NCBI GenBank assembly: GCA_964607655.1
Contig: CAZSKX010000001.1
Location: 147,434 to 211,433 of the forward strand
DNA length: 64,000 bases
Source: an uncultured Candidatus Saccharibacteria bacterium
GTDB lineage: Bacteria; Patescibacteriota; Minisyncoccia; Phycocordibacterales; Phycocordibacteraceae
Direction of reading: 5' to 3'
The notes below the pieces were generated by a model. It made no database searches and was not told the origin of the DNA. It worked only from the letters and a program-made list of their open reading frames with translations. The translations under genes were made by a program, and so were the position numbers. This document shows, in pieces, positions 1 to 64,000 of this stretch (within the stretch, counting starts at the first letter, position 1; the number at the start of each line of letters is the position of its first letter).

Positions 1-1
1 C

Positions 2-1165
2 TATATCGGTGTCGATCCAACGGCCGACTCGATGCACGTGGGCCATTTGGCTTGGATTCTTCTGATGAAGCGCCTTGGCGAGATGGGGCACAAACTCATT
101 TTCCTTGTGGGTGGTGGGACCGGTGCGATCGGTGACCCAAAAGAGAAGGGAGAGAGAGTTCTTCTTGATGAGAAAACCGTGGCTGCTAATACGCTCGCGC
201 TCAAACGGCAGCTCAAGAGTATTCTCGGTCGGACGCCATTTACTCTTGTCGATAACGCTGACTGGCTCGACAAGCTCAAACTGATCCCGTTCTTGCGGGA
301 TATCGGTAAGCACTTCACGATCAATGATCTAACGAAGCGTGAGGTTATTCGACGTCGTCTCGATGCTCCTGACGAGAGTATTTCTTTTACGGAATTTTCG
401 TATTCGCTTCTGCAGGGCTACGATTACCTAGTGCTCAACCAAAGGTACAAGGCAGATCTCCAGGTGGGCGCCTCAGATCAGTGGACGAACATCCTTTCGG
501 GCGTTGATTTAATACGCAAAAAGGAGGGGAAGGAGGTCTATGCCTTTACGATCCCTCTGGTTACCGACTCGTCGGGCAAGAAGTTCGGTAAGAGCGAGGG
601 TAATGCTGTGTGGCTCGATGCAGAAAAGACTTCACCGTTTAGGTTCTATCAGTTCTGGATCAATTTGCCTGACGATAAGATTGGCGATTATCTCAATATC
701 TATACATCGCTCTCTCCTCAAGAGATTGAAACCGTGATGGTAAAGCACCGCGAAGCGCCACAGGATCGCGAGGCGCAGGAGCTGCTCGCGCGTCTCGTGA
801 CCGAGACGGTGCACGGCCCAGCGGCCACCGCTCAGGCCGCGGCGGCTACCGACGCGCTCTTTGGTCACACGGCGTTTGGCGAGCTCTCGCGTGAAGCGCG
901 TCAGGTGGCGCTCGCTGAGGCGCCCTCGGTCACGCTCTCGCGGCGCGAGGTGGAAAGCGGAGTGTCGCTCGCAGATATCCTGGTACAGGGCGGCATGGCG
1001 ACGAGTAAGGGCGAGGCGCGCCGACTGATCGAAGGGAAGGGAATTATGCTCGGCGATATGCGTATGGAGAACGTAGACCAAGAGGTCCATCTTGGCGATT
1101 TTAAGGACGGTTATACGCTCGTGCGTAAGGGTAAGCAGGGTGTGCTCGTGCTCATGTTGAAATAA
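2..1165 (+). CDS. tyrS: tyrosyl-tRNA synthetase (5' end lies outside the window)
   Basis: The reading frame is open from the window edge (YIGVDPTADSMHVGHL, a class I HIGH motif); KFGKS (KMSKS variant) and a C-terminal S4-like domain follow. Confidence 0.9.
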   Translation, partial: YIGVDPTADSMHVGHLAWILLMKRLGEMGHKLIFLVGGGTGAIGDPKEKGERVLLDEKTVAANTLALKRQLKSILGRTPFTLVDNADWLDKLKLIPFLRDIGKHFTINDLTKREVIRRRLDAPDESISFTEFSYSLLQGYDYLVLNQRYKADLQVGASDQWTNILSGVDLIRKKEGKEVYAFTIPLVTDSSGKKFGKSEGNAVWLDAEKTSPFRFYQFWINLPDDKIGDYLNIYTSLSPQEIETVMVKHREAPQDREAQELLARLVTETVHGPAATAQAAAATDALFGHTAFGELSREARQVALAEAPSVTLSRREVESGVSLADILVQGGMATSKGEARRLIEGKGIMLGDMRMENVDQEVHLGDFKDGYTLVRKGKQGVLVLMLK

Positions 1166-1192
1166 CAAAAGCCGCTTTAAAGCGGCTTTTGT
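1165..1192. terminator. bidirectional intrinsic terminator (AAAA-GCCGCTTTAAAGCGGC-TTTT)
   Basis: Perfect hairpin flanked by an A-run and a T-run, lying between tyrS and the convergent tRNA-Tyr. Confidence 0.7.
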
Positions 1193-1195
1193 CAC

Positions 1196-1281
1196 TGGTG
1201 CGCCGGGGAGGATTCGAACCTCCGTAGCCCGAAGGCGACAGGTTTACAGCCTGTTGTAATTGACCACTCTACCACCGACGC
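1196..1281 (-). tRNA. tRNA-Tyr (anticodon GTA), CCA encoded
   Basis: Reverse complement folds as a cloverleaf: acceptor GCGTCGG/CCGGCGC, anticodon stem ACAGG/CCTGT with loop CTGTAAA, long variable arm, T-loop TTCGAAT, 3' ACCA. Confidence 0.85.
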
Positions 1282-1321
1282 GACAGTACTCACTATAGCG
1301 GATATAGCCCATATATCAAGA

Positions 1322-1720
1322 TTATTGTGGCTGGGCGAAGATGTATCGGTACGCAATAAAGCTCTCGATCCCAATGAGGGAAGAAGCGGCTACGTGGGCG
1401 AGGAGGTAGTAGAGTTCAACACGATCGACAAAGACATACATCAACGTCGTATAGAGGGCAAGGTTTACGACACCAACCAGCGCGAAGGGGAGGAATCCGT
1501 GCGAGAGGCGAGTGCCGCGCACCTTAAAGGTCCAGTGTTTCTGAAGGTAGAAGTTGTAGCAGAGGGCGATCGTGAAGGCGATGGCCGACGAAGAGAGGTA
1601 CCAGATACCGAGGAGCGACGTCGTGACGAAGAGGAGAATAAAACTGAGCGTTGCTGCGCTTACGCCCACGATGACAGAACGAGCCGCCTGACGATGGTCA
1701 ATAGATTTAAATAAAAACAT
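1322..1720 (-). CDS. GtrA-family small membrane protein
   Basis: 132 aa with four predicted TM helices and a YNFYLQKHWTF-type motif typical of GtrA-like proteins. Confidence 0.5.
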   Translation of the reverse strand: MFLFKSIDHRQAARSVIVGVSAATLSFILLFVTTSLLGIWYLSSSAIAFTIALCYNFYLQKHWTFKVRGTRLSHGFLPFALVGVVNLALYTTLMYVFVDRVELYYLLAHVAASSLIGIESFIAYRYIFAQPQ

Positions 1721-1790
1721 GTCGCTACTCTAACATGGCAATGAGTTCATCTAAAAAACATTGCCGACACTCTATGCTTCGTCTATTACT

Positions 1791-2225
1791 ATGACTAAAA
1801 AGACTTCAGCACAGATCGTCGCTGGTGTGGGGGCTGGACTCGCCGCAGTGGGTGCAGCGGGCTACTACTTCTACGCGAGCTCTCGTGCGAAGAGTCACCG
1901 TAAAATCGCCGCCCGATGGGCAACCACTATGAAAAACGAAGTTGTCCGTGATGTGAAAAAATTAAAAGACCAAATCACTGCTCAGGATATCGCTCTCATT
2001 GTCGATAGTGTGGCGAAAGCATATGAGGGTACGCGCTCTAAGACGACTACGGCGGTTAAGCGAGCGGCAGCAGAACTCAAACGAAACTGGGAACTGGTTC
2101 GTGATGAATCGCTCGGGACTCAAAAATATGCTCCCGTAAGGATAAAAGCCTCGCATTCTAAAGCCGCAAAAGCTCGCAAGAGTACAAAACGCCGGGTGCC
2201 GACCCGCACGCGCCCTCGCCGCTAA
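1791..2225 (+). CDS. hypothetical protein with an N-terminal TM anchor and a Lys/Arg-rich C-terminus
   Basis: ORF with hydrophobic N-terminal segment AQIVAGVGAGLAAVGAAGYYF; the ATG at 1791 is preferred over the upstream TTG. Confidence 0.4.
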   Translation: MTKKTSAQIVAGVGAGLAAVGAAGYYFYASSRAKSHRKIAARWATTMKNEVVRDVKKLKDQITAQDIALIVDSVAKAYEGTRSKTTTAVKRAAAELKRNWELVRDESLGTQKYAPVRIKASHSKAAKARKSTKRRVPTRTRPRR

Positions 2226-2254
2226 CACGGCAGAGAATATGGTATTCTGGGGCG

Positions 2255-3211
2255 ATGAGCGAAAAGCCCGTCCTTATTACTGGTATCAAGCCGACCGGTG
2301 ACCTCCATATCGGCAACTATTTTGGCGCGATCCGCCCCGCGGTCGAACTCATTAAAGAGAGAAAGTATAAGTCGTATCTTTTTGTCGCCGACTATCACGC
2401 GTTAAACACGATGCAGGACGCCGAGGAGATGCGTCGGCGCACTCGAGAGATCGTGATGGCGTATCTTGCTGCGGGACTCGACCCGGAGGAGGTGGTGCTC
2501 TTCAAGCAGTCAGATGTGCCAGCGCACACGGAGCTCTGCTGGATCTTCGACACGATCACCACCATGCCGTACCTGCAGCGCGCGCATGCGTACAAAGATG
2601 CCGAGGCGAAGAATCACGAGATCAGTGTCGGCACCTTCAACTATCCACTCCTGATGGCGGCCGACATTCTCCTCTACGACGCGGCGGTGGTGCCGGTAGG
2701 ACAGGACCAGAAGCAGCACATCGAGATCGCGCGCGACACCGCCGAGAAGTTTAATCGCGTATACAAAACCGAAGTTTTTAAACTCCCCCAGCCACACATC
2801 ATGCCTGATGTGGCTGTCGTGCCCGGTACCGACGGGCAGAAGATGAGTAAGAGTTACGGGAACGTGATCCCCCTGTTCTCGACTCGCGAAGTGCTCACGA
2901 AGGCCGTGATGAGTATCGTGACGAACTCGTCAGAGGGTCGCCCTGAGAACCTTTTCAATATCCACAAGCTCGTGCGGGCGGAGCGTGAGCTCGAGGCGCT
3001 TTATGCCGAGCACGCGGCAAGCTTCAAAACCCTTAAAGAAATGCTTGTCGAAGATCTCGACCGGTACCTCGCCCCCATGCGTGCCAAGTACGAAGAGCTC
3101 AAGGAGAACCCACCAATTATCGAAGATGTCCTCGCCGCCGGTCGTCTCGAAGCCCGTGCGGTCTCCGAGGCCAAAATGGATCAGGTACGTAATGCCATCG
3201 GAGTCGCATAG
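2255..3211 (+). CDS. trpS: tryptophanyl-tRNA synthetase
   Basis: ITGIKPTGDLHIGNYFG (HIGH region) and KMSKSYGN; length 318 aa. Confidence 0.9.
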   Translation: MSEKPVLITGIKPTGDLHIGNYFGAIRPAVELIKERKYKSYLFVADYHALNTMQDAEEMRRRTREIVMAYLAAGLDPEEVVLFKQSDVPAHTELCWIFDTITTMPYLQRAHAYKDAEAKNHEISVGTFNYPLLMAADILLYDAAVVPVGQDQKQHIEIARDTAEKFNRVYKTEVFKLPQPHIMPDVAVVPGTDGQKMSKSYGNVIPLFSTREVLTKAVMSIVTNSSEGRPENLFNIHKLVRAERELEALYAEHAASFKTLKEMLVEDLDRYLAPMRAKYEELKENPPIIEDVLAAGRLEARAVSEAKMDQVRNAIGVA

Positions 3212-3217
3212 CGACTA

Positions 3218-3246
3218 TTGACAGATCAGATATATAGTTATACTAT
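3218..3246 (+). promoter_or_regulatory. sigma70-like promoter (TTGACA-17-TACTAT)
   Basis: Consensus -35 with a 17-nt spacer and a -10 box, upstream of the 3289 ORF. Confidence 0.45.
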
Positions 3247-3288
3247 CTCATACAGGTCCGAAGTTTGGAACGATTCAGGAGGTGTCTC

Positions 3289-3714
3289 ATGTCGAGACTC
3301 ATTTACCGTGATAAAAAGGGGAAACTCGAGATTATCTGCGGTAAGCCCGTGGAGAAAGTCATCGAGCATGCCGTGGAGCTGGCAGCCGAAGAACTGAAGA
3401 CCCTGGTCTTCAGTTCAAACGGCGTTCAGCTGACCGTAGCTCCGGATTCAGATCCGGTGCTGCTCTATCGCGACTGGAATCGCGCTCTCTCAGGGTACAT
3501 AAAGAAGAGTGTCGGTCCTTATCCCAGCCTGGTGCTGTCGCGTGAAGACGCCGCTCGGGATGCGTTCCTCTGCGCGAAGAACGAGTTGCACTACCAGAAA
3601 GGAGCTGTCACTCGTGCGCAGAAAGAGCTTCGCCGCCGTCAGGGCGTTCTCGAGCGCGCAAAGGCCAAGTATGAAGCTCTTCGCGACAAGGGTCGCAAGG
3701 CCCGTCGCCCGTAA
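3289..3714 (+). CDS. hypothetical protein
   Basis: ORF preceded by a GGAGGTG Shine-Dalgarno sequence; no recognisable family. Confidence 0.45.
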   Translation: MSRLIYRDKKGKLEIICGKPVEKVIEHAVELAAEELKTLVFSSNGVQLTVAPDSDPVLLYRDWNRALSGYIKKSVGPYPSLVLSREDAARDAFLCAKNELHYQKGAVTRAQKELRRRQGVLERAKAKYEALRDKGRKARRP

Positions 3715-3719
3715 CGTCA

Positions 3720-3765
3720 GGCGCGCAGGGGATCGAAAGATCCTCCTGCGCGCCTTTTCTTTTTA
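3720..3765 (+). terminator. intrinsic terminator
   Basis: GGCGCGCAGGGGATC-gaaa-GATCCTCCTGCGCGCC hairpin followed by TTTTCTTTTT. Confidence 0.7.
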
Positions 3766-3783
3766 TGTTATTTTGGGAGGAAT

Positions 3784-5127
3784 ATGGAACGAACACTTAT
3801 TAAAAATCTGGGGCAGAAGGTAGGGGAGACTGTTTCTATAAGCGGCTGGGTCGATGTGCGTCGCGACCAGGGTAAGATGGTCTTCTTTGACTTCCGCGAT
3901 CGCTCGGGCAAAGTGCAGGGCGTCGTGCTACCCGGCAGCGACGCGATGGAGGTGGCGAAGGAAACGAAGGTTGAGTATGTGGTGCGCGTGGAGGGCGTGG
4001 TCAACAAGCGCCCAGAGAAGAACATCGTCGCAGATAAGCAAAATGGCGACATCGAGCTCGAGGTAAAGGGCCTTGAAGTGCTCTCCGCAGCGGAGGTGCT
4101 CCCGTTCCCCAAAGAAGAGGAGGTGAATCTCGATACCTATCTCGACAATCTCCCGCTCACGCTTCGCTCAGAGCGCGGTCGCGCGATATTTAAGGTGCAG
4201 GCAGAAATCGCAAATGCGTACCGCGGATTCCTCGGACTTAACGGCTTTGTCGAGTTCCAAGCGCCGAAGCTGATCGGTGACGACGCGGAGGGCGGCGCAA
4301 ACGTCTTCGAGGTGCCGTACTTCAACGGCAAGACCGCGCACCTCGGCACCTCGCCGCAGTTCTATAAGCAGATCATGGTCGGCGTACTCGAGCGCGTCTA
4401 CGCTATCGGCAATGTATATCGTGCCGAGAAGCACTCGACCACGCGCCACATCAACGAGTACACCTCGATGGACCTCGAGATGGGCTTTATTAAAGACCAC
4501 ACCGATCTGATGGAGCTCGAAACGCGGCTCATGCACGCGCTCATCAAGCAGCTCGAGATGAACTGCGCGGGGGAGTTTAAACTGCTCGGCGCAGAATTGC
4601 CGACGGCTCCGGAAACCTTCCCAACGATGAAGCTCCGCGAAGCACTCGAGCTCATATTTAAAGAAACAGCTCGCGACAATCGCAACGAGCCCGACCTCGA
4701 GCCCGAGGATGAGCGGTGGCTCTCGGAGTGGGCCAAGAAAGAGAAGGGGAGTGACTTCATCTTCATCACGCACTACCCGGTCGCTAAGCGTCCGATGTAT
4801 ACGATGGAGGACAGCGAGGATCCGGGCTACACCAAGAGCTTCGATCTTCTCTTCCGTGGTGTCGAGATCACGACCGGCGGTCAGCGACGCCACGAGTACC
4901 AGAACCTGATCGACGGGATCAAAATGAAAGGACTCGACCCTGAAAAGTTCTCTTACTATCTGCAGGCCTTTAAGTACGGCATGCCGCCGCATGGTGGATG
5001 GGGCATGGGCCTCGAACGCCTTACCCAGAAGATGCTTGGCCTCGCGAACGTGAAGGAGGCGACTCTCTTCCCGCGTGACATCAACCGCATCGACGTACTT
5101 CTTTCGACTAACGAAACGCCAGAATGA
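3784..5127 (+). CDS. aspS: aspartyl-tRNA synthetase, archaeal/eukaryal type (class IIb), possibly non-discriminating
   Basis: YRAEKHSTTRHINE, FRGVEITTGGQRRHE and YGMPPHGGWGMGLERL match archaeal-type AspRS rather than the AsnRS GGSQRE pattern. Confidence 0.8.
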   Translation: MERTLIKNLGQKVGETVSISGWVDVRRDQGKMVFFDFRDRSGKVQGVVLPGSDAMEVAKETKVEYVVRVEGVVNKRPEKNIVADKQNGDIELEVKGLEVLSAAEVLPFPKEEEVNLDTYLDNLPLTLRSERGRAIFKVQAEIANAYRGFLGLNGFVEFQAPKLIGDDAEGGANVFEVPYFNGKTAHLGTSPQFYKQIMVGVLERVYAIGNVYRAEKHSTTRHINEYTSMDLEMGFIKDHTDLMELETRLMHALIKQLEMNCAGEFKLLGAELPTAPETFPTMKLREALELIFKETARDNRNEPDLEPEDERWLSEWAKKEKGSDFIFITHYPVAKRPMYTMEDSEDPGYTKSFDLLFRGVEITTGGQRRHEYQNLIDGIKMKGLDPEKFSYYLQAFKYGMPPHGGWGMGLERLTQKMLGLANVKEATLFPRDINRIDVLLSTNETPE

Positions 5128-6500
5128 AGCTGATCTTTAAGAAAGGCTCGATCGATGAAGCGCCGAAGGGATATGTGCGCGTCGAGCTCACTGACGCCGC
5201 GAAAGGCGTTAAACGTTTTGTAAAAGAAAAAGAGGTAGAGACATTGGAGCTCGGTATTGGTAAGGACGCGCTCAGCCAGCGGCAGTTTATTATTCTCTGT
5301 CGGTCCATCGTTAACGCTGCGAAGGCAAACAAGGTGAAGACGTTTGCGCTCGAGCTGCCCGAGCTCGATGAGGTACGTGCCCAGCTTGCAGCGGAGAATT
5401 TTGAGATGGCAAACTTTGAATTCAATCACTTCAAGACGAAGCCGAAGGAGGGCTGGACCGAAGTTGAGGAAATCCTCCTTTACGGTAAGTCGTCAGCAAG
5501 TATCGAGGTTGCAGTGAAGAAGGGTCAGGAGATAGGGAAGGGAGTAAACGCCTGTCGCACACTCGCGAACACTCCGGGCGGCGATGTTACCCCGACCACG
5601 CTCGCCAAGGCAGCTAAAGACGCCGCTAAAGGGCTGCCAGTTAAGGTCTCGATTCTTGGGGAGAAGGAGATGCAGAAGCTCGGCATGGGCGCCTTGCTCG
5701 GCGTAGCCAAGGGCTCGAGTGAGAAGCCGACCTTCACGATTATGGAATACAAGGGTGCGAAGGACGCGCCGATCGTCCTCTGTGGAAAGGGGGTGACGTT
5801 CGATAGTGGCGGACTGAACCTCAAGCCGTCGAACTACATCTACGAGATGCACATGGACATGTCCGGTGCAGCCTCGGTGATCCACACGGTCGCGCTTGCT
5901 GCCCGCCTGAAACTAAAGAAGCACGTCATTGGCCTTATTCCTTCAGTCGAGAATATGCCGAGTGGGACGGCCTTTCGCCCGGGCGATGTCTTAAAGAGTA
6001 TGTCGGGTAAGACGATCGAGGTGTTGAACACCGACGCCGAGGGTCGCCTTATCCTCGCTGACGCGCTTACCTACGCGAAGAAGTTTAAGCCCGCAGTGGT
6101 AGCGGACGTCGCGACTCTTACCGGCGCCGCGCACGTTGCGCTTGGCAACTACGCGAGCGCGATCATGACCCGCGATGAGAAGCTGCAGGCGCAGGTGCTC
6201 GAAGCCGCCGAGAAATCGGGCGACTACGCCTGGCCACTTCCGCTCTGGGACGAGTACGAGGAGATGATAAAAGGAGTCTTTGCGGATATTACGAATTCTT
6301 CACCGATTCGCTATGGTGGCGCGATCGAGGGCGGGATGTTCCTCTGGCAGTTTGCTAAAGAGCTCGAGTGTCCTTGGGTTCACATCGACATGGCGCCGCG
6401 CATGACAGCGGCACCGGGAGACGAGCTCGCGAAGGGCGCCGCGGGTGCGCCTGTGCGTCTCTTGCTGAAATTTATCGAAGAATACAGTCCGAAGAAGTGA
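5124..6500 (+). CDS. pepA: leucyl aminopeptidase (M17 family)
   Basis: NTDAEGRLILADAL signature; start codon overlaps the aspS stop (ATGA). Confidence 0.9.
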   Translation: MKLIFKKGSIDEAPKGYVRVELTDAAKGVKRFVKEKEVETLELGIGKDALSQRQFIILCRSIVNAAKANKVKTFALELPELDEVRAQLAAENFEMANFEFNHFKTKPKEGWTEVEEILLYGKSSASIEVAVKKGQEIGKGVNACRTLANTPGGDVTPTTLAKAAKDAAKGLPVKVSILGEKEMQKLGMGALLGVAKGSSEKPTFTIMEYKGAKDAPIVLCGKGVTFDSGGLNLKPSNYIYEMHMDMSGAASVIHTVALAARLKLKKHVIGLIPSVENMPSGTAFRPGDVLKSMSGKTIEVLNTDAEGRLILADALTYAKKFKPAVVADVATLTGAAHVALGNYASAIMTRDEKLQAQVLEAAEKSGDYAWPLPLWDEYEEMIKGVFADITNSSPIRYGGAIEGGMFLWQFAKELECPWVHIDMAPRMTAAPGDELAKGAAGAPVRLLLKFIEEYSPKK

Positions 6501-6514
6501 TACCATGATGGCAC

Positions 6515-7240
6515 ATGCCATTTGAGGTAAAGACGCACGCCTACGAAGGACCGTTTGAAGTGCTGCTCGATCTGATCGAGTCGCGTAAGCTCTTGGTCAA
6601 CGAGGTCTCACTCGCACAGATCACTGAAGACTTTGTCTCGCACGTGCGTGCACAGCAGGACTTCCCGATGGAGGAAGCGGCTCACTTTATTCAGATTGCT
6701 GCTACGCTCCTCCTGATCAAGTCGAAGTCGCTCGTTCCTGATCTCACGCTTACCCAAGAAGAGAACGAGGACGTCGAGGACTTGCAGCGGCGTCTCGCGG
6801 CGTACGAGAAGGTGCGCGAGGCTTCGCGTGAGCTGGCCAAAATTTTCGGTAGAAGCGTCATGTTGCCAGCAGGGGAGCGAAAGCCTGAAGTGACCTTCGC
6901 CCCCTCGCGCGACTTCACGAAGGATGGGCTCGCCGAAGCGCTCGTGCGCGTATTGAAGGCACGTGAAGAAGTAGAGGCGCTCCCTGAAGCGCGCGTTAAG
7001 CCGCTCGTGACGATCGAGGAGATGATGGATCAGCTCGCAAGCCGTGTGCAGAGCGCGATGCAGCTCTCGTTTAAAGAATTTGCCGGCGGAGCCAAGGAGA
7101 AGGTGGAGGTGATCGTCTCCTTCCTCGCGCTCCTCGAGCTCGTGAAGCAGGGCGCTGTCGCCGCAGACCAGAAAGAAGAGCATGGCGACATCAACATTAG
7201 CCATAATCCAGCACCGCCCTCCTTGCCTCACTACGGCTAG
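6515..7240 (+). CDS. scpA: segregation and condensation protein A
   Basis: N-terminal FEGPFEVLLDLIESRKL ScpA motif. Confidence 0.85.
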   Translation: MPFEVKTHAYEGPFEVLLDLIESRKLLVNEVSLAQITEDFVSHVRAQQDFPMEEAAHFIQIAATLLLIKSKSLVPDLTLTQEENEDVEDLQRRLAAYEKVREASRELAKIFGRSVMLPAGERKPEVTFAPSRDFTKDGLAEALVRVLKAREEVEALPEARVKPLVTIEEMMDQLASRVQSAMQLSFKEFAGGAKEKVEVIVSFLALLELVKQGAVAADQKEEHGDINISHNPAPPSLPHYG

Positions 7241-7325
7241 GTTGACTATCCCCAGGTAGTGTTTTATTGCCCGCGTCTCATTCATGAAGACGTTACACTA
7301 GGGGCATACACATTTAAATCATTTC

Positions 7326-8681
7326 ATGGCTAAAGCTAAATCCTCTCGACGGGCTCCTTTAATGCGTAAGATGCACAAGATGAGCACGACAACACTCGCC
7401 TTCACCGGCGTTGTGCTTATCGGGCTCGCGTATCTCTTTATGTCCTCTACAGCGGCTCTGCAGTCTTCTTCGCTGCTTGCTGCCGTTACTCGCACGGCAA
7501 CGAACCCTCTTAAGGTGGTTTCGCCAAATGGCGGAGAAGTGTGGGCTAAAGATTCGACGCAGAAGATCCTCTGGACGGGAGGAGGGTCAAACTGGAAGCT
7601 CGAAGTATTGCTCAAGAACTCATCTACGACCAACACGGTCGTCACTATTGCATCGAGCACAAGCAATACGGGCGCTATTGCATGGAAAGTTCCCACCACC
7701 CTAAGATCTCGCTCTTACAACATCAGGATAAGGTGTACGAATTGTCCGAAAGGGACTAAGGGAGTGACAGACATCAGCGATTCACCGTTCTCAATCACCA
7801 GCGTGGTTGGAGCACCAGATCTGGTCGCGGGCATGGTTTCTCCGACTGCGACGATTGCCGGGACAGCCACAGCGTTGTCCTCGTTGGTCACCAATATTGG
7901 AAACGCATCCACAGGATCTGGCTTTGGGGTCGTTTTCCAGCTCGCGAGTAGCAGCTTGGGTGCCAACGCGGTAACTATCGCCAATCCCGCGACCACAGCG
8001 CTCGCTGGCGGCAGCTCCAGAACCGTATCTTCTAGCTACACCTTTCCTACAGCAGGGACTTATTACGTTCGCGCCTGTGCCGATATGGGATCCACGGGTC
8101 TTTCATTTGGTGGCTCTACGTATGCTATATCCGGCGGGGTGATCAACGAATCCAATGAAAACAACAACTGTGGAGCATATACGGCGATCACAGTAACGAC
8201 GACGAGCAAGACGAGCCTCAACGTAGAATTTGTGTCTGCAAACACCACAGCAAACGTAAGTGATGGCGCGAATGATGATCAAGGGACGTTCCAGATCAGG
8301 TACAAGATTACTGCAATCAATGGTGATGTGTACATTCCTACTAAAGCAGACGTAGTGTCAGCCAGTTCTACAATGATTGGAAAGACAGTGGTTACGATTG
8401 ATCGTAATGGGACGCTGGCACAGACTACGGGTACGGTATCAACGCTGGAGAACATCACAGATAGCACTGTCACGCCAGCCGGTAATTACCTCATAAGGGC
8501 TGGAACAACAGAGACGTTTGTCGTCACCACGAGTGTGCAGTTGCCTGCCGTGGGGTCCGCGGGTCAATACCGCATGATGATAGGTGGCATCTGGTGGGGG
8601 AGCTCAGACAGCACCCTCCTCAACAATTCCTATAGTGGGGATCTCAGTGCATTCAAAACAAACTATCTATATCTCAACTAA
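7326..8681 (+). CDS. Ser/Thr-rich exported or surface protein, unknown function
   Basis: N-terminal TM/signal segment and a long S/T/G/A-rich low-complexity body; GC about 50%, lower than neighbouring genes. Confidence 0.5.
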   Translation: MAKAKSSRRAPLMRKMHKMSTTTLAFTGVVLIGLAYLFMSSTAALQSSSLLAAVTRTATNPLKVVSPNGGEVWAKDSTQKILWTGGGSNWKLEVLLKNSSTTNTVVTIASSTSNTGAIAWKVPTTLRSRSYNIRIRCTNCPKGTKGVTDISDSPFSITSVVGAPDLVAGMVSPTATIAGTATALSSLVTNIGNASTGSGFGVVFQLASSSLGANAVTIANPATTALAGGSSRTVSSSYTFPTAGTYYVRACADMGSTGLSFGGSTYAISGGVINESNENNNCGAYTAITVTTTSKTSLNVEFVSANTTANVSDGANDDQGTFQIRYKITAINGDVYIPTKADVVSASSTMIGKTVVTIDRNGTLAQTTGTVSTLENITDSTVTPAGNYLIRAGTTETFVVTTSVQLPAVGSAGQYRMMIGGIWWGSSDSTLLNNSYSGDLSAFKTNYLYLN

Positions 8682-8741
8682 GACCTTGCGTCCCCACGCG
8701 CCGCGTTGCAGGGGAGGGGAGAGACGGCTAAAATAGGGGGA

Positions 8742-9299
8742 ATGTTAAGCCTCGGAGCCTCTATTGAAGCGGTCTTGTTCGCCTCGGGTGAACCAATGAG
8801 TAAGAAGAACCTCCGCGCCCTCCTCGGCGGGGTGACGAACGCCGAGCTCATATTCGGACTGCGGGAGCTCGAAGAGGCACTTAAGGGAAGGGGTCTCGCG
8901 CTTGTCGAGACCGATGAGGAGGTCGAGCTGCGCACCGCACCTGAAGCGACCGACATCGTGAAGAAGCTGCGCGAAAGTGAACTCTCTCGCGACCTCGGCA
9001 AAGCTTCGCTCGAGACGCTGGCGGTCATCGCGTACAAGGCCGGATCGACCAGAACGGAGATCGACTGGGTACGCGGGGTTAACTCAGGTGCCTCGATGCG
9101 CACGCTCCTCCTCCGTGGTCTCATCGAAGGGGTTGAAGATCCGAACGACAAACGTCGGGTTCGCTACAGCCTCACCCCCGACGCGCTCGCTCACCTGGGC
9201 ATCTCGCGCGCAGGAGACCTGCCGCGTTACGAGGAACTGTCTGCTGGCGCCCAGGCGGTGGTAGAGGCGAGCGAGACAGCGGCGGAAGCGACAGCATAA
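8742..9299 (+). CDS. scpB: segregation and condensation protein B
   Basis: IEAVLFASGEPMS motif; the ATG at 8742 with a GGGGG Shine-Dalgarno sequence is preferred over the TTG at 8706. Confidence 0.8.
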   Translation: MLSLGASIEAVLFASGEPMSKKNLRALLGGVTNAELIFGLRELEEALKGRGLALVETDEEVELRTAPEATDIVKKLRESELSRDLGKASLETLAVIAYKAGSTRTEIDWVRGVNSGASMRTLLLRGLIEGVEDPNDKRRVRYSLTPDALAHLGISRAGDLPRYEELSAGAQAVVEASETAAEATA

Positions 9300-9301
9300 T
9301 C

Positions 9302-10264
9302 ATGGACTGGGAATCACTTCGAGATCTGACATTCAGAACACGCGCGATGCGCGAGATCGGGATCGCTCTTGTCTCGGCCTCGGTGGTCCTCGCACTCTTC
9401 GTCTTTCTCCCGATTAAGTTTGATACGTCCTCGGAAAACCCAGTGACGGTCACCAATGTAAATGATCGACCCAAGGTGATCGAGAACGCCTTCGCACAAG
9501 TCCCGCTCCATGCGAAGGCAGCGATTGTCTATGACCTCGTCACCGGCGAGACGCTCTATGCGAAAAATGCTGACGCGCAGCTCCCGCTCGCTTCGCTCAC
9601 GAAGCTCCTCGCGGTCTACGCGGCACTCGACACGCTCGCGCCGAACACGCCGGTGACGATCTCTCCGACTGCTACAGAAGTCGAGTATCCAAAGGCTTTT
9701 TCTGCAGGGCAGGTGCTCGCTCTTGGCGATCTCTCGCGCCTGACACTGACCGCTTCGCTTAATGACGGCGCAGCAGCGATCATCGAGACTGTGGCAGAGC
9801 AAAAACAGGTTTCAGAGGGGGAGGCGCTCGGACAGGCGGTGACGAACCTCAATCTCTCTCAGACCTTTGCGCTTAATGGCAGCGGGCTCGATATGAGCCA
9901 GACGCTCTCGGGTGCCTACGGGTCTGCTCGAGACATGGCACGTCTCGCGGGAGCGCTGGTCAACAAGGCGCCAGAGATCGCGGCTGCCACCGCGAAGAGC
10001 AAGGCCACAGCGAGGAGTCAGGGTGGAACAAGTTACCAAGTGGCGAACACCGACCCGCTCGTAGATAGCATTCCGAACCTGCTGCTCTCTAAGACCGGAT
10101 TTACCGATCTTGCCGGAGGCAATCTCGCGCTCGTGATCGACGTTGGCATTAATCATCCGGTGGCGATCATCATCCTCGGCTCCTCGAAGGAAGCACGCTT
10201 TACTGACGGGAGCGCGCTCATCGCCTCGACGTACGCCCACTTCGCCGGAGTTCCTTCGCTATGA
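9302..10264 (+). CDS. D-alanyl-D-alanine carboxypeptidase (serine-type PBP, S11)
   Basis: SLTK (SxxK), LNGSG (SxN) and KTGFT (KTG) motifs; N-terminal TM segment. Confidence 0.75.
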   Translation: MDWESLRDLTFRTRAMREIGIALVSASVVLALFVFLPIKFDTSSENPVTVTNVNDRPKVIENAFAQVPLHAKAAIVYDLVTGETLYAKNADAQLPLASLTKLLAVYAALDTLAPNTPVTISPTATEVEYPKAFSAGQVLALGDLSRLTLTASLNDGAAAIIETVAEQKQVSEGEALGQAVTNLNLSQTFALNGSGLDMSQTLSGAYGSARDMARLAGALVNKAPEIAAATAKSKATARSQGGTSYQVANTDPLVDSIPNLLLSKTGFTDLAGGNLALVIDVGINHPVAIIILGSSKEARFTDGSALIASTYAHFAGVPSL

Positions 10265-11331
10265 GCGACATACTTAAAGTTTTTATCCCCGCATCCACCG
10301 CGTTTGCGGTAGGGATCCTCTGTGCGCCCATCCTCACGCACTACCTCTACAAGTACAAGGTATGGAAGAAGTCAGTGGGAAAGACGGCTCTGGACGGCAC
10401 TCGTGCCGTCGAGTTTGAGAAGCTGCGCACTGAAGTGCATGCCGGCACCGAGACTTCAACCCCGCGCATGGGCGGCATTCTCATTTGGGCCACAGTTGCG
10501 CTCGTGACGGGCGGTATATGGCTGCTCGCGCGGCTTGCGCCGGGTTCAGTATTTGAGAAGCTCGACTTCTTAAGTCGTAGTCAGACCTGGATCCCGCTCT
10601 TCACGCTCCTCACGGGCGCTCTCATGGGCTTCGTGAACGATCTGCTCGACGTGCGTCCGTCTGGTGAGCGCGGCGTGCCACTCAAGGCACGCCTTATGTT
10701 TGTGGTCCTGATCTCCTCCTTTATCGGATGGTGGTTCTACTTCAAACTTGGAGTAACGTCACTTGGTATACCAGCCGACGGTGTACTCGAGATCGGCGTG
10801 CTCACGATACCGCTCTTTATCGCCATTACGCTCTTACTCTATGCGGGCGGGGTAATCGATGGAATCGACGGCCTCTCGGGGGGCGTGTTTGGTGCCGCCT
10901 TCACCGCATACGCTGGTATCGCGTACTTTCAGAGTCAGACAAACTTGGCGGCCTTTTGTGCAACGCTTGCGGGTGCGATCCTCGCGTTCCTCTGGTTTAA
11001 CATTCCTCCTGCACGCTTCTGGATGACTGAAACAGGCACCATGGGTCTTACGATGACTCTGGCGGCTGTCGCGTTTCTGACGGACACGTTGGGTGGGGGA
11101 TACGGCGTAGCCGCTCTCCCGGTGATTGCGCTTCCGCTCGTAGCGACCGTACTTTCAAACGTGGTTCAAGTGGTTTCGAAACGTTTTTGGGGAAAGAAAG
11201 TTTTTCGTATTGCGCCGCTCCACCACCATTTTGAAGCAATAGGATGGCCTTCGTATAAAGTCACAATGCGCTACTGGATTATCTCGATCATGTCAGCAAT
11301 TGCTGGGGTGACGATCGCGCTTTTGAAGTGA
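10261..11331 (+). CDS. mraY: phospho-N-acetylmuramoyl-pentapeptide transferase
   Basis: STPRMGG and APLHHHFEAIGW motifs in a multi-TM protein; start overlaps the upstream stop. Confidence 0.9.
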   Translation: MSDILKVFIPASTAFAVGILCAPILTHYLYKYKVWKKSVGKTALDGTRAVEFEKLRTEVHAGTETSTPRMGGILIWATVALVTGGIWLLARLAPGSVFEKLDFLSRSQTWIPLFTLLTGALMGFVNDLLDVRPSGERGVPLKARLMFVVLISSFIGWWFYFKLGVTSLGIPADGVLEIGVLTIPLFIAITLLLYAGGVIDGIDGLSGGVFGAAFTAYAGIAYFQSQTNLAAFCATLAGAILAFLWFNIPPARFWMTETGTMGLTMTLAAVAFLTDTLGGGYGVAALPVIALPLVATVLSNVVQVVSKRFWGKKVFRIAPLHHHFEAIGWPSYKVTMRYWIISIMSAIAGVTIALLK

Positions 11332-11332
11332 T

Positions 11333-12430
11333 ATGAGGCTTCTTCGCGGCGACCGAGTCTTTGTCTTCCTTGTGCTCGGGGTATCGCTTGCAGGACTCGC
11401 GATTTATTCATCCGCGGCGCTTGGTCTCCTCGCACGTGAAAACAGCACTGTCTCGCAGGACATTCTCCTCCAGTCGGGCTTAGGTTTTGGGCTTGGCCTT
11501 GTTGCGCTCATGGTCGTCCGGTCGGTCCCGCTTGCGTATATAAAGCAGATGGCGCCGTATGTGTACGGCCTAACGCTCCTCTTAACTGCGCTGGTGTTTG
11601 TTCCGGGAATTGGATTCAATGCTGGCGGCGCGACGCGCTGGATCAATCTCGGCTTCACCACCGTGCAGCCAGCAGAATTCTTGAAGATCGGGTACGTGCT
11701 CATGTTCGCGTCCTGGCTCGCCACGCACGCGCGCGAACTCAATAATCCCAAGAAGGGCGTGCTGCCGTTTCTCGGATTTCTTGCGGTGCCGGTCCTCTTG
11801 CTCCTCTTGCAACCGAACACTTCGACGACGATGTTGCTCGCCATGACCGGCGCGACGATGTACTTCGTCGCGGGCGCGCCGTGGCGAGACTTCGGCATAT
11901 TCGCGATTGGGCTAGCGTGTGTCTTCGTGGCGATCCTGATCGCGCGTCCGTATGTGCTCGAGCGCGTAAAGACCTTTATGGATCCTACCCAGAACTCGCT
12001 TGGAAGTGGGTATCAGATCCAGCAGGCCATGATCGCGATAGGTTCGGGTGGGCTTCTTGGGCGCGGCTTTGGACAGAGTGTCGAGAAGTTTAACTATCTC
12101 CCTGAGCCCGCGGGCGACTCGGTGTTCGCCGTGTTTGCCGAGGAAACCGGTTTTGTCGGAGCGATCGCGCTGCTTCTCGCGCTCGTGGCGCTCGTTGCCC
12201 GGGGCGTGGTGATCGCTTCGCACTCGCGCGACCTGTTTGGCGCGTTGGTGGCGCTTGGATTTTCTGCGCTGATCATCATTCAGGTCTTTATCAATATCTC
12301 AGCGATGGTTGGGATCATTCCGCTTACGGGTCTACCGCTTCCGTTTGTCTCCCACGGGGGTACGGCGCTCCTTGCCACTTTTGTCATGTGTGGACTGATC
12401 TTAAACGTGGCCTCGCATAAGCGAGCGTAA
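11333..12430 (+). CDS. ftsW: SEDS-family lipid II flippase/peptidoglycan polymerase FtsW
   Basis: QPAEFLKIGYVLMFASWLA (QPSEF motif) and position between mraY and murG. Confidence 0.85.
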   Translation: MRLLRGDRVFVFLVLGVSLAGLAIYSSAALGLLARENSTVSQDILLQSGLGFGLGLVALMVVRSVPLAYIKQMAPYVYGLTLLLTALVFVPGIGFNAGGATRWINLGFTTVQPAEFLKIGYVLMFASWLATHARELNNPKKGVLPFLGFLAVPVLLLLLQPNTSTTMLLAMTGATMYFVAGAPWRDFGIFAIGLACVFVAILIARPYVLERVKTFMDPTQNSLGSGYQIQQAMIAIGSGGLLGRGFGQSVEKFNYLPEPAGDSVFAVFAEETGFVGAIALLLALVALVARGVVIASHSRDLFGALVALGFSALIIIQVFINISAMVGIIPLTGLPLPFVSHGGTALLATFVMCGLILNVASHKRA

Positions 12431-12450
12431 ACTCTGGTATTGTTAAGCGT

Positions 12451-13593
12451 ATGACTATCGTTTTTACCGGAGGGGGAAGTGGGGGACACTTCTATCCGAT
12501 CATCGCTATTGCCGAGGCGATGAATGATGTCGTACGAGAAGAACATTTGATCGAGCCGATCTACTACTACTTGGCTCCCGAGCCTTTTGACCAGAACGCG
12601 CTGTTTGAAAACGGTATCGCGTTTATCAAGATCCCCGCAGGGAAGCGTCGGCGCTACTGGTCCATAAAGAATTTTACTGATCTCTTCGTCACGCTCTCAG
12701 GCTTTATCGCTTCAGTAGTAACGCTCTTTCGTATCTATCCAGATGTGGTGGTAAGCAAGGGTGGCTACGTGAGTGTCCCGGTGGTGCTCGCCGCGCGGCT
12801 CCTGCGTATTCCTGTCATCATCCACGAGTCAGACAGTAAGCCCGGGAAGGCGAACCTCATGGCGGCGAAGTTCGCGAAGAAGATTGCGATCTCGTTTGAG
12901 AGTGCGGCGGAATTCTTCCCGAAGCGGGTCCAGAACAAGATTGCGCGTACCGGGATCCCGATCCGTAAGGCGATCCTGCGCACCGAGCTCGAAGGAGCGC
13001 GTCAGTACCTCAAGCTCGAGCCAGGGATACCGACTATCGTGGTCCTCACAGGCTCTCTCGGAGCGGTGCGTCTAAACGACGCGATGGTGAGCTCGCTTCC
13101 CGCACTGGTCCCGTTCGCTAACGTCATCCACCAGACAGGTCCAAAAAATATTAAAGATACCGAAGCGCTCGCGCAGGTGGTCCTCGGTGATGATCCTCAC
13201 ACGAGCCGCTATCACCCCGTCGGCTTCTTAAACGAGCTTTCGTTGCAGCGCGCTGGAGGCGTGGCGGATCTTATCATTGCGCGCGCAGGGGCTACGACGA
13301 TCGCCGAGATTAGCCTCTGGAAGAAGCCGGCGATTCTGATCCCCATTCCCGAGTCGGTGAGCCACGATCAGCGTAGTAACGCCTACTCCTACGCGCGTAC
13401 GGGCGCGGCGGTCGTGATCGAAGAAGAAAACCTTACTCCGCACCTGCTCGCGTCAGAAATACAGCGGATCATTAAAAACAAGGAGCTCGCAGAGAAGATG
13501 GGTGCCGCCGCGGCGGGCTTCACCGATCCAGACGCGGCAAAGATCCTCGCGCAAGCAGTGCTCGCGATCGCCCTTAAGCACGAGGGCGCATAG
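12451..13593 (+). CDS. murG: UDP-GlcNAc--MurNAc-pentapeptide-undecaprenol GlcNAc transferase
   Basis: IVFTGGGSGGHFYPIIAIAEAM N-terminal glycosyltransferase motif. Confidence 0.9.
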   Translation: MTIVFTGGGSGGHFYPIIAIAEAMNDVVREEHLIEPIYYYLAPEPFDQNALFENGIAFIKIPAGKRRRYWSIKNFTDLFVTLSGFIASVVTLFRIYPDVVVSKGGYVSVPVVLAARLLRIPVIIHESDSKPGKANLMAAKFAKKIAISFESAAEFFPKRVQNKIARTGIPIRKAILRTELEGARQYLKLEPGIPTIVVLTGSLGAVRLNDAMVSSLPALVPFANVIHQTGPKNIKDTEALAQVVLGDDPHTSRYHPVGFLNELSLQRAGGVADLIIARAGATTIAEISLWKKPAILIPIPESVSHDQRSNAYSYARTGAAVVIEEENLTPHLLASEIQRIIKNKELAEKMGAAAAGFTDPDAAKILAQAVLAIALKHEGA

Positions 13594-13596
13594 GTT

Positions 13597-14925
13597 ATGG
13601 TAGTCACGCGCATTCCGCCATCTCCAACGGGTCGTTTACATATCGGCACGGCACGCACGGCACTCTTCAACTATCTTTTCGCGAAGCATGAGGGAGGTAC
13701 GGTCATCTTCCGCAGTGAAGACACCGATCGCGCCAGGAGCAAAAAGGAGTTTGAAGACGAGATCGTCGCGGGCCTTTCGTGGCTCGGGCTCTCCTGGGAT
13801 TCATTCTCGCGCCAGAGCGAGCGAGGCGCGCGCTACAACGAACTTCTCGAACAGTTGGTGAGAGAAGGGAAGGCCTACGTCTCACGCGAGCCCGCTAAAG
13901 ATGATCCTTCACGCGAGGTCGAGGTGATCCGTCTTAAGAACCCGGGCACGTCGATCACGTTCGCCGACTTGGTTCGTGGTGACATCACCTTCGACACTGC
14001 AGAACTGGGCGATTTTGTCATAGCACGCTCGCTCACGGATGCGCTCTATCATTTCTCGGTTGTTGTTGACGACATGGACGGTGGCGTCACGCACGTGATC
14101 CGCGGAGAAGATCATATTTCCAATACACCGCGGCAGATTCTCATTCAAGAAGCCCTCGGTGCTGCGCGGCCTGCGTATGCGCACCTTCCGCTCATTCTCG
14201 ACGAGAAACGCGCCAAGCTCTCCAAGCGCAGCGGCACGGCAGTATCCATGGCTGATTATCAGGCCGAAGGATTCCTGCCCGAGGCGATCGTGAACTACCT
14301 TGCACTCCTGGGCTGGAACCCTGGTACGGGCGAAGAATACTTTTCTCTTGAGCAGCTCGTAGAGAAGTTCTCGCTTGAAGGTGTGCAGAAAGGTGGCGCG
14401 AGCTGGGATCGTACTAAACTCCTTTCGGTCAACCAGCACTGGCTGCGCAAATTGTCAGAAGATGAGTTTATCGCACAGGGCGACTTCGGCACTTCTGACC
14501 CGGTCATGCTGCGCAAGGTAGTGCCACTTCTTAAAGATCGTGCACACACCTTCGGTGAGGCGGCAGATATGCTCGCGGGAGAGCTGAGCGGCTTCTTTTC
14601 TGAACCAGAGCTCGATAAAGACAAGCTTCTCGCCAAGGAGCCTACAGACCGCCCGGGCCTCACGATCTTGGCTCTAGAAGCCCTTCTAGAGGCTGTAAAA
14701 GCCTTGCCTGACGCCGCTTCAGTCGAAGGGGTAAAGGAGGCGCTTATGCCGCTCGCCGACGCAGAAGAGGCAAAGGGGAAGGGGGGCAGGGGAGGGGTGC
14801 TTTGGCCCTTACGCTATGCGCTCTCGGGGCAGGAACGTTCACCGGACCCGTTTACTCTGGTCGCACTGCTTGGTAAGGATGAAGCGGTAAAACGGATCGG
14901 AAAAGCTATTGGTATACTAGAGTGA
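13597..14925 (+). CDS. gltX: glutamyl-tRNA synthetase
   Basis: PSPTGRLHIGTARTALFNYLFA and KLSKRSG (KMSKS). Confidence 0.9.
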   Translation: MVVTRIPPSPTGRLHIGTARTALFNYLFAKHEGGTVIFRSEDTDRARSKKEFEDEIVAGLSWLGLSWDSFSRQSERGARYNELLEQLVREGKAYVSREPAKDDPSREVEVIRLKNPGTSITFADLVRGDITFDTAELGDFVIARSLTDALYHFSVVVDDMDGGVTHVIRGEDHISNTPRQILIQEALGAARPAYAHLPLILDEKRAKLSKRSGTAVSMADYQAEGFLPEAIVNYLALLGWNPGTGEEYFSLEQLVEKFSLEGVQKGGASWDRTKLLSVNQHWLRKLSEDEFIAQGDFGTSDPVMLRKVVPLLKDRAHTFGEAADMLAGELSGFFSEPELDKDKLLAKEPTDRPGLTILALEALLEAVKALPDAASVEGVKEALMPLADAEEAKGKGGRGGVLWPLRYALSGQERSPDPFTLVALLGKDEAVKRIGKAIGILE

Positions 14926-16269
14926 ATGATTCGTCACGCACTGTCGTTACTCTTGGTGGTCGGAGTGTGTTTCGGTGGTGCGCTATCGCTCGCGCAAGAG
15001 GCGCGTGCCGCTACGGCAGAGGAGATCAAAGCACAGATCGACCAGCACAACTCACAGATCAAAGCGCTCGAGGCTGATATTGCCAAGTATCAACGCGAGC
15101 TCGACGCACTCGGTTCTCAGAAGAATACTCTGCAGTCGACGATTAGCGGGCTCACCATCACCCAGAAGCAGCTGGCGAGTAAGATCCAAGTGAGTCAAAA
15201 TAATATCGCTTGGGTAAATAAAGAAATCGGCAAACTAACCCTCTCCATCGGAGACAAGGAGGCGGCGATCACCACCAGCCAAGTAGCGATCGGGAAGGCT
15301 CTCCGTTTAATAGCAGAAGCAGATAACGTCTCGCTTATTGCACAGGTTGTCTCGGCAGATAACATTAGCGAGGCTTGGCAGCGCGCTGACGAAGCGGTCC
15401 AGTTTAATCGCGCACTGGGCGAGAACATTGCAAGCCTGCGTACGGTGCGTACCGAGCTCTCGAGCAACCGCGATGAACAACAAGAAAAAAGAGAAGAACT
15501 CATCTCGCTGCAGAAGGTTCTCGCTCAGCAGAAGCGCTCGGTAGACGCGAACAAGCTCGCACAACAACAGCTCCTCACGCAGACTCAAAACAAAGAAGCC
15601 AACTATCAAGCGCTTATCGCGCAGAAGAAGGCGGCCGAAGCCTCTTTCGCACAGCAGCTCGTCACGCTCCAAGAGCAGCTGAACCTCATCGTGAATCCCG
15701 GATCGCTGCCGCGGGTAGGGAAGGGGGTGATCAGTTGGCCCTTCACGCTAGCGTTTATGAATAACTGCGCTACGCGTAGCGGATATTTTGGTAATAAATT
15801 CTGCGTCACACAGTACTTTGGCAATACGCCGTTCTCGACCGCTAATCCGCAGGTCTACAACGGCAAGGGACACAACGCGATCGACATCGCGGCGCCGATC
15901 GGCACGCCGGTGGTCGCGGCGCTCTCGGGAACCGTTTTGGACACGGGCAATACCGACCTTGCACGCGGCTGTTACTCATTCGGTAAGTGGGTGATGATTA
16001 AACACAACAACGGATTAAATACGCTCTATTCGCACCTCTCGACAATCGACGTGGGGAAGGGGCAGCAGGTGGGAACCGGACAAACCATCGGGCTGTCGGG
16101 CATGACCGGCTACGCCACCGGCCCACACCTCCACTTCGGCGTATACGCCACTGAAGGAACGCAGATCATGACGCTTGGACAGTTCCGCAATGCCACGGGC
16201 GGCTGTGCCAACGCCAAAATGCCCGTCGCCACTCTCACCGCGTACCTCAACCCGATGTCGTACCTCTAA
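14926..16269 (+). CDS. M23/LytM-family peptidase with an N-terminal coiled coil (EnvC-like)
   Basis: Signal segment, long Q/L/A-rich coiled coil, and C-terminal GHNAIDIAAPIGTPV...GPHLHFGV M23 motifs. Confidence 0.8.
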   Translation: MIRHALSLLLVVGVCFGGALSLAQEARAATAEEIKAQIDQHNSQIKALEADIAKYQRELDALGSQKNTLQSTISGLTITQKQLASKIQVSQNNIAWVNKEIGKLTLSIGDKEAAITTSQVAIGKALRLIAEADNVSLIAQVVSADNISEAWQRADEAVQFNRALGENIASLRTVRTELSSNRDEQQEKREELISLQKVLAQQKRSVDANKLAQQQLLTQTQNKEANYQALIAQKKAAEASFAQQLVTLQEQLNLIVNPGSLPRVGKGVISWPFTLAFMNNCATRSGYFGNKFCVTQYFGNTPFSTANPQVYNGKGHNAIDIAAPIGTPVVAALSGTVLDTGNTDLARGCYSFGKWVMIKHNNGLNTLYSHLSTIDVGKGQQVGTGQTIGLSGMTGYATGPHLHFGVYATEGTQIMTLGQFRNATGGCANAKMPVATLTAYLNPMSYL

Positions 16270-16271
16270 TA

Positions 16272-17042
16272 ATGGAACTCAAAATCTTACAGTGGAATAT
16301 AGGCGGTGGGTTCATCCGAAATGCAGAAGACGACGTCATGACTCCTGGGATTTATTGCCATGACAATTTTCAATGCGTTATTGACTTCGTTAAACAAACA
16401 CAACCTGACATAATCGCCCTCCAGGAGTCGCACGCAAAAGAGGAAGGTGTACAGGCCGAGCAGTTAGCAAAGGCTCTTGGATATACCTCTTGGGTTAATG
16501 ACCCCTGTGACGACTCGCACATAGATCCCGCAGCTAAACTGTCGCAATCGATCATTTCTCGCTTTCCAATTACTTCGCATCGATTCGACTCGTTTCTCAA
16601 TCCGCACTGGACGCGGCAAGAGGGAGAGAATAAGTACCATTCTCACGAGAAAGGCATGACCACCTGTGAGCTGTCTGTCGACAACAGCACATTAGTCGTC
16701 CAGACGCTTCACGCCGTTCCGTTCAATAACTTCTTTAGCGTTCATCCAGGCAGCCCCGAGGCCGAGCCGGTGCGTGCTAGTATGGCAGTCTGTGTGCGGC
16801 CACGCGATGGTCAGTCATATGTATTGGCGGGAGATTTTAATATTGATCAAGGGCCATTGTCCGATTTTTTCCCGACACTGAAGGAAAAGGGGATAGAGGA
16901 GTTCGAACTAGATACACCAACAACTCCCAAGGGACGACATTTTGATCACGTCCTTTATCGTGACCTCACACCGGTAAGCATCAGTTCTGATCAAACTGTA
17001 TTAACCGATCACTATCCAGTTATCGCAACATTTTCTTTTTAG
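16272..17042 (+). CDS. endonuclease/exonuclease/phosphatase (EEP) family protein
   Basis: LQWNIGGG, DIIALQESH, GDFNIDQ and DHYPV motifs; about 48% GC. Confidence 0.75.
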   Translation: MELKILQWNIGGGFIRNAEDDVMTPGIYCHDNFQCVIDFVKQTQPDIIALQESHAKEEGVQAEQLAKALGYTSWVNDPCDDSHIDPAAKLSQSIISRFPITSHRFDSFLNPHWTRQEGENKYHSHEKGMTTCELSVDNSTLVVQTLHAVPFNNFFSVHPGSPEAEPVRASMAVCVRPRDGQSYVLAGDFNIDQGPLSDFFPTLKEKGIEEFELDTPTTPKGRHFDHVLYRDLTPVSISSDQTVLTDHYPVIATFSF

Positions 17043-17132
17043 TTTTGCGCAGTATGAAGATCGCTCTTGGCGAGCCGAGATTTATACAGGAGAGTAGGGG
17101 AGTCACCGATTTCAACATTGTATACTTAGCTC

Positions 17133-17327
17133 ATGCTTAAGCTCATCTTCTGGATCGTCATACTCGCGCTCGCGCTCTCATACTTTGGCATCTCGATCCA
17201 ATCCATCATCAACTCCCCTACTGGCCAAGAGAATTTTGGCTACCTCCTTTCATTGTTCCAAATCGGTTGGGAATGGCTCAAGGGATTCTTCTTAGGAATC
17301 TATTCTTTCATCACGGGATTGTTTTAG
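17133..17327 (+). CDS. small hydrophobic protein
   Basis: 64-aa ORF with two TM segments in the low-GC islet; weak evidence. Confidence 0.3.
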   Translation: MLKLIFWIVILALALSYFGISIQSIINSPTGQENFGYLLSLFQIGWEWLKGFFLGIYSFITGLF

Positions 17328-17502
17328 GTCCTAAACGCTGCAGGGTAGTGAGATAGACATTCGTATCAGCCGATAAGCGCTATAGGAATCCCTGGAATAA
17401 GTGCGCAAAAGGTATATTGTGCGCACTTTAGCTACAGCGGAGAGGGGCTCTCTCGAGCCCAATCCCTGCTCTACCCCGGCCTATAGGGCCGTAAAATGGC
17501 CG

Positions 17503-18228
17503 CTAGCAGTTAACGTGTGACGTTATGTACTCGAACGCCTCGTCTACACTGTCGACGAGCTTATAGAGCTCCATGTCCTTCTCGTCGATCGCCTTACGAT
17601 CCTCATATACGGTCTTTTGGATAAAGTCTAAGAGAGGCTCCCAGTAATCCTTACCAAATAGGACGATGGGCACCTTACGGACCTTGCCGGTCTGTACGAG
17701 GGTCAGGATCTCAAAGAATTCGTCCAAGGTGCCAAATCCTCCGGGGAAACATACGTACACCTCAGAGGCATATACGAGCATCACTTTTCGTACGAAGAAA
17801 TGGTCGAAGCCGTAACGTTCGGTGACATAGGGATTGTAGTGTTGTTCGTGTGGAAGGTTGATGTTCAGACCGACTGATGGGCCACCTGCTTCAAAGGCTC
17901 CTTTATTTGCGGCCTGCATCACGCCCATCGAGCCGCCGCTGATGACCGCGAAGCCGGCCTTAGAGAGGCGCTGAGCCAGCTCGTAGACTTGAGCATAGGT
18001 GTGGGTGTCTGGTGCCGTTCGTGCGCTACCGAAAAAGGTAACAGCTAGGCCATATTTCTTTAATAAGTCAAAGCCTTCGACAAACTCGGCCATGATGCGG
18101 AAGAGACGCCACGACTCCATCTGGCGTGGCTTACAGACAAGGAGCGGGCGTTCGCCGGCGGCAGGAAGGGAACGCTGCCCTTCGTGGACAGCTTTAGAGA
18201 GTTGATCGCCGACCGCTTGAGGATCCAT
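17503..18228 (-). CDS. LOG-family protein (TIGR00730, cytokinin riboside 5'-monophosphate phosphoribohydrolase-like)
   Basis: GGSMGVMQAANKGA and PGGFGTLDEFFE motifs. Confidence 0.85.
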   Translation of the reverse strand: MDPQAVGDQLSKAVHEGQRSLPAAGERPLLVCKPRQMESWRLFRIMAEFVEGFDLLKKYGLAVTFFGSARTAPDTHTYAQVYELAQRLSKAGFAVISGGSMGVMQAANKGAFEAGGPSVGLNINLPHEQHYNPYVTERYGFDHFFVRKVMLVYASEVYVCFPGGFGTLDEFFEILTLVQTGKVRKVPIVLFGKDYWEPLLDFIQKTVYEDRKAIDEKDMELYKLVDSVDEAFEYITSHVNC

Positions 18229-18312
18229 CGCTCAAGTATAGCACCCTGCCCTGCCCTCCTATTGCGTTTTTACCCAAGTTTTGCTATAGTTCAGGCCATA
18301 ATCTAGAGCAAT

Positions 18313-18591
18313 ATGGCATCGACAAAAGCAGGCGGAACAGCGAAAAATCTAAACACATCAAACCCCAAATACTTGGGGGTTAAGCTTGCCGATGGCCAGG
18401 CGGCCCGTATCGGTAACGTGATCGTGCGCCAGCGCGGTACGAAGATCGAGGCTGGTAAGAATGTAAAGGTTGGCCACGACCACACCCTCTTCGCGATGGC
18501 AGACGGTACCGTCCACTTCCGCACTGCTCGCAAGACCGCCTTCACAGGCAAGATTTCTCGCAAGAAAGTCGTCGACGTCCTCGCGGCATAA
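18313..18591 (+). CDS. rpmA: 50S ribosomal protein L27
   Basis: [27 protein letters not shown]27 signature. Confidence 0.9.
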
Positions 18592-18611
18592 ACGGTCGAA
18601 TCGTAAGTAAG

Positions 18612-18643
18612 AAAATGCCCTTCGAGGGCATTTTTGCTATACT
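18612..18643 (+). terminator. intrinsic terminator overlapping a TATACT -10 box for the downstream gene
   Basis: ATGCCC-ttcga-GGGCAT hairpin plus a T-run; TATACT lies 7 nt before the ATG at 18651. Confidence 0.55.
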
Positions 18644-18650
18644 CTGACCA

Positions 18651-19283
18651 ATGCTCTCTGCAGCTCCTTTTATAGCGGTTGGTATTATCACGCTTCTTGC
18701 GGCGATGAGCCCTGGACCAGATTTTGCCGTCGTAGCGAAGAACAGTTTGATCGGTTCGAGAAAGGTTGGCCTCGCGACCGCGCTCGGTATCGAGCTCGGC
18801 ATCTGGGTGCACTTGGCTTATATTTTGGCCGGGGTTGGTCTTATCGTCTCACAATCGATAATGCTCTTCTCGGTTATTAAATACTTGGGAGCACTCTACC
18901 TCTTGTATATGGGTGTTAAACTCTTGTTCGCAAAAAAGGAGAATCATGAGTCACATGAGCCGCTCCCGACAGAGGAACTGTCAGCGTGGGCGGCCTTTCG
19001 AGAAGGATTCTTCACCAACGTTCTTAATCCGAAAGCGACGCTGTTTTTCCTCAGCGTATTTACCCAGATTGTCGAGCCGTCGACGCCGTTTTTTGTTCAG
19101 GCCCTGATAGGCGTGGAGGTGGCGGTGGTTGTAGGAATCTGGTTCATGCTGCTCTCGCTGTTTATCACCTACGGCCCCGTAAAAGGCGTCTTTAAGAGAG
19201 TGCATCACTACGTGATGAAAGTTATGGGCGGAGCACTTATTCTCTTTGGTATTAAACTCGCCGTTGCGACGAATCGGCAGTAA
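18651..19283 (+). CDS. LysE/RhtB-family amino-acid exporter
   Basis: Six-TM profile and N-terminal SPGPDF motif. Confidence 0.8.
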   Translation: MLSAAPFIAVGIITLLAAMSPGPDFAVVAKNSLIGSRKVGLATALGIELGIWVHLAYILAGVGLIVSQSIMLFSVIKYLGALYLLYMGVKLLFAKKENHESHEPLPTEELSAWAAFREGFFTNVLNPKATLFFLSVFTQIVEPSTPFFVQALIGVEVAVVVGIWFMLLSLFITYGPVKGVFKRVHHYVMKVMGGALILFGIKLAVATNRQ

Positions 19284-19290
19284 TAATTAG

Positions 19291-19330
19291 AAAACCCCCG
19301 GCCGCACGTGTGCGGCCGGGGGTTTTCTTT
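19291..19330. terminator. bidirectional intrinsic terminator
   Basis: AAAACCCCCGGCCGCAC-gtg-TGCGGCCGGGGGTTTTC between convergent genes. Confidence 0.8.
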
Positions 19331-19335
19331 AAGCA

Positions 19336-19779
19336 TTACTCAGCCTCGATAGTGATCGAGAACTTTCCAAACGTTTCGCCGGCAGAGACCGGGATCTCAA
19401 AGGTGCCGAGCTCCTTGATCGGCTTCTCGAGCTTGATGACTTCCTCGGGAAGGTCGATGCGTGCTTGCTCCTTGGCAGCTGCGCTGATCTCAGGAGTGCC
19501 GACAGCGTCGTAGAGGTGCCCCTTATCGTTGGCCTTCATCTTAATCACGATGCGAGCCTCGGCGAGTGACGCGATGTTCTGCTCGAGGAGCTTGTGGTCG
19601 AGCTCCTTGCGGGCTACTGCAGCTGTTACGCGGGTGCCGGCGGTCTTCATGGCGCCTATGGTTGCCGCGATAGCGAGCTTCTTAGGGATCAAATAATTAA
19701 GTGCGTAGCCGTCGGCTGTAGAGACCGTCTCGTAGGCGCGGCCAATTCCCTTCACGTCTTTAGTTAAAACAACCTTCAT
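19336..19779 (-). CDS. rplI: 50S ribosomal protein L9
   Basis: MKVVLTKDVKGIGRAYETVSTADGYALNYLIPKKLA. Confidence 0.9.
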   Translation of the reverse strand: MKVVLTKDVKGIGRAYETVSTADGYALNYLIPKKLAIAATIGAMKTAGTRVTAAVARKELDHKLLEQNIASLAEARIVIKMKANDKGHLYDAVGTPEISAAAKEQARIDLPEEVIKLEKPIKELGTFEIPVSAGETFGKFSITIEAE

Positions 19780-19810
19780 ATATATTGAATTATCTGCTCA
19801 CAGTACCCTA

Positions 19811-21052
19811 CTACTTCCCTGTCGTCAAAAATTGTACGGCACGAGCCATCTGGGGGTCTTCTTCGGCGGCCACTTGTTCGGGACTGACGGGGACGACGAT
19901 ATCAGGCGTGATGCCGTTACCCATGATCCAGTGTCCGCTCGGTGTCACCCAGCGCGCGATGGTGATCTTCAGTGAACCGTCGTGAAGCGGGATCAGCTGC
20001 TGCACTGAGCCTTTGCCAAAGGTATGTGTCCCGATCAGGGTGGCGACCTTGTGGTCTTTGAGTGCGCCGGCGACGATCTCAGAGGCCGAAGCAGACCCGC
20101 CGTCGATGAGGACCACGACTTTTGTTCGCTTCGGTAAGTCGTTGAAGCCGAGGCTGGTGTGGACGTCGTTTTCTTGTTTACCGCCGAAGTCTTCGGTAAC
20201 GACCGTTGCTCCTCGTGGCAGGAAGTGGCTGGTGATGTTTACCGCAGCCTCAAGGTAACCACCGGGATTACCACGGAGGTCGACGACGAGCTTGGTGCTC
20301 CCCGAGGCCTTGAAGCGACTCAGTGCTTCGTTGAAGAGATTTACTGAGCTCGCCGTGAATTCGTAGAGGGCGATATGGTAGACGCCGCTTTTTTCGTCGA
20401 GTCCATCCTCGGTCTGGGGTACCTGGATGCGCGCGCGGACAATCTCGACGTTAAGTAATTTACCGCTGCGCACGATCGTAAGTGCGACGGTGGTGCCGAT
20501 CGGTCCGCGGATCCGGCTCACCGCCTCCTCGATCGAGAGACCTTCGGTCGGCTTTTTATCGATCGCCACGACCTGGTCGCCAGCCTTGACCCCGGCGGTG
20601 TCGGCGGGCGTGCCCTTAAGAGGAGTGATGACGGTAAGCACGTTGTTTTTAATATCGATCTCCATACCTACCCCACCGAAGCTGCCGCTAATCGATTCGT
20701 TAAAATCCTTTGATTCCTTAGGAGGAAGGAAGGCGGTGTACGGATCGCCATACGAGTCGGCCAAGCCTCGGATCGCGCCATAGATCATGTCCTGGTTACT
20801 CGGCAGAGTCGATGACGAGTGCGTGATGACGTAATTATTTCGAAGCGCGTTCCACGCCTTCCAGAAGTCGGCAAGATTGACTGACTGGTCAGGCGTTGGA
20901 TCGAGACCATCACCGACGAGCGGGAGGTTATTGATCACTGCGGCCGTGCCGCTGGTTCCTCCGACGAGCAGTCCCGTACCAAACGCGACTGCCGCGACGA
21001 GCGCGAGGGAGACACTCTTTATCGCGATGTTTTTATACAGGCGGCCTTCCAT
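19811..21052 (-). CDS. ctpA: carboxyl-terminal processing protease (S41)
   Basis: PDZ segment, DLRGNPGGYL and LIDGGSASASEI motifs. Confidence 0.85.
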   Translation of the reverse strand: MEGRLYKNIAIKSVSLALVAAVAFGTGLLVGGTSGTAAVINNLPLVGDGLDPTPDQSVNLADFWKAWNALRNNYVITHSSSTLPSNQDMIYGAIRGLADSYGDPYTAFLPPKESKDFNESISGSFGGVGMEIDIKNNVLTVITPLKGTPADTAGVKAGDQVVAIDKKPTEGLSIEEAVSRIRGPIGTTVALTIVRSGKLLNVEIVRARIQVPQTEDGLDEKSGVYHIALYEFTASSVNLFNEALSRFKASGSTKLVVDLRGNPGGYLEAAVNITSHFLPRGATVVTEDFGGKQENDVHTSLGFNDLPKRTKVVVLIDGGSASASEIVAGALKDHKVATLIGTHTFGKGSVQQLIPLHDGSLKITIARWVTPSGHWIMGNGITPDIVVPVSPEQVAAEEDPQMARAVQFLTTGK

Positions 21053-21098
21053 AGAACGTGTGCTTATAAGTCTATCATACCCGTGATATTCTCTTGGT

Positions 21099-22559
21099 AT
21101 GTCCTGGTTCTCGAAGCTTATTGGCCGAGGCGATGTTCCTGCCGCTCGTCCGGTTCAAGTCTTCTTTACCAATACGCTCTCGGGAAATAAGGAAGTGTTT
21201 GTCCCCCAGCGCGCAGGAGTCGCGCTTATGTATAGCTGTGGCCCAACAGTTTACGGCCCGGCACACGTGGGCAATCTGCGCTCCTACGTCTTCTCAGACA
21301 CGATCGCGCGTACCCTCACCTTCGCCGGGTATCGCGTCAGGCGCGTGATCAATATCACCGACTTCGGCCACCTTGTCTCAGATGGTGACGAGGGAGAAGA
21401 CAAGATGACGAAAGGATTGAAGCGAGAAGGCTTAGAACTCACGCTCGAGAATATGCGCGTACTCGCGGAGCGTTATGTCGCGAACTTTATCGATGATCTG
21501 GAGGCGCTCAACATCGATACCAATGACATTACGTTCCCGCGCGCAAGCGACTATATCGCTGAGCAGATCGCCTTGATACAGACCCTTGAGCAAAAGGGTT
21601 ATGCCTACCGCACCAAGGACGGCGTCTACTTCGATACGGCGCGTTTCCCCCACTACGGCAAGCTCGGCAGCGTCGATCTCGACGCACAGCAAGAAGGTGG
21701 TCGGGTGAAGCAGACTAAAGAGAAGCGTAATCCCGCAGACTTCGTACTCTGGAAGCCCGACAGGAAGCTGGGCTGGCAGAGCCCTTGGGGGCTCGGGTTC
21801 CCGGGTTGGCATATCGAGTGTTCGGCGATGAGTCGTGCACTGCTCGGGAACGAGCTCGATATCCATACCGGCGGAGAAGACCATATCAAGGTGCACCACA
21901 ACAATGAGATCGCGCAGTCAGAGGCAGCGAGCGGTCGGGTATTTGTACGCTACTGGATGCACAACGCGTTTCTTACGATGGATGGCGAGAAGGCTGCTAA
22001 ATCGCTTGGGAACGTTGTCTATCTCCACGAGCTCGCGTCGCGGGGCATTCACCCGCTCGCGCTCCGCTACTTCTTCTTGCAGGCGCACTACCGCTCTCCC
22101 CTCTCCTTCACCTGGGAGAGTCTTGCAGGCGCTGCTGCAGCCCTCACGCGACTCTGGAAGCTCGCCCGCGAGGTGGGCGACGAGGCCAGGCGTGCTGCGG
22201 CTCCGTCAGAGGCGCGAACCGCCTTCCTATCGGCCCTGCGTGATGATCTCTCGACGCCCCAGGCGCTCGCCGTGCTCTGGGATGCGCTCAAGAGCGAGGA
22301 CTACTCTCCTGAAGAGAAATGGGGCCTGATCGAGGACGCCGAGGCGCACCTTGGTCTCTTGTTGACCGACCCTCCGGAGACTGGCCCCCAGGTCGTTGCC
22401 GAGGTGCCAGAAGAGCTCTCTACCCTGCTACGAGAGCGTGAGGAGGCTCGTGGGGCCAAGGATTTCGCTAAAGCTGACCAAATAAGGCTTGAAATACAGA
22501 ACCGGGGATATCATGTGGAAGACGGCCCGGACGGCCCTGTTTTGACGAAACAGTCCTAG
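21099..22559 (+). CDS. cysS: cysteinyl-tRNA synthetase
   Basis: MYSCGPTVYGPAHVGNLRSY (HIGH); the KMSKS position reads KAAKSLGN. Confidence 0.9.
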   Translation: MSWFSKLIGRGDVPAARPVQVFFTNTLSGNKEVFVPQRAGVALMYSCGPTVYGPAHVGNLRSYVFSDTIARTLTFAGYRVRRVINITDFGHLVSDGDEGEDKMTKGLKREGLELTLENMRVLAERYVANFIDDLEALNIDTNDITFPRASDYIAEQIALIQTLEQKGYAYRTKDGVYFDTARFPHYGKLGSVDLDAQQEGGRVKQTKEKRNPADFVLWKPDRKLGWQSPWGLGFPGWHIECSAMSRALLGNELDIHTGGEDHIKVHHNNEIAQSEAASGRVFVRYWMHNAFLTMDGEKAAKSLGNVVYLHELASRGIHPLALRYFFLQAHYRSPLSFTWESLAGAAAALTRLWKLAREVGDEARRAAAPSEARTAFLSALRDDLSTPQALAVLWDALKSEDYSPEEKWGLIEDAEAHLGLLLTDPPETGPQVVAEVPEELSTLLREREEARGAKDFAKADQIRLEIQNRGYHVEDGPDGPVLTKQS

Positions 22560-22575
22560 AGGTATAATCGAGTGG

Positions 22576-23970
22576 ATGGCCACCGCTAAAATCTCTCCAC
22601 TCAAGCCGGCTGATATTTTAGGACGGGTTCCTCCTCAGTCGCTTGAGGCCGAGCGCGCACTTCTGGGCTCGCTTCTCTTGAAGCCTGACGCGATCCATGA
22701 CGTCTCAGACCTTGTGCGGCCGGATTCTTTTTATGCAGAGAAGCACCGGATCATCTTCAGCGCGATGCGCGATCTCTCGGAGCGGGGCGAGCCGATCGAC
22801 CAGCTGACACTCTCGGAGCGTTTGCAGAACCAGGGTACGCTCGAGCGCGCTGGTGGGCGTAGCTATCTCGCCGAGCTCGTCAATGCCGCGACCTCGCCGG
22901 GCAACGTGTCACACTACGCCGAGCTCGTCTCGCGTAAGCATCTGATGCGTGCGTTGATTGACGCGTCTTATACTATTGGCGAGTCAGCTTACGACGAGGG
23001 GCGCGAAGCGATGGAGGTGCTCGATGAGGCTGAGAAAGCGATCTATGCGATTGGCAACTCGTCAGTCGCGCATAAATTCACAGCGATCGGTGACAAGGTG
23101 CACGAGGCTTGGGAGCGTCTAGAGGCCCTTTCGCACAAGCAGGACGGGATCCGTGGCGTGCCCTCCGGCTTCCCTGCCCTGGATAACCTCCTTTCCGGCT
23201 TTCACCCTTCTGATCTCGTGATCCTCGCGGCGCGTCCGTCTGTAGGTAAAACTTCGCTTGCGCTCGATATCGCGCGTAACGCCGCAGTGCGGCACGATGT
23301 CCCGGTCGGCATCTTCTCGCTCGAAATGAGCTCAGAACAGCTCATTGATCGCATGCTCGCGGCTGAGTCGTTCGTGAACTCGTGGGCGTTGCGCACTGGT
23401 CAGGTGAAGAGCGAAGACGATTTCTCGCGTATTCGCGACGCGCTCGAGTCGCTCTCGAAGGCGCCGATCTATATCGATGACAAGCCGGGTAACAACATCC
23501 TCGCCATGCGCGCCGTCGCACGCCGCTTGAAGCGCGAGCGTGGTATTGGCCTCATCATCGTCGACTATCTCCAGCTCATGAGCCCCACGTCGACCAAGGC
23601 GAGTGATTCTTTGGTACAACAGGTCACCGAAATCTCGCGATCGCTCAAGGGCCTAGCGCGTGAGCTCAACGTCCCGGTCATCGCTCTCTCGCAGCTCTCG
23701 CGTAACGTCGAGCAACGTGGCGGTAAGCCGCGCCTCTCAGACCTCCGCGACTCGGGCTCGATCGAGCAGGATGCTGACATCGTGATGTTTATCCACCGCG
23801 AAGACAAAGGGGCGACTCCTGAGGGTGAACGCACCAACATTCGCGAGATCTTGATCGAAAAGCATCGTAACGGACCTACCGGTAAGGTGGACCTCTACTT
23901 CGACGATAAGCGGGCCAGCTTCCAAAACGTGGATACGATGGGCTATGGTGATCTCGCTGCGGAATTTTAA
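22576..23970 (+). CDS. dnaB: replicative DNA helicase
   Basis: N-terminal DnaB domain, Walker A ARPSVGKTSLALDIA, RecA-like C-terminal domain; TATAAT lies 7 nt before the ATG. Confidence 0.9.
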   Translation: MATAKISPLKPADILGRVPPQSLEAERALLGSLLLKPDAIHDVSDLVRPDSFYAEKHRIIFSAMRDLSERGEPIDQLTLSERLQNQGTLERAGGRSYLAELVNAATSPGNVSHYAELVSRKHLMRALIDASYTIGESAYDEGREAMEVLDEAEKAIYAIGNSSVAHKFTAIGDKVHEAWERLEALSHKQDGIRGVPSGFPALDNLLSGFHPSDLVILAARPSVGKTSLALDIARNAAVRHDVPVGIFSLEMSSEQLIDRMLAAESFVNSWALRTGQVKSEDDFSRIRDALESLSKAPIYIDDKPGNNILAMRAVARRLKRERGIGLIIVDYLQLMSPTSTKASDSLVQQVTEISRSLKGLARELNVPVIALSQLSRNVEQRGGKPRLSDLRDSGSIEQDADIVMFIHREDKGATPEGERTNIREILIEKHRNGPTGKVDLYFDDKRASFQNVDTMGYGDLAAEF

Positions 23971-23976
23971 TCAAGG

Positions 23977-24579
23977 ATGAATACGATCGACGAACTCGCG
24001 CACGCGCTCGCCAAACTGCCGGGCATTGGCCCACGCCAAGCGAAGCGCTTTGTCTACCACTTGCTCTCGGCGTCTCCCTCAGAGCGCGCCACCCTCTCGG
24101 TCTTGATCAGTGACCTCGGCAAGAACGTGAAGCAATGCCACGATTGCATGCGCTACCACAACGCGGCGAGTGCCGAAGTTTGTAATTACTGTGGTGATCG
24201 TCGTCGTGACGACTCGCTCCTTATGCTGCTCGAGAAGGACCAAGATCTCGCGGCTGTCGAGCGTGCAGGTACTTATAAGGGCCGCTACTTTGTCCTCGGC
24301 GGGGTGCTTACCCTTACGGGCAAGGGTGCGATTCGTGAAAAAGATCTGATTCGTATACTCGAGAACCGTATTAAAAATGGTCTTAAAGAAGTAGTCCTCG
24401 CACTCTCGGCGACGAGCGAGGGCGAACACACGACTGACCATGTGCGCATTATGCTCGCTCCGTATCGCGAGCTCATCACGATCTCGCTGCTTGGTCGCGG
24501 ACTCGCCACGGGCAGCGAGCTCGAATACTCCGACGCCGAGACACTCCGGGCTGCGCTCGCTGGCCGCAAGGAGGCATGA
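23977..24579 (+). CDS. recR: recombination protein RecR
   Basis: HhH N-terminus, C4 zinc finger CHDC...CNYCGD, Toprim domain. Confidence 0.9.
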   Translation: MNTIDELAHALAKLPGIGPRQAKRFVYHLLSASPSERATLSVLISDLGKNVKQCHDCMRYHNAASAEVCNYCGDRRRDDSLLMLLEKDQDLAAVERAGTYKGRYFVLGGVLTLTGKGAIREKDLIRILENRIKNGLKEVVLALSATSEGEHTTDHVRIMLAPYRELITISLLGRGLATGSELEYSDAETLRAALAGRKEA

Positions 24580-24743
24580 ATCACAAAGTTTCAGTAGAAA
24601 AATTGACGCACTTTCAATGCGGATGGTGTAAAAGTGGTGGACTATTGGCGCGCTCCCCGCTCGAAGAAGGTCTAGCACTGTCCTTGGTGCGGCACTGAGG
24701 CCGTGGTAGAGTCGCTGCAGAAAGATTTCCGGAGGAAACGCAG

Positions 24744-25034
24744 ATGATTAAGACCGTCGAAGAAGGTCTCGAAGTCTACAGAAAGACCCTGCTCGACTAC
24801 AAAACGTTCTGTGAGGAGCACGGGGTCGGCCCGGTTAATGAGGAAGAGAGCATGATCCAGATGCCCTACCCCGAGTCGGAGTCGTTTAACGCTGTCGACG
24901 AGGGGCGGCGTAAACGTGAGATTGGACTTCGGGGCATGGAAGAGGCGCTGGGCCTGAGTTTTCAGGAACGTCTCGAGATCCTGCGCGAGCTCCACGTCAC
25001 CCGCTACGACGCACGAGCGTGGCCGATCTGGTGA
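24744..25034 (+). CDS. hypothetical protein (first gene of the GC-rich insert)
   Basis: ORF with a GGAGGA Shine-Dalgarno sequence, followed by a strong terminator. Confidence 0.4.
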   Translation: MIKTVEEGLEVYRKTLLDYKTFCEEHGVGPVNEEESMIQMPYPESESFNAVDEGRRKREIGLRGMEEALGLSFQERLEILRELHVTRYDARAWPIW

Positions 25035-25044
25035 AGAAAGAGGG

Positions 25045-25086
25045 CGGGTCGCAATCGCGTAAGAAGCGATTGCGACCCGCTTTTTC
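25045..25086 (+). terminator. intrinsic terminator
   Basis: GCGGGTCGCAATCGC-gtaagaa-GCGATTGCGACCCGC plus TTTTT. Confidence 0.8.
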
Positions 25087-25115
25087 ATAGGCTATGCTAC
25101 CGGCAGATCAGATCT

Positions 25116-25598
25116 GTGGGAGAGGATATGCGGACACTCACGTTGTGGCAGCGACGGCTGCATCTCGAGGCAATCAAAGCTGCGATCCATCGGACAAAGC
25201 CAGGACTCTGTCCTGTAGAGTTCATGATCCAGATCAAAGTGACATGGAGGGAGATTCGAGTCGATAGCAAAGGTCATTTGTACTGGCGCGGGTGCACACT
25301 CGGCCGACAGCTCTTCATCCGCCTCTCTGAGGCCCAGAACTGGCGTTGCTGCTACTGCGGGGTCCGCGTCGTCGTCGGAGAGCCACTCGATCCGCGGCTG
25401 GCGACGCTGGAGCATGTCGTACCGAAGTGCTTTGGTGGCAACGACCATCCGGACAACCTCGCAATGGCGTGTGCGAGCTGTAACAACAATCGCGGCACCG
25501 AGGCCAGTCGGCTACTGGCGAAGCGTGAGCGGCTGGTTCGGCGAGACCAACCAGTCGAGAACGAGCCGGCCAGTTTACTCGAAACAGCGCGGGCCTAG
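25116..25598 (+). CDS. HNH endonuclease
   Basis: CCYCG...LEHVVPK...DHPDNLAMACASCNNNRG, a canonical HNH/zinc-finger motif. Confidence 0.75.
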   Translation: MGEDMRTLTLWQRRLHLEAIKAAIHRTKPGLCPVEFMIQIKVTWREIRVDSKGHLYWRGCTLGRQLFIRLSEAQNWRCCYCGVRVVVGEPLDPRLATLEHVVPKCFGGNDHPDNLAMACASCNNNRGTEASRLLAKRERLVRRDQPVENEPASLLETARA

Positions 25599-25625
25599 CG
25601 TCGTAGACTTGGGTAAATACAACAC

Positions 25626-25662
25626 GGGGCGTAGCAGTGATGCTACGCCCCGTTTCTTGTTT
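25626..25662 (+). terminator. intrinsic terminator
   Basis: GGGGCGTAGCA-gtga-TGCTACGCCCC followed by GTTTCTTGTTT. Confidence 0.7.
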
Positions 25663-25865
25663 CAGCACCGCTTCCAGATGCGGTTGCCGTAGCCATCTCG
25701 TGCGGTCTGGTCCGTTCCCTTCGGTCCGTGCTCCTCGCATCGTCGGATGTCGGTCGGTTGTCCCTGCCGCATCTTTTGCCAGGTCGCTGCGTCTTCACAG
25801 TGGTTCATGGTACAGGTTCTGGATCTCGTCGGCTGTTTCAAAGACCTCTCCTTTTCTTTTCGTTT

Positions 25866-26282
25866 TTAGAGCATGGCCGCGATCGCGTCGCGGATCTCGA
25901 AGAGCGTCTGCTCGTCGACCTTGAAGTCGTAGTCGTACGGGGCATAGTTCTTGCCCCAGCGACGATCGACGAAGGTCACCCCGCCAAACACCCGTGGTTC
26001 CTCGTAGCGAGGAATCACGTGCATGTGGCACCGACGGCTGAGGTTCCCGAGCGACGCCCAGTTGAAGAGGTCTGGGGCGAACGCGCGCGTGAGCCCTCGC
26101 CTCACTTCCCCTCCGATCTTGTGTAGCTCCTCCCACTCCTCGGGCGTGGTGTCCATCAGGTCAATGAGGCTAGGCCGCTTTGACCAGATGTACACCCTGC
26201 CCAAGAAATACTGGTTCTCGTGCAGGTACACCGTCCAGTGTTGATAGTTCCTGATTCTGAAACGTTCGTAATCTACGGCCAT
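25866..26282 (-). CDS. HIT-like nucleotide hydrolase/transferase family protein
   Basis: NWASLGNLSRRCHMHVIPR resembles the HIT NnGxxAGQxVxHxHxHxxPR motif with the first His replaced; AAGGAGG Shine-Dalgarno sequence. Confidence 0.5.
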   Translation of the reverse strand: MAVDYERFRIRNYQHWTVYLHENQYFLGRVYIWSKRPSLIDLMDTTPEEWEELHKIGGEVRRGLTRAFAPDLFNWASLGNLSRRCHMHVIPRYEEPRVFGGVTFVDRRWGKNYAPYDYDFKVDEQTLFEIRDAIAAML

Positions 26283-26324
26283 TGCCGCCTCCTTGTGGTT
26301 GTTCTAACTCCGAGAGGACTATAC

Positions 26325-26363
26325 CACAAAAAAGACGTGCGGGAACAGCACTGCTGTTCCCGC
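26325..26363 (-). terminator. minus-strand intrinsic terminator
   Basis: GCGGGAACAGCA-ctg-TGCTGTTCCCGC with an A-run on the plus strand (a U-run in the minus sense). Confidence 0.6.
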
Positions 26364-26433
26364 GCGCTCTCGGTTGATCTTCGAGGCCTGGAATGTTATG
26401 TTCCCGGCAGAAGAACGTCCCACAGGAGGGTGT

Positions 26434-26679
26434 ATGACGACACTCGTCACGACCATTTCTCTCGCGCTCATGACACTTCGGTCGCACTGGCGACGCCTCG
26501 CGCGGCCGCCCGAGCTTCCGCTTCCTCCACTTGAGGTGCACCTCTGTAGGGTCGACAAGAACGGCAGAGGCTCTCTCGTGAGCTATACGTACAAGGGTCA
26601 CAAGGTCATCTTCGCTCGCGGAACGTACACGAAATACCTCGTGAACCTCAGGGTCGAAGGCAAGGGTTCTGCCAACTAA
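26434..26679 (+). CDS. small hypothetical protein (uncertain)
   Basis: 81-aa ORF with a GGAGGG Shine-Dalgarno sequence, but antisense to the 3' region of the nucleotidase transcript. Confidence 0.25.
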   Translation: MTTLVTTISLALMTLRSHWRRLARPPELPLPPLEVHLCRVDKNGRGSLVSYTYKGHKVIFARGTYTKYLVNLRVEGKGSAN

Positions 26680-26683
26680 GAAC

Positions 26684-26713
26684 GGGCGGGTTGCAGCTTG
26701 CTGCAACCCGCCC
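26684..26713. terminator. strong GC hairpin (GGGCGGGTTGCAGC-ttgc-TGCAACCCGCCC)
   Basis: Perfect 13-bp stem between convergent ORFs; the T-run is weak. Confidence 0.45.
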
Positions 26714-26732
26714 GATTTCCTTACCGCCCTCT

Positions 26733-27311
26733 CTAGAGAAGCCGCATCGCGAGTCCGTACCACGAGCGCGCACGTCGATGAGGCGGCAGCGTCGCGGCGT
26801 AGGAGCGATTCCATGGCGTTTCGAAGAGGACGGGCTGCCGTACGACCTTCGCCACGTCTTCGTCGTGATGCGGCGCATCGTCGACGAAGCTCTCGAGATC
26901 GAAGCGCTTGCACAGCTCGCTCTTATCGATCTCGGGACCAGCACCGAAGCGGTTGGTCAGGTAGAGCCGGTCCACGAGCTCGGGGAAATGTCGCCCCATG
27001 AGCTCTTGCGTGTGGCCGAGCACTCCATTCGGACGCGCTGAGATGATGAAGAGCTCGTCGCGCTCGAGCAGTCGAGGAAGGGCGCGTGCTACGCCCGGCA
27101 TGAGCTCCGTCTCCATGTGTTCCTCCGAATGATAGAACTCGAAGACACGCCGGATCCCCTCTTCGCGGGACACGCCCCAGAGCTCGTAGAGGTGATAGGA
27201 CTTGATGTCGTCACGGGTGAACTGAGTGTTGAAGCGCGCGTTGTGCCAGCGGCAGATCGCGCGGTTGGTGTCGAAGAGTACGTCGTCGAAGTCGAAGCCT
27301 CGTTTTGCCAT
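26733..27311 (-). CDS. 5'(3')-deoxyribonucleotidase (HAD superfamily, NT5C-like)
   Basis: N-terminal FDFDDVLFDT (DxDxT/V nucleophile motif) and overall NT5C-like layout. Confidence 0.65.
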   Translation of the reverse strand: MAKRGFDFDDVLFDTNRAICRWHNARFNTQFTRDDIKSYHLYELWGVSREEGIRRVFEFYHSEEHMETELMPGVARALPRLLERDELFIISARPNGVLGHTQELMGRHFPELVDRLYLTNRFGAGPEIDKSELCKRFDLESFVDDAPHHDEDVAKVVRQPVLFETPWNRSYAATLPPHRRARSWYGLAMRLL

Positions 27312-27400
27312 TATTTAATGTCCTCCAGGTACGTTTTCTGTGCCTACCATAACACAAAACCCCGGCCGTGTATACACGGCCGGGGTTTTGGTTGTATGAG

Positions 27401-28777
27401 TTAACGTCCTTGGACGAAGGTGAGCGCGATACCCTTCTGTGCGGCACGGCCGGTACGGCCGATGCGGTGCACGTAGTCCTCGTAGGTCGAGGGCAGGTCG
27501 AAGTTGATCACGTGCGAGACAGCCGGGATGTCGAGGCCGCGCGCTGCGACGTCAGTCGCCACGAGCACACTCACCTTCCCTGCCTTAAAGGCCTCGAGGG
27601 CGCGGATACGCGCGCCATGGGTCTTGTTGCCGTGGATGCTCTCGGCATGAATATGCATGCGAGAGAGTTGCTTCGCGATCTTCTCTACCCCGTGCTTAGT
27701 GCGTCCGAAGACGATCACGCGGTGGAAGCCAGGCTCCTTAAGCATCTCAGCAAGTACATCGAACTTGTCTTTGCCACGCGGGATGCGGACAACGTCTTGG
27801 TCGATCGAGGTCGGCGTGTCTGCGGTCTTAACCGAGATCACGACCGGCTTATCGAGGAAGTCGCCGATGAGGCGCTCGATATCGCGTGACATCGTCGCCG
27901 AGAAGAAGAGCGTGTGACGCTCCTTACGCATCTTGCTCAGGATGAGGCGCATGTCCTCGATAAAGCCCATGTCGAGCATACGGTCAGCTTCGTCGAGCAC
28001 CACGGTCCCAAACTCGGTGAGCACAAGCGCCTTGCGCTCCATGAGGTCCTTCAATCGGCCTGGGGTGCCGATCACGAAGGCTGGGTCGTGGCGCAATTGC
28101 GAGATCTGGGGGCCGATGTTCGCACCACCCACCGCGACCATGCCGCGGAAGCCGAGGCCTTTAGCAAAGCCGGCGAGCTCCTTCTCGATCTGTACGGCGA
28201 GCTCACGGGTCGGCGCCATCACGAGGATACGCTCACCCTTCTGCTTCATTACCTTATCGATAAGGGGGATCAGAAAGGCTGCCGTCTTACCGGTACCGGT
28301 CGCTGCAAGGCCGACCACGTCTTGGCCGAGAAGGCCGTGCGGGATCGTCTTGTCCTGGATCGGGGTTGGGTGTTCGTAGCCCTTGGCGAGAATGTTTTTC
28401 TTAAGGTTTGGGTTAATGTCGAAGTCGCTGAACTTGTGTTCAGGCACAAAGGCTGGCTCTGAGGTGGTGACAACTGCGCGGTTAGTAAACTTTGCGATCT
28501 CGGCCTCAGTCTCGCCGAAGACGCCAAAGCCTCCGCGAGAACCTCCGCGGCTAGGGCGTCCTCCGCCACCACGACTAAAACCGCCGCGGTCGCCGTAATT
28601 GCTGCGAACGAAGCGTCCGTCGGTACGGCCAGGGTTGTCACGGCGTGGGCCACCGCGACCGCCGCGCGGTCCGGCGCTACGCGCTGGTGCGCTGTATGGT
28701 TTTGAGCTCTTCTCAGCACGAGTCTTAACGTCGCCTGAGGCGGCGGTTCCGCCGTGACTCCATCGTCCTAATTGCAT
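27401..28777 (-). CDS. DEAD-box ATP-dependent RNA helicase with an N-terminal RGG-rich extension
   Basis: Q-motif, AATGTGKT, VLDEADRMLDMGF, SAT and HRIGRTGRAA motifs; the first ~100 aa are Arg/Gly-rich low complexity. Confidence 0.9.
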   Translation of the reverse strand: MQLGRWSHGGTAASGDVKTRAEKSSKPYSAPARSAGPRGGRGGPRRDNPGRTDGRFVRSNYGDRGGFSRGGGGRPSRGGSRGGFGVFGETEAEIAKFTNRAVVTTSEPAFVPEHKFSDFDINPNLKKNILAKGYEHPTPIQDKTIPHGLLGQDVVGLAATGTGKTAAFLIPLIDKVMKQKGERILVMAPTRELAVQIEKELAGFAKGLGFRGMVAVGGANIGPQISQLRHDPAFVIGTPGRLKDLMERKALVLTEFGTVVLDEADRMLDMGFIEDMRLILSKMRKERHTLFFSATMSRDIERLIGDFLDKPVVISVKTADTPTSIDQDVVRIPRGKDKFDVLAEMLKEPGFHRVIVFGRTKHGVEKIAKQLSRMHIHAESIHGNKTHGARIRALEAFKAGKVSVLVATDVAARGLDIPAVSHVINFDLPSTYEDYVHRIGRTGRAAQKGIALTFVQGR

Positions 28778-28856
28778 AGTGAATTGAATATAAATGAATA
28801 GATAAAAAGAAACCTAAGCTCTCTCGAGCTTCGGTCAATAAGTACGAAAAGGAGAT

Positions 28857-29192
28857 TTACTTGATCGAGCTGATCTCGACCTTGAGGATAGGCTGACGGT
28901 GGCCGTTGCGCTTAAAATAGCGACTCTTCGGCTTATACTTCACCACTTCAACCTTCTTGCCCTTCCCTGCCATGACGACGGTACCTTTGACCTCTGCGCC
29001 CTTGATAGTAGGCGCACCGATGGTCGTGTCCGAGCCGTTGTCGACGAGGAGGACCTCATTGAAAACGATAGTGTCACCCTTCTTCAAGTCGCCCGGGAGC
29101 TTCTCAATCGTAATAGTGTCGCCTTTAGAGACGACATACTGCTTCCCACCGGTCTTGATTACGGCCACTTCCATTGCCTGATACTCTAGCAT
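28857..29192 (-). CDS. rplU: 50S ribosomal protein L21
   Basis: VIKTGGKQYVVSKGDTITIEKL...GHRQ; the true start may be the internal ATG at 29174. Confidence 0.85.
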   Translation of the reverse strand: MLEYQAMEVAVIKTGGKQYVVSKGDTITIEKLPGDLKKGDTIVFNEVLLVDNGSDTTIGAPTIKGAEVKGTVVMAGKGKKVEVVKYKPKSRYFKRNGHRQPILKVEISSIK

Positions 29193-29413
29193 GCATATCT
29201 AAAATAGGCAAGGAAAAAGGTAAAGACCGGTATCTCGAGGCGCTAGGCGCGCGGGAGCATACCGGTCTTTGGGGTTCCCAATGCGGTCGTCGTCGCTCGC
29301 TGGTTCCTAGGTAAACGTTTACCAGATCGCGATAACGAAGCAGGGGTTCCCCAAACGAACTTTGCTGTAAGCAGCCTATCATACTCTTCTAAATCTGTCA
29401 AGTACTCGGTGGC
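29193..29413 (-). promoter_or_regulatory. structured 5' leader upstream of rplU (candidate ribosomal-protein leader)
   Basis: About 220-nt non-coding gap containing a long hairpin AAAGACCGGTAT...ATACCGGTCTTT. Confidence 0.3.
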
Positions 29414-30469
29414 TTAGTCGAGGGCCTCGGTAGCGGGTTTATCAAGGAGTTCGGGTTCGATACCGATCTTGGCTTCGGTGATCCGGTAGACGTCCTTATC
29501 GATCTTGCTAAGTTCTTTATAGCCGGCGTTGTAGTGTGAGACGGTCGTGCCGAGTGTGGTGCCGAGCTTCTTATAATATTCTTGCCACGAGGAAATGTGC
29601 TTACCGAGCTCTCCTACTCTCTTTTGAATTTCCTCAGCACGCTCTTCGATCTGGAGTGCCTTGAGTCCTTGCATGACGGTTTGTAGGTACGCGAGGAAAG
29701 AGGTCGGTGAGACGATGATCACTTTATACTTGCTCGCGGCGCGTTGTATCAAATTCTCTTCCTCCCCTGCCCCGACCTGGTTGGTAAGGAGGTCGTAGTA
29801 GATCCCCTCGCTCGGGATAAACATAAAAGCGAAGTCCATCGTGTCCTCTTCAGGGCGGATATACTTGGCAGTCTCGGTAATGCGGAGCTTCAGGTCATTT
29901 ACGAAAGCTTTCTCAGCTATGGCGCGCTCAGCGCTCCCCACTTGGGTACTCACGAAGCGGTTGTAGTTGTCGAGCGAGAACTTAGAGTCTACGGGCACGA
30001 GCTTCTTATTGATACGGATTACTGCGTCGACGATCTCACCGTTTTTAAAGGGATACTGAATGCTGTAGTCCTGCGGGCTCATGACGTTTTTGAGTACGGT
30101 CTCGAGGTAGTACTCGCCTAAGATGCCGCGCTGCTTCGGGTTCTTGAGCAGGTCTTGGAGCGATTGGAGCTGTTCGGCGAAGCTCTGGGTCTGGCGGCCG
30201 ATCTCCTTAACGCTGGTTACCTCTTGGGTGATCTCTTTGATCAGGCGGGACGACTCTGAGAACTGGCGATGCGAATTTTCTTGCATCGCTTTGGCCGACT
30301 CGGACACCTGCGAGTTGAGCGAGCGTTCGAGGGCCTGGAGCTGCTGCTGCAAGAGGAGCATGCCCTCGCCTTCTGGCTTAGGGGCCTCCTTCTTCTGCAG
30401 CATAAGGTAGAGCCCAATACCCTGGGCGATGACCAGTATAACCACGAGGACAATCAGCGCTGTTTCCAT
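29414..30469 (-). CDS. rmuC: DNA recombination protein RmuC
   Basis: N-terminal TM helix, coiled coil and C-terminal RmuC domain; start placed at METALIV, where TATAAT lies 6 nt upstream. Confidence 0.8.
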   Translation of the reverse strand: METALIVLVVILVIAQGIGLYLMLQKKEAPKPEGEGMLLLQQQLQALERSLNSQVSESAKAMQENSHRQFSESSRLIKEITQEVTSVKEIGRQTQSFAEQLQSLQDLLKNPKQRGILGEYYLETVLKNVMSPQDYSIQYPFKNGEIVDAVIRINKKLVPVDSKFSLDNYNRFVSTQVGSAERAIAEKAFVNDLKLRITETAKYIRPEEDTMDFAFMFIPSEGIYYDLLTNQVGAGEEENLIQRAASKYKVIIVSPTSFLAYLQTVMQGLKALQIEERAEEIQKRVGELGKHISSWQEYYKKLGTTLGTTVSHYNAGYKELSKIDKDVYRITEAKIGIEPELLDKPATEALD

Positions 30470-30489
30470 CTCTGTATTATACTGTCCCC

Positions 30490-30945
30490 ATGGCAATACA
30501 TGAAAATCTAAAGAAAGAGATCCCGGACGCGATGCGCGCCAAGGACGCGGTGAAGCTGCAAACGCTTCGCTCCTTGGTGACGGCGATGACGAACGAAGTG
30601 GTCAATAAGAAGCGTAAGCCCGACGAATTCCTCACCGACGAAGAGGCGCTTGCGGTCCTTAAGCGCGCGGCCAATCAGCGCAAGGACTCGATCGAGCAGT
30701 TTGAGGCGGCGGGCCGCAACGAGCTCGCTGAGCCAGAGAAGCTCGAGCTCGCGATCATCCAAGGCTATCTCCCCGCTCAGATGGGCGAAGAAGAGGTTAA
30801 GGCGGCGGTCGCCGCTAAGGCAGCAGAGCTCGGCGTATCTACTAAGGCTGATGCTAACAAGCTTATTGGCGCGCTCATGAAAGACCTTAAGGGTAAGGCG
30901 GATGGCGCGCTCGTGAAGCAGGTAGTAGACAACTTGTTCCAATAG
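30490..30945 (+). CDS. GatB/YqeY domain protein
   Basis: Whole-length match to the YqeY family (LKKEIPDAMRAKDAVKLQTLRSL...). Confidence 0.8.
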   Translation: MAIHENLKKEIPDAMRAKDAVKLQTLRSLVTAMTNEVVNKKRKPDEFLTDEEALAVLKRAANQRKDSIEQFEAAGRNELAEPEKLELAIIQGYLPAQMGEEEVKAAVAAKAAELGVSTKADANKLIGALMKDLKGKADGALVKQVVDNLFQ

Positions 30946-30974
30946 GGGTTTAATAAATTTCGGAGGGATACAGT

Positions 30975-31295
30975 ATGAATCAAGAGCAGCCAAGGAAAAC
31001 ACCAATCCAGGACCAGATGCGCCGGCTGGAAACCGAAGGGGCTTTTGAAAAGCCCAGGAGAGAAGAAAAAGCAATCGGTACTCCAATCCAGGACCAGATG
31101 CGCCGCATCGAAGAAGAAAAGGAGCTTCGAAGACAGGCTCTTTTCCCAGAGCAGGCAAAAACCGCAGATCTCGATGACGAAGGCAATGTCGTAGTGCCGG
31201 ACACAGGATCTCGTATGTACATCGATCCGAAGGACGGGCAGATCCACGAACAAATGCCGGGAAAGAGACTTCCCCCGCATTCTCGAGCCGCGTGA
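30975..31295 (+). CDS. hypothetical protein with an internal duplicated TPIQDQMRR motif
   Basis: GGAGGG Shine-Dalgarno sequence; a 23-nt exact direct repeat at 31003-31025 and 31083-31105 encodes the repeated peptide. Confidence 0.4.
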   Translation: MNQEQPRKTPIQDQMRRLETEGAFEKPRREEKAIGTPIQDQMRRIEEEKELRRQALFPEQAKTADLDDEGNVVVPDTGSRMYIDPKDGQIHEQMPGKRLPPHSRAA

Positions 31296-31345
31296 GTGTA
31301 CCAACACTCGCGCGGTTTTCCCTTTTCTGGTATAAAACATAGCAA

Positions 31346-31417
31346 GGCCCCATCGTCTAACGGCTAGGACAGCGCCCTCTCACGGCGTAAATCGGGGTTC
31401 GATTCCCCGTGGGGTCA
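31346..31417 (+). tRNA. tRNA-Glu (anticodon CTC)
   Basis: Cloverleaf with acceptor GGCCCCA/TGGGGTC, anticodon stem GCGCC/GGCGT and loop CTCTCAC, T-loop TTCGATT. Confidence 0.75.
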
Positions 31418-31491
31418 CACAGATTTTGTGCTTGTTTTAAGCCACGCTACAGCAGTACCAAATTAGTCATTGGAACCTGTATAATAGAGAT

Positions 31492-31857
31492 ATGAAAATC
31501 CTTGTCGCACACGCAAGCAACTTTGATTACAAGACTGAGCTTTACCAACCCCTGAAACACTCAGCCTTGCTACAGCAGCATACGGTCATCTATCCTCACG
31601 ATGATGAGAATGTAGAAATAGAGACCAATTCTCATATCCCAGATACTGATCTGATGCTCGCAGAGGTGTCGTATCCTTCTACAGGGGCGGGCATTGAGAT
31701 AGGGCTCGTTCAGGCAGCGGGCATACCTACACTCTTTGTATACAGAGCTGGAACCAAGCCTTCTGGATCTCTTAGGTTTATAAAGGGAAAGCGGATTGAG
31801 TATTCAGATTCAGCCGATCTTGTTGCGAAGGTAGAGGCAGAGATTGCCGCCCTCTAG
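31492..31857 (+). CDS. nucleoside 2-deoxyribosyltransferase-like protein
   Basis: DLMLAEVSYPSTGAGIEIGLVQAAGIPTLFVY matches the Nuc_deoxyrib_tr core; about 47% GC; TATAAT lies 6 nt before the ATG. Confidence 0.55.
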   Translation: MKILVAHASNFDYKTELYQPLKHSALLQQHTVIYPHDDENVEIETNSHIPDTDLMLAEVSYPSTGAGIEIGLVQAAGIPTLFVYRAGTKPSGSLRFIKGKRIEYSDSADLVAKVEAEIAAL

Positions 31858-31909
31858 TTCTTCCGCAGTATCCTTCCAAATGCAAGCCAGCCTCTAACCT
31901 GCGTCACCA

Positions 31910-32428
31910 ATGGAAAAAGCTCCTCGTCTGACACACTTCGTTCCTGTCGAAGAGATTTGGGAGGATCGGCAACGTGCGTTTGAAGATGAAAAGAAGGCGT
32001 TACAGGATGTCCTCTCAGGAATAGAGGCGGAATTCTTCCATATTGGCGGCTCCTCTATTCCGGGCGTCTTAACCAAGGGTGACTTAGATATTCAAATACA
32101 CGTACCAGCCGAAGACTTTGAGACGTCAGTAGAGAGGATGAAAGAATATGCGAGCGAGAAAGCGGTCGAAGTATGGACTCCCCAATCAGCAGTATTCGTC
32201 AATCATAGACCAGACTTCCCGATTGACTACATTTTGAGTGTGAAAGGTTCTATAGAAAGCGAAATTTATATGGAAGCAAAGAATCTGTTGCAAACGAAGC
32301 CAGAGTTCCTCGCAGAATATAATGCCTTAAAAAACTCTTTTGAAGGTAAGCCGTACGAAGAATATCGAGTTGCTAAAACTAAGTTCTGGGACGCTTGGAA
32401 GAGGCGCTTTCGAGAAGAAAAGGAATAA
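31910..32428 (+). CDS. GrpB-family (UPF0157) nucleotidyltransferase-fold protein
   Basis: HIGGSSIPGVLTKGDLDIQI GrpB signature. Confidence 0.7.
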   Translation: MEKAPRLTHFVPVEEIWEDRQRAFEDEKKALQDVLSGIEAEFFHIGGSSIPGVLTKGDLDIQIHVPAEDFETSVERMKEYASEKAVEVWTPQSAVFVNHRPDFPIDYILSVKGSIESEIYMEAKNLLQTKPEFLAEYNALKNSFEGKPYEEYRVAKTKFWDAWKRRFREEKE

Positions 32429-32431
32429 CTA

Positions 32432-32821
32432 TCACTCCCCCTTCATCCGGTGGGCTTTCTTGATTTCCCAGTAGACCGCTTCAGAGCCAGCGTCAACGCC
32501 ATCTGCGCGGTTATTAAAGAGATGCGCAGGATACTTCTCTTTGATCTTCTCGAGCTTCTCGAAGAGGATCGCCTCGGTATCAAAGCCAAGTAATACGCTG
32601 ATATCAAAACAATATGTGAGCACATCGGCTAATTCCTTTTTGATCTGTGCTAGCTTCTCAGGATCCTGCTTTACCTCCTCAAGCGAAGGGTTTGTCCATT
32701 GAAAGAGCTCGAGGAGCTCGGCTGACTCAATCGCCACCGATTTAGCAAGATCGCCGGGGCGTAGAGTGTCCCACTTCCGCTCCTTGAGATATTCAAGCAC
32801 GGCTTCTTCGTAGGGCTTCAT
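32432..32821 (-). CDS. MazG-like nucleotide pyrophosphohydrolase
   Basis: DLAKSVAIESAELLELFQW...ELADVLTYCFDI, typical of all-alpha NTP pyrophosphatases. Confidence 0.7.
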   Translation of the reverse strand: MKPYEEAVLEYLKERKWDTLRPGDLAKSVAIESAELLELFQWTNPSLEEVKQDPEKLAQIKKELADVLTYCFDISVLLGFDTEAILFEKLEKIKEKYPAHLFNNRADGVDAGSEAVYWEIKKAHRMKGE

Positions 32822-32913
32822 GCGCGTATGGTATCACGACTTGCGACTCCCCTTCTCCCGAGCTATAACACGTGCAGAAGCAAGAGCCTTGTCGCTCTTG
32901 GAGGAGTTCTAAA

Positions 32914-33477
32914 ATGTACGCAAAGCATCATGAAAAATCGCTTCTGCCGGATGGCGAAGGGGTCGTGGCGTCGAGTTTCGAAGCATTGGCCGAGATCGCA
33001 GCAGAAGGGCTCGGTGGAGCCACTGGCCACGTGATGGTCTGTGGGCCGATCACGACCGGAGGTACGGGCAATCAGACCCACAACTTCCTGATCATGAACG
33101 CGGTCGTTCGAGGTCTGAAGCGTCGAGGACGCAAGATCTTCGACCAGCTTCCCTACGAGCGAGGGCTGCGCAGGCTCATCTTCGAATGGGAAAACGCGGG
33201 TCACACAGGTTACTGCTGGCCGATCCTCGACGTGTTTTACACGAGAGTCTTCGGCACAGGATCGATCAGTGAGGGATGGTTTATTCCGGGTTGGAAGTCT
33301 TCGGTGGGCGCCACTTGGGAACGAGAGCAGCTCGAAGCTCGTGGCTGCATCATCCACGACCTGACCTTCGCGGAGATTCGCGAGTTCCTCGTCGACGAGT
33401 GCGCTCCGGAGCTCATCGAGACCATCATGAGCGAGCTCGCCGAAGGCGTCGACCCCACTGCTCCTGCCACGCCTTAA
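32914..33477 (+). CDS. DUF4406-like (nucleoside 2-deoxyribosyltransferase-like fold) protein
   Basis: VMVCGPITTGGTGNQTHNFLIMNAVVRGLKRRGRKIF resembles the DUF4406 N-terminal motif; GGAGGAG Shine-Dalgarno sequence. Confidence 0.45.
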   Translation: MYAKHHEKSLLPDGEGVVASSFEALAEIAAEGLGGATGHVMVCGPITTGGTGNQTHNFLIMNAVVRGLKRRGRKIFDQLPYERGLRRLIFEWENAGHTGYCWPILDVFYTRVFGTGSISEGWFIPGWKSSVGATWEREQLEARGCIIHDLTFAEIREFLVDECAPELIETIMSELAEGVDPTAPATP

Positions 33478-33497
33478 GCGTGACCGGGGCTCAAGCG

Positions 33498-33535
33498 CAA
33501 AAAGCCGCTCTCGGGGACGAGAGCGGCTTTTCTTA
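33498..33535 (+). terminator. intrinsic terminator
   Basis: AAAAAGCCGCTCTCGGGGACGAGAGCGGCTTTTCTT. Confidence 0.8.
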
Positions 33536-33690
33536 ACTCCTCGATGGAAGAGGTAGAAGGCGCTCTGTTGAGTGCCTGGCGTACCATAGTAGACAACCTT
33601 AATATTTTATTGTAGCTTTTGGCGAGCGTTGCTCACCCGAGCAACAGCTTGTAACTGAGTTCTATAAATCTGTATACGGAGAACAAACAC

Positions 33691-34344
33691 ATGTTCGAAG
33701 CATTGTCCGTCTTTCTCTTGGCTCCGGTCGTGGCGGCCTACACATTGCTCACCATCTCGTGGTGGATCGGTGGCGGCTTCTTCTGCCTTTTCCTGTGGTC
33801 GACTTACCTCGTCCACTCGGACGAACGTTCCGACGCGCTGGGCTTCGCGGCCTTCCTCGGCGGTATCGTTCTCGCCGTCTTTGCCGGCAACTACTTCGGG
33901 ACGGAGACGTCCCTTTGGGAAGCCGTCAAGCTGACGTTCGTTGCCGTTGCTTCTGGCATCGGCCAGTACGCGATTTGGGGCATCATCGTCATGCCGTTCC
34001 TCTGGATCTTCCAGGGGCTCGAGTTCCGGCGCAAGTACCGCCAAGCGGAGCACGCGTTCAGGGAACAAAAGGCCATCCCCAGCAACCGTATGGGTGATGA
34101 CAGAATCTGGGAATCGTGTCTGCATGACGCCGGTCTGCGCAAGGACACGCCGATCGACGCGACGAGCAAAGAAGGAGTGAGGGCGATCGCCAGCTACTTC
34201 TTCGCGTGGCCGCTTCATGTGGCAGACCGGGCATTCGGGGAGTTCATCCGCCAGATCCCCGAGCTCTTGTCGGTCATGTTTGGCGGACTCCTGAACCGTC
34301 TTACGAAAGTGGTGACGGGCGGAGCTGCCGGTCGACCGGCCTGA
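33691..34344 (+). CDS. hypothetical integral membrane protein
   Basis: Four predicted TM helices, GGAGAA Shine-Dalgarno sequence; no recognisable family. Confidence 0.45.
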   Translation: MFEALSVFLLAPVVAAYTLLTISWWIGGGFFCLFLWSTYLVHSDERSDALGFAAFLGGIVLAVFAGNYFGTETSLWEAVKLTFVAVASGIGQYAIWGIIVMPFLWIFQGLEFRRKYRQAEHAFREQKAIPSNRMGDDRIWESCLHDAGLRKDTPIDATSKEGVRAIASYFFAWPLHVADRAFGEFIRQIPELLSVMFGGLLNRLTKVVTGGAAGRPA

Positions 34345-34386
34345 CGTTCTCCCATTACTCAGCGCACAAGCGTTGGGTCAAAATCA

Positions 34387-34427
34387 GCCGCTCGCATCCT
34401 CACGGGTGCGGGCGGTTTCCTTTTTCT
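34387..34427. terminator. imperfect hairpin terminator between convergent genes
   Basis: GCCGCTCGCATCC-tcac-GGGTGCGGGCGG followed by TTTCCTTTTTCTG. Confidence 0.45.
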
Positions 34428-34452
34428 GACCCAGCGAATTAGATCTACTGCG

Positions 34453-35727
34453 CTACGCCCTCTTCTTCCACTCCTTACTCTGGCGCACGAGGAGGTGGCT
34501 GTCAGAGGGGTTGGCGAGGAGCGCCTCGACGATGCGTTCGGTGCGGATCGACTGAGAGCCTTTTATAAGAATCACATCTCCTTGCTGTATCTGGCTCGGG
34601 AGCGCTGCGGCGGCCAGGTCTGCGTCGTCGTATTGTAATATCTCACTCGATCCAGAAGTGCCGACCATCCGTCGTGCACGTACCCCGACCGTGACCAGGA
34701 GATCTGCCGTCTGGCGCGCCAGGGCTCCAATACGCTCATGTTCTTGTACGGAGTAGCGACCGAGTTCGAGCATATCGCCGAGGACGGCGATACGGCGCTT
34801 AGCACCCGGGAAGTGTTTAAGAGTATCGAGTGCCTCCTCGACGGCGACCGGTGAGGCGTTGTATGAATCGTCGATGATGATGGAGTCGTTGACGCCTCGC
34901 AAGAGTCGGCCTCTTCCTGCGGGCGGCTCATACTGCTTGAGAGCTTCGAGCGCGTCGGTGAGCGAAATATCAAATGCTTGTGCTGTAGCGAGAGCGGCGG
35001 CAATCGGTAAGAGCTGCACCTTCCCTACTGAGCCCTGGACAACCGCAGTGCCCTTCTCTTCGCCGAGCGTCACCTGTGCAGACATGCCGTTGACCTCGTG
35101 GTCCTTTTTATGAAAAACGATGTGTGAGAGGTGCGCTGTCGCTCCCTTCCCCTCGCCGTAGGTGAGGATGCGCGCAGGAGTGCGCTTCGACATCTCGAGC
35201 AGATGGGGCTTCCCGGTCGGGATGATGAGAGGCGCAGCTCCCTTCAGAGCATAGGCGGGTGAAAACTCTTCCTCCTGGACTGCTTCAGGCGACGCGTAGG
35301 CCTCGACGTGGACTGGAATGTCTGGGAGTCGGGTGACCACTACTGTGTCTGGCTGGGCGATCTTAAGGATGCGCGTGAGGTCGCCGGGCTTATCGGCGCC
35401 CACCTCGAGTACGAGCATGTTGGGATAGTGGTTCGGTAAGAAGATGAGTCCGATCGCGCTCTTAACTACCTTGAGCCAGGCTGAGGGGTTGCCCCACGGG
35501 TTCTCGACATCAAGGATAGTGAAGGGTACGCCGAATTCGCTGTTAAAACTCTTCTCACTCTTTCTCACAAGAAATCGTTGCGAGAGCACGGCAGCGACGG
35601 CGTCTTTGGTGGAGGTCTTCCCTACCGAACCCGTGACCATGACGATCGTGGGGCGATATTTGCGCACCACCGTGCGCGCAGAGAGGCCGAGGAAGAAGGC
35701 AACGAAGGATTTGAGAGCGTCTTTCAT
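34453..35727 (-). CDS. murF: UDP-MurNAc-tripeptide--D-Ala-D-Ala ligase
   Basis: VTGSVGKTSTKD and DDSYNASP motifs. Confidence 0.85.
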   Translation of the reverse strand: MKDALKSFVAFFLGLSARTVVRKYRPTIVMVTGSVGKTSTKDAVAAVLSQRFLVRKSEKSFNSEFGVPFTILDVENPWGNPSAWLKVVKSAIGLIFLPNHYPNMLVLEVGADKPGDLTRILKIAQPDTVVVTRLPDIPVHVEAYASPEAVQEEEFSPAYALKGAAPLIIPTGKPHLLEMSKRTPARILTYGEGKGATAHLSHIVFHKKDHEVNGMSAQVTLGEEKGTAVVQGSVGKVQLLPIAAALATAQAFDISLTDALEALKQYEPPAGRGRLLRGVNDSIIIDDSYNASPVAVEEALDTLKHFPGAKRRIAVLGDMLELGRYSVQEHERIGALARQTADLLVTVGVRARRMVGTSGSSEILQYDDADLAAAALPSQIQQGDVILIKGSQSIRTERIVEALLANPSDSHLLVRQSKEWKKRA

Positions 35728-37457
35728 GGTGTGGTGGTAACTACGCCTCGATCAGGGGGCAAGGCGTAATATTCAATCAAGAAGTGGGTTAAGTCAAGGA
35801 AGGTTTTACTGAGCGTTTCTGAGGCATATTGCACCCCTTGTGGGTCGTTGGTGTAGAGAAGGATGATGAAGCGGGGGTTGTAGGCCGGGAAATACCCGAC
35901 AAACGAGTGGAAAAAGCGATCTTTGTAGTATCCGCCCCTGCCGTCGGTGAGCTGCGCGGTACCGGTCTTGGCGGCCACCGACATGGTCGGGATCTTCGCC
36001 TTCCCTTCGAGCAGCTTCTCGTCGACGACCAAGACCATCATGTCGGTCGTCTCGCGCACGGCCTCGGCGCTAAAGACCGGTGTCGTGCTACTCCAGGCGA
36101 GCTTTCGGTCAATGCCGCTCTTAAGGCGGACCGACTTTACCAGGTGAGGCTGGACCATAGTGCCGCCGTTTGCGAGTGTGCCGAGTGCACGAACCATCTG
36201 GATCGGCGTTACGGCGATCCCCTGTCCGAACGAAACGGTTGCATAGTTGACCTGCTCGCGGGTCTTAAGATTGCCGATCAGGGAGCGGCCTTCGTTTGGC
36301 TGGTCGATGCCCGTCCTTGGCCCGAATAGTTCGGTGAAGTAATCGCGGAATGCGTCTTGGCCGATCCGGCCTGCCACCCAGGCGGCACCGAGGTTGAGCG
36401 ATTGCTTGATCACTTCCTTCATCGGGATCACGCCGCGCGCCTTTAAGTCCCAGTTACAGATCTGGCGCGTGTTGACCGTGATGCAGCCGGTGTCGTTGTA
36501 GGTCGTTTGTGGAGTGACCACGCCCGCATCAAGTCCAGCAGCCATCGTAAGTGTCTTCACGATCGAGCCAAATTCGTAGACGTGCTCGACAGCCGGGTTG
36601 CCCAGGAGCTTGCCGTTGACGCGCGAGAGATCATTTGGGTCATAAAACGGATACGTCGCCATCGCGATGATCTCACCCGTCTTAGGATCCATGATGATGC
36701 CACCCGTTTCTTTGCTCCTGTACTGTCTGTTTACAGCCTCGAGATCGGTGATCAGTCTGGTCTCGACTTCGGGCTCGATCGTCGTGATGATGTCGCCCTC
36801 GCGCGCATTCTCGGCGTCGACGAGCAGGTCGCCCACGTTTGAGAACAGCTGGGCGAAGAAGTTCTTATAGAGCGCGTCACCCGAGCGTGAGAGCACCGAC
36901 TCATACTGCTTCTCGAGCCCGGTCTGTCCTGCTACGCTGTCGCCGGAGCCGTAGGCGACAATACCGATCGCCTGTGCGGCGAGTGGTCCACCGGGATAAT
37001 AGCGCCACCGCTCCCTTAGCACCTGTACGCCCAGGATCTCCTGTGCGGCGAGCGCCTTACCCTTCTCTTCAGGAAGTCGACGGGCCACCTCGATGTAGAC
37101 TCGGTTTTTCTTATTCGTACTTGCGATAAATTCGTCGTAGTCGACAGTGCTCGACGCTAGGGCACTGATCGCTCGGTAGGCGGCGTCCGGATCTTTAAGA
37201 GTCTGAGGGTTGATCGCGACGAGGAAGCCGTTCATCAGCGTCGCGGCCGAGATGTGGGTACCGTCTTTGCGGGAGAAGTATATCGAGCCGCGGTCGAAGA
37301 GGCCGCTGCCACCCGAGGCGAACTGGCGATCAGCCTTTAGCGAATACTCGTCGCCATACACGATCTGGATCGTGTAGAGGCGCAGGACGATCAAGATCGT
37401 GACGAGAACAATCCCGCCAAGCACCACGCGGATTCTGGAGCGGAACTGGGCGCGCAT
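35724..37457 (-). CDS. ftsI: penicillin-binding protein (transpeptidase, FtsI/PBP2 class)
   Basis: N-terminal TM and dimerisation domain, SIVK (SxxK) and KTGTA motifs; dcw-cluster context. Confidence 0.85.
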   Translation of the reverse strand: MRAQFRSRIRVVLGGIVLVTILIVLRLYTIQIVYGDEYSLKADRQFASGGSGLFDRGSIYFSRKDGTHISAATLMNGFLVAINPQTLKDPDAAYRAISALASSTVDYDEFIASTNKKNRVYIEVARRLPEEKGKALAAQEILGVQVLRERWRYYPGGPLAAQAIGIVAYGSGDSVAGQTGLEKQYESVLSRSGDALYKNFFAQLFSNVGDLLVDAENAREGDIITTIEPEVETRLITDLEAVNRQYRSKETGGIIMDPKTGEIIAMATYPFYDPNDLSRVNGKLLGNPAVEHVYEFGSIVKTLTMAAGLDAGVVTPQTTYNDTGCITVNTRQICNWDLKARGVIPMKEVIKQSLNLGAAWVAGRIGQDAFRDYFTELFGPRTGIDQPNEGRSLIGNLKTREQVNYATVSFGQGIAVTPIQMVRALGTLANGGTMVQPHLVKSVRLKSGIDRKLAWSSTTPVFSAEAVRETTDMMVLVVDEKLLEGKAKIPTMSVAAKTGTAQLTDGRGGYYKDRFFHSFVGYFPAYNPRFIILLYTNDPQGVQYASETLSKTFLDLTHFLIEYYALPPDRGVVTTTP

Positions 37458-37463
37458 GAGAGA

Positions 37464-37766
37464 TTAACGACGTGCCGTGCCGCTCTGGGTCGGCACAAAG
37501 GTTTGGGCTATCGGCTTGGCGTAGCCGAGCGAGCTGTAGTTGGTGCTGGTGATCTCTGCCACGCGTGCAAGATACTTTGATTCGAGCGTCGCGACGGCAG
37601 CTTCACTCGAGCGTACCGACTGGGAGAATTCGACGGTCAGTGTGGCATAGCTCATCACGGTCGCGATCATCCCCAAGTAGACGACGACCAGCATCCCGAC
37701 GATACCCGCAGCGATCGAGGTCGGAGAATATGGAAGACGGAGTGCGACGGTGCGGATATTAGACAT
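37464..37766 (-). CDS. ftsL: FtsL-like small bitopic cell-division protein
   Basis: 100 aa with a single TM helix, positioned between rsmH and ftsI. Confidence 0.45.
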   Translation of the reverse strand: MSNIRTVALRLPYSPTSIAAGIVGMLVVVYLGMIATVMSYATLTVEFSQSVRSSEAAVATLESKYLARVAEITSTNYSSLGYAKPIAQTFVPTQSGTARR

Positions 37767-38709
37767 AAGCGTAGGGTTTAGTTTGGGTAATAAATTCGCT
37801 CGGCGTGCTCGCCGCCGCGCGCTTAAACACGCGGAGCTTAGCGCTCCTGGCGCGGCGGTTCGCGAGTATCTCGCGTCGCGTCGGCACGACGGGCTTCTTG
37901 GGCGAGAGCTCGCCCTGCCCGGCCTCTGCAGCGTCGCGCAGGAGATTCTTCACAATGCGATCTTCAAGACTGTGGAAGGTGATCACCGCAAGGCGACCGT
38001 CTGGCGCGAGCGAGGCGAGCGCGCTCGCGAGGCCCTCTTTGATTGCGCCGAACTCATCGTTTGCCGCGATGCGAAGCGCCTGGAAGGTCTTAGTGGCGGG
38101 GTGGCTCTTCTTATGTTGGTACCAGCTCGGGGTACCGGCATTAATCGCGGCGATGAGCTGGTCGGTGGTCAAAATCTTTTCTTTACTTCGCGTGGCGACG
38201 ATCGCCTTGGCGATACCGCGGGCGAAACGCTCTTCGCCGTAGGTGTAGATCAGGTCAGCAAGATCGGCTTCGCTCGTGCTGTTTACGATATCGGCGGCCG
38301 TCTCTCCTCCTTCGCCATAGGTCATGAGCAACGGCGCGTCCTCTTGGAAGGAGAAGCCTCGGGGCGACGCGATCTGATACCCGCTCCATCCGAGGTCGAA
38401 GAGTGCGGCATTCACCGGGCCGACCTCAAGGCGTTCGAGTATGCGAGATAGATTACGAAAATTGCCATTTACGATGTGTGCCACCGGGCGCTCGGGGCGG
38501 CGATCGCTCGCGTACGTCTCGCGAGCACGTTCGACCGCTTCGCTGTCGGCGTCGATCCCGATGATGACACCGCCTTCTCCGAGCTTCTCGAGTATCGCAG
38601 CGAAGTGCCCTGCCCCGCCAAGTGTCGCGTCGACAACGGTGTCAGACGACGCGATCTCGAGCGCGTCGAGCACTTCTTGCATGAGTACGCTGTCGTGCTT
38701 AGCTTCCAT
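37759..38709 (-). CDS. rsmH: 16S rRNA (cytosine1402-N4)-methyltransferase
   Basis: VDATLGGAGH and ITFHSLEDR motifs; start placed at MEAKHD, one nt after the mraZ stop. Confidence 0.85.
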   Translation of the reverse strand: MEAKHDSVLMQEVLDALEIASSDTVVDATLGGAGHFAAILEKLGEGGVIIGIDADSEAVERARETYASDRRPERPVAHIVNGNFRNLSRILERLEVGPVNAALFDLGWSGYQIASPRGFSFQEDAPLLMTYGEGGETAADIVNSTSEADLADLIYTYGEERFARGIAKAIVATRSKEKILTTDQLIAAINAGTPSWYQHKKSHPATKTFQALRIAANDEFGAIKEGLASALASLAPDGRLAVITFHSLEDRIVKNLLRDAAEAGQGELSPKKPVVPTRREILANRRARSAKLRVFKRAAASTPSEFITQTKPYAYV

Positions 38710-38710
38710 A

Positions 38711-39142
38711 TTATTTAGTGACCGTGTCCACCTTCTCGGCGAAGCTCTCAGCGTCGCGTTCGATCGCGGCCGTGTAGTTCTTCCAGGCCTTCTCTTCCCA
38801 GATCTCGACCCGATCGGCCACACCGGCGACTACCGCCTTCTCCTTGACGCCAGCATAGGCCTTCAGGTGGTCAGGGATGAGGATGCGGCCTGAGCCGTCG
38901 ACTTCGACTTCACTACTGCCCGCTAGGAAGAGGCGTGCGAGACCGCGACGTGCAGCCGAGCCATTCACTTCACTCGCATAGCTCTTGGCCTCGCGCTCCC
39001 AGGCCTTCCTCGAGAACACGTACAGACAATGATCAAGGCCGCGGGTCACCACGACCACGCGGCCAAGATCTTTGCGAAATTTCGAAGGAATCGAAACTCG
39101 ATTTTTTGTGTCAAAAGTGTGTAGGTATTCTCCGAGGAACAT
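38711..39142 (-). CDS. mraZ: transcriptional regulator MraZ
   Basis: MFLGEYLHTFDTKNRVSIPSKFR and duplicated SpoVT/AbrB-like halves. Confidence 0.85.
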   Translation of the reverse strand: MFLGEYLHTFDTKNRVSIPSKFRKDLGRVVVVTRGLDHCLYVFSRKAWEREAKSYASEVNGSAARRGLARLFLAGSSEVEVDGSGRILIPDHLKAYAGVKEKAVVAGVADRVEIWEEKAWKNYTAAIERDAESFAEKVDTVTK

Positions 39143-39182
39143 TGTGGTGCGGCGCTCGAGGGGTCGGGGCCATGGCTCCCCT

Positions 39183-39229
39183 TCCCACTCTGTATGCCTT
39201 ACATAGGATTATATCCCACTTCCCCCCAC
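39183..39229 (-). promoter_or_regulatory. mraZ promoter: TATAAT -10 box plus GTGGG direct repeats (candidate MraZ operator)
   Basis: On the minus strand: GTGGG-GGGAA-GTGGG immediately upstream of TATAAT (39208-39213), and a third GTGGG downstream at 39183-39187. Confidence 0.5.
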
Positions 39230-39253
39230 AAGATTGCATGAAGTTATTAACAC

Positions 39254-39282
39254 TTGACTCGGTAAGATTATTGTTTTAATCT
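39254..39282 (+). promoter_or_regulatory. sigma70-like promoter TTGACT-17-TAATCT
   Basis: Divergent from the mraZ promoter; drives the 39316/39513 gene pair. Confidence 0.5.
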
Positions 39283-39315
39283 ACAAACAGAACAAAAAAG
39301 TGAGGTGCGTAACCG

Positions 39316-39513
39316 ATGAAGGTTCATTTTGCTGTCGCCATCAATGACTTTTCAGCGTTTCAAGCTGGGGATGAGGTGCCGATTCTCGAACCGTCCAACG
39401 ACACTGTCGTGGGCGCTGAGAAGGTTCGTATCACTGCGGAGATTGACGAGGTCAAGACCTTCGTCAGCGAAGACGAAGTCCGTATGGTCCGACGAGTTAA
39501 GGAGAGGTTCTAA
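39316..39513 (+). CDS. small hypothetical protein (65 aa)
   Basis: GAGGTG Shine-Dalgarno sequence; stop overlaps the next start (TAATGG). Confidence 0.4.
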   Translation: MKVHFAVAINDFSAFQAGDEVPILEPSNDTVVGAEKVRITAEIDEVKTFVSEDEVRMVRRVKERF

Positions 39514-39770
39514 TGGAAGTCGACATGAGACATCCCGTAGCCGATCGGTCAGCGGCGGCCATCGAAGCTGTCAAACAACACTTCAACCATCCGGGGATCG
39601 CCTACGAGTGGATTTCTCTCGGCGCGAAGTCGGTCGATGCCACGGAGTTCTTGATCGGAGGGTGGCTCTCGCGAGGTGAGATCGAATGCTATCCGGTCTG
39701 CCTCGTCGCCGACGGCACGATCGTGGACGTCGAATTTTTTGGGATGTACTGCCCCTTCGGCGTTCTCTGA
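39513..39770 (+). CDS. small hypothetical Cys-containing protein (85 aa)
   Basis: Translationally coupled to the upstream ORF; C-terminal CYPVC...CPFG. Confidence 0.4.
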   Translation: MEVDMRHPVADRSAAAIEAVKQHFNHPGIAYEWISLGAKSVDATEFLIGGWLSRGEIECYPVCLVADGTIVDVEFFGMYCPFGVL

Positions 39771-39778
39771 ACGAATAC

Positions 39779-39850
39779 CGGCGCGGACTTGGAAACAAGT
39801 CCGCGCCGTTTCTTTTTATGCTTGACGTGAGTAGATTACCAGTTTATTAC
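39779..39850 (+). repeat. terminator-promoter cassette, copy 1 (hairpin + T-run + TTGACG-17-TATTAC)
   Basis: CGGCGCGGACTTGGAAACAAGTCCGCGCCGTTTCTTTTTAT is identical to 40953-40993. Confidence 0.75.
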
Positions 39851-39892
39851 TAAAGGAGTCCATAACATTCTGTTCTTAGAAGGAGAACGTAC

Positions 39893-40141
39893 ATGGGATA
39901 CCCAATTTTGGAGCGTCAGCTCGGCATTCTGAGGGAGTTTCTCGATCAGCTCGAGATCCCCTACAACATCTGCTGCTCGTGGTCTCCGGGTTGTACGCTC
40001 AGTCCGATTTACTGGCTTGTGCGGACGACGCACGGCACGGGGGAATTCAAAGTGGAGTCCCTTGTGGACTACGAAGTGAAGGAATCCCGGGAAGAGACTC
40101 GGGTGGTCGTTGTCGGAATTCGTTCTGCAGATTGCCACTAG
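39893..40141 (+). CDS. small hypothetical Cys-rich protein (82 aa)
   Basis: AGGAGA Shine-Dalgarno sequence; contains CCSWSPGC and a C-terminal CH. Confidence 0.4.
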   Translation: MGYPILERQLGILREFLDQLEIPYNICCSWSPGCTLSPIYWLVRTTHGTGEFKVESLVDYEVKESREETRVVVVGIRSADCH

Positions 40142-40162
40142 GAGATGATCTAGAAGCCCACA

Positions 40163-40231
40163 GGGAAGCCCGCAAGCTTCTCGTGGGCTTCCCTTTTATA
40201 TATTGACAATTAGACATATATATGCTATTTT
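40163..40231 (+). promoter_or_regulatory. terminator hairpin followed by a consensus promoter TTGACA-17-TATTTT
   Basis: GGGAAGCCCGC-aagcttctc-GTGGGCTTCCC plus TTTTATATA, then TTGACA at 40203. Confidence 0.6.
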
Positions 40232-40283
40232 ATTTAGGTACCCAGCAATGGGAAGTCGCTATGTACCAAGGAGGTGTTTGAAG

Positions 40284-40463
40284 ATGTTCTCACTGATCAT
40301 CGGAGCCGCATGCGCGGGAGGCTGTGTTTACACACTTTCGGACAGTCGCATGGCAGGAGCCCTGGCGGCTGGCGGAGTGTATTTCACCGTCTCAGCGATC
40401 GAAACTATCATGGCGGGCCTACTTACCCAGGTGGTACAGCGCATCGCGAAACTGAAGCAGTAA
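40284..40463 (+). CDS. small membrane protein (60 aa, two TM segments)
   Basis: AAGGAGG Shine-Dalgarno sequence 7 nt upstream; hydrophobic Gly/Ala-rich helices. Confidence 0.45.
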   Translation: MFSLIIGAACAGGCVYTLSDSRMAGALAAGGVYFTVSAIETIMAGLLTQVVQRIAKLKQ

Positions 40464-40501
40464 GCAACAGGAAGGCACGGTTGTTCCAAGGAGGAAACAT
40501 C

Positions 40502-40918
40502 ATGGCATCTTCGTCTCCGTCCCAAAACGTTACGACAGCGGCGGCTCTCGGGACTCTGATCATGTACCTCATGGTCTTGGTCATGTTTCTGAAGCACGTA
40601 CTCGTACCGCTCTCGCCACTCGTTACGATCGCGTTCGTCGCCCTCGGTACGATCTGGGCTTGCAACTACGGCCAGGCGACGCGCCTGCTCTCGCTCGGCG
40701 GCCTTGGGCTCTACGTGCTGTCGTGGTACGTGGCTCCGACGAACGTCTCGATCACGGACTGGGAGAAGATCCCAAGCGCGTTCGTTCTCCTGCTTGCCTG
40801 TGCGAGCTGGACGTATGCGGCGTTCAGGTCGGGATTCTTCGATCTCTTCCTGTACGCGCTCGTTGCGCTCAAGGGCGGTCTCGAGACTTCCACAGCAGAG
40901 CGTACCTCTGGCGTATAA
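40502..40918 (+). CDS. integral membrane protein (139 aa, about four TM segments)
   Basis: AAGGAGG Shine-Dalgarno sequence; the in-frame longer ORF from 40274 lacks an RBS. Confidence 0.5.
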   Translation: MASSSPSQNVTTAAALGTLIMYLMVLVMFLKHVLVPLSPLVTIAFVALGTIWACNYGQATRLLSLGGLGLYVLSWYVAPTNVSITDWEKIPSAFVLLLACASWTYAAFRSGFFDLFLYALVALKGGLETSTAERTSGV

Positions 40919-40952
40919 ACTGGAGGGCAACGATCAATTTGATCGCCAACAA

Positions 40953-41023
40953 CGGCGCGGACTTGGAAACAAGTCCGCGCCGTTTCTTTTTATACTTGAC
41001 AAAGTATAAGGGTAGTATATACT
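40953..41023 (+). repeat. terminator-promoter cassette, copy 2 (hairpin + T-run + TTGACA-17-TATACT)
   Basis: Identical 41 nt to copy 1; the 15-mer TTGACAAAGTATAAG recurs at 56981-56995. Confidence 0.75.
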
Positions 41024-41027
41024 CCTC

Positions 41028-41192
41028 ATGCCGACTAACACGATGGAACGGTGCGGCTGCGACGGTACTGACCCGTCGCCTTGGAAACAGTTCCCAGACC
41101 TGGTGGGACCGAGATATGGGCGACATCTTGGTTTGGCCGGGGATCTGAGTACAAAGTGGATCGCCCCGCCGGCAGTCGTCATGAATCCATGA
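41028..41192 (+). CDS. leaderless 54-aa Cys-containing micro-ORF, or alternatively a ~180-nt sRNA
   Basis: ATG lies 4-6 nt after the -10 box with no Shine-Dalgarno sequence; the transcript ends at a strong terminator that overlaps the ORF's 3' end. Confidence 0.3.
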   Translation: MPTNTMERCGCDGTDPSPWKQFPDLVGPRYGRHLGLAGDLSTKWIAPPAVVMNP

Positions 41193-41209
41193 CTGCCGGC
41201 GTTTTTTTA
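41168..41209 (+). terminator. intrinsic terminator
   Basis: GCCGGCAGTC-gtcatgaatccat-GACTGCCGGC followed by GTTTTTTT. Confidence 0.75.
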
Positions 41210-41215
41210 TACAAA

Positions 41216-42670
41216 CTACTGTCGAGGGCGCAGCAAGGGGAAGATTTGCGCTTCACGGACGGAAACACCTTCGAGGAAGCTAAAGAGTCTCTCAGAGATC
41301 CCGAAACCGAAGGCTGGGGGCATGCCATATTCAAGCGCCTCAATGAATTCACGGTCGGCCATCTGAGCCTCGTCGTCGCCCGCGTCGCGGAGGGCCTGTT
41401 GGCGATTAAAGCGCTCGGCCTGGTCAACAGGGTCGTTCAATTCGCTGAAGCCCTTCCCAATCTCTGAGCCGGCGATCATGATCTGGAAACGCTCTACTAC
41501 ACGAGGGTCTTTTGCTGATTTCTTTGCGAGCGGTTCAAGATAGACTGGCACATTTATTAAAAATCCGGGGCCTTGGATCGTTTTACGGATTTGTTTCCAA
41601 GCGATGTCGACGAGTCGACCCGTATCGGCGCTGTCTTCATAGGCAATACCTCGATCATCGAGTACAGAAGCCCAATCAGCATCTGTGTCGCGAGGGTCAA
41701 GTCCGTATTCTTTCTGCATTAATTCACAAAAGTCGTACCGTTTCCATTCCCTGTCCAGATCAATCTCAAACCCTTTAATATTGAAAACGCGCGTGCCGTA
41801 GACTTTATCAGCAATTGTACGGTAAAGCTCAGTGAGCATCTCCATCCCTTGCTCAAAATCAGTAAACGCCTGGTAGAACTCAATCTGAGTATAGTCTTGC
41901 GCGTGTTCAGGCGACATTCCCTCGTTTCGAAAGATGCGTCCAATTTCAAATGTCTTGGGGAGCCCTGCCACCATAAGACGCTTCTGCCAGAGCTCCCCAG
42001 CCGAGATGCGGAGGTACACGTCGATATCGAGTGCGTTGTGATGCGTTTCGAAAGGCCGTGCTTCGGCTCCGCCGGTAGTGTTCTCGAGCACAGGAGTTTC
42101 GACCTCGACGAAATCGCGCTCGAGGAGGAACTGCCGCATAGTATTCCAGAACGCTGAGCGACGCTTGATGCGGTCAACCAAATCCTTAGTGAGAAGAATA
42201 TCGAGGTATCGTTTACGATAGCGTTCGTCTTCGTCTTTGATCCCGTACCACTCGTCAGGAAGAGGGCGCAGCGACTTGGCGAGCATGCGCCAGTTGGTAA
42301 GGTCGAGTGAGGGCATCCCGCGCTTGGTCGTGTAAGGCGTCCCCGCGACTTCGATAATGTCGCCCGCATCGACCGTCGCGGCGAACAAGTCGTAAGACTC
42401 GTCTCCCAGCACACTTTTCTGTACGTAACACTGCCCTTTCGTGCCGTCGAAGAGGTCGATGAACATTGCGGCGCCGTGTTCGCGGATACTCATGACCCTG
42501 CCGGCGAGCATCACTTCTTCTCGATTTTTCTCAAGTGTCGAGTAGTTTTCAAGGAATTGCTGGACCGTGTGTGTGCGGTGCGCCTTAGCCGGGTACGCCT
42601 CCATGCCCGCCCCCTTAAGGCGTTCAATTTTTGCTAATCGTTCTGCTCGAACGTCGTCGAGTAGTGCCAT
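41216..42670 (-). CDS. lysS: lysyl-tRNA synthetase (class II)
   Basis: N-terminal OB fold, FRNEGMSPEHAQDYTQIEFYQAF (motif 2) and GMPPAFGFGISERL (motif 3). Confidence 0.9.
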   Translation of the reverse strand: MALLDDVRAERLAKIERLKGAGMEAYPAKAHRTHTVQQFLENYSTLEKNREEVMLAGRVMSIREHGAAMFIDLFDGTKGQCYVQKSVLGDESYDLFAATVDAGDIIEVAGTPYTTKRGMPSLDLTNWRMLAKSLRPLPDEWYGIKDEDERYRKRYLDILLTKDLVDRIKRRSAFWNTMRQFLLERDFVEVETPVLENTTGGAEARPFETHHNALDIDVYLRISAGELWQKRLMVAGLPKTFEIGRIFRNEGMSPEHAQDYTQIEFYQAFTDFEQGMEMLTELYRTIADKVYGTRVFNIKGFEIDLDREWKRYDFCELMQKEYGLDPRDTDADWASVLDDRGIAYEDSADTGRLVDIAWKQIRKTIQGPGFLINVPVYLEPLAKKSAKDPRVVERFQIMIAGSEIGKGFSELNDPVDQAERFNRQQALRDAGDDEAQMADREFIEALEYGMPPAFGFGISERLFSFLEGVSVREAQIFPLLRPRQ

Positions 42671-42692
42671 ACGCTCTACTATACCCTACTCT

Positions 42693-43163
42693 CTACGCTA
42701 CTTTCTCGATTGTGTAAGTCTGCTTCCCTCCCGGTGTTTCGAAGGTGAAGGTGTCACCCTTCTTCTTGCCCATGAGTGCGGCGCCGAGTGGCGAGACGTG
42801 TGAGAGCTTCTTCACGCGCATATCGGCCTCTTCACTGCCGACGATGGTGTATTCGTGAACGTCAGGACTGCCTTCTTTCTTGATTGAAACTTTGGAACTA
42901 AAGCCAACCTCATCTTTCTTCTTTCCGTCAGTGATGATCTTGGTATTGCGGACCATCTCCTCGAGTCGCTTGATACGCTCTTCGGTGGCGGCTTGAAGAT
43001 CGCGTGCCTCTTGGTACTCGGCGTTTTCAGAAAGATCACCGAGCGCGCGAGCGTATTCAAGATTTTTAGCGATTTCTGTGCGACGGACGGTTTTGAGGTG
43101 TTCGAGCTCTTTTACAATCTCATCAAACTTCTCTTGCGAAACAAGGGTTGGGGCGTCGGTCAT
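42693..43163 (-). CDS. greA: transcription elongation factor GreA
   Basis: N-terminal coiled coil with EYQEARDLQA and a C-terminal FKBP-like domain. Confidence 0.9.
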   Translation of the reverse strand: MTDAPTLVSQEKFDEIVKELEHLKTVRRTEIAKNLEYARALGDLSENAEYQEARDLQAATEERIKRLEEMVRNTKIITDGKKKDEVGFSSKVSIKKEGSPDVHEYTIVGSEEADMRVKKLSHVSPLGAALMGKKKGDTFTFETPGGKQTYTIEKVA

Positions 43164-43242
43164 ATGGTCGTGTATGTTTGGTTACAGGTATTGTACGTGG
43201 TCCTAGTAGGAGCGCAAGGAGCAGAAAGAAAGTCTAGAAAAG

Positions 43243-43281
43243 AAAAGGGCCCGCGTCGTCTCAACGACGCGGGCCCTTTTG
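43243..43281 (-). terminator. intrinsic terminator
   Basis: GGGCCCGCGTCG-tctcaa-CGACGCGGGCCC flanked by A- and T-runs. Confidence 0.75.
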
Positions 43282-43286
43282 CAGTC

Positions 43287-43823
43287 CTAGAGGACTGCGG
43301 CTTCGAGTGAATCCAAAGAGTTCCCCTTCAGCGAATTGACCGCCGCCTGCAGGTAGACGCCCATAGCTCCGTAGCTTGTCCACAGGACGCTGTTCTCGAC
43401 GTCGAACCAGGCGTTCACGTGCTCGGTGCCATCGAGGATAGGCGCCTCAGCACGATAGTCCTTCGGGGGGTCCTGAATCGCGCGAAGCATCGCCCGATCG
43501 AAGTAGCTGGGTTCTTCGAGATTCAGCTTGTTGGCGGCAAGCGCTTGAAGAGTGTGCCGGTACTCCTTCCACGGGAAGCTCTGCGCTGTCACGAGGTTGA
43601 GCATGGCGGTTTTCCCGCATACGAGCACTGCGGTCTCGTGGAGGACGATCCCTACCGCGAGCATCTCTTCGAGCTTGGCACGACGCTCGCCGGTGTCAGA
43701 CTCGGCTGAGCCCCCGCCGTCCCATTCGAGCTTCCAGGTCTTGCTGTTCTTGATATGTTCGTGCTCGACAGGATACGGTCTGAGCACGCAACGTTGAATT
43801 CGCTTCGGTGTGACTAAGTCCAT
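43287..43823 (-). CDS. hypothetical protein
   Basis: 178-aa ORF downstream of the tRNA-Ala(GGC) module; no recognisable family. Confidence 0.4.
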   Translation of the reverse strand: MDLVTPKRIQRCVLRPYPVEHEHIKNSKTWKLEWDGGGSAESDTGERRAKLEEMLAVGIVLHETAVLVCGKTAMLNLVTAQSFPWKEYRHTLQALAANKLNLEEPSYFDRAMLRAIQDPPKDYRAEAPILDGTEHVNAWFDVENSVLWTSYGAMGVYLQAAVNSLKGNSLDSLEAAVL

Positions 43824-43934
43824 CTAACTTCCCCTTTTGCAAAATGTGCGAACTAAAGTGATTATAGAATATAATTTGTTCTTTATCAAGAAGCGCGTTT
43901 GTGGTCACATATAACAGGCTCGTCGTCACTCGCC

Positions 43935-44036
43935 TGTTCTTGCGATCCCGCCTCGCGGTTCGTCCTGCTGGCCGAACATCGCTGCGGCTTCCACAAAAGC
44001 GAAAAGCCTGCCGCAAGGCAGACTTTTCAGCTTTTG
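43935..44036 (-). repeat. conserved ~100-nt structured element 3' of tRNA-Ala, copy 1
   Basis: Shares CCCGCCTCGCGGTTCG..CTGCTG.CCGAACATCGCTGCG..TTCCACA.AAGC..AAAGCC...CTTTTC..CTT.TGTGGA with 50855-50955. Confidence 0.6.
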
Positions 44037-44107
44037 TGGACCTACGGGGAGTCGAACCCCGACCTCGTCCATGCCATGGACGCGTTCTACCGCTGAACTA
44101 TAGGCCC
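44037..44107 (-). tRNA. tRNA-Ala (anticodon GGC)
   Basis: Acceptor GGGCCTA/TAGGTCC with G3:U70, anticodon stem CGTCC/GGACG and loop ATGGCAT; CCA not encoded. Confidence 0.8.
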
Positions 44108-44125
44108 AATGGTCCTCACTCTATC

Positions 44126-44173
44126 AAATAAAAAAGAGCCGGCACAGGTACGAAGGTTCGTCCGTGTGCCGGC
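44126..44173 (-). terminator. minus-strand intrinsic terminator
   Basis: GCCGGCACACGG...CCTGTGCCGGC with a U-run in the minus sense, downstream of the 44188-44964 gene. Confidence 0.7.
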
Positions 44174-44187
44174 GTTGGCGGTCAGTT

Positions 44188-44964
44188 TCAGTAATGCTTG
44201 GCGTTGTACTCCTTCAAGACGAGGCGTCCGTCTCTTCCCTGTCGCGGCTCGCCAATGTACTGCGTGATGCCGCAGTTCACTGGTTTCTCCTCTTCGTCGA
44301 GACGAATGAACTCTTCGGGCGACAGGCGCTCGTAGTTCGCACGCATCGACAGAATCGTCAGGTGATGGGTGACGACGCACACGTTCAATCCGGAGAACTC
44401 CCGGATCATCATGCTCGTCACGTCACGCGTACGGTCGCGGACCATCGACGTGGACTCACCCTGAGGGTACTGGTACCAGTACGGCCCCATGAGCTTCCGC
44501 AAGAGCCTCTGCTCGGGGTGCAACGTCTGGAAGATGCGCCAGTCGCCGTAGAGTATGGCGAGACCGTGTTCCTGTTCGCGAAGGCGATCCTCGATGATCA
44601 CTTTCGCTGCGCCGGCCTGGAAACCACCTTCGAGAAGGGCGTCCCACGTCTGTCGCGTACGCAGGTAGGGTGACACCAGGACAATGTCCGGCGAAGGGAT
44701 GAGTCCTCCTCTCGAGAGAGCCTTACCCGTCGCAAGCGCCTGCTGATGCCCTTCGGGCGAGAGAGGGGTATTGTAATCGCTCACTCCGAGCTGATACTTT
44801 TCCCACATCTTCCGCGCCAGGTTTCGACAGAGTTCAGATTCGGGATCCTTGTTGTAGGCCCGCTTGAACTCCTTGTATTCCGGGTCCTGGTCCTTCTTCC
44901 CACGCAGAGCGTTGTAGATGGACTGGGCGTGACGAACGAATGAGATGCTTGATGGCCACTTCAT
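44188..44964 (-). CDS. histidine phosphatase superfamily (phosphoglycerate-mutase-like) protein
   Basis: N-terminal FVRHAQSIYN (a variant of the RHG motif) and overall length. Confidence 0.6.
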   Translation of the reverse strand: MKWPSSISFVRHAQSIYNALRGKKDQDPEYKEFKRAYNKDPESELCRNLARKMWEKYQLGVSDYNTPLSPEGHQQALATGKALSRGGLIPSPDIVLVSPYLRTRQTWDALLEGGFQAGAAKVIIEDRLREQEHGLAILYGDWRIFQTLHPEQRLLRKLMGPYWYQYPQGESTSMVRDRTRDVTSMMIREFSGLNVCVVTHHLTILSMRANYERLSPEEFIRLDEEEKPVNCGITQYIGEPRQGRDGRLVLKEYNAKHY

Positions 44965-45058
44965 GAGCCACCTCCTTACTGTTATTAAGACCGCTTAAGG
45001 TCCGATATTATTATATGTTTGAAAGACATAAATGTCAACTCATTGTGGCCCAGGGGTT

Positions 45059-46315
45059 TTAATTGGTGGAGCCTAGTTCGTGCTCGATCTCGAGGAGGCG
45101 GTTGTATTTACAGATACGTTCGCCGCGTGCGAGCGACCCGGCCTTGATGTACTTGCACGCGAGACCGACCGCAAGGTCTGCGATAAACGTGTCCGTAGTC
45201 TCTCCGGAGCGGTGCGATACGAAAGGCACCCAGCCCTGCTGCTTGGTCATCTGGATCGCTTTGATGGTCTCGCTGACCGAGCCAATCTGATTTAGCTTGA
45301 TCAAGACGGAATTGATCGATTTCTGAGCGATCGCCATCTCGATCCGCTTCGGATTAGTCACGGTGAGGTCGTCGCCGACGATTTGGAGCTGTGAGCCGAG
45401 CTTCTCCGTCATCTTCGCGAAGCCGGCCCAGTCATCCTCTGCGAGCGCGTCCTCGATCGAGATGATCGGATGTGCGGCGATGAGCGACTCATACCACGCG
45501 ATCATATCGTCGCTGGTGCGACTCCCCTGCTCTCCCGCGATCTTTACCTGATACGCGCCGTTCTCGTAGAAACTGGAGGAGGCCACGTCGAGGGCGAGCT
45601 TTACTTGGTCAGTGGTGTAACCAGCGTCTTTGATAGCCTTCTCGAGATAGTCAAAAGCCTCTTCGTTCGAAGTAAGCTTAGGAGCAAAGCCGCCCTCGTC
45701 GCCTACGCCGACTGAGTAGCCCTTCGCGCTCAAGATCTTCTTGAGCGCAGTTATGACTTCAGCACCTGCTTGGATCTTGCGGCTGAAAGAGTCGAAGCCG
45801 ATCGGTCCGAGCATAAACTCTTGAATATCGAGACCGCTGTCGGCGTGCGCACCGCCGTTGATCACGTTCAACATCGGCTCCGGGAGCGTGAAGGTGGTGT
45901 TGCCGGCGAGCGCGCCGAGGTAGCGGTAGAGCGGGATTCCCTGTTCAAGCGCGGAGGCGCGAGCAAAGGCCATCGATACGCCGAGGATCGCATTGGCCCC
46001 AAACTTCGACTTGTTTTCGGTACCGTCAGCAGCGATCATCGCTTGGTCGAGCGAAGCCTGGTCGAAGTCTTTCCCTGCGACAAGGGAGTTGATCGCGGTG
46101 TTTACATTTTCTACTGCCTTCAGTACGCCCTGGCCGTTGTGGCGAGCCTTGTCTCCATCGCGCAGCTCCAAGGCCTCGTGGACACCGGTACTCGCGCCTG
46201 AGGGAACTGAGGCAGTCGCGGTCACGCCGCTCTTCAAGGTACAGAGTACTTCGACGGTCGGTTTACCGCGTGAATCGAGGATCTCGCGTGCAGAAACAGA
46301 TTGTATGGTTGTCAT
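45059..46315 (-). CDS. eno: enolase
   Basis: [15 protein letters not shown]-terminus and full-length enolase match. Confidence 0.95.
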
Positions 46316-55315: not shown

Positions 55316-55448
55316 TCTGGGTATCCTCCAAAGGTCTTCTATAGAGGGGAACAGCCGAACCGAGACATAAGTTACCGGCGGGATAAGTTGTTTGACGACG
55401 GCATATTCTACACGTATCGTGATCCCAGATCAGGCAAAGGAGGTCAGA

Positions 55449-55661
55449 ATGGAAAAGACGGTGTCATTCACTGAGATTCCCAGACGGGAACACAAGAAGA
55501 TCTGTGATGAGCTTGCAGCGCACGCGCTGGTCTCGGTATCGATCAGGCGCCTCGGCTCGAGCAGGGGGATGCTCAGGATCGCTTCGGCGTTCCCTGCGGA
55601 GTTCGAGAAGGCTCGCGCCTGGATCCTCGAACGCTTCGGAGAGAAAGTCCAGGGCATCTGA
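55449..55661 (+). CDS. small hypothetical protein (70 aa)
   Basis: AAAGGAGG Shine-Dalgarno sequence before the ATG at 55449. Confidence 0.4.
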   Translation: MEKTVSFTEIPRREHKKICDELAAHALVSVSIRRLGSSRGMLRIASAFPAEFEKARAWILERFGEKVQGI

Positions 55662-55670
55662 AGGCCAATC

Positions 55671-55732
55671 GGCCGCACAAGGAAGGAACGACCCTCGGGT
55701 CTTCTCAAGACTTGTGCGGCCGTTCCTATTTC
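55671..55732. terminator. long bidirectional hairpin terminator
   Basis: GGCCGCACAAG...(inner GACCC-tc-GGGTC)...CTTGTGCGGCC followed by GTTCCTATTTCTCG. Confidence 0.7.
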
Positions 55733-56979
55733 TCGCGCAAACTTTTTGTACGGACGCGGCGGTGACGGGAGAGCGAGAAGCGATGTGCTTCAGAGTTAAT
55801 CAAGACCGCGTCGGCCTCAGACAGGTGTGCGCGCTTGGCGCCGATCACTTCGCGGGGGCGGTGTCGCTCGTCCTTCACTACCGCGACGACGGGGATCCCG
55901 AGGCCGAGCTCAGACAATTTCCCTTCAGCGGCCTTCTTGTGCGTTGCGCCGCCATCGACGACGATCACGCGCGGCGACTCCCACTCAAGGTGTGAGAAGC
56001 GGCGGGTGAGCAGCTCTTTGAGCGAGCCGATATCATCGTTTTTCTTGAAGCCACGAATATTAAATGTTCGGTATTCTTTCTTGATCACTTCCCCGTCTTC
56101 AAGCACGGTCAATACGCCGATCGCGTTCGTGCCGCTCAAGTGTGCGGTGTCGTACGCCTCGATTCGACCGTAGGCGGTGGCGGTGCGCAGCGCCTCGAGT
56201 TGCTCGTCTTTGATCAGGGACACGTCTTGCACGTGGTCGAGGGCATAGAGCTCACGACGGAGCGCCGCCGCGTCTTCGAAGCGCTCTGCCTTCGCAGCGG
56301 CCTTCATCTCGCGCTCTATCGCCACGCGGAGCGCCTTGCCTCGCCCCGAGAGAAAGAGTGCTGCTTTTCGTATCGTCTTGCGGTATTCGATCGGGTCGAT
56401 GGTGCTCGGGTACTGGCGTATCTGTTTATTGAACTCGATCTTGGCTTGGTGATGTTTGTTGGCTCTCGTCGCGTCTACTGGCTTCGCGGTGTCGAAGAAT
56501 GGAAAGATGCGTTGCAGGAGACGCAGGGCTTCCTTCAACTGTGCGCCTGATGGAAAGGGGCCGTAAATGCTCGCGAGACTCTGCCCCTCGAGCGTTCGCT
56601 TCGCCTTGAAGTCGATATTCTTACCTCGTATCGCGAGCACGCGCGGGATAGTCTCGTCGGTGATGACTGCGTAGAGGAAGCTCGAGTCGTCTTTGCCTAT
56701 CGCATTTGCGGGCGGCAAGTACTTCTTAATGTAGGACGCTTCAAGCACGAGCGCTTCGAGTACGGTTGGGGCACTCTCGTGCGCGACTCGATCAGCTCGA
56801 GTAACCATATCGACGATACGCGGCCCGCGCGTCGCGATCAGGTCATCGTCGAAGTAGCTGCGCACCCGGTCGCGCAGGCTCGTCGCCTTACCTACGTACA
56901 AGACCTTCCTGCCCTTCTTAAACAAATACACCCCCGGCACATCGGGCAGGTCTTTGGTTGACTTGTGGGCAATTTCCAT
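55726..56979 (-). CDS. uvrC: excinuclease ABC subunit C, short form lacking the C-terminal (HhH)2
   Basis: GIY-YIG domain LPDVPGVYLFKK...LYVGKATSLRDRVRSYF, UVR motif, RNase-H-like endonuclease domain; 417 aa. Confidence 0.8.
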   Translation of the reverse strand: MEIAHKSTKDLPDVPGVYLFKKGRKVLYVGKATSLRDRVRSYFDDDLIATRGPRIVDMVTRADRVAHESAPTVLEALVLEASYIKKYLPPANAIGKDDSSFLYAVITDETIPRVLAIRGKNIDFKAKRTLEGQSLASIYGPFPSGAQLKEALRLLQRIFPFFDTAKPVDATRANKHHQAKIEFNKQIRQYPSTIDPIEYRKTIRKAALFLSGRGKALRVAIEREMKAAAKAERFEDAAALRRELYALDHVQDVSLIKDEQLEALRTATAYGRIEAYDTAHLSGTNAIGVLTVLEDGEVIKKEYRTFNIRGFKKNDDIGSLKELLTRRFSHLEWESPRVIVVDGGATHKKAAEGKLSELGLGIPVVAVVKDERHRPREVIGAKRAHLSEADAVLINSEAHRFSLSRHRRVRTKSLREK

Positions 56980-56980
56980 A

Positions 56981-57009
56981 TTGACAAAGTATAAGTATTA
57001 TACTATGTT
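56981..57009 (+). promoter_or_regulatory. sigma70-like promoter TTGACAAAGTATAAG...TATGTT
   Basis: -35 TTGACA and a 17-nt spacer; the 15-mer is shared with 40995-41009. Confidence 0.5.
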
Positions 57010-57057
57010 AAACATGGTAAACAAGTCGGCCTGCTACAGAACACAAGGAGAACGATT

Positions 57058-57264
57058 ATGGCAGAAAGTCCGCTCGATGAGCTTGACAGACGCGACCGTG
57101 AACAGGCAGCGGAGATCGAAGAGGGGCTCTTCCCGCTGCTTCACTCGGTAGCCGACAGAGGCTCCACCATCAGGGACCCTACCGCTCGGCAGATCCTCGA
57201 CCGATGCCAGAAGCATATCAGCAAGATGCTCCACGGGAAGATGATCGGGATCGTCATCGACTGA
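57058..57264 (+). CDS. small hypothetical protein (68 aa)
   Basis: AAGGAGAA Shine-Dalgarno sequence; consensus promoter upstream and a strong terminator downstream. Confidence 0.45.
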   Translation: MAESPLDELDRRDREQAAEIEEGLFPLLHSVADRGSTIRDPTARQILDRCQKHISKMLHGKMIGIVID

Positions 57265-57275
57265 AGGTGGAGCTT

Positions 57276-57316
57276 GGCGGCGCGGAACCCCCACGGGGAC
57301 CGCGCCGCTTTTTTAT
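57276..57316. terminator. bidirectional intrinsic terminator
   Basis: GGCGGCGCGG-aacccccacgggga-CCGCGCCGC followed by TTTTTTATTT. Confidence 0.8.
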
Positions 57317-59949
57317 TTCTTCTTGCTCTTGTGGCGCTTGAGGAGCTTGGCGAGGTAATCGCCGGTGTAGGAGCCCTCAGTCTGAGCCACTTCTTCTGGC
57401 GTGCCTTTTGCAATAATCTTTCCGCCCTTCACTCCCCCTTCAGGGCCGAAGTCGATCAGGTAGTCAGCGCTCTTGATCACGTCGAGGTTGTGCTCGATCA
57501 CAACGACCGTGTTTCCACGGCGCACGAGCTCTTGGAGAATCTCGATCAGTTTACGTACGTCGTCGTAATGGAGCCCCACTGTCGGCTCGTCGAGCAGGTA
57601 GAGCGTTTTCATCGAGATCGGGCGGTAGAACTCGCTCGCGATCTTGACCCGTTGTGCCTCGCCGCCCGAGAGCGTCGTTGCGCTTTGACCCAGCGTGAGG
57701 TATTCGAGTCCGGTTGCGTTAAGCGAAGCGAGACGTTCAGAGATCGCGGGAATATCGTAGAAGAACTTCTCAGCTTCTTCGATCGTCATCTGGAGCACAT
57801 CGTAAATATTTTTCCCGCGGTAGGTCACCTCAAGGGTCTCTTTCATAAATCGCTTGCCCATACAGATGTCGCAGGTCACATACACCGTCGGGAGGAAGTG
57901 CATCTCCACGGCGACCATGCCGTTGCCCTGACAAGCTTCGCAGCGCCCTCCTGGGACGTTGAAGGAGAAACGGCCTGGTTTCCATCCTCGCGCACGTGCC
58001 TCGCTAGAAGCGGCGAATAGGTCGCGGATATGAGTAAAGGCTCCGGTGTAGGTAGCGGGATTGCTGCGCGGGGTGCGTCCGATTGGCGACTGATCGATGA
58101 GTACTGTGCGGCTGACGTACTCAGTGCCCGTGAGTGACGAGGCGTGTTCGAGCTTACTTTCCCGCTTGCTTTGGCGCGCTGCGATATTTCGGTGGAGCAC
58201 GTCGTAGAGGAAGGTCGACTTACCGCTCCCTGACACGCCGGTGATACACACGAGGCGGCCGAGCGGCACGTCGATGTTCTGATTCTTTAAATTATGCAGC
58301 GTAGCACCACGAACTTTGATCCACCCGTGTTCGCGAGTGCGGCGTTCCTCAGGGATCTCAATCGCCTTCTCTTCGCGCAGATACCCGAGTGTCGAGGAGC
58401 AGCTCTTGTTCTCCTTAGCCGTGAGGAGTTCTTCGAGCCAGCCGCTCGCGACAACGGTACCGCCGTGGGTGCCCGCGCCTGGGCCGATGTCGACCAGGTA
58501 GTCAGCGGCGTAGATCGTGTCTTCGTCGTGCTCGACGACGATGATGGTGTTACCGAGCTCCTTGAGGTGGAGGAGCGTCTCGATCAGGCGGTCGTTGTCG
58601 CGCTGGTGTAGGCCGATCGTCGGCTCGTCAAGGACGTAGAGTGCGCCCGTGAGCCCGCTGCCGAGCTGGCTCGCGAGGCGGATACGTTGGGCCTCGCCTC
58701 CAGAGAGGGTCGCGGCCGAGCGGTTAAGCGTGAGGTAGTCGAGGCCGACGTTGAGCATAAAGGTGAGGCGGCTCTCGATCTCGCGGAGGATCGGCGCGGC
58801 GATGTCCTTTTTCATCTCGGAGAGCTCGATCGAGTCAACGAATTCTTTAGCTTCTTTGATCGACATGCTGGTGAAGTCGACGACGTTATAGCCGAGAGTC
58901 TTGCTACCCTTCTGTTTAAGGTATACGCGCAGCGCTTCCTTACGCAGGCGCTTGCCCTCGCACTCACTACAGACCTTGTCGCTGAAGAGCGTCTCGGTAC
59001 CGAGACCGTTACAGGCCGGACAGGCTCCGTACGGAGAGTTGAAGGAGAAGAGTCGCGGCTCGACCTCGGGGAAGGAAGCGCCGTCCTCGGGGCAGATAAA
59101 CTTACTCGAGAGTGTCTCGATTTCGCCGTTCGCATGGCGTAACTTCACCAGGCCATCGGCCTCCTTAAGCGCGAGCTCGAGCGCCTCAGAGAGACGCTCG
59201 CGAGCAGCAGCGCTCGTGCGGATAAACTCGGATACGAAAATACTGTCGACGAGCGCGTCGATCGAGTGCTGCTTGTTACGATCGAGGACGATCTTCTCGC
59301 GAAGCGACTGTTCCTTACCGTCGATCACGACACGCTCGAACCCTTTACCAAGGAGGTCGTAGAGGAGCTGGTAGTACTCGCCCTTACGGCCCACCACCAC
59401 GGGCGCGTAGACCGTGACGGCGCTCTTGTCGACCGCGACCCCCATCACCTTCTCGTCTGTCTTGGAACGTTTCGACTCGATGCGATCCATCACCATCTTG
59501 ATCATCTCTTCCTTCGAGAGACGGACGATCGGTACGTCGTGATGGATACAGTAGGGCTGGCCGGCGCGTGCGTAGAGCACACGCAGATAGTCGTAGATCT
59601 CGGTAACGGTGGCGACCGTCGAGCGAGGGTTGTTAGAACGGCTCTTCTGGTCGATGGAAATGGCCGGACTAAGACCGTCGATCTGGTCGACGTCAGGCTT
59701 GGCCATCTGGTTCAAAAATTGTCGGGCGTAGGCCGAAAGTGATTCGACGTAGCGGCGCTGCCCTTCGGCAAAGATCGTATCAAACGCGAGCGATGATTTA
59801 CCGCTGCCCGAGACGCCAGTGATGACCGTCATCGCGCCGCGCGGCATCTCGACATCAATATTTTTCAAATTGTGGGTGCGCGCACCCTTCACCCGGATCC
59901 AGTCGGAGCCGTGTTTGTGCTTGTGTTCTTCTTTCGTGTGCTTCTTCAT
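57313..59949 (-). CDS. uvrA: excinuclease ABC subunit A
   Basis: Two ABC ATPase modules (GVSGSGKSSLAFDT...) and zinc-finger segments; 878 aa. Confidence 0.95.
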   Translation of the reverse strand: MKKHTKEEHKHKHGSDWIRVKGARTHNLKNIDVEMPRGAMTVITGVSGSGKSSLAFDTIFAEGQRRYVESLSAYARQFLNQMAKPDVDQIDGLSPAISIDQKSRSNNPRSTVATVTEIYDYLRVLYARAGQPYCIHHDVPIVRLSKEEMIKMVMDRIESKRSKTDEKVMGVAVDKSAVTVYAPVVVGRKGEYYQLLYDLLGKGFERVVIDGKEQSLREKIVLDRNKQHSIDALVDSIFVSEFIRTSAAARERLSEALELALKEADGLVKLRHANGEIETLSSKFICPEDGASFPEVEPRLFSFNSPYGACPACNGLGTETLFSDKVCSECEGKRLRKEALRVYLKQKGSKTLGYNVVDFTSMSIKEAKEFVDSIELSEMKKDIAAPILREIESRLTFMLNVGLDYLTLNRSAATLSGGEAQRIRLASQLGSGLTGALYVLDEPTIGLHQRDNDRLIETLLHLKELGNTIIVVEHDEDTIYAADYLVDIGPGAGTHGGTVVASGWLEELLTAKENKSCSSTLGYLREEKAIEIPEERRTREHGWIKVRGATLHNLKNQNIDVPLGRLVCITGVSGSGKSTFLYDVLHRNIAARQSKRESKLEHASSLTGTEYVSRTVLIDQSPIGRTPRSNPATYTGAFTHIRDLFAASSEARARGWKPGRFSFNVPGGRCEACQGNGMVAVEMHFLPTVYVTCDICMGKRFMKETLEVTYRGKNIYDVLQMTIEEAEKFFYDIPAISERLASLNATGLEYLTLGQSATTLSGGEAQRVKIASEFYRPISMKTLYLLDEPTVGLHYDDVRKLIEILQELVRRGNTVVVIEHNLDVIKSADYLIDFGPEGGVKGGKIIAKGTPEEVAQTEGSYTGDYLAKLLKRHKSKKK

Positions 59950-60009
59950 GGGCTTTAGATATAGGAGTTCCTGTCCGTGGCGGGACAGGTACAGAGTGAT
60001 TATACCACA

Positions 60010-62055
60010 CTAACTAAACATCTTCTTTTTTCGTTTTGGCTTCTTGGGGCCAGTACCCTCGAGCTTGTAGATCTCGTCGCGGATGAGGGCGGCGGTCTCG
60101 AAGTCGAGTTTCTCTACCGCGTCAGCCATCTCTTCCCTCTTTTGTTTAATAAATTCTTCAGGGTCGACTTTGTACGCGATCGTGTCGAGCGCGAGCAGTT
60201 CATCAATAGTTTTATCGTGCTCGCTGCGCATCGAGGCGGCGATGTCATGGATTTCTTTCTTAATCGTCTGCGGAGTGATCCCATGCTTCTCGTTATAGGC
60301 GAGCTGCTTGGTGCGGCGGCGATTGGTCTCGCTGATCGCCTTCTCGAGTGAGTCGGTCATCACGTCGGCGTAGAGGATCACGCGGCCGAGTACGTTACGC
60401 GCCGCGCGGCCGATGGTCTGTATAAGTGACGTCTCAGAGCGGAGAAATCCTTCTTTATCAGCGTCGAGGATCCCCACAAGCTCTACCTCAGGCAGGTCGA
60501 GTCCTTCGCGCAGAAGGTTTACTCCTACGAGGATGTCGAACTGGCCTTTACGGAAATTGGTCAAAATATCAATACGTTCGATCGTTTTAATATCCGAGTG
60601 CAGATACTCTGCCTTGATTCCCTTCTTGCGAAGGAAGGCGGCCAAGTCTTCAGCCATCTGCTTGGTGAGGGTTGTCGCGAGTGCGCGGCCGCCGTTCTTG
60701 ATGACCTTATCAGCTTCTCCAATAAAGTCAGCGATCTGGCCCGGATATTCACCTGCTTCCACGATACCGCGCACATCGAGCTCAGGGTCGATAAGCCCAG
60801 TCGGACGGATCACCTGTTCGACGATCTGCTCTGAATATTCCTTTTCAAACTTGCCGGGCGTGGCGCTCGTGTAGATGGTTTGCCCCACGCGCTGTTCAAA
60901 CTCTTCGAAGGTGAGCGGACGGTTGTCGCGTGCCGACGGGAGGCGGAAGCCGTATTCGACCAGGTTGTCCTTACGCGAGCGGTCGCCGGCGTACATCCCG
61001 CCGATCTGAGAGACGGTGACGTGCGACTCATCGATCACGGTGAGGAAGTCCTTGTCGCACTTCTTAAAATAGTCGAGGAGCGTATAGGGCGGCTCGCCGG
61101 GCGCGCGGCCGTCGAAGTGGCGCGAGTAATTCTCGATCCCGTTCGTGTAGCCAAGCTCGCGAATGCGCGCGATATCGTGCAAAGTGCGACGCTTCAGGCG
61201 CTCAGCCTCGAGTGGCTTCTCTTCGCGCTTAAACTTGGCGAGTTGCTCGTCGAGCTCGAGTTTGATGTCCTCGATCGCGCGTTCACGCTCTTCTTCGCCA
61301 GTGACGAAGTGCTTCGCCGGGAAGACGAATGCCGTCTCGGGCTCTGCGCGCAGCGCGCGCGTGACCGGATCGATCAGCTCAATGCGCGCGACGACATCGC
61401 CGTCGAAGGCGACACGATAGATCGCGCGTTCGTTGACTGGCATAAACTCGAGCGCGTTCCCCACTGCGCGGAACTGTCCTGGGTTTAAGTCAGCAGTCGT
61501 GCGCTCGAAGTAGATGGCGACGAGTTTACGAATCAGTCCGTGGCGCCCACCCTCGAGCTCTTCTCCCTTCGCGATCTTCACGTTCACCTTCTCGTACTCC
61601 TCGGGTGAACCGAGGCCGTAGATCACTGAGACCGAGCCGACGATAATCACGTCCTTGCGCGTCAGCAGCGCCTGCGTCGCAGCGTGGCGCAGACGGTCGA
61701 TCTCGGCGTTTATCATCGCCTCCTTCTCGATGTAGGTGTCAGAGTGCGCGATGTATGCCTCGGGCTGGTAGTAGTCGTAGTAGGAGACGAAGTAGTGCAC
61801 CGCATTCTCGGGGAAGAACTCGCGATACTCCTGCGCGAGCTGGGCAGCGAGGGTCTTGTTGTGCGCGAGCACGAGGGTCGGCTTGTCCGCCTTGGCGATC
61901 ACGTTGGCCATGGTGAAGGTTTTCCCCGTCCCCGTGGCGCCAAAAAGCGTCTGATGACGCATTCCCTGCTCGAGCCCCTCTTCGAGCTTCTTGATCGCCT
62001 CCGGCTGATCCCCTGCCGGCGGCCACTTGGTATGGAGTTTGAAGTTTCTTGACAT
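60010..62055 (-). CDS. uvrB: excinuclease ABC subunit B
   Basis: [17 protein letters not shown] helicase motif I, beta-hairpin region, C-terminal UVR domain. Confidence 0.95.
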
Positions 62056-62098
62056 AAAGACTCTGTATTATACATCAAACGCATTTCGACGCATCCGT

Positions 62099-62908
62099 TT
62101 ATAGGGCCATCTCCTGAGTCTCTGCAGTTTCTTGATTAAAAAGAACGCGATGCTTGATAGAAATGATAGTATCGCCATTATTGTCTGTTCCTTCAACATC
62201 TCCAAACTCGAATACAATGGTGTTGCTGCTGCGGTCTTCGTGACATTGGATGTCGACTGGACCAAATGACCAAGTGTCGGCTTCTGGAGCTAGATTTGGG
62301 TACTTGGCAAATAATTCGAGCACAGGAGTGAAGCTTGGTACCGCATAGACAGACGCGTCAGCGGATCCATCAAGCGGAGTGTTGTAGCAAGTATAAAAAT
62401 ATTTTTCTGAGGAGGTGAAGGTGCCTGAACCCATGGGAATGTTCATGACTTCCTTGTTTTGTTTTATGTCATAGATATGGTGCGCACCTCCTTCCCAGAA
62501 TCCAATATAATATTCAAAATATGTCTGGGATGGGCTGAAATGAACGTACCCGAATTTTCCATCACGGACCTGACTAACGTTGTATGAAGTGGTAGCTATG
62601 CGAATTGGATGTGCTCCGGATACCGCAAGCCAGAGTTCTGTGGCTTGATCGTGAGAAATCGTATACACCCGCAAGCCGTCCTCGTCGTATAAGACTTGTT
62701 CTGCGGCAGTCATGGCTCTTTGATCCAATCGCTTCTCTGTGGTTGAAGCGGCGGTTGATAGTGGCGTAGTTGTCGCCGCATAGGGTACAGTTGCAATTCC
62801 ATGATTGTCATAGGCTAAAAAAGTTACAAAAGCGACTAACGCACTTATAAGAAGCAGTGATGTAAGATGTCTCCTCACCACGCTAGAGTTTAACAGTTTA
62901 CTTTGCAT
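62099..62908 (-). CDS. hypothetical secreted protein (about 43% GC)
   Basis: Start placed at MQSKLLNSS with a signal/TM segment LLLISALVAFVTFLA; overlaps the tgt 3' end by 11 nt. Confidence 0.45.
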   Translation of the reverse strand: MQSKLLNSSVVRRHLTSLLLISALVAFVTFLAYDNHGIATVPYAATTTPLSTAASTTEKRLDQRAMTAAEQVLYDEDGLRVYTISHDQATELWLAVSGAHPIRIATTSYNVSQVRDGKFGYVHFSPSQTYFEYYIGFWEGGAHHIYDIKQNKEVMNIPMGSGTFTSSEKYFYTCYNTPLDGSADASVYAVPSFTPVLELFAKYPNLAPEADTWSFGPVDIQCHEDRSSNTIVFEFGDVEGTDNNGDTIISIKHRVLFNQETAETQEMAL

Positions 62909-64000
62909 AATAATCCCTCTCAAAATCTTTTCGATACTCGGTGAAGCGGTCGTCGAGGATAGCTTGGCGGGCGTCGGAGACAAGCTTGAGAATAAAGCCG
63001 AGGTTGTGCTGCGAACAGATGATCGAACCAAGCATTTCTTTCGAGCGGATTAGGTGTGCGAGGTAGGCACGAGTAAAGGGCTCGGTGCCGGGGATAATGG
63101 TCTCCGGGTCGAGTGGGTTAAAATCGTTTTTAAACTTCTCTCCGGTGAGATGGATGATCCCTCGACGGGTGTAGATAGATCCGTGACGGCCGATTCGTGT
63201 TGCCGCAACGCAGTCGAAGAGGTCGATACCATTTGCAATCCCCTCTAAAATATCGCCCGGCTCGCCGATGCCGAGGAAGTGCTTCGGCAATTCTTCGGGC
63301 AACTCCCCCATTGCGGCTTGGAGCGCTCCGCGCATATCTTTCTTAGTAAATGAGCCGCCGATACCGATGCCATCAAAGCCTAGCGAAGCGATTTCTTTTG
63401 CACTCTCACGGCGGAGGTCTTCGTGCCGCCCACCTTGAACGATACCGAAAATAGCCTGTTTCTCACGTGCATTAATATTTTGTCGATGCGCCTTCAAACT
63501 TCTCTCGGCCCACCGGTGCGTGCGATCCATCGCCTCCTTTTGATACTCGTACGGCTCAGTCGGCGAGGTGCACTCGTCGAAGGCGAAGAACATATCGGCG
63601 CCCAAGGCGTGCTGGATCTCGATCGATCGCTCAGGGGTAAAGCGGTGGAGAGAGCCGTCGAGGTGTGAGGTGAAGGTGACGCCCTCCTCATCGATCACGG
63701 CCAGCTGTCCGTGCTGACTCGCGACGTCTTGGTCGTACACGGCCAGCTGCTCCTGCTTCTCGGTCGTCTCCCCTATCTCTCCTTTTGTAAACTTCGAAAT
63801 AGTTTTACCAAAGGCGGCACCGAGCGAGAATACCTGGAAGCCGCCCGAGTCGGTCATCGTGGGCCCGTCCCAGCCCATAAACTTCCCGAACCCCCCAGCT
63901 TGTTCGACGATCTTCTCGCCGGGCTGGAGGTAGAGATGGTAGGTGTTGGCGAGCACCACTTCGGCCCCCACTTGCTTGAGGATCTCAGGTGAGACACCTT
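62898..64000 (-). CDS. tgt: queuine tRNA-ribosyltransferase (N-terminus beyond the window end)
   Basis: LANTYHLYLQPG...LTDSGGFQVFSL and zinc-binding region; the frame remains open to the window edge. Confidence 0.85.
   Translation of the reverse strand, partial: GVSPEILKQVGAEVVLANTYHLYLQPGEKIVEQAGGFGKFMGWDGPTMTDSGGFQVFSLGAAFGKTISKFTKGEIGETTEKQEQLAVYDQDVASQHGQLAVIDEEGVTFTSHLDGSLHRFTPERSIEIQHALGADMFFAFDECTSPTEPYEYQKEAMDRTHRWAERSLKAHRQNINAREKQAIFGIVQGGRHEDLRRESAKEIASLGFDGIGIGGSFTKKDMRGALQAAMGELPEELPKHFLGIGEPGDILEGIANGIDLFDCVAATRIGRHGSIYTRRGIIHLTGEKFKNDFNPLDPETIIPGTEPFTRAYLAHLIRSKEMLGSIICSQHNLGFILKLVSDARQAILDDRFTEYRKDFERDYYAK

What the first reader, a model, noticed from the sequence alone, without database searches (positions are those of the whole stretch)
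24590..27350. GC-rich ~2.7 kb insert between recR and the DEAD-box helicase carrying HNH endonuclease, HIT-like and NT5C-type deoxynucleotidase genes
The segment differs from its surroundings: every frame is open, as expected for very high GC, and there are many overlapping artefactual ORFs. It is organised as monocistronic units, each closed by its own perfect hairpin terminator (25045, 25626, 26325, 26684). The identifiable products are a hypothetical protein, an HNH nuclease, a HIT-family hydrolase with a degenerate His triad (RCHMHV) and a 5'(3')-deoxyribonucleotidase. All three are typical of phage or mobile-element cargo, or of nucleotide salvage.
Basis: partly seen in the sequence, partly recalled or inferred. 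Interest (0 to 1): 0.55.

Follow-up and report, generated by a model that had tools for sequence, protein, structure and literature searches.

The report
Accessory-gene islet downstream of recR
The 2.8 kb between recR and a DEAD-box helicase gene in this small-genome (CPR/Paceibacteria-like) bacterium is an ordinary, long-resident patch of small accessory genes at a gene-turnover hotspot, not a GC-rich or recently arrived mobile element.

Summary
The genes and hairpins are real. The segment (24580-27400) holds an HNH nuclease, a HIT hydrolase, an NT5C-type deoxyribonucleotidase, two orphan small proteins (96 and 81 aa), an unannotated 59-aa CCCH zinc mini-protein and a decayed zinc-ribbon ORF, separated by five very stable terminator hairpins.

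The two nearest species-level relatives in GTDB (L001, L002) have recR followed directly by the helicase, so the segment is extra DNA there.

It is not GC-rich: 58.2% against a window mean of 55.9% (85th percentile). Tetranucleotide and codon usage are host-like. There is no integrase, transposase, att-like repeat or attC motif, and no similarity to phage DNA.

Its core is shared at about 85% amino-acid identity with two metagenomic relatives. HNH alone, or HIT alone, sits at the same junction in more distant relatives. Content differs by whole-gene indels whose breakpoints lie at or in terminator hairpins.

Across 43 Paceibacteria loci the recR/L21 junction is either tight or filled with unrelated cargo, which makes it a hotspot.

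The His triad is normal for its HIT subfamily. The function is probably nucleotide housekeeping; this is inferred, not shown. Interest is low to moderate.

The parts
23977..24579 (+). recR, the left flanking core gene
   Evidence: Pfam RecR_HhH, Toprim_4 and RecR_C. It follows dnaB in nearly all related loci that extend past dnaB.
24576..24735 (+). Decayed zinc-ribbon ORF whose ATG overlaps the recR stop codon (ATGA). It is intact in relatives (58 aa in L081) and carries two frameshifts and a TAG here.
   Evidence: Three-frame translations against L081. tblastn of the L081 protein hits the window as two fragments in different frames, while L081, L089 and L086-88 have it intact at 69-76% identity. 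DNA alignment.
24744..25034 (+). hyp96, an acidic 96-aa protein of unknown function. It is absent from L081 and L089.
   Evidence: A GGAGG motif lies 8 nt upstream of the ATG. GC3 is 0.72 against GC2 0.37, and CAI z is +0.2. It is a singleton cluster among 15 billion proteins. No Pfam, NCBIfam or PADLOC hit, and only a chance-level PHROG hit at E = 0.074. One distant relative (35% identity, identical N-terminus MIKTVEEGLEVY) lies next to dnaK in another CPR contig, L098. The indel against L081 and L089 runs from window 24692 to about 25067-25089.
25044..25080 (+). Terminator hairpin of hyp96: 15-bp perfect stem, 7-nt loop, then TTTTT. Its right arm is homologous to the 3' end of the zinc-ribbon ORF in L081 and L089.
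   Evidence: Folding energy -36.7 kcal/mol, z = -8.0. Alignments.
25128..25598 (+). HNH endonuclease, 156 aa: an N-terminal helical domain plus a zinc-bound beta-beta-alpha-Me nuclease.
   Evidence: Pfam HNH at 1.1e-7, scanned on the longer ORF starting at 25116. Many PHROG HNH families, down to 4e-15. In the family alignment C74, C75, C77, H96, N110, C115, C118 and N119 are invariant. AF2 pLDDT is 90.3. The best fold matches are the Gme HNH nickase 4h9d and Cas9 HNH domains, all at weak Foldseek E-values of 0.03 or worse. The ATG start at 25128 matches the 156-aa orthologues.
25624..25653 (.). Bidirectional terminator hairpin (13 bp) shared by HNH (+) and the HIT-sm59 unit (-). It is conserved in L081 and L089.
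25662..25841 (-). sm59, an unannotated mini-protein with a C-x4-C-x19-C-x2-H motif. The start is TTG at 25841 after AAGGAG, or alternatively ATG at 25808.
   Evidence: It is conserved in frame, ending on the same WKRC-stop, in L081 (73%) and L089 (46%). In L089 it stands alone with its own ATG, and HIT is absent. It is homologous to the C-terminal extension fused to HIT in P0003 and P0005. It follows HIT in the same frame after a single TAA in both the window and L081. Not in the protein collection.
25866..26282 (-). HIT-family protein, 138 aa, of the Fhit / Ap4A-phosphorylase-like branch.
   Evidence: 32 homologues. Motif and invariant residues. Profile against PDB 2oik at 2.9e-16. An AF2 model of the fused relative P0005 has pLDDT 88.6. 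Its best fold matches are 3ano (Rv2613c Ap4A phosphorylase), 2eo4, 3i4s, 2oik and Fhit.
26339..26363 (-). 12-bp hairpin followed by TTTTTT on the minus strand. It corresponds to the single NT5C-to-HIT terminator of L081.
26434..26679 (+). sm81, an 81-aa orphan with a hydrophobic N-terminus. It is absent from L081.
   Evidence: AGGAGG lies 7 nt upstream of the ATG. GC3 is 0.72. It is a singleton cluster, and the source annotation calls the same 81-aa product. No family hit and no phage or viral relative. The indel covers window 26364-26709.
26683..26714 (.). Bidirectional terminator hairpin (15 bp) between the convergent genes sm81 and NT5C. L089's NT5C terminator has the same inner stem.
   Evidence: L089 sequence.
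26733..27311 (-). NT5C-type (HAD superfamily) 5'(3')-deoxyribonucleotidase-like protein, 192 aa.
   Evidence: Pfam NT5C at 33.7 bits. phrog_420 at 1e-17. 2887 relatives at E <= 1e-3 among 1.84 billion representatives. All 36 aligned members hit PF06941. D7, D9, K130 and D145 are invariant. The profile hits the deoxyribonucleotidase structures 3bwv, 1mh9 and 4l57.
27355..27390 (-). Terminator of the DEAD-box helicase gene: an 18-bp perfect palindrome with the U-tract inside the stem.
   Evidence: L001 and L002 have an unrelated single hairpin at the same position.
27401..28777 (-). DEAD-box helicase, the right flanking gene. It is present at this junction only in the window, L001, L002, L090 and L092.
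   Evidence: Pfam DEAD at 6e-47 and Helicase_C at 4e-33. Synteny.

Best explanation
The stretch between the stop codons of recR and the DEAD-box helicase gene is a chromosomal accessory-gene islet. It sits at a convergent-gene junction (recR pointing towards DEAD/L21) that acts as a gene-turnover hotspot in Paceibacteria/Kaiserbacteria-like CPR bacteria.

The islet holds five short transcription units in mixed orientation. Each ends in a strong intrinsic-terminator hairpin, which insulates the small genes from each other and from the convergent core genes.

It was not delivered as one mobile element. It accreted, and has been trimmed, by whole-gene insertions and deletions whose breakpoints lie at or inside the terminators. 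It has been inherited vertically long enough to take on host composition.

Shown: the gene content, the catalytic motifs, the hairpins, the synteny series and the host-like composition.

Inferred: the function.
- The HIT enzyme has an intact nucleophile His and belongs to the Fhit / Ap4A-phosphorylase-like branch. It probably works with the CCCH zinc mini-protein that is fused to it in relatives.
- The NT5C-type nucleotidase, which lies directly upstream of HIT in L081, probably acts on (deoxy)nucleotide or dinucleoside-polyphosphate pools. That would be nucleotide housekeeping or salvage in an organism with limited biosynthesis.
- The HNH protein is an intact stand-alone nuclease of unknown target.
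- The two orphans are of unknown function.
For: Organism and synteny:
- 80 DnaB-anchored loci are nearly all Patescibacteria/Paceibacteria.
- The order S41 peptidase-cysS-dnaB-recR, then L21-rmuC on the opposite strand, is widely conserved.
- Among 43 loci with both recR and L21, the median gap is 294 bp. About 16 loci carry 0.4-2.7 kb of unrelated cargo, including a 412-aa and a 190-aa ORF in L006, a 295-aa ORF in L015, and a 319-aa ORF in L003. These gap ORFs were listed but not scanned against any family library.

Nested series at this junction:
- L001, L002: recR | DEAD.
- L090: recR-HNH | DEAD.
- L086-88: recR-ZnR | HIT fused to the Zn domain.
- L089: recR-ZnR-HNH | sm59-NT5C.
- L081: recR-ZnR-HNH | sm59-HIT-NT5C.
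- Window: all of these plus hyp96 and sm81.

Inheritance: island genes diverge roughly in step with housekeeping genes. Against L081, HNH is 85%, HIT 86% and NT5C 86% identical, versus 88-94% for core genes. Against L086, HIT is 64% versus 68-86%.

Composition: GC, tetranucleotide content, GC3 and codon usage are all host-like.

No mobility signs.

Hairpins: strong and terminator-like.

Indels: against L081 they are whole genes, mostly with a hairpin. L081's single hairpin combines the outer clamp of window hairpin 26683-26714 with the inner stem of 26339-26363, while L089 keeps the 26683-type stem next to NT5C.

Enzymes.

HIT context: in unrelated genomes this HIT subfamily sits beside other phosphatase or nucleotide genes, His_Phos_1 in both contexts and NUDIX and PHP in one.

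Literature: many chromosomal HGT hotspots lack recognisable mobile elements (Oliveira et al. 2017, PMC5635113).
Against: - Only parts of the relatives' genomes were available. L001 and L002 may have lost the islet rather than never having had it, and their HIT, NT5C or HNH homologues could lie elsewhere.
- The direction of the hyp96 and sm81 indels (gain or loss) is unresolved. The three closest genomes are nearly equidistant: 82.8, 81.3 and 81.1% nucleotide identity, with 424, 351 and 348 informative sites.
- No experiment or expression data support the proposed functions.
- The NT5C-HIT linkage is seen only in this small clade.
- HNH adjacency to recR in several lineages could instead mean a DNA-repair role.
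Confidence: 0.68

Rival explanations
1. A recently integrated mobile element or phage remnant carrying nuclease and nucleotide-metabolism cargo.
For: The segment is absent from L001 and L002 at the same junction. HNH and NT5C match PHROG families at the profile level: phrog_9545 at 4e-15 and phrog_420 at 1e-17. Small monocistronic genes in mixed orientation resemble phage morons.
Against: - Composition and codon usage are host-like.
- There is no integrase, transposase or flanking repeat.
- No relative turned up in IMG/VR for HIT, NT5C, hyp96 or sm81, nor in 50,697 phage records for NT5C, hyp96 or sm81.
- The core is shared and diverges in step with housekeeping genes in L081, L089, L086 and L090.
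- Single genes, not the block, differ between relatives.
Confidence: 0.06
2. A DNA-repair module functionally tied to recR. The zinc-ribbon protein is translationally coupled to recR, the HNH is a structure-specific nuclease, and the HIT plus zinc-finger protein acts like aprataxin, removing 5'-adenylates from DNA ends.
For: - The zinc-ribbon ORF overlaps the recR stop codon (ATGA) and is conserved in L081, L089 and L086-88.
- HNH, or HIT fused to the Zn domain, directly follows recR or the zinc-ribbon ORF in five lineages.
- More distant HNH relatives sit next to dnaA-dnaN, or near a peptidase S24 (LexA-type) gene, a Y-family polymerase (IMS) gene and a GIY-YIG/UvrC-type gene.
- HIT followed by a C-terminal zinc finger is the aprataxin domain order (my own knowledge).
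Against: - The best sequence and fold matches of the HIT are Fhit, Ap4A-phosphorylase and uncharacterised HITs. No aprataxin appears in the top 50 Foldseek hits or in the profile search.
- The zinc-ribbon gene is decayed in the window, so it is dispensable.
- L001, L002 and about 40 other relatives lack all of these genes next to recR.
- This junction collects unrelated cargo in other genomes, so adjacency is weak evidence.
Confidence: 0.1
3. An anti-phage defence or toxin-immunity islet, with HNH as effector and the HIT and NT5C enzymes depleting or altering nucleotides.
For: HNH gives weak hits to Septu PtuB and other PADLOC HNH models, best 4.3e-8 at 31 bits. Variable hotspots often hold defence genes. 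Nucleotide-depleting defence is known (my own knowledge).
Against: - There is no PtuA or other partner, and none of the other five proteins matches any PADLOC model.
- The HNH hits cover only the generic nuclease core.
- HNH occurs alone between recR and DEAD in L090, with no candidate immunity gene.
- hyp96, the only upstream candidate partner, is missing in L081 and L089.
Confidence: 0.07
4. Terminator hairpins themselves serve as recombination sites that shuffle single-gene cassettes. This would be an integron-like or IS200/IS605-like process with no recognised recombinase.
For: - Three of the four indels against L081 are one gene plus one hairpin.
- The sm81 breakpoint lies inside a hairpin arm at CCCGC, and L081 has a hybrid hairpin.
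- The right arm of the hyp96 terminator is homologous to host sequence in L081 and L089.
- A 53-nt repeat of terminator plus TTGAC brackets 1.17 kb elsewhere in the window.
Against: - There are no attC core motifs.
- Gene orientations are mixed, and the hairpins are unrelated in sequence.
- The Exo_endo_phos indel has no hairpin, and L081's hairpin at the LysE site is not a hybrid.
- No Y1, tyrosine or serine recombinase is nearby.
- Insertions survive only in intergenic DNA, which is where terminators lie. Microhomology deletion between GC-rich stems explains the hybrid hairpin.
Confidence: 0.07

Closest known systems
Chromosomal hotspots of gene turnover between conserved core genes that lack mobile-element hallmarks (Oliveira, Touchon, Cury & Rocha 2017, Nat Commun 8:841, PMC5635113)
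   Same: Variable accessory genes sit in one interval between conserved core genes. Gene content turns over quickly between relatives. There is no integrase, transposase or att site.
   Different: This case is in a reduced CPR genome of a few hundred kb. The islet is tiny (2.8 kb, six or seven genes under 200 aa). Every unit has its own strong terminator, and the content has host-like composition.
Fhit / Ap4A-phosphorylase-like HIT proteins (Rv2613c, PDB 3ano; uncharacterised HITs 2oik, 3i4s; Fhit 1fit)
   Same: The HIT fold is predicted, and the nucleophile His and the following His are conserved within H-x-H-V-I-P.
   Different: The first His of the triad is Q, H or R in this subfamily. There is a distinctive NQYFLGRVYIWSKR segment and a RWGKNYAPYDYDF tail. 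The protein is associated with, or fused to, a CCCH-type mini zinc domain. The substrate is unknown.
5'(3')-deoxyribonucleotidases of the NT5C family (human cdN and mdN, PDB 2i7d and 1mh9; bacterial 3bwv)
   Same: It is a Pfam NT5C member. HAD motif I (D-x-D), the motif III Lys and the motif IV Asp are invariant, and the length is similar at about 195 aa.
   Different: Identity to solved structures is low, with profile E-values of 1e-8 to 1e-5. At 90% clustering the only relatives are L081's protein and one JGI sequence. Specificity was not tested.
Small stand-alone zinc-bound HNH nucleases (Gme HNH nicking endonuclease, PDB 4h9d; HNH domains of Cas9 and IscB)
   Same: It has the beta-beta-alpha-Me core with two CxxC pairs, a catalytic His and Asn residues.
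   Different: It has its own conserved N-terminal helical domain of about 65 aa with no structural match. It is not part of any CRISPR, IscB, retron or Septu system.
Integron cassette arrays and CALINs
   Same: A string of short single-gene units, each followed by a hairpin-forming sequence.
   Different: Orientations are mixed. The hairpins are perfect, short, GC-rich stems with T-tracts, which marks them as intrinsic terminators. They lack the RYYYAAC and GTTRRRY core sites, there is no IntI, and the genes have their own ribosome-binding sites.

Membership tests
HNH endonuclease (PF01844, beta-beta-alpha-Me) | Profile match above the curated threshold | tested here: met
   PF01844 at 32.3 bits against a 21.4 cut-off, and PF14279 at 30.9 against 27.5.
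HNH endonuclease (PF01844, beta-beta-alpha-Me) | Catalytic His, metal-binding Asn and two zinc-binding CxxC pairs | tested here: met
   C74/C77, H96, N110, C115/C118 and N119 are invariant in 18 homologues. The AF2 model (pLDDT 90.3) best matches HNH structures, though all at weak Foldseek E-values of 0.03 or worse.
HIT superfamily (PF01230) | Profile match above the curated threshold | tested here: inconclusive
   The window protein scores 20.0 bits against the 21.5 cut-off. However, 18 of its 31 listed homologues carry a precomputed PF01230 hit, P0005 scores 27.2 bits, and the family profile hits HIT structure 2oik at 2.9e-16.
HIT superfamily (PF01230) | His-x-His-x-His-x-x motif with the middle His as nucleophile | tested here: met
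   The window has R-C-H86-M-H88-V-I. H86 is invariant and H88 is conserved in 90% or more of the family. The first position is Q, H, R or L across the family. That the first His is not essential comes from my own knowledge of Fhit and Hint.
HIT superfamily (PF01230) | HIT alpha+beta fold | tested here: met
   An AF2 model of relative P0005 (64% identical) has pLDDT 88.6. 49 PDB matches have E <= 1e-3, all from the HIT/GalT superfamily. The window protein itself was not modelled.
Aprataxin-type HIT-zinc-finger DNA deadenylases | Closest sequence or fold relatives are aprataxins, with a C2H2 finger packed on the HIT domain | tested here: not met
   No aprataxin appears among the profile hits or the top 50 Foldseek hits. 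The zinc motif is C-x4-C-x19-C-x2-H and is a separate ORF here.
NT5C 5'(3')-deoxyribonucleotidase (PF06941, HAD superfamily) | Profile match above the curated threshold | tested here: met
   33.7 bits against the 24.8 cut-off. All 36 aligned relatives match PF06941.
NT5C 5'(3')-deoxyribonucleotidase (PF06941, HAD superfamily) | HAD catalytic motifs: D-x-D nucleophile and acid, the motif III Lys and the motif IV Asp | tested here: met
   D7, D9, K130 and D145 are invariant in 36 sequences. The motifs DFDDV, IISARP and VDDAPHH are visible.
NT5C 5'(3')-deoxyribonucleotidase (PF06941, HAD superfamily) | Phosphatase activity on dNMPs | not testable with these tools
   This needs an enzyme assay.
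Integrative mobile element or genomic island | Integrase or transposase gene | tested here: not met
   None of the six proteins, nor the alternative ORFs, matches such a family.
Integrative mobile element or genomic island | Flanking direct repeats (att) or a tRNA target | tested here: not met
   There is no significant repeat between the borders. The apparent copy of the helicase 3' end at the left border is at chance level, reached by 67 of 500 shuffles. The nearest tRNA is at 31346.
Integrative mobile element or genomic island | Composition deviating from the host | tested here: not met
   GC is at the 85th percentile and the tetranucleotide distance at the 82nd. Codon-usage z-scores run from -1.6 to +1.1.
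Integron cassette array / CALIN | attC sites with RYYYAAC and GTTRRRY cores, uniform orientation, and IntI nearby | tested here: not met
   No core motif lies within 40 nt of any of the five hairpins. The gene order is + + - - + -.
Septu (PtuA/PtuB) defence system | A PtuA ATPase next to the PtuB HNH | tested here: not met
   Only weak PtuB-like HNH hits were found, and there is no PtuA.
Rho-independent (intrinsic) terminators | A GC-rich stem-loop followed by a U-tract, downstream of a gene | tested here: met
   The consensus scan finds 25044, 25624, 26339 and 26683. All five hairpins fold at -28 to -37 kcal/mol with z of -5.9 or lower. The U-tracts are weak for 26683-26714. Actual termination was not tested.

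The most novel reading that the evidence does not exclude
In these reduced CPR genomes, GC-clamped terminator hairpins may be the preferred breakpoints for gaining and losing single-gene units. That would give a cassette-like turnover of small genes without any dedicated recombinase. Three observations point this way but do not show it: the hybrid hairpin in L081, the sm81 breakpoint inside a stem at CCCGC, and the hyp96 terminator whose right arm is host zinc-ribbon sequence.
Probability: 0.08. Interest if true: 0.6.

Novelty: new member of a known kind. Interest (0 to 1): 0.27.

Why it matters
The main value is as a correction. A segment flagged as a GC-rich foreign insert turns out to be a native-looking, long-resident accessory islet.

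It also gives a clean small example of how a reduced CPR genome gains and loses genes. The changes occur one short gene at a time, at one convergent junction that is a hotspot across Paceibacteria, with terminators marking the edges of the indels.

It turns up several small items for annotation:
- An unannotated CCCH mini-protein that is fused to a HIT enzyme in relatives.
- A recR-coupled zinc-ribbon gene that is a pseudogene here.
- A small HNH family with its own N-terminal domain.
- Two orphan proteins.

None of this changes current understanding. The HIT-plus-zinc-domain and NT5C pair is a modest lead for nucleotide metabolism in organisms thought to depend on scavenged nucleotides.

Tried and rejected
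- att-like duplication. MAFFT aligned window 24640-24700 with the helicase 3' end of L001, which suggested a displaced copy. Local alignment scored 19, against 16.3 +/- 2.2 for shuffles, and 67 of 500 shuffles reached it. Rejected.
- Phage origin. Four IMG/VR scans (HIT, NT5C, hyp96, sm81) and three tblastn searches of phage records (hyp96, sm81, NT5C) found nothing.
- Defence system. PADLOC gave only generic HNH hits.
- Aprataxin analogy for HIT plus the zinc domain. Not supported by the profile or fold searches.
- Integron-like cassettes. No attC cores.
- Exact-sequence look-ups of recR and of the window's own HIT protein (P0001) returned nothing.
- The NT5C word-based homologue search found only itself and L081's protein. 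The exhaustive HMMER search was needed to place the family.
- A two-sequence NT5C profile found no PDB hit. The 36-sequence profile did.
- Rfam gave only a sub-threshold ftsZ-DE hit that overlaps a terminator.
- Polarity of the hyp96 and sm81 indels could not be settled, because the three-genome tree is nearly a star.
- One paper look-up timed out. A literature search combining Patescibacteria with nucleotidase and nucleotide salvage found no paper.

Full report
**What is there**

ORF listing and the raw sequence show the following between recR (23977-24579, +) and a DEAD-box helicase gene (27401-28777, -), both confirmed by Pfam:
- A 96-aa ORF, hyp96 (24744-25034, +).
- An HNH endonuclease (25128-25598, +; the ATG start agrees with the 156-aa orthologues).
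- A 59-aa Cys-rich ORF, sm59 (25662-25841, -).
- A HIT-like protein (25866-26282, -).
- An 81-aa ORF, sm81, with an AGGAGG ribosome-binding site (26434-26679, +).
- An NT5C-type HAD phosphatase (26733-27311, -).

Perfect inverted repeats lie at 25044-25080, 25624-25653, 26339-26363, 26683-26714 and 27355-27390.
- As RNA they fold at -28 to -37 kcal/mol, with z = -5.9 to -8.0 and no shuffle folding as well.
- Four are picked up by the terminator consensus scan.
- Five of the window's 18 perfect hairpins of 10 bp or more lie in these 2.8 kb. The expectation is 0.79 and the post-hoc Poisson P is 0.0014.

It missed sm59, sm81, the fifth hairpin and a pseudogene described below.

**Composition**

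The segment is not GC-rich in any useful sense.
- GC is 58.2% against 55.9% for the window, the 85th percentile of same-size windows.
- The tetranucleotide distance to the window is at the 82nd percentile, and the most deviant regions are around 30 kb and 16 kb.
- GC3 and a CAI-like index, measured against 33 long genes of the window, are host-like for all six genes. CAI z runs from -1.6 to +1.1, and GC3 z from +0.4 to +2.2.
- ORFs of 60 aa or more are denser here (21 against 14.3 +/- 2.7, 97th percentile) and stop triplets rarer (7th percentile). The impression of 'many open frames' therefore has a basis, but it reflects slightly high GC3 in short genes on both strands, not foreign DNA.

**Organism and synteny**

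A DnaB-anchored scan of one genome per GTDB species returned 80 loci, nearly all Patescibacteria (Paceibacteria, Kaiserbacteria and similar). tblastn of 14 window proteins against them shows two things.
- The order S41 peptidase-cysS-dnaB-recR, with L21-rmuC convergent on the other strand, is widely conserved.
- None of the 80 loci has any of the six islet genes within 10 kb.

In the nearest species (L001 and L002, DnaB 82% and 77% identical) recR is followed by the DEAD helicase after 89 and 55 bp that hold a single hairpin.

Closer relatives were found through the islet proteins themselves.
- L081, a Logan contig (core proteins 88-94% identical, about 82% nucleotide identity), has recR, a 58-aa zinc-ribbon ORF, HNH, sm59, HIT and NT5C.
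- L089, a JGI contig, has recR, the zinc-ribbon ORF, HNH, sm59 and NT5C, and lacks HIT.
- L086-88 have recR, the zinc-ribbon ORF and a HIT fused to an sm59-like C-terminal domain.
- L090-92 have recR followed by a 136-aa HNH, and L090 and L092 then run into the helicase 3' end.

Islet genes diverge roughly in step with housekeeping genes. The islet is therefore old in this clade and inherited vertically, with lineage-specific differences.

Across the 43 loci that have both recR and L21, the median gap is 294 bp. About 16 loci hold 0.4-2.7 kb of unrelated ORFs. The junction is therefore a recurrent site of gene turnover. This is the known kind of hotspot that often lacks mobile-element hallmarks (Oliveira et al. 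2017, PMC5635113).

**How content changes**

Against L081, the 13 kb of shared sequence shows four indels, each a whole gene:
- An Exo_endo_phos gene (16272-17042).
- A LysE gene (18651-19283).
- hyp96.
- sm81.

Three of the four involve hairpins. Where the window has hairpin-gene-hairpin, L081 has one hairpin.

The sm81 breakpoint lies inside a stem, after CCCGC.
- L081's hairpin has the outer clamp of 26683-26714 and the inner stem of 26339-26363.
- L089 keeps the 26683-type stem next to NT5C.
- This favours loss of sm81 in L081 by deletion between two hairpins.

The hyp96 indel has the same borders in L081 and L089.
- The right arm of the hyp96 terminator is homologous to the 3' end of their zinc-ribbon ORF.
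- In the window that ORF is broken by two frameshifts and a TAG.
- The three genomes are almost equidistant, so the direction of this change is unresolved.

No integrase, transposase, att-like repeat or attC core is present.

**The proteins**

HNH:
- It passes the Pfam thresholds.
- In 18 homologues the two CxxC pairs, H96, N110 and N119 are invariant.
- The AF2 model (pLDDT 90.3) best matches the Gme HNH nickase and Cas9 HNH domains, at weak E-values of 0.03 or worse. The conserved N-terminal helical domain of about 65 aa has no match.

HIT:
- The window protein is 1.5 bits below Pfam's cut-off. Its family profile hits the HIT structure 2oik at 2.9e-16.
- The modelled fused relative (pLDDT 88.6) matches Rv2613c Ap4A phosphorylase, several uncharacterised HITs and Fhit. 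It does not match aprataxin.
- The motif R-C-H-M-H-V is normal for the subfamily. The first position is Q in 18, H in 11, R in 2 and L in 1 of 32 sequences, H86 is invariant and H88 nearly so.
- In unrelated genomes this HIT sits next to His_Phos_1 (both contexts) and NUDIX and PHP genes (one context).

sm59:
- It has a conserved C-x4-C-x19-C-x2-H motif.
- It stands alone in L089, follows HIT in frame after one TAA in the window and L081, and is fused to HIT in P0003 and P0005.

NT5C:
- It passes Pfam.
- It belongs to a large family, with 2887 representatives at E <= 1e-3.
- D7, D9, K130 and D145 are invariant.
- Its profile hits the solved 5'(3')-deoxyribonucleotidases.

hyp96 and sm81:
- Both are singletons at 90% clustering with no family hit.
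- hyp96 has one distant relative beside dnaK in another CPR contig.

**Interpretation**

The best reading is a native accessory-gene islet at a convergent-junction hotspot.
- It was built and trimmed gene by gene.
- Strong terminators insulate each short unit.
- Gene content, motifs, hairpins, synteny and composition are shown.
- The role of HIT (with sm59) and NT5C in nucleotide-pool housekeeping or salvage is inferred. So is any role for the HNH.

The rivals are less supported, for the reasons given under each: a recent mobile or phage element, a recR-linked repair module, a defence islet, and hairpin-mediated cassette exchange. The last is the most novel reading the data do not exclude, at about 8%.

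**Verdict**

The novelty level is a new member of a known kind. Interest is about 0.27.

Noticed in passing
window 39774-39826 and 40948-41000: A 53-nt direct repeat (94% identical) spaced 1174 bp apart. Each copy consists of a 13-15-bp terminator hairpin, a T-tract and TTGAC. The bracketed segment holds only short or ambiguous ORFs. It looks like a duplicated terminator/promoter boundary around an inserted or duplicated unit.
   Followed up: partly
window 16272-17042: A 256-aa Exo_endo_phos family gene starts 2 nt after the upstream stop codon. It is absent from L081. It is the only clearly foreign-looking gene seen: GC 47.7%, GC3 z = -2.6, CAI z = -2.2.
   Followed up: partly
window 18612-19328: A LysE-family gene (18651-19283) lies between the L27 and L9 genes and is flanked by two hairpins. 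It is present in L089, where the second stem shows compensatory changes, and absent in L081, which has one unrelated hairpin there.
   Followed up: partly
window 24576-24735; L081 1960-2133 (-); L089 6364-6498: A small zinc-ribbon gene (CxxC...CPWCG) whose ATG overlaps the recR stop codon is conserved in four related lineages. In the window it is a pseudogene, or an assembly error, with two frameshifts and a TAG.
   Followed up: yes
window 25842-25868: HIT and sm59 are in the same reading frame, separated by a single TAA, in both the window and L081. They are fused in P0003 and P0005. Re-initiation at the TTG after AAGGAG seems likelier than read-through, but neither was tested.
   Followed up: partly
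L004 10001-12619: The dnaB gene of this Candidatus Kaiserbacteria MAG is interrupted by about 1.2 kb between residues ~426 and ~389-464 of the query. This may be an intein or an inserted gene.
   Followed up: no
window 27327-27390 (+): A sub-threshold Rfam match to ftsZ-DE RNA: 34.5 bits against a gathering score of 72.2, E = 6e-4. It overlaps the helicase terminator palindrome and is probably driven by the hairpin.
   Followed up: no
L002 13893-17191 vs window 60056-63968: In L002 the DNA after the L21 gene corresponds to window 60-64 kb rather than to rmuC. This is a rearrangement between close relatives.
   Followed up: no
L098 3621-3854: A 77-aa protein has the same N-terminus as hyp96 (MIKTVEEGLEVY.K). 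It lies divergent from dnaK, 2.3 kb from cysS-dnaB-recR-L21, in a low-GC CPR contig. This hints at a rare small-protein family in Paceibacteria.
   Followed up: partly

What the first reader, a model, noticed from the sequence alone, without database searches (positions are those of the whole stretch)
31346..34344. tRNA-Glu-adjacent islet of nucleoside/nucleotide-manipulating genes with mosaic GC
Immediately 3' of tRNA-Glu lie four genes: a nucleoside 2-deoxyribosyltransferase-like gene, a GrpB nucleotidyltransferase-fold gene and a MazG-like NTP pyrophosphohydrolase gene, all at about 47% GC against about 59% for the flanking DNA, followed by a second deoxyribosyltransferase-fold (DUF4406-like) gene. 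A GC-rich membrane protein gene of unknown function comes after them. This combination is typical of phage auxiliary nucleotide-metabolism modules and also of nucleotide-based conflict and salvage systems. Proximity to a tRNA and the atypical composition argue for horizontal acquisition. In a host-dependent reduced genome the genes could alternatively be a deoxynucleoside salvage toolkit.
Basis: partly seen in the sequence, partly recalled or inferred. Interest (0 to 1): 0.6.

Follow-up and report, generated by a model that had tools for sequence, protein, structure and literature searches.

The report
Accessory nucleotide-hydrolase genes in tRNA-Glu hotspot
A 3-kb stretch between a tRNA-Glu gene and murF in an ultra-small (Paceibacteria-type) bacterium is a swap-prone slot that here holds five accessory genes, four of them predicted nucleotide-handling enzymes. 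It is an ordinary gene-gain hotspot, not a phage or defence system.

Summary
tRNA-Glu(CUC) lies at 31346-31418 and is followed by five real genes. GC is 47% over 31492-32821, against 56% for the window. Three of the four domain calls stand; the DUF4406 call is only weakly supported. g1 has the nucleoside deoxyribosyltransferase fold but is closest to DNPH1/MilB-type nucleotide N-glycosidases. g2 is GrpB and g3 is MazG-like. g4 is a divergent DUF4406/DUF1937-like protein, supported only at family level.

Fifteen sister species keep the order murF, tRNA-Glu(CUC), YqeY, RmuC, but none carries any of the five genes there. The gap from murF to the tRNA 3' end ranges from 11 bp to 3 kb, with different cargo in each species. 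The islet is therefore the whole of 31419-34452, and this slot is a variable hotspot.

Only g1 and g2 have foreign codon usage. g4 and g5 look native. I found no integrase, no tRNA or murF repeat, no defence-system match and no phage hallmark gene.

The five genes are not a conserved module. Close g1 homologues do sit just 3' of a tRNA-Glu gene in most related loci, and one shares the window's spacer. g4 homologues recur next to MazG or NUDIX pyrophosphatases.

Verdict: a composite accessory islet, most likely nucleotide clean-up or salvage. Moderate-to-low interest.

The parts
31346..31418 (+). tRNA-Glu (anticodon CUC). Left anchor of the variable slot; its 3' end faces the cargo.
   Evidence: ARAGORN and Rfam tRNA at 58.6 bits. 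A tRNA-Glu(ctc) is present at the equivalent position in all 15 sister loci.
31419..31491 (+). Spacer of 73 nt between the tRNA and g1. It is nearly identical to the tRNA-Glu(UUC)-to-g1 spacer of locus L116 and has a TATAAT 8 nt before the ATG.
   Evidence: Alignment A2. The spacers show no significant RNA structure.
31492..31857 (+). g1: 121-aa protein of the DNPH1/MilB-like nucleotide N-glycosidase fold (nucleoside deoxyribosyltransferase superfamily), from a Patescibacteria-specific family. Codon usage is foreign.
   Evidence: Pfam PF05014 at 18.4 bits, below the cut-off. Family of 74 proteins. Profile against PDB matches DNPH1 at E 1.4e-7. AlphaFold pLDDT 93.6 and Foldseek TM-scores 0.64-0.79 to DNPH1/MilB/BcmB. 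Codon z -4.1.
31910..32428 (+). g2: GrpB-family (UPF0157) nucleotidyltransferase-fold protein. It is a near-orphan in sequence and has the lowest GC3 of the five genes.
   Evidence: Pfam GrpB at 52.6 bits. Only 5 homologues at 35% identity or less among 5.8 billion proteins. GGSS...DLD motif in the sequence. Codon z -4.7.
32432..32821 (-). g3: MazG-like all-alpha NTP pyrophosphohydrolase. It is convergent with g2 (3 bp apart) and divergent from g4 (92 bp apart).
   Evidence: Pfam PF12643 at 41.4 bits and PF03819 at 22.2 bits. PHROG pyrophosphatase. A 54%-identical homologue sits next to a g4 homologue in L003. ExxE...ExxD motifs in the sequence.
32914..33477 (+). g4: 187-aa divergent DUF4406/DUF1937-like protein with a deoxyribosyltransferase-type fold, from a Paceibacteria-restricted family. 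Codon usage is native-like.
   Evidence: No direct Pfam hit. Family of 59 proteins. Six of 40 members hit DUF4406. PDB 1t1j at E 0.0067. AlphaFold pLDDT 91.8. Best viral fold matches, all weak, are mostly NDT/DUF4406/DUF1937 proteins. Codon z -0.5.
33500..33531 (.). Perfect 14-bp hairpin flanked by A and T runs: a terminator-like element after g4.
   Evidence: Inverted repeat I8.
33691..34344 (+). g5: 217-aa membrane protein of a very rare family. It is GC-rich with native codon usage and is absent from the sister loci.
   Evidence: No Pfam, PHROG or PADLOC hit. Ten relatives at E up to 0.001 among 1.84 billion representatives (five of them near full length), best 45% identity. No hit in any fetched locus. 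Codon z -0.1.
34386..34417 (+). Terminator-like hairpin between the 3' ends of g5 and murF.
   Evidence: Terminator scan.
34453..35727 (-). murF (Mur ligase). Right anchor of the variable slot; its 3' end faces the cargo.
   Evidence: Sixty-eight per cent or less identical orthologues, in conserved mraW-ftsL-PBP-murF order, in the sister loci.

Best explanation
The segment 31419-34452 is the cargo of an integrase-free, lineage-variable slot in a Paceibacteria-type (CPR) genome. The slot lies between the 3' end of tRNA-Glu(CUC) and the 3' end of murF. In this genome the cargo is composite.

**Parts of the cargo**
1. A tRNA-Glu-linked gene, g1, encodes a small DNPH1/MilB-like nucleotide N-glycosidase-fold protein. 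Its close homologues elsewhere sit immediately 3' of a tRNA-Glu gene. It was probably placed here, or retained here, by recombination anchored in the tRNA-Glu gene.
2. g2 is a compositionally foreign, near-orphan GrpB nucleotidyltransferase-fold gene.
3. g3 and g4 form a divergent pair: a MazG-like NTP pyrophosphohydrolase and a DUF4406-like deoxyribosyltransferase-fold protein.
4. g5 is a rare membrane protein.

**Inferred function**
This is non-essential nucleotide clean-up or salvage. A pyrophosphatase (g3) would convert an aberrant or surplus (d)NTP to the monophosphate. N-glycosidase-fold enzymes (g4, g1) would then split the monophosphate into base plus (deoxy)ribose-5-phosphate.

**Shown and inferred**
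- Shown: the gene models, the folds and families, absence from the sister loci, the codon-usage strata, the tRNA-Glu linkage of g1, and the recurrence of g4 next to pyrophosphatases.
- Inferred: the substrates, the two-step pathway, and the recombination mechanism.
For: **Variable slot**
- In 15 sister species the order mraW-ftsL-PBP-murF-[gap]-tRNA-Glu(ctc)-small ORF-YqeY-RmuC-L21-DEAD helicase is conserved. None has a homologue of g1 to g5 in the gap.
- The distance from murF to the tRNA 3' end runs from 11 bp to 3051 bp.
- The cargo elsewhere is unrelated: a methyltransferase, a pilin, SET, a Zeta/AAA_33 kinase, GFA and DUF4236.

**Compositional strata**
- g1 and g2 fall below all 146 native 130-codon pieces. 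g3 is borderline. g4 and g5 are native-like.

**g1 and tRNA-Glu**
- Eight of nine independent close-clade loci (71% identity or more) have a same-strand tRNA-Glu within 2 kb upstream, and four of them have it within 80 bp.
- The window's spacer is almost identical to that of L116.
- In L110 the tRNA-Glu(ctc)-g1 unit sits in the same murF-YqeY slot but inverted.

**g1 fold and motif**
- E69, in the GxE motif, is invariant.

**g4 neighbours**
- MazG and NUDIX in L003, NUDIX and LOG in L198, and MazG in the window.

**Mobility and conflict signatures**
- No integrase, no att-like repeat and no defence hit.
Against: - No enzyme activity has been tested.
- g1 lacks two DNPH1 active-site features. 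The position aligned to Asp80 is Ser47, and the N-terminal YFCGSIRGG loop is replaced by VAHSSxFDY. Its substrate may therefore not be a dNMP.
- g4's link to DUF4406 is remote. Foldseek against the PDB found nothing significant.
- The g3-g4 pairing rests on only two independent loci, and the gene orientations differ between them.
- g1 homologues have lower GC than their host loci everywhere examined. Low GC alone therefore does not date its arrival.
- L110 raises the alternative that tRNA-Glu(ctc)-g1 is ancestral and was lost in the sisters.
- The genome's tRNA-Glu(UUC) locus lies outside the window and could not be inspected.
Confidence: 0.6

Rival explanations
1. Native, vertically inherited salvage cluster. 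The tRNA-Glu-g1 arrangement, and perhaps g3 to g5, are ancestral to this lineage and were lost repeatedly in the sampled sister species. Low GC would be an intrinsic property of these genes.
For: - The tRNA-Glu-to-g1 linkage is conserved across several Paceibacteria, including the same murF-YqeY slot in the more distant L110.
- g1 homologues always have lower GC than their loci.
- g4 and g5 have native codon usage.
Against: - All 15 sister species with conserved flanks lack all five genes, and several have tRNA-Glu 11-41 bp from murF.
- The window's g1 is closer to g1 homologues from other loci (87% to the UUC-linked L106, 89% to L105) than to the CUC-linked L110 g1 (72%).
- g2 is a near-orphan with the most foreign codon usage.
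- No other locus has the five genes together.
Confidence: 0.17
2. Remnant of a phage or prophage auxiliary nucleotide-metabolism module that integrated at tRNA-Glu and has since lost its integrase and structural genes.
For: - MazG-like relatives occur in 20 viral contigs and 11 phage records at 31-45% identity.
- GrpB has a weak PHROG hit and two phage-record hits.
- The best, though weak, viral fold matches of the g4 model are phage NDT/DUF4406/DUF1937 proteins.
- The region lies next to a tRNA.
Against: - The window has no integrase, no att-type repeat of the tRNA or murF end, and no phage structural or replication genes.
- g1 and g4 have no hits in viral contigs or in 50,697 phage records.
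- The closest homologues of g1, g3 and g4 lie among cellular housekeeping genes of Paceibacteria.
Confidence: 0.08
3. A nucleotide-based anti-phage defence or conflict system, in which an NDT-fold effector depletes or modifies nucleotides alongside a nucleotidyltransferase and a pyrophosphatase.
For: - NDT-fold, nucleotidyltransferase-fold and NTP-pyrophosphatase domains are recurrent parts of conflict systems (my own knowledge, not tested here).
- The region lies in a variable hotspot, and the sister cargo includes a Zeta-toxin-like kinase.
Against: - None of the five proteins matches a PADLOC model.
- The genes are not co-oriented, so they do not form one operon.
- The combination never recurs: no g2 to g5 homologue was found near any of about 85 g1 homologues.
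- g1 is a widely conserved stand-alone gene of 121 aa with no sensor or partner.
Confidence: 0.05
4. Assembly or binning artefact: a lower-GC fragment from another organism chimerically joined into a metagenome-assembled contig.
For: - The genome is evidently a metagenome-assembled genome.
- There is an abrupt GC drop over g1 and g2.
Against: - Both flanks are collinear with 15 sister genomes across the junction.
- The tRNA-g1 junction and spacer are reproduced in an independent assembly, L116.
- Sister genomes also carry cargo of variable length at the same point.
- A 3-kb internal chimera inside a syntenic block is implausible.
Confidence: 0.02

Closest known systems
DNPH1/Rcl (2'-deoxynucleoside 5'-phosphate N-hydrolase; hmdUMP hydrolase) and the CMP N-glycosidases MilB/BcmB. 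Closest to g1.
   Same: - Same fold: all top-50 PDB Foldseek hits belong to these enzymes, with TM-scores 0.64-0.79.
- The family profile matches at E 1.4e-7.
- The motif AEV..PS.G.G.E.G is shared, with the nucleophile Glu (g1 E69) and the Ser of PSxG (S63) conserved.
   Different: - g1 is shorter, at 121 aa.
- The N-terminal Tyr/phosphate loop (YFCGSIRGG) is replaced by a family-specific VAHSSxFDYxxELYxP motif.
- The position aligned to catalytic Asp80 is Ser47.
- Identity is only 11-21%.
- The family is restricted to Patescibacteria, is often tRNA-Glu-linked, and has no biochemical data.
Nucleoside 2-deoxyribosyltransferase (Pfam PF05014, the Lactobacillus NDT/PDT type)
   Same: Same superfamily and the same Glu-nucleophile motif. 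Ten of 74 g1 family members carry a precomputed PF05014 hit.
   Different: g1 itself scores 18.4 bits against a cut-off of 28.8. Its structural neighbours are monophosphate N-glycosidases, not transferases.
DUF4406 (PF14359) and DUF1937 (PA1492, PDB 1t1j): deoxyribosyltransferase-like proteins, common in phages. Closest to g4.
   Same: - The N-terminal GP..GG loop and the C-terminal W.SS.GA.WE motif resemble those of DUF4406 (from memory).
- Six of 40 homologues hit DUF4406 and one hits DUF1937.
- PDB 1t1j matches at E 0.0067.
- The best viral fold matches, all weak (E 0.009 or worse), are named NDT, DUF4406 or DUF1937.
   Different: - g4 itself has no Pfam hit.
- It carries extra helices, with helical inserts and a C-terminal helical tail over its 187 aa.
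- Foldseek against the PDB was not significant.
- The family has only about 59 clusters, almost all from Paceibacteria.
MazG-like all-alpha NTP pyrophosphohydrolases (PF12643; house-cleaning enzymes of bacteria and phages). Closest to g3.
   Same: The Pfam score is above the cut-off and the metal-binding ExxE...ExxD motifs are present in the sequence. Distant phage relatives exist.
   Different: The substrate is unknown. Here, and in L003, the gene is paired with the DUF4406-like g4 family.
GrpB / UPF0157 (PF04229) nucleotidyltransferase-fold proteins. Closest to g2.
   Same: Full-length Pfam match at 52.6 bits, and a GS...DxD nucleotidyltransferase motif in the sequence.
   Different: The nearest relatives are only 31-35% identical. 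It is not fused to dephospho-CoA kinase. The function of the family is itself unknown.
tRNA-adjacent genomic islands, and integrase-free recombination hotspots flanked by conserved core genes
   Same: The region lies at the 3' end of a tRNA gene. Its presence and content vary among relatives, part of the cargo has atypical composition, and the newest-looking genes lie closest to the tRNA.
   Different: There is no integrase and no direct repeat of the tRNA 3' end, and the region is very small (3 kb). Acquisition is more likely by homologous recombination through the conserved flanks (tRNA-Glu and murF) than by site-specific integration.

Membership tests
Nucleoside 2-deoxyribosyltransferase (PF05014), for g1 | Pfam HMM score at or above the gathering cut-off | tested here: not met
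   18.4 bits against a cut-off of 28.8. Ten of 74 homologues do carry PF05014 in precomputed hits.
Nucleoside 2-deoxyribosyltransferase (PF05014), for g1 | NDT-type flavodoxin-like fold with the catalytic Glu nucleophile | tested here: met
   AlphaFold pLDDT 93.6. Foldseek matches members of the superfamily. E69 is invariant in 49 sequences and aligns to the DNPH1 GYELG Glu.
DNPH1/Rcl-type nucleotide N-glycosidase, for g1 | Significant profile and fold similarity | tested here: met
   hmmsearch E 1.4e-7. Foldseek E 5e-5 and TM-scores up to 0.79.
DNPH1/Rcl-type nucleotide N-glycosidase, for g1 | Catalytic Asp (human D80) and the N-terminal Tyr/phosphate-binding loop | tested here: not met
   The position aligned to D80 (alanine in the D80A mutant chain 8rpt) is Ser47 in g1. 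The N-terminus is VAHSSxFDY instead of YFCGSIRGG (the DNPH1 motif is from my own knowledge).
DNPH1/Rcl-type nucleotide N-glycosidase, for g1 | Hydrolysis of dNMP to base plus deoxyribose-5-phosphate | not testable with these tools
   Needs an enzyme assay.
GrpB (PF04229), for g2 | Pfam HMM at or above the cut-off over the full domain, with a nucleotidyltransferase GS...DxD motif | tested here: met
   52.6 bits against 25.5, covering profile positions 7-156 of 159. HIGGSS...GDLD is in the sequence.
MazG-like (PF12643), for g3 | Pfam HMM at or above the cut-off, with the ExxE...ExxD metal-binding motifs | tested here: met
   41.4 bits against 27. IESAELLE and KELADV are in the sequence.
DUF4406 (PF14359), for g4 | Pfam HMM match | tested here: not met
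   No hit even at E up to 10. Six of 40 homologues match, with a best E of 3.9e-7.
DUF4406 (PF14359), for g4 | Deoxyribosyltransferase-like fold | tested here: inconclusive
Integrase-mediated tRNA genomic island | Integrase or recombinase gene in or next to the island | tested here: not met
   No such ORF or Pfam hit lies between YqeY and murF.
Integrase-mediated tRNA genomic island | Direct repeat of the tRNA 3' end at the distal boundary | tested here: not met
   The only candidate is a 14-nt match with one mismatch inside g4, covering 7 nt of the tRNA. Otherwise there are only chance matches of 9-11 nt.
Integrase-mediated tRNA genomic island | Present in this genome and absent at the same site in relatives; atypical composition | tested here: met
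   Absent in 15 sister loci. g1 and g2 have codon z scores of -4.1 and -4.7; g4 and g5 are not atypical.
Known anti-phage defence systems (PADLOC-DB) | Match of any component to a defence-system model | tested here: not met
   No hits for the five proteins at E up to 0.01.
Phage or prophage auxiliary module | Phage hallmark genes nearby, or close homologues in phage genomes | tested here: not met
   No hallmark genes. g1 and g4 have no viral hits. g2 has 2 and g3 has 11 distant hits among 50,697 phage records.

The most novel reading that the evidence does not exclude
tRNA-Glu-to-g1 is a conserved, possibly co-transcribed two-gene unit of Paceibacteria, and g1 founds a CPR-specific branch of the DNPH1/MilB N-glycosidase fold. 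That branch has a remodelled active site (His7, Asp12, Tyr18, Ser47 and Glu69) and hence a new substrate. The unit would relocate between the tRNA-Glu(UUC) and tRNA-Glu(CUC) loci, and between genomes, by homologous recombination anchored in the near-identical tRNA-Glu genes. That would make tRNA-Glu an integrase-free landing pad. In the same reading, the DUF4406-like g4 family works with MazG or NUDIX pyrophosphatases as a two-step NTP-to-base disposal pathway.
Probability: 0.25. Interest if true: 0.5.

Novelty: new member of a known kind. Interest (0 to 1): 0.3.

Why it matters
CPR/Patescibacteria bacteria lack most nucleotide biosynthesis and depend on scavenged nucleotides, so their accessory nucleotide-hydrolysing enzymes bear on how they feed and on how they keep their nucleotide pools clean.

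This locus gives three testable leads:
- A Patescibacteria-wide 121-aa family with the DNPH1 fold and an altered active site.
- A Paceibacteria-specific DUF4406-like family that recurs next to NTP/NDP pyrophosphatases.
- A cleanly delimited, integrase-free variable slot (tRNA-Glu/murF) for studying gene gain in reduced genomes.

None of this overturns current understanding. It is a well-behaved example of a small accessory islet.

Tried and rejected
- **Repeats at the islet boundaries.** I looked for direct repeats of the tRNA-Glu 3' end and of the murF 3' end (repeat finder; blastn-short and tblastn). Only chance-level matches turned up. The 14-nt GGGTCACACAGATT/GGGTCACACAGGTT pair (31412/33198) covers just 7 nt of the tRNA and lies inside g4, so I rejected it as an att site.
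- **Defence and phage libraries.** PADLOC gave nothing. PHROGs gave only weak hits for g2 and g3.
- **The window's own proteins.** g2, g3 and g4 could not be retrieved with the look-up of encoding contigs, although identical proteins on a 464,554-bp NCBI contig are in the protein collection. The rest of the genome, including its tRNA-Glu(UUC) locus, therefore could not be examined.
- **g1 against g4.** hhalign of the two family profiles was not significant; it aligned only the S.G..E motif.
- **Family HMMs against all loci.** HMMs of the g1 and g4 families, run against every ORF of the roughly 200 fetched loci, found no hidden relatives in the sister hotspots or next to viral MazG genes.
- **Spacer RNA structure.** The tRNA-g1 spacers show no significant fold, with z-scores from -1.0 to +1.2. 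Rfam finds nothing but the tRNA.
- **Literature.** Searches on DUF4406, deoxyribosyltransferase with Patescibacteria, DNPH1 with MazG, CPR nucleotide salvage, GrpB, and Patescibacteria genomic islands found nothing specific to these families.
- **tRNA comparison.** I compared tRNA-Glu sequences to look for a chimeric tRNA. The window's CUC tRNA differs from L106's UUC tRNA at only 4 positions, against 5 or more for the sister CUC tRNAs. The gene is too short to conclude anything.

Full report
**What is there**

ARAGORN and Rfam place a tRNA-Glu (anticodon CUC) at 31346-31418 on the + strand. Five ORFs follow:

| Gene | Coordinates | Strand | Length | Note |
|---|---|---|---|---|
| g1 | 31492-31857 | + | 121 aa | |
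| g2 | 31910-32428 | + | 172 aa | |
| g3 | 32432-32821 | - | 129 aa | |
| g4 | 32914-33477 | + | 187 aa | start as called in the public database (P0001); the open frame begins at a GTG at 32872 |
| g5 | 33691-34344 | + | 217 aa | four hydrophobic segments, then a soluble tail |

- murF follows at 34453-35727 on the - strand, so its 3' end faces the cargo.
- The window is a CPR/Paceibacteria-type genome. Its relatives are labelled Kaiserbacteria, Nomurabacteria, Paceibacterota and Minisyncoccia.
- Overall GC is 0.559, with an sd of 0.031 for 1-kb windows. The segment 31492-32821 is 0.471 and is one of three comparably low patches.

**Composition**

I scored each gene against 32 confident native genes and a null of 146 native 130-codon pieces.

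| Gene | GC3 | Codon-usage z | Reading |
|---|---|---|---|
| g1 | 0.475 | -4.1 | below every null piece |
| g2 | 0.445 | -4.7 | below every null piece |
| g3 | 0.60 | -1.5 | borderline; total GC of 0.50 is largely amino-acid driven (GC2 0.31) |
| g4 | 0.69 | -0.5 | native-like |
| g5 | 0.78 | -0.1 | native-like |

The 'mosaic GC' is real, but the compositionally foreign part is g1 plus g2.

**Domain calls**

- **g2 and g3.** GrpB (52.6 bits) and MazG-like (41.4 bits) pass Pfam's cut-offs. The expected motifs are visible in the sequence: GGSS...DLD in g2, and ExxE...ExxD in g3.
- **g1, sequence level.**
  - It reaches only 18.4 bits for Nuc_deoxyrib_tr, against a cut-off of 28.8.
  - It belongs to a tight family of about 121-aa Patescibacteria proteins: 74 clusters, the closest at 89, 87 and 83% identity.
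  - The family profile matches DNPH1/Rcl at E 1.4e-7 and a CMP N-glycosidase at 6e-5, through the motif AEVsyPStGaGiElG.
- **g1, structure and active site.**
  - Its AlphaFold model (pLDDT 93.6) has DNPH1, MilB or BcmB as all of its top 50 PDB matches, with TM-scores 0.64-0.79.
  - The nucleophile Glu (E69) and the Ser of PSxG (S63) are conserved.
  - The position aligned to DNPH1 Asp80 is Ser47. The N-terminal loop is a family-specific VAHSSxFDYxxELYxP.
  - g1 is therefore a member of the deoxyribosyltransferase superfamily and is closest to monophosphate N-glycosidases. Its active site is altered and its substrate is unknown.
- **g4.**
  - It has no Pfam hit. It belongs to a family of 59 clusters, almost all from Paceibacteria.
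  - Six of 40 members hit DUF4406 and one hits DUF1937. PDB 1t1j (PA1492) matches weakly.
  - The confident model (pLDDT 91.8) finds nothing significant in the PDB by Foldseek.
  - Its best viral matches are named N-deoxyribosyltransferase, DUF4406, DUF1937 or CMP hydrolase. All are weak, at E 0.009 or worse.
  - The DUF4406-like call is plausible but not proven.
- **g5.** It has only ten relatives at E up to 0.001 among 1.84 billion representatives, five of them near full length and the best 45% identical.

**Is it an insertion?**

I scanned species-representative genomes with MurF and obtained about 30 loci at 54-68% identity.

- In the 15 loci that extend far enough, the order mraW-ftsL-PBP-murF-[gap]-YqeY-RmuC-L21-DEAD helicase is conserved. 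Every gap contains a tRNA-Glu(CUC).
- None contains a homologue of g1, g2, g3, g4 or g5 (tblastn, E below 1e-5; family HMMs).
- The distance from the murF stop codon to the tRNA 3' end varies widely:

| Locus | Distance (bp) |
|---|---|
| L005 | 11 |
| L024 | 22 |
| L013, L009 | 37, 41 |
| L023 | 154 |
| L019 | 338 |
| L025 | 381 |
| L027, L016, L014, L008 | 927-1084 |
| L015 | 1894 |
| L017 | 2659 |
| L021 | 3051 |
| window | 3034 |

- The cargo elsewhere is unrelated: a class-I methyltransferase, a pilin-like protein, SET, a Zeta-toxin/AAA_33 kinase, GFA, DUF4236-TPR and unknowns.
- The whole of 31419-34452 is therefore the occupant of a lineage-variable slot between two convergent conserved genes. 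It also extends the islet to the GC-rich g4 and g5.

**No classical mobility signature**

- There is no integrase or transposase.
- There is no repeat of the tRNA 3' end or of the murF 3' end.
- No phage hallmark genes are present.
- Terminator-like hairpins bracket the units, at 31285-31318, 33500-33531 and 34386-34417.
- One sister, L021, does carry two extra copies of the last 25 codons of murF inside its cargo. Serial insertions at the murF end therefore occur in this lineage.

**The genes are not one module**

*g1.*
- About 85 loci carrying g1 homologues contain no g2 to g5 homologue.
- Close g1 homologues (71% identity or more) lie just 3' of a tRNA-Glu on the same strand:

| Locus | tRNA-Glu anticodon | Distance to g1 (bp) |
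|---|---|---|
| window | CUC | 73 |
| L110/L112 | CUC | 63 |
| L106 | UUC | 39 |
| L113 | UUC | 76 |
| L116 | UUC | 73 |
| L115 | UUC | 319 |
| L107/L108 | UUC | 1240 |
| L114 | UUC | 1853 |

- Only L105 lacks a tRNA-Glu within 1.3 kb upstream.
- The UUC loci share a tRNA-Ser(CGA)/tRNA-Glu(UUC) head-to-head pair, and in L105, L106, L107 and L116 a nearby tRNA-Val(GAC).
- The window's 73-nt spacer is nearly identical to that of L116.
- In L110, a more distant relative (MurF 53% identical), the tRNA-Glu(CUC)-g1 unit occupies the same murF-YqeY slot but inverted.
- g1 homologues have lower GC than their loci everywhere examined.
- So tRNA-Glu-to-g1 is a conserved linkage. The window's copy either arrived or persisted through recombination anchored in the tRNA-Glu gene. 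The CUC and UUC genes can differ at as few as four positions between genomes.

*g4.* Six other contexts for g4 homologues were seen:

| Locus | Genes around the g4 homologue |
|---|---|
| L003 | NUDIX, g4 homologue, MazG-like (54% identical to g3), tRNA-Val(GAC) |
| L198 | XerC-like recombinase, NUDIX, g4 homologue, LOG |
| L001 | histidine phosphatase |
| L193 | GNAT acetyltransferase |
| L195 | fatty-acid desaturase |
| L054 | 2.4 kb downstream of murF, after two other ORFs (a 196-aa and a 558-aa ORF) |

 Counting the window, three of seven contexts place the g4 family beside an NTP/NDP-X pyrophosphatase.

*g2.* It is a near-orphan: only 5 homologues, at 35% identity or less.

**Phage or defence?**

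- PADLOC gives no hits.
- Viral contigs hold relatives only of the MazG-like gene, at 31-45% identity.
- tblastn against 50,697 phage records gives none for g1 and g4, two for g2 and eleven for g3.
- The closest homologues of g1, g3 and g4 lie among housekeeping genes of cellular Paceibacteria.
- The phage-module and conflict-system readings are therefore not supported.

**Most likely function (inferred)**

- g3 would hydrolyse some (d)NTP to the monophosphate.
- g4 and g1 have N-glycosidase-type folds with a conserved Glu, and would release base and (deoxy)ribose-5-phosphate.
- This is a clean-up or salvage route, and it suits an organism dependent on scavenged nucleotides.
- The window also encodes a core LOG-type nucleotide N-glycosidase (17503-18228) and a NUDIX protein (52171-52602).
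- The role of GrpB is unknown. No activity has been shown for any of these proteins.

**Verdict**

- The horizontal, accessory nature of the region is supported and its boundaries are sharpened.
- The tRNA-repeat, integrase, phage and conflict ideas are not supported.
- The region is a small composite accessory islet in an integrase-free tRNA-Glu/murF hotspot: a new member of a known kind.
- The most interesting by-products are the conserved tRNA-Glu-g1 linkage, the uncharacterised DNPH1-like family with a remodelled active site, and the recurring pairing of g4 with a pyrophosphatase.

Noticed in passing
L021:12444-12518 and L021:13659-13733 (also L049:11897-11989): The cargo of sister locus L021 contains two extra copies of the last 25 codons of murF, at 73-80% amino-acid identity to the window's MurF C-terminus. 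L049 has one weaker copy. They look like footprints of serial insertions that duplicated the murF 3' end.
   Followed up: partly
L013, L027, L029 (gap regions) and L110:7865-7937: The orientation of tRNA-Glu(CUC) relative to murF flips among related genomes. It is on the same strand as murF in L013, L027, L029 and L110, and on the opposite strand in the window and 12 sisters. This implies small inversions around the tRNA.
   Followed up: no
window 30975-31295 (+): A 106-aa highly charged ORF lies between YqeY and tRNA-Glu. It has an internal 33-nt repeat spaced 81 nt apart and atypical codon usage (z -3.1). Sister genomes have a different small basic ORF at this position.
   Followed up: partly
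window 16272-17042 (+), 52171-52602 (-), 1761-2225 (+), 62099-63031 (-): Other genes in low-GC patches of the window: an Exo_endo_phos nuclease/phosphatase (codon z -3.9), a NUDIX hydrolase (z -3.6), an unknown 154-aa ORF (z -2.7), and an unknown 310-aa ORF in a 46%-GC patch that was not scored. They may be further accessory acquisitions.
   Followed up: partly
L014:7363-7977 (+): The same tRNA-Glu/murF slot in sister L014 holds a 204-aa ORF with an N-terminal 'FLAGPILGGGDW' motif. That motif is reminiscent of deoxyribosyltransferase-like proteins, but there is no Pfam hit and no match to the g1 or g4 family HMMs.
   Followed up: partly
L198:1042-4208: One g4 homologue (P0025, 247 aa) has a C-terminal extension of about 70 aa with a faint GMP_synt_C hit. 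It sits between a NUDIX gene and a LOG-family gene, next to a XerC-like tyrosine recombinase.
   Followed up: partly
window 17503-18228 (-): A LOG/SLOG-family protein (Lysine_decarbox, 119.9 bits) that is 68% identical to the L198 LOG. It appears to be a core nucleotide N-glycosidase of this lineage, separate from the islet.
   Followed up: partly
window 30508-31353 (-): A 281-aa ORF on the antisense strand overlaps YqeY and the 106-aa ORF. It has low GC3 for this genome and is almost certainly a spurious open frame of GC-rich DNA, not a gene.
   Followed up: no
L003, L105, L106, L107, L116: In other Paceibacteria, g1 homologues, and in L003 the g4-MazG pair, lie in a variable region near a tRNA-Val(GAC). 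In L106, L107 and L116 the region is bounded on its other side by tRNA-Ser(CGA)/tRNA-Glu(UUC). In L003, L106 and L107 it adjoins a TsaD, class-I tRNA synthetase, PrsW block. This looks like a second tRNA-flanked hotspot holding the same gene families.
   Followed up: partly

What the first reader, a model, noticed from the sequence alone, without database searches (positions are those of the whole stretch)
39250..41210. Locus of four tiny transcription units, each with its own near-consensus sigma70 promoter and hairpin terminator, encoding small Cys-containing and membrane proteins
Within about 2 kb, directly divergent from mraZ, I can read four separate units. The first is TTGACT-17-TAATCT driving two translationally coupled ORFs of 65 and 85 aa. 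The second is TTGACG-17-TATTAC driving an 82-aa Cys-rich ORF. The third is TTGACA-17-TATTTT driving a 60-aa and a 139-aa membrane protein. The fourth is TTGACA-17-TATACT driving a 54-aa Cys-containing micro-ORF or sRNA. Each unit ends in a strong hairpin plus T-run. No product resembles a family I recognise. Stacked strong promoters in front of small secreted-type or Cys-rich peptides and small membrane proteins is the architecture seen in bacteriocin/immunity or toxin/antitoxin-like loci and in phage lysis cassettes. Here it sits in a housekeeping neighbourhood of a reduced genome. I regard this as the best candidate in the window for an undescribed small-protein system.
Basis: seen in the sequence. 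Interest (0 to 1): 0.75.

Follow-up and report, generated by a model that had tools for sequence, protein, structure and literature searches.

The report
Swappable orphan small-gene cassettes beside mraZ
A 2-kb insert between two housekeeping genes of an uncultured Kaiserbacteria (CPR) genome holds four self-contained mini-genes of unknown function, joined by a repeated terminator-plus-promoter joint that a related metagenome contig uses to carry different genes; there is no evidence that they form a toxin, bacteriocin or lysis system.

Summary
Window 39254-41211 carries four same-strand units, each with a TTGAC-type promoter and a strong hairpin plus T-run. Five ORFs have good Shine-Dalgarno sites. 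P1, P2 and P3 are acidic, soluble and lack signal peptides. Nothing matches Pfam, NCBIfam, PHROGs, PADLOC, Rfam, phage or plasmid data. P2 has only two relatives among 5.8 billion proteins. P3 and P5 have none.

The organism is a Candidatus Kaiserbacteria (CPR) bacterium. In relatives lysS sits directly upstream of mraZ, often 124-260 nt away. Other relatives carry unrelated inserts at that spot, including an IS200-like transposase and a GIY-YIG gene, so it is an insertion hot spot.

The units join head to tail through fused joints: hairpin, T-run, TAT, TTGAC. Two joints are a 53-nt repeat. A related contig (L081) uses the same joint around P2 but with different neighbouring ORFs, and it lacks the P3 unit exactly at the joint.

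P2 is a real gene (dN/dS 0.22) with a predicted cystatin/NTF2-like fold. Unit 4 looks non-coding, a candidate sRNA of about 175 nt.

Best reading: a moron-like array of exchangeable orphan cassettes. What the products do is unknown.

The parts
39254..39282 (+). Promoter 1, TTGACT-17-TAATCT. An overlapping alternative is TTAACA-16-TATTGT at 39247-39274. This is the left edge of the insert.
   Evidence: Sequence read; scan. Homology of the mraZ upstream region to relatives ends at about 39255.
39316..39513 (+). P1: 65 aa, soluble, acidic (pI 4.8), orphan ORF. Its stop overlaps the P2 start (TAATG).
   Evidence: Codon score 0.39, like genome genes. No family or phage hits.
39513..39770 (+). P2: 85 aa, soluble, acidic, 3 Cys. 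It is the only cassette protein with relatives. Predicted fold is one helix plus a four-stranded antiparallel sheet (cystatin/NTF2-like).
39774..39826 (+). Joint J1: copy 1 of the 53-nt repeat. It comprises the hairpin terminator (39779-39808), a T-run, TATGC, and the TTGAC of promoter 2.
   Evidence: Direct repeat at 94% identity. Hairpin -28.2 kcal/mol, z -8.0. The same module occurs twice in L081.
39822..39850 (+). Promoter 2, TTGACG-17-TATTAC.
   Evidence: Sequence read.
39893..40141 (+). P3: 82 aa, soluble, acidic, 4 Cys, orphan ORF. The whole P3 unit (39822-40202) is absent from L081.
   Evidence: Self hit only. Codon score weak at 0.10, but the best of six frames, with gene-like GC by codon position. 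Strong AAGGAG Shine-Dalgarno. AF2 model poor, pLDDT 51.
40153..40202 (+). Joint J2: a different hairpin terminator (40153-40191), then T-run and TATATA, abutting the TTGACA of promoter 3.
   Evidence: -27.3 kcal/mol, z -5.7. Alignment of joints.
40203..40262 (+). Promoter 3, TTGACA-17-TATTTT with an upstream TG, plus a conserved 5' leader (ACCCAGCAATGGGAAGTC) shared with L081.
   Evidence: 80.6% identity to L081 693-762 although the downstream ORFs differ.
40284..40463 (+). P4: 59 aa, Gly/Ala-rich, hydrophobic, basic C-terminus. A small membrane protein with no relatives found.
   Evidence: (codon score 0.31). No family hits.
40502..40918 (+). P5: 138 aa, polytopic membrane protein with roughly four to five hydrophobic segments, orphan. 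The public annotation starts it 20 codons later (118 aa).
   Evidence: self hit only; score 0.29. AAGGAGG Shine-Dalgarno 7 nt before the ATG at 40502.
40948..41000 (+). Joint J3: copy 2 of the 53-nt repeat. It comprises the hairpin (40951-40984), a T-run, TATAC, and the TTGAC of promoter 4.
   Evidence: -30.4 kcal/mol, z -8.8.
40996..41023 (+). Promoter 4, TTGACA-16-TATACT (11 of 12 matches). It is homologous to the promoter after joint Ja in L081.
41028..41208 (+). Unit 4: a candidate non-coding RNA of about 175 nt. The alternative is a leaderless 54-aa ORF, P6, at 41028-41192.
   Evidence: Codon score -0.085 and flat GC by codon position. No Shine-Dalgarno, and the ATG lies 4 nt after the -10 box. 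MFE -76.5 kcal/mol, z -3.05 with the terminator, but only z -1.8 without it. No Rfam match.
41167..41211 (+). Terminal hairpin terminator, then T-run and TATAC. This is a half-joint with no TTGAC after it, and it marks the right edge of the insert, 5 nt before the lysS stop codon (41216-41218, minus strand).
   Evidence: -24.5 kcal/mol, z -5.8. Alignment.

Best explanation
This is a lineage-restricted accessory insert of about 1.96 kb (about 39254-41211) in the lysS-mraZ intergenic hot spot of a Candidatus Kaiserbacteria (CPR/Patescibacteria) chromosome.

It is a head-to-tail array of four autonomous, moron-like transcription units. Each starts at a sigma70-type -35 box (TTGAC) and ends with a strong intrinsic terminator. 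The terminator's T-run runs, through a short TAT(R)(Y) core, straight into the -35 box of the next unit.

Payloads:
- a translationally coupled pair of small acidic cytoplasmic proteins (P1/P2)
- one small Cys-containing cytoplasmic protein (P3)
- two membrane proteins (P4/P5)
- most likely one sRNA of about 175 nt

Shown:
- the anatomy
- the orphan status of the products
- purifying selection on P2
- the absence of the array from the mraZ loci of 61 Kaiserbacteria-type species genomes
- the re-use of the same joint with other payloads in a related contig

Inferred:
- The units are transcribed independently and constitutively.
- The conserved terminator-promoter joints are the places where payloads are gained, lost and exchanged. 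This would happen by homologous or short-homology recombination, or by an unidentified site-specific activity.
- The products are dispensable, niche-specific accessory factors (envelope, host-interaction or phage-interaction functions) rather than one coherent toxin or bacteriocin system.
For: Anatomy.

Organism and synteny:
- MraZ is 70-85% identical in 61 Kaiserbacteria/Paceibacterota-type loci.
- lysS lies directly upstream of mraZ on the same strand, with a gap of 124-260 nt in 15 of 27 of these Kaiserbacteria-type loci where the gap could be measured. The gap is 480-3400 nt, with unrelated content, in the rest. It is 2073 nt in the window.
- Inserts elsewhere include an IS200-like Y1 transposase, a GIY-YIG gene, a PaaX-like gene and orphan ORFs.
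- None of P1-P6 is found in those loci.
- The flanks are housekeeping genes.

Real genes:
- Shine-Dalgarno sites.
- Codon scores of P1, P2, P4 and P5 lie within the range of genome genes.
- P2 has dN/dS 0.22.

Orphans.

Cassette behaviour:
- L081 reads joint, a 77-aa TM ORF (not P1), a P2 homologue (87% nt identity), joint, a promoter-3-type leader, then a different TM ORF.
- L081 joint Jb equals the left half of window J1 plus the right half of window J2. The P3 unit is therefore a precise insertion or deletion at the TAT-TTGAC core.
- The array's left edge is native sequence followed by TTGAC. Its right edge is TATAC followed by native sequence.
- Joint copies within one genome share genome-specific variants: GCCGTTTC in the window and GCCGCTTC in L081.
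- The gene map of a JGI contig shows the same placement next to a divergent 133-aa gene cut by the contig end (probably mraZ, not verified because no DNA was returned), with 172-nt spacing: 63 aa, then 85 aa. A second JGI contig shows the same 63-aa/85-aa pair followed by other genes.
Against: - There are no transcript data, so promoters and terminators are predictions.
- Only one relative is available as DNA (L081, 1.2 kb), plus two gene maps. The exchange model rests on very few genomes and could also be explained by vertical descent with deletions.
- No recombinase or mobile-element gene lies in or next to the array.
- The joint was not found in 1.04 Mb of related loci, nor in the metagenome or viral collections. 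A widespread cassette system is therefore not demonstrated.
- GC content (0.49-0.57) is only slightly below that of the flanks, and codon usage is native-like, so a recent foreign origin is not evident.
- The function of every product is unknown.
Confidence: 0.6

Rival explanations
1. Bacteriocin plus immunity locus. P4 would be a leaderless or Gly-rich membrane-active peptide, P5 its polytopic immunity protein, and P2/P3 Cys-containing peptides.
For: P4 is 59 aa, basic (pI 8.8), Gly/Ala-rich and hydrophobic. It is co-transcribed with the multi-TM protein P5. The locus varies between strains.
Against: - No double-glycine or Sec leader on any product.
- No ABC exporter, C39 peptidase or modification enzyme in the array or its flanks.
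- No hit to any bacteriocin or immunity family.
- P1-P3 are acidic and cytoplasmic.
Confidence: 0.07
2. P1/P2 form a type II toxin-antitoxin pair or a small defence module, and the other units are unrelated passengers.
For: Two small genes of 65 and 85 aa overlap in TAATG. The pair appears to be kept as 63 aa plus 85 aa in two JGI contigs. It sits in a variable hot spot.
Against: - No TA or defence family hit in Pfam, NCBIfam or PADLOC.
- Both proteins are acidic (pI 4.8 and 4.6).
- In L081, P2 (81% identical) is partnered with an unrelated 77-aa membrane protein instead of P1.
Confidence: 0.08
3. Remnant of a phage or plasmid early region or lysis cassette integrated at the lysS terminator.
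For: Stacked strong promoters in front of small orphan ORFs resemble phage early regions and morons (definition in PMC3594210). Other relatives carry mobile-element genes at the same spot.
Against: - No phage, integrase or endolysin gene.
- No DNA or protein match in 50,697 phage genomes, 72,556 plasmids, IMG/VR or BFVD.
- No PHROG hit below E = 0.1.
- Codon usage is native-like.
Confidence: 0.12
4. The ORFs are chance reading frames in a long regulatory intergenic region, and the hairpins are structural repeats such as REP-like elements.
For: P3 and P6 have weak or negative codon scores. Most products have no homologues.
Against: - P2 is under purifying selection.
- P1, P2, P4 and P5 have gene-like codon scores and GC by codon position.
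- Five canonical Shine-Dalgarno sites lie at the right distance.
- The source's own annotation calls P2, P3 and P5.
Confidence: 0.05

Closest known systems
Phage 'morons': independent transcription units inserted between phage genes (PMC3594210, 'The moron comes of age')
   Same: Each unit has its own promoter and intrinsic terminator. The units add 'more DNA' between conserved neighbours, vary in presence between related genomes, and carry small accessory payloads of unknown or host-benefit function.
   Different: The array is not in a phage or prophage. It sits between chromosomal housekeeping genes of a CPR bacterium. The units are stacked in tandem and share a fused, repeated terminator-promoter joint. 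No phage homology was found at all.
Chromosomal horizontal-transfer hot spots or 'islets' between conserved core genes (my own knowledge of comparative-genomics literature, not checked against a paper here)
   Same: The same pair of core genes (lysS, mraZ) flanks different accessory content in different species. That content includes transposase and homing-endonuclease-like genes.
   Different: The insert is very small (2 kb), has no integrase or tRNA, and consists only of orphan mini-genes in a regular promoter-to-terminator array.
Integron gene-cassette arrays
   Same: Tandem, same-orientation cassettes are each bounded by a hairpin-forming element. Hybrid joints are consistent with crossover at a short core next to the hairpin (L081 Jb = J1 left + J2 right). 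Many payloads are orphans.
   Different: There is no IntI gene. The hairpins are perfect terminator stems with T-runs, not imperfect attC sites with R/L boxes. The core is TAT-TTGAC, not GTTRRRY. Every cassette carries its own promoter.
Cystatin/NTF2-like small alpha+beta proteins (for P2 only)
   Different: Sequence identity is at most 19%, with no sequence-level relationship. The fold is generic and does not assign a function. The model comes from a 3-sequence alignment (pLDDT 77).

Membership tests
Phage moron | Autonomous transcription unit with its own promoter and its own terminator | tested here: met
   Met by sequence prediction only. There are four TTGAC-type promoters and four hairpin plus T-run terminators. 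No transcript data are available.
Phage moron | Located inside a phage or prophage genome, between phage genes | tested here: not met
   The flanks are greA-lysS and mraZ-rsmH-ftsI-mur. No phage similarity was found.
Phage moron | Present in some related genomes and absent from others at the same position | tested here: met
   Absent from the mraZ loci of 61 Kaiserbacteria-type genomes. The P3 unit is present in the window and absent from L081.
Integron cassette array | Adjacent IntI tyrosine recombinase with attI and Pc | tested here: not met
   Ten flanking genes were scanned with Pfam and none is a recombinase. Only about 5-6 kb on either side was checked.
Integron cassette array | attC sites: imperfect hairpins with extrahelical bases and a GTTRRRY core | tested here: not met
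   The stems are perfect or nearly perfect, 13-16 bp, followed by T-runs. The core is TAT(R)(Y)-TTGAC.
Type II toxin-antitoxin | Two small, translationally coupled genes | tested here: met
   The P1 stop and P2 start overlap in TAATG.
Type II toxin-antitoxin | Membership of a known toxin or antitoxin family or fold | tested here: not met
Type II toxin-antitoxin | The pair is inherited together | tested here: inconclusive
   A 63-aa plus 85-aa pair occurs in two JGI contigs (no DNA available). In L081, P2 follows an unrelated 77-aa TM ORF.
Class II bacteriocin / immunity locus | Precursor peptide with a double-glycine or Sec leader | tested here: not met
   No leader-like N-terminus was found in P1-P4 or P6. 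This rests on a hydropathy scan and reading of the sequences, not a dedicated predictor.
Class II bacteriocin / immunity locus | Dedicated exporter or processing genes nearby | tested here: not met
   None in the array or among the ten flanking genes.
Phage lysis cassette | Holin together with an endolysin, with or without a spanin | tested here: not met
   P4 is holin-sized but matches no PHROG or Pfam holin family. No muralytic domain is present in any ORF.
Known sRNA families (Rfam 15), for unit 4 | Covariance-model match at or near the gathering score | tested here: not met
   Only terminator-driven chance hits were found, at 16-24 bits against gathering scores of 42-102.

The most novel reading that the evidence does not exclude
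The fused hairpin/T-run/TAT-TTGAC joint is the recombination site of a previously undescribed gene-cassette system in CPR bacteria that carries its own promoters. It would follow integron-like logic, with each cassette bringing its own promoter and terminator. Orphan small-protein and sRNA payloads would be captured, excised and reshuffled at the lysS-mraZ hot spot by an unidentified recombinase or by hairpin-targeting Y1 transposase-like enzymes, such as those found at the same spot in relatives L056 and L058.
Probability: 0.1. Interest if true: 0.75.

Novelty: new variant of a known kind. Interest (0 to 1): 0.4.

Why it matters
CPR/Patescibacteria genomes are tiny, and a large share of their genes have no known function. 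How they gain and exchange accessory genes is poorly understood.

This locus gives a compact, readable example. A conserved housekeeping junction (lysS-mraZ) serves as an insertion hot spot across Kaiserbacteria. In one lineage it holds a regular array of self-expressed orphan mini-genes whose conserved terminator-promoter joints, rather than the genes, are what related genomes share.

If the joints prove to be recombination sites, that would be a new way of building cassette arrays. If not, the locus is still a clean set of candidate strain-specific small proteins, plus one candidate sRNA, for metatranscriptomic and structural follow-up.

It does not bear on a long-standing open question, and no function can yet be assigned.

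Tried and rejected
- **Family scans.** Pfam, PHROGs, PADLOC and NCBIfam scans of all six ORFs gave nothing below E about 0.02, and nothing near any cut-off.
- **Rfam.** Gathering and E<=10 searches found only tRNAs in the window and terminator-driven noise in the locus.
- **Large protein searches.**
  - P2 gave itself plus two JGI proteins.
  - P3 and P5 gave self hits only.
  - The P2 profile against 1.84e9 representatives gave one extra hit, P0006. It is a 717-aa repeat artefact matched through nine copies of a short motif, and I rejected it.
- **Exact-protein look-ups.** Window proteins are not on record. The P0003 contigs gave gene maps but no DNA.
- **Collection scans.**
  - The joint pattern found nothing in metagenome contigs or viral contigs.
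  - The P2 alignment found nothing in metagenome contigs or viral contigs.
  - P5, P1 and P3 found nothing in viral contigs.
- **Phage and plasmid searches.** blastn of the whole locus against phages and plasmids, and tblastn of P5, P2 and P1 against phages, gave no match.
- **PDB sequence search** of P1 and P3 gave nothing.
- **Structure.**
  - AF2 of P3 as a single sequence was too poor to use (pLDDT 51).
  - afdb50 was not available.
  - BFVD had no significant match to the P2 model.
- **Covariance model of the joint.** It found no further copies in 1.04 Mb of related loci. The similar-looking lysS terminator stems of relatives (CGGCGCGG...) did not score significantly (L043, E = 1.9). I do not claim that the joint derives from the lysS terminator.
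- **Paralogy.** There is none among P1-P6 or elsewhere in the window.
- **Literature.** Searches on Kaiserbacteria/Patescibacteria variable regions returned nothing relevant.
Full report
**What is in the sequence**

The region lies between mraZ (38711-39142, minus strand; Pfam MraZ 2.3e-32) and lysS (41216-42670, minus strand; class II tRNA synthetase 5.7e-65). Six ORFs lie on the plus strand:

| ORF | Coordinates | Length |
|---|---|---|
| P1 | 39316-39513 | 65 aa |
| P2 | 39513-39770 | 85 aa |
| P3 | 39893-40141 | 82 aa |
| P4 | 40284-40463 | 59 aa |
| P5 | 40502-40918 | 138 aa |
| P6 | 41028-41192 | 54 aa |

P2 overlaps P1 in TAATG. The only correction is that the fourth has a 16-nt spacer.

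The four terminators are strong. They fold at -24.5 to -30.4 kcal/mol, with z-scores of -5.7 to -8.8. P1-P5 each have an AAGGAG-type ribosome-binding site at the right distance. P6 has none.

Strong terminators are about 15 times denser here than in the rest of the 64-kb window.

The units are joined by fused joints. The terminator's T-run leads through a short TAT(R)(Y) core directly into the -35 TTGAC of the next unit.

Two of the joints (39774-39826 and 40948-41000) are a 53-nt direct repeat, 94% identical, with the hairpin and T-run 100% identical. The motif occurs nowhere else in the window. The fused arrangement occurs three times here and nowhere else in 1.33 Mb of window plus related loci.

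The array starts exactly at a TTGAC (39254), where homology of the mraZ upstream region to relatives stops. It ends with a half-joint, hairpin/T-run/TATAC with no TTGAC, 5 nt before the lysS stop codon.

**Organism and context**

MraZ is 70-85% identical to that of 61 MAGs labelled Kaiserbacteria, Paceibacterota or Parcubacteria. This is a CPR/Patescibacteria genome. The flanking genes are housekeeping: greA and lysS on one side, mraZ-rsmH-ftsI-mur ligase on the other.

In relatives lysS sits directly upstream of mraZ on the same strand. Among the Kaiserbacteria-type loci (MraZ at least 70% identical) where the lysS-mraZ gap could be measured, the gap is 124-260 nt in 15 of 27 and 480-3400 nt in the others. 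It is 2073 nt in the window.

The larger gaps hold unrelated genes:
- an IS200-like Y1 transposase (L056; L058 carries a closely similar ORF that was not itself scanned)
- a GIY-YIG gene (L024)
- a PaaX-like gene (L020)
- assorted orphan ORFs, mostly divergent from mraZ, several with their own TTGAC promoter

None of P1-P6 occurs in any of these loci. The lysS-mraZ spacer is therefore an insertion hot spot, and the window's array is one lineage-specific occupant.

**Are the ORFs real genes?**

I scored codon usage against 26 long genes of the window.

| ORF | Codon score | Reading |
|---|---|---|
| P1 | 0.39 | in the range of real genes |
| P2 | 0.23 | in the range of real genes |
| P4 | 0.31 | in the range of real genes |
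| P5 | 0.29 | in the range of real genes |
| P3 | 0.10 | weak, but far better than its other five frames, with gene-like GC by codon position |
| P6 | -0.085 | negative, with flat positional GC |

Real genes scored a mean of 0.38, and the 5th percentile of short gene chunks was 0.18.

The P6 ATG lies 4 nt after the -10 box and has no Shine-Dalgarno site. Unit 4 is therefore more likely an sRNA of about 175 nt than a protein gene. Its fold is unremarkable once the terminator is removed (z -1.8; z -3.05 with it). It matches no Rfam family.

P2 is under purifying selection against its L081 homologue. dN/dS is 0.22, and differences by codon position are 14/2/20.

**What are the products?**

Nothing matches Pfam, PHROGs, PADLOC or NCBIfam.

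- P2 has two relatives (81% identity, short JGI contigs) among 5.8e9 proteins.
- P2 has no genuine remote relative among 1.84e9 representatives. The one extra hit is a repeat artefact.
- P3 and P5 hit only themselves.
- No phage, plasmid or viral-contig similarity was found.

P1, P2 and P3 are acidic (pI 4.6-5.0) and have no hydrophobic N-terminus. P4 is a Gly/Ala-rich small membrane protein. P5 is polytopic.

**Cassette behaviour**

The one relative available as DNA is L081, a 1182-nt JGI contig. It reads, in order: joint, a 77-aa membrane ORF unrelated to P1, a P2 homologue, joint, a promoter-3-type leader, and a different membrane ORF.

- Its first joint carries a promoter homologous to the window's promoter 4.
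- Its second joint is the left half of window J1 fused to the right half of window J2.
- The whole P3 unit (39822-40202) is therefore a precise insertion or deletion at the TAT-TTGAC core.

Joint copies within one genome share genome-specific variants, which suggests homogenisation or recent duplication.

The gene map of one JGI contig places a 63-aa plus 85-aa (P2) pair 172 nt from a divergent 133-aa gene cut by the contig end. This matches the window's geometry, although the gene's identity as mraZ could not be checked because no DNA was returned. A second JGI contig has the same pair followed by other genes.

The L081 downstream membrane gene recurs in another Kaiserbacteria genome (L036). 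There it has its own promoter and terminator and is flanked by direct repeats.

What related genomes share is the joints and P2, not the set of payloads. This argues against one co-functioning system. It favours independent, exchangeable units.

**Comparison with known kinds**

The units work like phage morons, which are autonomous promoter-gene-terminator inserts (PMC3594210). They are not in a phage, so membership fails on that defining feature.

The array resembles an integron in logic: tandem cassettes, hairpin boundaries and hybrid joints. It fails every defining test, with no IntI, no attC-type site and promoter-bearing cassettes.

TA, bacteriocin/immunity and lysis-cassette readings each meet at most one architectural criterion and fail the rest (see the membership table).

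**Verdict**

The feature is real and well defined. The products are true orphans.

The most defensible statement is a moron-like array of exchangeable orphan cassettes in a conserved chromosomal hot spot of a CPR bacterium. Its unusual element is the repeated terminator-promoter joint.

Product function remains unknown, and the recombination model rests on very few sequences. Interest is moderate at 0.4. There is roughly a 10% chance that the joints define a new kind of cassette system.

Noticed in passing
L011, L013, L015, L016, L017, L021, L023, L037, L042, L043, L045, L049, L051 (lysS-mraZ spacers); window 39243-39251: In Kaiserbacteria relatives the short lysS-mraZ spacer has a conserved layout. 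A GC-rich lysS terminator is followed by a DnaA-box-like TGTGGATAAC, then GTGGG repeats around the mraZ -10 TATAAT (MraZ-operator-like). In the window the TGTGGATAAC box is degenerate (minus-strand GTTAATAAC) and abuts the first cassette promoter.
   Followed up: partly
L056 8911-10000, L058 8648-10000, L024 8723-10000, L020 8674-10000: The same lysS-mraZ spot holds other genes in other species. L056 has an IS200-like Y1 transposase (PF01797, 4.6e-7), and L058 has a closely similar ORF that was not scanned. L024 has a GIY-YIG nuclease-like gene (3e-17) and L020 a PaaX-like regulator. Y1 transposases target DNA hairpins, so the lysS terminator may be the attractor.
   Followed up: partly
L036 18250-19200 (minus strand): A homologue (54-60% identity) of the L081 cassette membrane protein sits about 8.5 kb from mraZ. 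It appears frameshifted (83 aa + 136 aa) and has its own TTGACA-17-TATGAT promoter, a hairpin leader and a terminator. Direct repeats of about 100 nt (TTCTAATCCCTAAAGGCAGTATT...) flank it on both sides.
   Followed up: no
window 43947-44005 and 50867-50925: A 59-nt direct repeat (86% identity), each copy lying next to a tRNA-Ala gene (44036-44107 and 50955-51028). It is probably a shared tRNA flank or promoter region.
   Followed up: no
window 25044-25080, 25623-25654, 27359-27386: Three long perfect hairpins with T-runs on both strands, which look like bidirectional terminators between convergent genes. They show that this genome uses strong intrinsic terminators generally.
   Followed up: no
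window 40502-40918: The public annotation of the source genome starts P5 at an internal Met (118 aa, P0004). The AAGGAGG Shine-Dalgarno site 7 nt before the ATG at 40502 supports the 138-aa form.
   Followed up: partly
window 40232-40262 and L081 730-762: A conserved short leader element, ACCCAG(C/T)AATGGGA(A/T)GTC, lies downstream of promoter 3. It could form a 4-bp stem with a GNRA-like loop, and it is kept in both genomes although the downstream ORFs differ.
   Followed up: no

What the first reader, a model, noticed from the sequence alone, without database searches (positions are those of the whole stretch)
39779..41023. Exact 41-50 nt terminator-promoter cassette present twice, and a 15-mer promoter module shared with a third site
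CGGCGCGGACTTGGAAACAAGTCCGCGCCGTTTCTTTTTAT followed by a -35 box occurs at 39779-39827 and again, identical, at 40953-41000, bracketing the two small membrane-protein genes. The 15-mer TTGACAAAGTATAAG then recurs at 56981-56995 in front of another small ORF, 57058-57264. Exact reuse of a hairpin-plus-promoter unit suggests a modular, possibly mobile or recombinogenic regulatory cassette rather than independently evolved signals.
Basis: seen in the sequence. Interest (0 to 1): 0.55.

Follow-up and report, generated by a model that had tools for sequence, protein, structure and literature searches.

The report
Duplicated terminator in small-gene islet
Two identical copies of a transcription stop signal, each running straight into the start signal of the next gene, lie 1.2 kb apart inside a fast-changing cluster of tiny genes wedged between two housekeeping genes of a Patescibacteria (CPR) bacterium; the evidence points to a recent local copy rather than a mobile element, so it is real but fairly ordinary.

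Summary
The 41-nt exact repeat (39779-39819 and 40953-40993) is real and is the longest exact repeat in the window. It is a complete Rho-independent terminator: a 13-bp G+C-rich stem, a GAAA loop and a TTTCTTTTTAT tail (-29 and -30 kcal/mol). After one mismatch, both copies continue with CTTGAC, the -35 box of the next promoter. The copies are therefore 47/48 identical, not identical as stated.

Both copies lie in a 2.07-kb islet of four same-strand transcription units between mraZ and lysS. These two genes are about 150 bp apart in the nearest relatives. Other relatives carry 0, 1 or at least 3 small genes there.

Of 27 strong terminator-like hairpins in the window, only this pair is a duplicate. 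The 41-mer gave no match in JGI metagenome contigs. The hairpin stem gave none in IMG/VR and two unrelated terminators in GTDB genomes. I found no recombinase or transposase among the ORFs I checked.

My best reading is a recent local copy of a terminator during remodelling of a modular, moron-like small-gene islet. The 15-mer shared with 56981 is exact, but it is no more than the window's background of chance 15-mers plus the TTGACA consensus.

Modularity is supported. Mobility is not. The interest is low to moderate.

The parts
39143..41215 (+). Lineage-specific islet between mraZ (38711-39142, minus strand) and lysS (41216-42670, minus strand). It holds four plus-strand transcription units.
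   Evidence: lysS and mraZ are about 150 bp apart in L003 and L004. The spacer holds one small ORF in L005, L007 and L012 and at least three in L008. MraZ was confirmed with Pfam and LysS by homology.
39254..39282 (+). Promoter P1 (TTGACT, 17-nt spacer, TAATCT). It diverges from the mraZ regulatory region.
   Evidence: Read. The -35 box and its flank are orthologous to L005, L007 and L008.
39316..39770 (+). W65 (39316-39513) and W85 (39513-39770), small soluble proteins whose ORFs overlap at ATGA. This is transcription unit 1, ended by terminator copy 1.
   Evidence: ORFs. W65 is 44% identical to L008 ORF63 (E 1e-17), and W85 matches L008 ORF102 (E 3e-7). Both are in the protein collection as singletons.
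39779..39819 (+). TermA copy 1: hairpin 39779-39808 (13-bp stem, GAAA loop) plus U-tract TTTCTTTTTAT. It starts 8 nt after the W85 stop codon.
   Evidence: Folding energy -28.9 kcal/mol, z -6.9.
39822..39850 (+). Promoter Pa: TTGACG, 17-nt spacer, TATTAC. The -10 box is weak and lacks the final T.
   Evidence: Read. The consensus scan did not list it.
39893..40141 (+). W82, a diverged paralog of W85. Both belong to the L008 ORF102 family.
   Evidence: AAGGAG Shine-Dalgarno sequence.
40153..40231 (+). TermB hairpin with its U-tract, running into promoter P2 (TTGACA 40203, TATTTT 40226).
   Evidence: It is 79% identical to the orthologous junction in L008.
40231..40283 (+). Conserved leader, GTACCCAGCAATGGGAAGTC...
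   Evidence: It is shared with L005, L007 and L008 upstream of different small membrane-protein genes.
40284..40918 (+). W59 (40284-40463) and W138 (40502-40918), hydrophobic small proteins. This is transcription unit 3, ended by terminator copy 2.
   Evidence: Hydropathy. The W138 family consists of weak homologs of about 110-147 aa. L008 carries a homolog with 30% identity, E 8e-11.
40953..40993 (+). TermA copy 2, identical to copy 1. Its stem can be extended to 40951-40984. It starts 34 nt after the W138 stop codon.
   Evidence: Folding energy -30.4 kcal/mol, z -8.1.
40996..41023 (+). Promoter Pb: TTGACA, 16-nt spacer, TATACT (11 of 12 consensus positions). It contains the 15-mer TTGACAAAGTATAAG.
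41028..41210 (+). Transcript predicted from Pb to TermC (hairpin 41167-41201 plus a T-run). It is a candidate ~180-nt non-coding RNA rather than the 54-aa ORF.
   Evidence: There is no Shine-Dalgarno sequence, the ATG lies 4 nt after the -10 box, and GC2 is about equal to GC3. Fold z-score -3.05. No Rfam family matched. The ORF is absent from the protein collection.
56981..57318 (+). Third site. It comprises a promoter (TTGACA, 17-nt spacer, TATGTT) that shares the 15-mer, W68 (57058-57264), and a terminator (57276-57309 plus T-run) whose stem base is CGGCGCGGA...CCGCGCCG. It lies on the opposite strand between uvrC and uvrA.

Best explanation
What it is. The repeat is one Rho-independent terminator present in two identical copies. 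Copy 1 ends the W65-W85 unit and copy 2 ends the W59-W138 unit. In both places the U-tract (TTTCTTTTTAT) is followed two bases later by the -35 box of the next promoter. Each site is therefore a compact terminator/promoter junction that insulates consecutive same-strand transcription units in a 2-kb islet of small genes.

Why the copies are identical (inferred). One copy was made from the other very recently by a local, non-reciprocal recombination event while the islet was being remodelled. I lean towards a short gene-conversion-like patch laid into an intergenic spacer that already existed between the old paralogs W85 and W82. Unequal or illegitimate recombination that joined two units is the second option. 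The element does not appear to move by itself.

What is shown.
- The anatomy and identity of the repeat.
- Its uniqueness among the window's terminators.
- The islet is a lineage-specific, variable insertion between lysS and mraZ.
- W85 and W82 are diverged paralogs.

What is inferred.
- Termination and promoter activity in vivo.
- That the copy is recent, and in which direction it went.
- The recombination mechanism.
For: - Repeat: 41/41 exact and 47/48 over 48 nt. The flanks are unrelated on both sides.
- Terminator features: strong hairpins (-28.9 and -30.4 kcal/mol, z -6.9 and -8.1) with a U-tract, lying 8 nt and 34 nt after stop codons, functional on the plus strand only.
- Promoters: Pb matches 11 of 12 consensus positions. 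Pa is TTGACG, 17-nt spacer, TATTAC.
- Uniqueness: of 27 strong terminator-like hairpins, only this pair is a duplicate. Its local alignment score is 46. The next scores (24-38) are the same hairpins read on both strands or overlapping calls, and the best between different loci is 17.
- Not widespread: the 41-mer has no match in metagenome contigs. The hairpin stem has none in viral contigs and only two unrelated terminators in GTDB species genomes.
- The islet is variable. lysS and mraZ are adjacent in L003 and L004. The spacer holds one small ORF in L005, L007 and L012, and at least three in L008.
- Age: the orthologous TermB-P2 junction is only 79% identical between the window and L008. Terminators therefore drift at this evolutionary distance, and a 100% identical pair must be young.
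- Paralogs: W85 and W82 both match L008 ORF102 but share no nucleotide similarity. The gene duplication is thus much older than the terminator copy. ORF102 resembles W85 in its N-terminal half and W82 in its C-terminal half. This suggests the tandem pair, and so a spacer between the two genes, predates the split from L008.
- No mobility genes: no integrase, transposase or RAYT (the transposase that mobilises REP elements) in 34 ORFs scanned.
- No hits for the islet in phage or plasmid collections. Its GC and GC3 are like those of the host genes.
Against: - The rest of the genome (a 464-kb contig) could not be read, so genome-wide copy number is untested beyond these 64 kb.
- No relative closer than about 85-88% nucleotide identity was available. 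None carries TermA itself, so the ancestral state and the direction of copying are unknown.
- The layout X-R-Y...Z-R-W is also the classic footprint of insertion by recombination at R.
- A 41-48-nt conversion patch needs some pre-existing homology. I can show only weak hints of it: about 11 of 19 matches in the promoter spacers, read by eye from the sequences.
- Pa has a poor -10 box, so 'terminator plus promoter' is less secure at copy 1.
- There are no transcription data.
Confidence: 0.6

Rival explanations
1. Cassette insertion footprint. The 1,174-bp unit (promoter Pa remainder, W82, TermB, P2, W59, W138 and one TermA) entered, or can leave, by recombination at the terminator. The mechanism could be a Campbell-type single crossover, unequal crossover, or homology-facilitated illegitimate recombination after DNA uptake. 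The two TermA copies would then be the recombination joints.
For: - The repeats are direct and flank a self-contained set of transcription units, and the flanks outside the repeat are unrelated.
- The lysS-mraZ spacer is clearly a hot spot for gain and loss of small genes.
- The junction motif TTTTAT-RC-TTGAC recurs at terminator-promoter junctions, including a non-orthologous one in L008. It could supply microhomology.
- Homology-facilitated illegitimate recombination is documented for building arrays of small genes (PMC3240628, PMC5361080).
Against: - L008 has the W65-like gene, the ORF102 gene, TermB, P2, the leader and the W138-like gene contiguous at the same locus. The block inside the repeats is therefore old and resident, not a recent import.
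- The mosaic pattern of ORF102 (N-terminal half like W85, C-terminal half like W82, p=0.037) suggests W85 and W82 were already in tandem before the split.
- There is no integrase.
- The composition is the same as the host's.
Confidence: 0.22
2. Shared promoter module. Pb (40996) and the promoter of W68 (56981) descend from one portable promoter. On this view the W68 unit and the islet units belong to one family of promoter-ORF-terminator cassettes.
For: - The 15-mer is exact and starts at the -35 box in both.
- Only about five TTGACA-type promoter candidates exist in the window.
- Both are followed by TA.TATA..CT if two gaps are allowed (my reading).
- The W68 terminator stem base, CGGCGCGGA...CCGCGCCG, resembles TermA and the L005/L007 terminator.
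- W68 and W82 share AAGGAGAACG, three bases, then ATG.
- Both sit on the strand opposite to flanking housekeeping genes.
Against: - Eight other unrelated exact 15-mers occur in the same window, and 14 repeats of 15 nt or more are observed against 2.5 in shuffles.
- Six of the 15 bases are the -35 consensus, and the rest is A+T-rich spacer.
- The flanks do not align without gaps.
- The -10 boxes end up at different spacings (16 and 17 nt, using different hexamers).
- G+C-rich stem bases such as CGGCGCGG are low in information. An 11-bp stem match occurs by chance in two unrelated phyla.
- There is no protein similarity between W68 and the islet proteins.
Confidence: 0.12
3. Mobile palindromic element. 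On this view the hairpin is a REP/BIME-like or MITE-like unit that spreads through the genome and happens to act as a terminator.
For: It is a perfect 13-bp inverted repeat. The copied segment begins exactly at the base of the hairpin.
Against: - There are only 2 copies in 64 kb, both in one islet.
- About 25 other terminators are all different.
- The 41-mer has no match in JGI metagenome contigs. The stem pattern has none in IMG/VR and only two unrelated terminators in GTDB genomes.
- There is no target-site duplication and no conserved flanking tetranucleotide.
- No RAYT or transposase was found among the ORFs scanned.
- No over-represented k-mers.
Confidence: 0.04
4. Assembly artefact. The metagenome assembler joined two strain haplotypes at a shared terminator, or polishing homogenised two similar terminators.
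For: The source appears to be a metagenome-assembled genome of a CPR bacterium. The locus is highly variable between related populations.
Against: - A 48-nt repeat is shorter than the usual final k-mers and read lengths.
- Both junctions have unique flanks, which require real reads.
- The alternative resolution of the repeat graph would need a 1.17-kb circle.
- The gene order W82, TermB, P2, leader, W138 is independently seen in L008.
Confidence: 0.03

Closest known systems
Rho-independent (intrinsic) terminators, and terminator-promoter junctions in compact genomes
   Same: It has a G+C-rich perfect stem, a tetraloop and a U-tract, and lies just after a stop codon. The next -35 box follows immediately. 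The window contains about 25 such terminators.
   Different: Terminators are normally individually distinct, as the others in this window are. Here two are identical at every base, which implies a recent copy.
Phage 'morons': extra genes with their own promoter and terminator, inserted between conserved neighbours, with insertion hot spots (definition as given in PMC2920897)
   Same: The units are self-contained promoter-ORF(s)-terminator units. They lie between genes that are adjacent in relatives, and different relatives carry different units at the same spot.
   Different: They sit in a cellular chromosome between lysS and mraZ, not in a phage. GC content is the same as the host's. There are no phage hits or PHROG families. 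Morons are not defined by duplicated terminators.
Gene arrays built by homology-facilitated illegitimate recombination or unequal recombination, such as orphan T6SS immunity arrays and Rhs/CDI orphan arrays (PMC5361080, PMC3240628)
   Same: Small genes accumulate stepwise at one locus, with short shared sequences at the unit boundaries, and the arrays contain diverged paralogs (W85 and W82).
   Different: No toxin, effector or immunity families were detected. The shared boundary is a terminator, not coding sequence. The mechanism is inferred, not shown.
REP/BIME elements with RAYT transposases, and uptake-sequence pairs that form terminators in Neisseria and Haemophilus (from my own knowledge)
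   Same: These are palindromic sequences that recur downstream of genes and can act as terminators.
   Different: They occur in hundreds of copies per genome. Here there are 2 copies in 64 kb, no over-represented k-mer and no RAYT.
Integron attC sites flanking small promoterless cassettes (from my own knowledge)
   Same: Hairpin-forming repeats separate small ORFs.
   Different: The stem is perfect, with no extrahelical bases. There are no R''/R' core sites (RYYYAAC/GTTRRRY). The units carry their own promoters. No IntI integrase was found.

Membership tests
Rho-independent terminator | Stable G+C-rich stem-loop | tested here: met
   13-15 bp stem with a GAAA loop. Folding energies -28.9 and -30.4 kcal/mol, z -6.9 and -8.1. 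Also listed by the consensus scan.
Rho-independent terminator | U-rich tract immediately 3' of the stem, on the sense strand of the upstream gene | tested here: met
   The tail is TTTCTTTTTAT. The hairpins start 8 nt after the W85 stop and 34 nt after the W138 stop. The minus-strand tails are not T-rich.
Rho-independent terminator | Transcripts end there in vivo | not testable with these tools
   No RNA data are available. Term-seq would be needed.
Sigma-70-type promoter | -35 and -10 hexamers separated by 16-18 nt | tested here: inconclusive
   Copy 2: TTGACA, 16-nt spacer, TATACT, matching 11 of 12 positions. Copy 1: TTGACG, 17-nt spacer, TATTAC, which lacks the invariant last T and was not listed by the scan. 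Third site: TTGACA, 17-nt spacer, TATGTT. No transcription-start data exist.
REP/BIME or MITE-like mobile palindrome | Many dispersed copies in the genome | tested here: not met
   There are 2 copies in 64 kb, both in one islet. The 41-mer has no match in JGI metagenome contigs. The hairpin-stem pattern has none in IMG/VR and two unrelated terminators in GTDB genomes. The rest of the source genome could not be read.
REP/BIME or MITE-like mobile palindrome | Target-site duplication or conserved flanking motif, and a cognate transposase (RAYT or other) | tested here: not met
   The flanks are unrelated and show no duplication. No transposase family was found in 34 ORFs scanned.
Integron gene cassette (attC) | Imperfect hairpin with R''/L''-L'/R' sites and extrahelical bases, and an IntI integrase nearby | tested here: not met
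   The stem is perfect. No RYYYAAC or GTTRRRY cores lie at its ends (by inspection). No integrase was found.
Moron-like unit (PMC2920897 criteria) | Inserted between genes that are adjacent in relatives | tested here: met
   lysS and mraZ are about 150 bp apart in L003 and L004, against 2,073 bp here.
Moron-like unit (PMC2920897 criteria) | Own promoter and terminator | tested here: met
   Four units each have a predicted promoter and a strong terminator. This rests on prediction only.
Moron-like unit (PMC2920897 criteria) | Composition different from the surroundings, and presence in phages | tested here: not met
   The islet has GC 0.536 against 0.559 for the window, and its GC3 is like that of the host genes. 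There are no phage or plasmid nucleotide hits and no PHROG families.
Recent segmental copy or gene conversion | Identity far above that of orthologous or paralogous sequence of the same kind, with sharp boundaries | tested here: met
   The repeat is 41/41 identical, against 79% for the orthologous TermB junction in L008. The neighbouring paralogs W85 and W82 share no nucleotide similarity.

The most novel reading that the evidence does not exclude
Terminator-promoter junctions (hairpin, TTTTAT, two bases, TTGAC) may act as the recombination joints of a chromosomal, moron-like shuffling system in Patescibacteria. Self-contained small-gene units with strong Shine-Dalgarno sequences would be added, duplicated and lost at fixed hot spots on the strand opposite to housekeeping genes, such as lysS-mraZ and uvrC-uvrA. 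The identical TermA pair, and possibly the shared Pb/W68 promoter 15-mer, would be fresh traces of that process. The islet is driven from a promoter back-to-back with the MraZ boxes, so it might also be tied to regulation of cell division.
Probability: 0.12. Interest if true: 0.5.

Novelty: new member of a known kind. Interest (0 to 1): 0.22.

Why it matters
On its own, a duplicated terminator matters little. It is mainly a dating mark showing that this islet was remodelled very recently.

The context is more useful. A conserved gene pair (lysS-mraZ) in a group of Paceibacteria-like CPR bacteria hosts a rapidly changing set of tiny, strongly expressed-looking genes of unknown function, several of them membrane proteins. 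CPR bacteria have reduced genomes and live attached to hosts, so small variable surface or membrane proteins are plausible players in host or phage interaction.

If unit boundaries at terminator-promoter junctions prove to be preferred recombination points, that would give a simple mechanism for how such genomes try out new small genes without disturbing neighbouring operons.

Tried and rejected
- **GTDB genomes.** The hairpin-stem search found only a Flintibacter terminator and a Pseudomonadota MAG terminator. Their loops and flanks differ, so they are chance or convergent matches, not relatives.
- **JGI metagenomes and IMG/VR.** The exact 41-mer gave no hit in JGI metagenomes. The hairpin stem gave none in IMG/VR.
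- **mraZ-box pattern in metagenomes.** It only re-found the L003 contig.
- **Exact look-ups of the window's MraZ and LysS.** Not on record, so the rest of the source genome could not be read.
- **Concatenated six-ORF protein query.** It returned nothing, not even the self-hits that searches show are in the database. I treat this negative as uninformative.
- **Profile search with W65 plus its L008 homolog.** It found only those two proteins.
- **Family libraries.** Pfam, PHROGs, PADLOC and NCBIfam gave no family for any islet protein.
- **Phage and plasmid collections.** blastn of the islet gave nothing.
- **Rfam.** Gathering and E-value modes gave no RNA family for the repeat or the Pb transcript.
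- **Structure prediction.** For W65, only 1 of 5 AlphaFold2 models was confident and it had no PDB fold match. The ORF102-family model was unusable, with pLDDT 43.
- **Conserved leader.** The consensus fold showed no supported structure.
- **Uptake-sequence idea.** No over-represented 8-12-mers.
- **Ideas rejected on anatomy.** CRISPR-like, integron attC, dif/Xer and prophage att readings do not fit: the stem is perfect, there are two copies 1.17 kb apart, there is no recombinase, and the genes inside are syntenic with L008.
- **Convergent evolution of 41 identical bases.** Rejected, because the orthologous TermB has already drifted to 79% identity.
Full report
**Observation**

The 41-mer CGGCGCGGACTTGGAAACAAGTCCGCGCCGTTTCTTTTTAT occurs exactly twice, at 39779-39819 and 40953-40993, and none of 100 shuffles produced a match. 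It is the longest exact direct repeat in the 64-kb window. The copies then differ at one base (39820 G, 40994 A), share CTTGAC, and diverge completely. Upstream of the hairpin base the flanks are also unrelated. The repeat is therefore 48 nt with 47/48 identity, not an identical 49-mer. The interval between the copies holds three ORFs, not two: W82 at 39893-40141, W59 at 40284-40463 and W138 at 40502-40918. Only the last two are hydrophobic.

**Anatomy**

The 41 nt make a complete Rho-independent terminator.
- It has a 13-bp perfect G+C-rich stem (15 bp in copy 2), a GAAA loop and a TTTCTTTTTAT tail.
- The folding energies are -28.9 and -30.4 kcal/mol, with z-scores of -6.9 and -8.1.
- It works on the plus strand only.
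- It begins 8 nt after the W85 stop codon and 34 nt after the W138 stop codon.

Two bases after the tail comes a -35 box. Pb, at copy 2, is TTGACA, a 16-nt spacer, then TATACT, matching 11 of 12 consensus positions. Pa, at copy 1, is TTGACG, a 17-nt spacer, then TATTAC. Its -10 box lacks the invariant final T, and the scan did not list it.

The same tight terminator-to-promoter design is seen at TermB-P2 (40153-40231). It also appears in relative L008, where the non-orthologous TermB-P2 junction reads TTTTATACTTGACA, identical to the TermA2-Pb junction. The shared CTTGAC after the mismatch can therefore be explained by functional consensus. Only the terminator is demonstrably copied.

**Context**

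The window is a Patescibacteria chromosome. LysS has its best named relatives in Paceibacterota, Kaiserbacteria and Minisyncoccota. The neighbours are the dcw cluster, greA, enolase and uvrABC.

The repeat lies in a 2,073-bp spacer between mraZ (38711-39142, minus strand) and lysS (41216-42670, minus strand). This spacer carries four plus-strand transcription units:
- P1, W65 and W85, then TermA1
- Pa and W82, then TermB
- P2, a leader, W59 and W138, then TermA2
- Pb and a ~180-nt region without a Shine-Dalgarno sequence, then TermC

In the relatives, the same spacer varies.

| Relative (calls) | Similarity to the window | Content of the lysS-mraZ spacer |
|---|---|---|
| L003 (22, 25) | LysS 84% | about 150 bp, no gene |
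| L004 (23, 26) | LysS 85% | about 150 bp, no gene |
| L005, L007 (24, 27, 35, 38) | LysS 88% (L005) | one 43-aa membrane ORF behind a leader homologous to 40231-40264 |
| L012 (68-70) | LysS at least 90% | a different 59-aa membrane ORF |
| L008 (36, 37, 41, 47) | about 88% nt in the dcw genes | P1, ORF63 (44% to W65), ORF102, TermB, P2, the leader, and a W138 homolog |

The spacer is thus a hot spot where self-contained small-gene units are gained and lost.

The islet genes have host-like GC and GC3 and strong AAGGAG(G) Shine-Dalgarno sequences, whereas the flanking housekeeping genes lack one. They have no Pfam, PHROG, PADLOC or NCBIfam family and no phage or plasmid nucleotide match. W138 belongs to a small family of uncharacterised membrane proteins of 110-147 aa.

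**How old is the copy?**

W85 and W82, the genes on either side of TermA1, are full-length but very diverged paralogs. Both match L008 ORF102 (E 3e-7 and 3e-6), and they share no nucleotide similarity. ORF102 resembles W85 in its N-terminal half (7 informative sites against 2) and W82 in its C-terminal half (13 against 5). Fisher's exact test gives p=0.037, with the split chosen post hoc. This suggests that the tandem pair, and hence a spacer between the two genes, predates the split from L008.

The orthologous TermB-P2 junction is only 79% identical between the window and L008. Terminators therefore drift freely at this evolutionary distance. A pair that is 41/41 identical must be much younger than the genes around it.

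**Is it a dispersed or mobile element?**

Several results argue against this.
- Of 27 strong terminator-like hairpins in the window (-20 kcal/mol or stronger), only the TermA pair is a duplicate. Its local alignment score is 46. The next scores (24-38) come from the same hairpin read on both strands or from overlapping calls. The best score between different loci is 17.
- No 8-12-mer is over-represented.
- The hairpin stem with any loop finds only two unrelated terminators in one genome per GTDB species.
- The 41-mer is absent from JGI metagenome contigs, and the hairpin is absent from IMG/VR.
- There is no target-site duplication and no attC-like core.
- None of the 34 further ORFs scanned is a transposase or integrase.

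One caveat applies. The remainder of the source genome, a 464-kb contig, could not be retrieved, so copy number beyond these 64 kb is untested.

**The third site**

TTGACAAAGTATAAG is exact at 40996 and 56981. The second site is a plausible promoter (TTGACA, 17-nt spacer, TATGTT) for W68, a real-looking 68-aa ORF with a Shine-Dalgarno sequence and its own terminator. This unit lies on the strand opposite to uvrC and uvrA.

As a k-mer match it is unremarkable. The window has 14 maximal direct repeats of 15 nt or more, against 2.5 in shuffles, and 8 of them are unrelated coding 15-mers. Six of the 15 bases are the -35 consensus.

Some features argue the other way.
- Only about five TTGACA promoters exist in the window.
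- The W68 terminator shares the stem base CGGCGCGGA...CCGCGCCG with TermA and with the L005/L007 terminator.
- W68 and W82 share AAGGAGAACG, three bases, then ATG.

I rate common ancestry of these modules as possible, at about 0.12, but not shown.

**Mechanism**

My best-supported reading, at about 0.6, is that TermA is an ordinary intrinsic terminator that insulates consecutive units, with the next promoter butted against its U-tract. One copy was made from the other recently by local non-reciprocal recombination during remodelling of the islet. I lean towards a short conversion patch laid into the pre-existing spacer between W85 and W82.

The main rival, at about 0.22, is that the 1,174-bp unit is an insertion, or an excisable segment, whose joints are the two TermA copies. 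This could arise through unequal crossover or homology-facilitated illegitimate recombination (PMC3240628, PMC5361080). The synteny of W82, TermB, P2, the leader and W138 with L008 argues that this block is resident and old.

Three further readings are less likely: a REP/MITE-like element (0.04), an assembly artefact (0.03) and convergence (below 0.01).

**Comparison with known systems**

Functionally the repeat is a member of the intrinsic-terminator class. All sequence-level criteria are met, but activity in vivo is untested.

The islet works like a set of phage 'morons', as defined in PMC2920897. It meets two criteria: insertion between conserved neighbours, and its own promoter and terminator. 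It fails two others: deviant composition and presence in phages. I therefore call it moron-like, not a member of that class.

It fails the defining features of REP/BIME elements, MITEs and integron cassettes.

**Verdict**

The functional reading is correct. Modularity of the locus is supported, mobility is not, and the third-site link is weak. I classify it as a new member of a known kind, of low to moderate interest (0.22). The most interesting residue is the variable small-gene islet itself, together with the possibility that terminator-promoter junctions serve as its recombination joints.

Noticed in passing
window 43947-44005 and 50867-50925: A 59-nt element, 86% identical between the two sites, lies just downstream (on the minus strand) of two different tRNA-Ala genes (GGC at 44036-44107 and UGC at 50955-51028). 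In each case it follows a long hairpin. Its inner stem differs in a way that looks compensatory: GTTCGGCC...GGACGAAC against GTTCGGGC...GCCCGAAC.
   Followed up: no
window 40231-40283; L007 (reverse complement) about 905-972; L008 (reverse complement) about 282-345: A leader sequence, GTACCCAGCAATGGGAAGTC, is conserved at 79-82%. It lies at a fixed distance from the -35 box, in front of different small membrane-protein genes in different relatives. The consensus fold shows no supported structure.
   Followed up: partly
window 41028-41210: The promoter Pb is followed by about 180 nt with no Shine-Dalgarno sequence, non-coding-like GC by codon position, and a strong terminator. This is a candidate small RNA rather than the 54-aa ORF. 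The fold z-score is -3.05 and no Rfam family matches. It contains CTTGGAAACA, the same 10-mer as the TermA loop region.
   Followed up: partly
window 39160-39258: The mraZ upstream region has repeated GTGGG(A/G) boxes (probably MraZ operators, from my own knowledge). It is 98-99% identical to L005 and L007, although the flanking genes are only 78-85% identical. The islet's first promoter, P1, lies back-to-back with it.
   Followed up: partly
window-wide, for example 39513, 39893, 40284, 40502, 55449, 57058, 25866 (minus strand) and 26434: Strong AAGGAG(G) Shine-Dalgarno sequences occur mostly on small ORF units. Housekeeping genes (mraZ, lysS, greA, uvrA) lack one. lysS looks leaderless, with TATAGT, 7 nt, then ATG.
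   Followed up: partly
window 55392-55725 and 56981-57318: uvrC (55726-56979, minus strand) is flanked on both sides by plus-strand units made of a promoter, a Shine-Dalgarno sequence, a small ORF (70 aa and 68 aa) and a hairpin. These resemble the lysS-mraZ islet in style.
   Followed up: no
L008 431-739 (minus strand) compared with window 39513-39770 and 39893-40141: The single ORF102 of L008 looks like a mosaic. Its N-terminal half is closer to W85 and its C-terminal half is closer to W82 (Fisher p=0.037, split chosen post hoc). This is compatible with a deletion by unequal crossover between tandem paralogs in the L008 lineage.
   Followed up: partly
window 19294/19323 and 27358/27386: Two bidirectional terminators at unrelated loci share the stem AAAACCCC(C)GGCCG. 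Apart from TermA and its partial match to the terminator at 3756, this is the best similarity between terminators at different loci (score 17).
   Followed up: no
L012 compared with the window: L012 has a LysS at least 90% identical in protein sequence. Its dcw side, however, is only 68% identical in nucleotides and resembles L004 instead. The lysS-mraZ spacer may therefore also be a recombination breakpoint between lineages.
   Followed up: no
tool behaviour: A concatenated query of the six islet ORFs returned no hit at all. Three of those proteins are representatives in the same database. Negatives from concatenated queries should not be trusted.
   Followed up: yes
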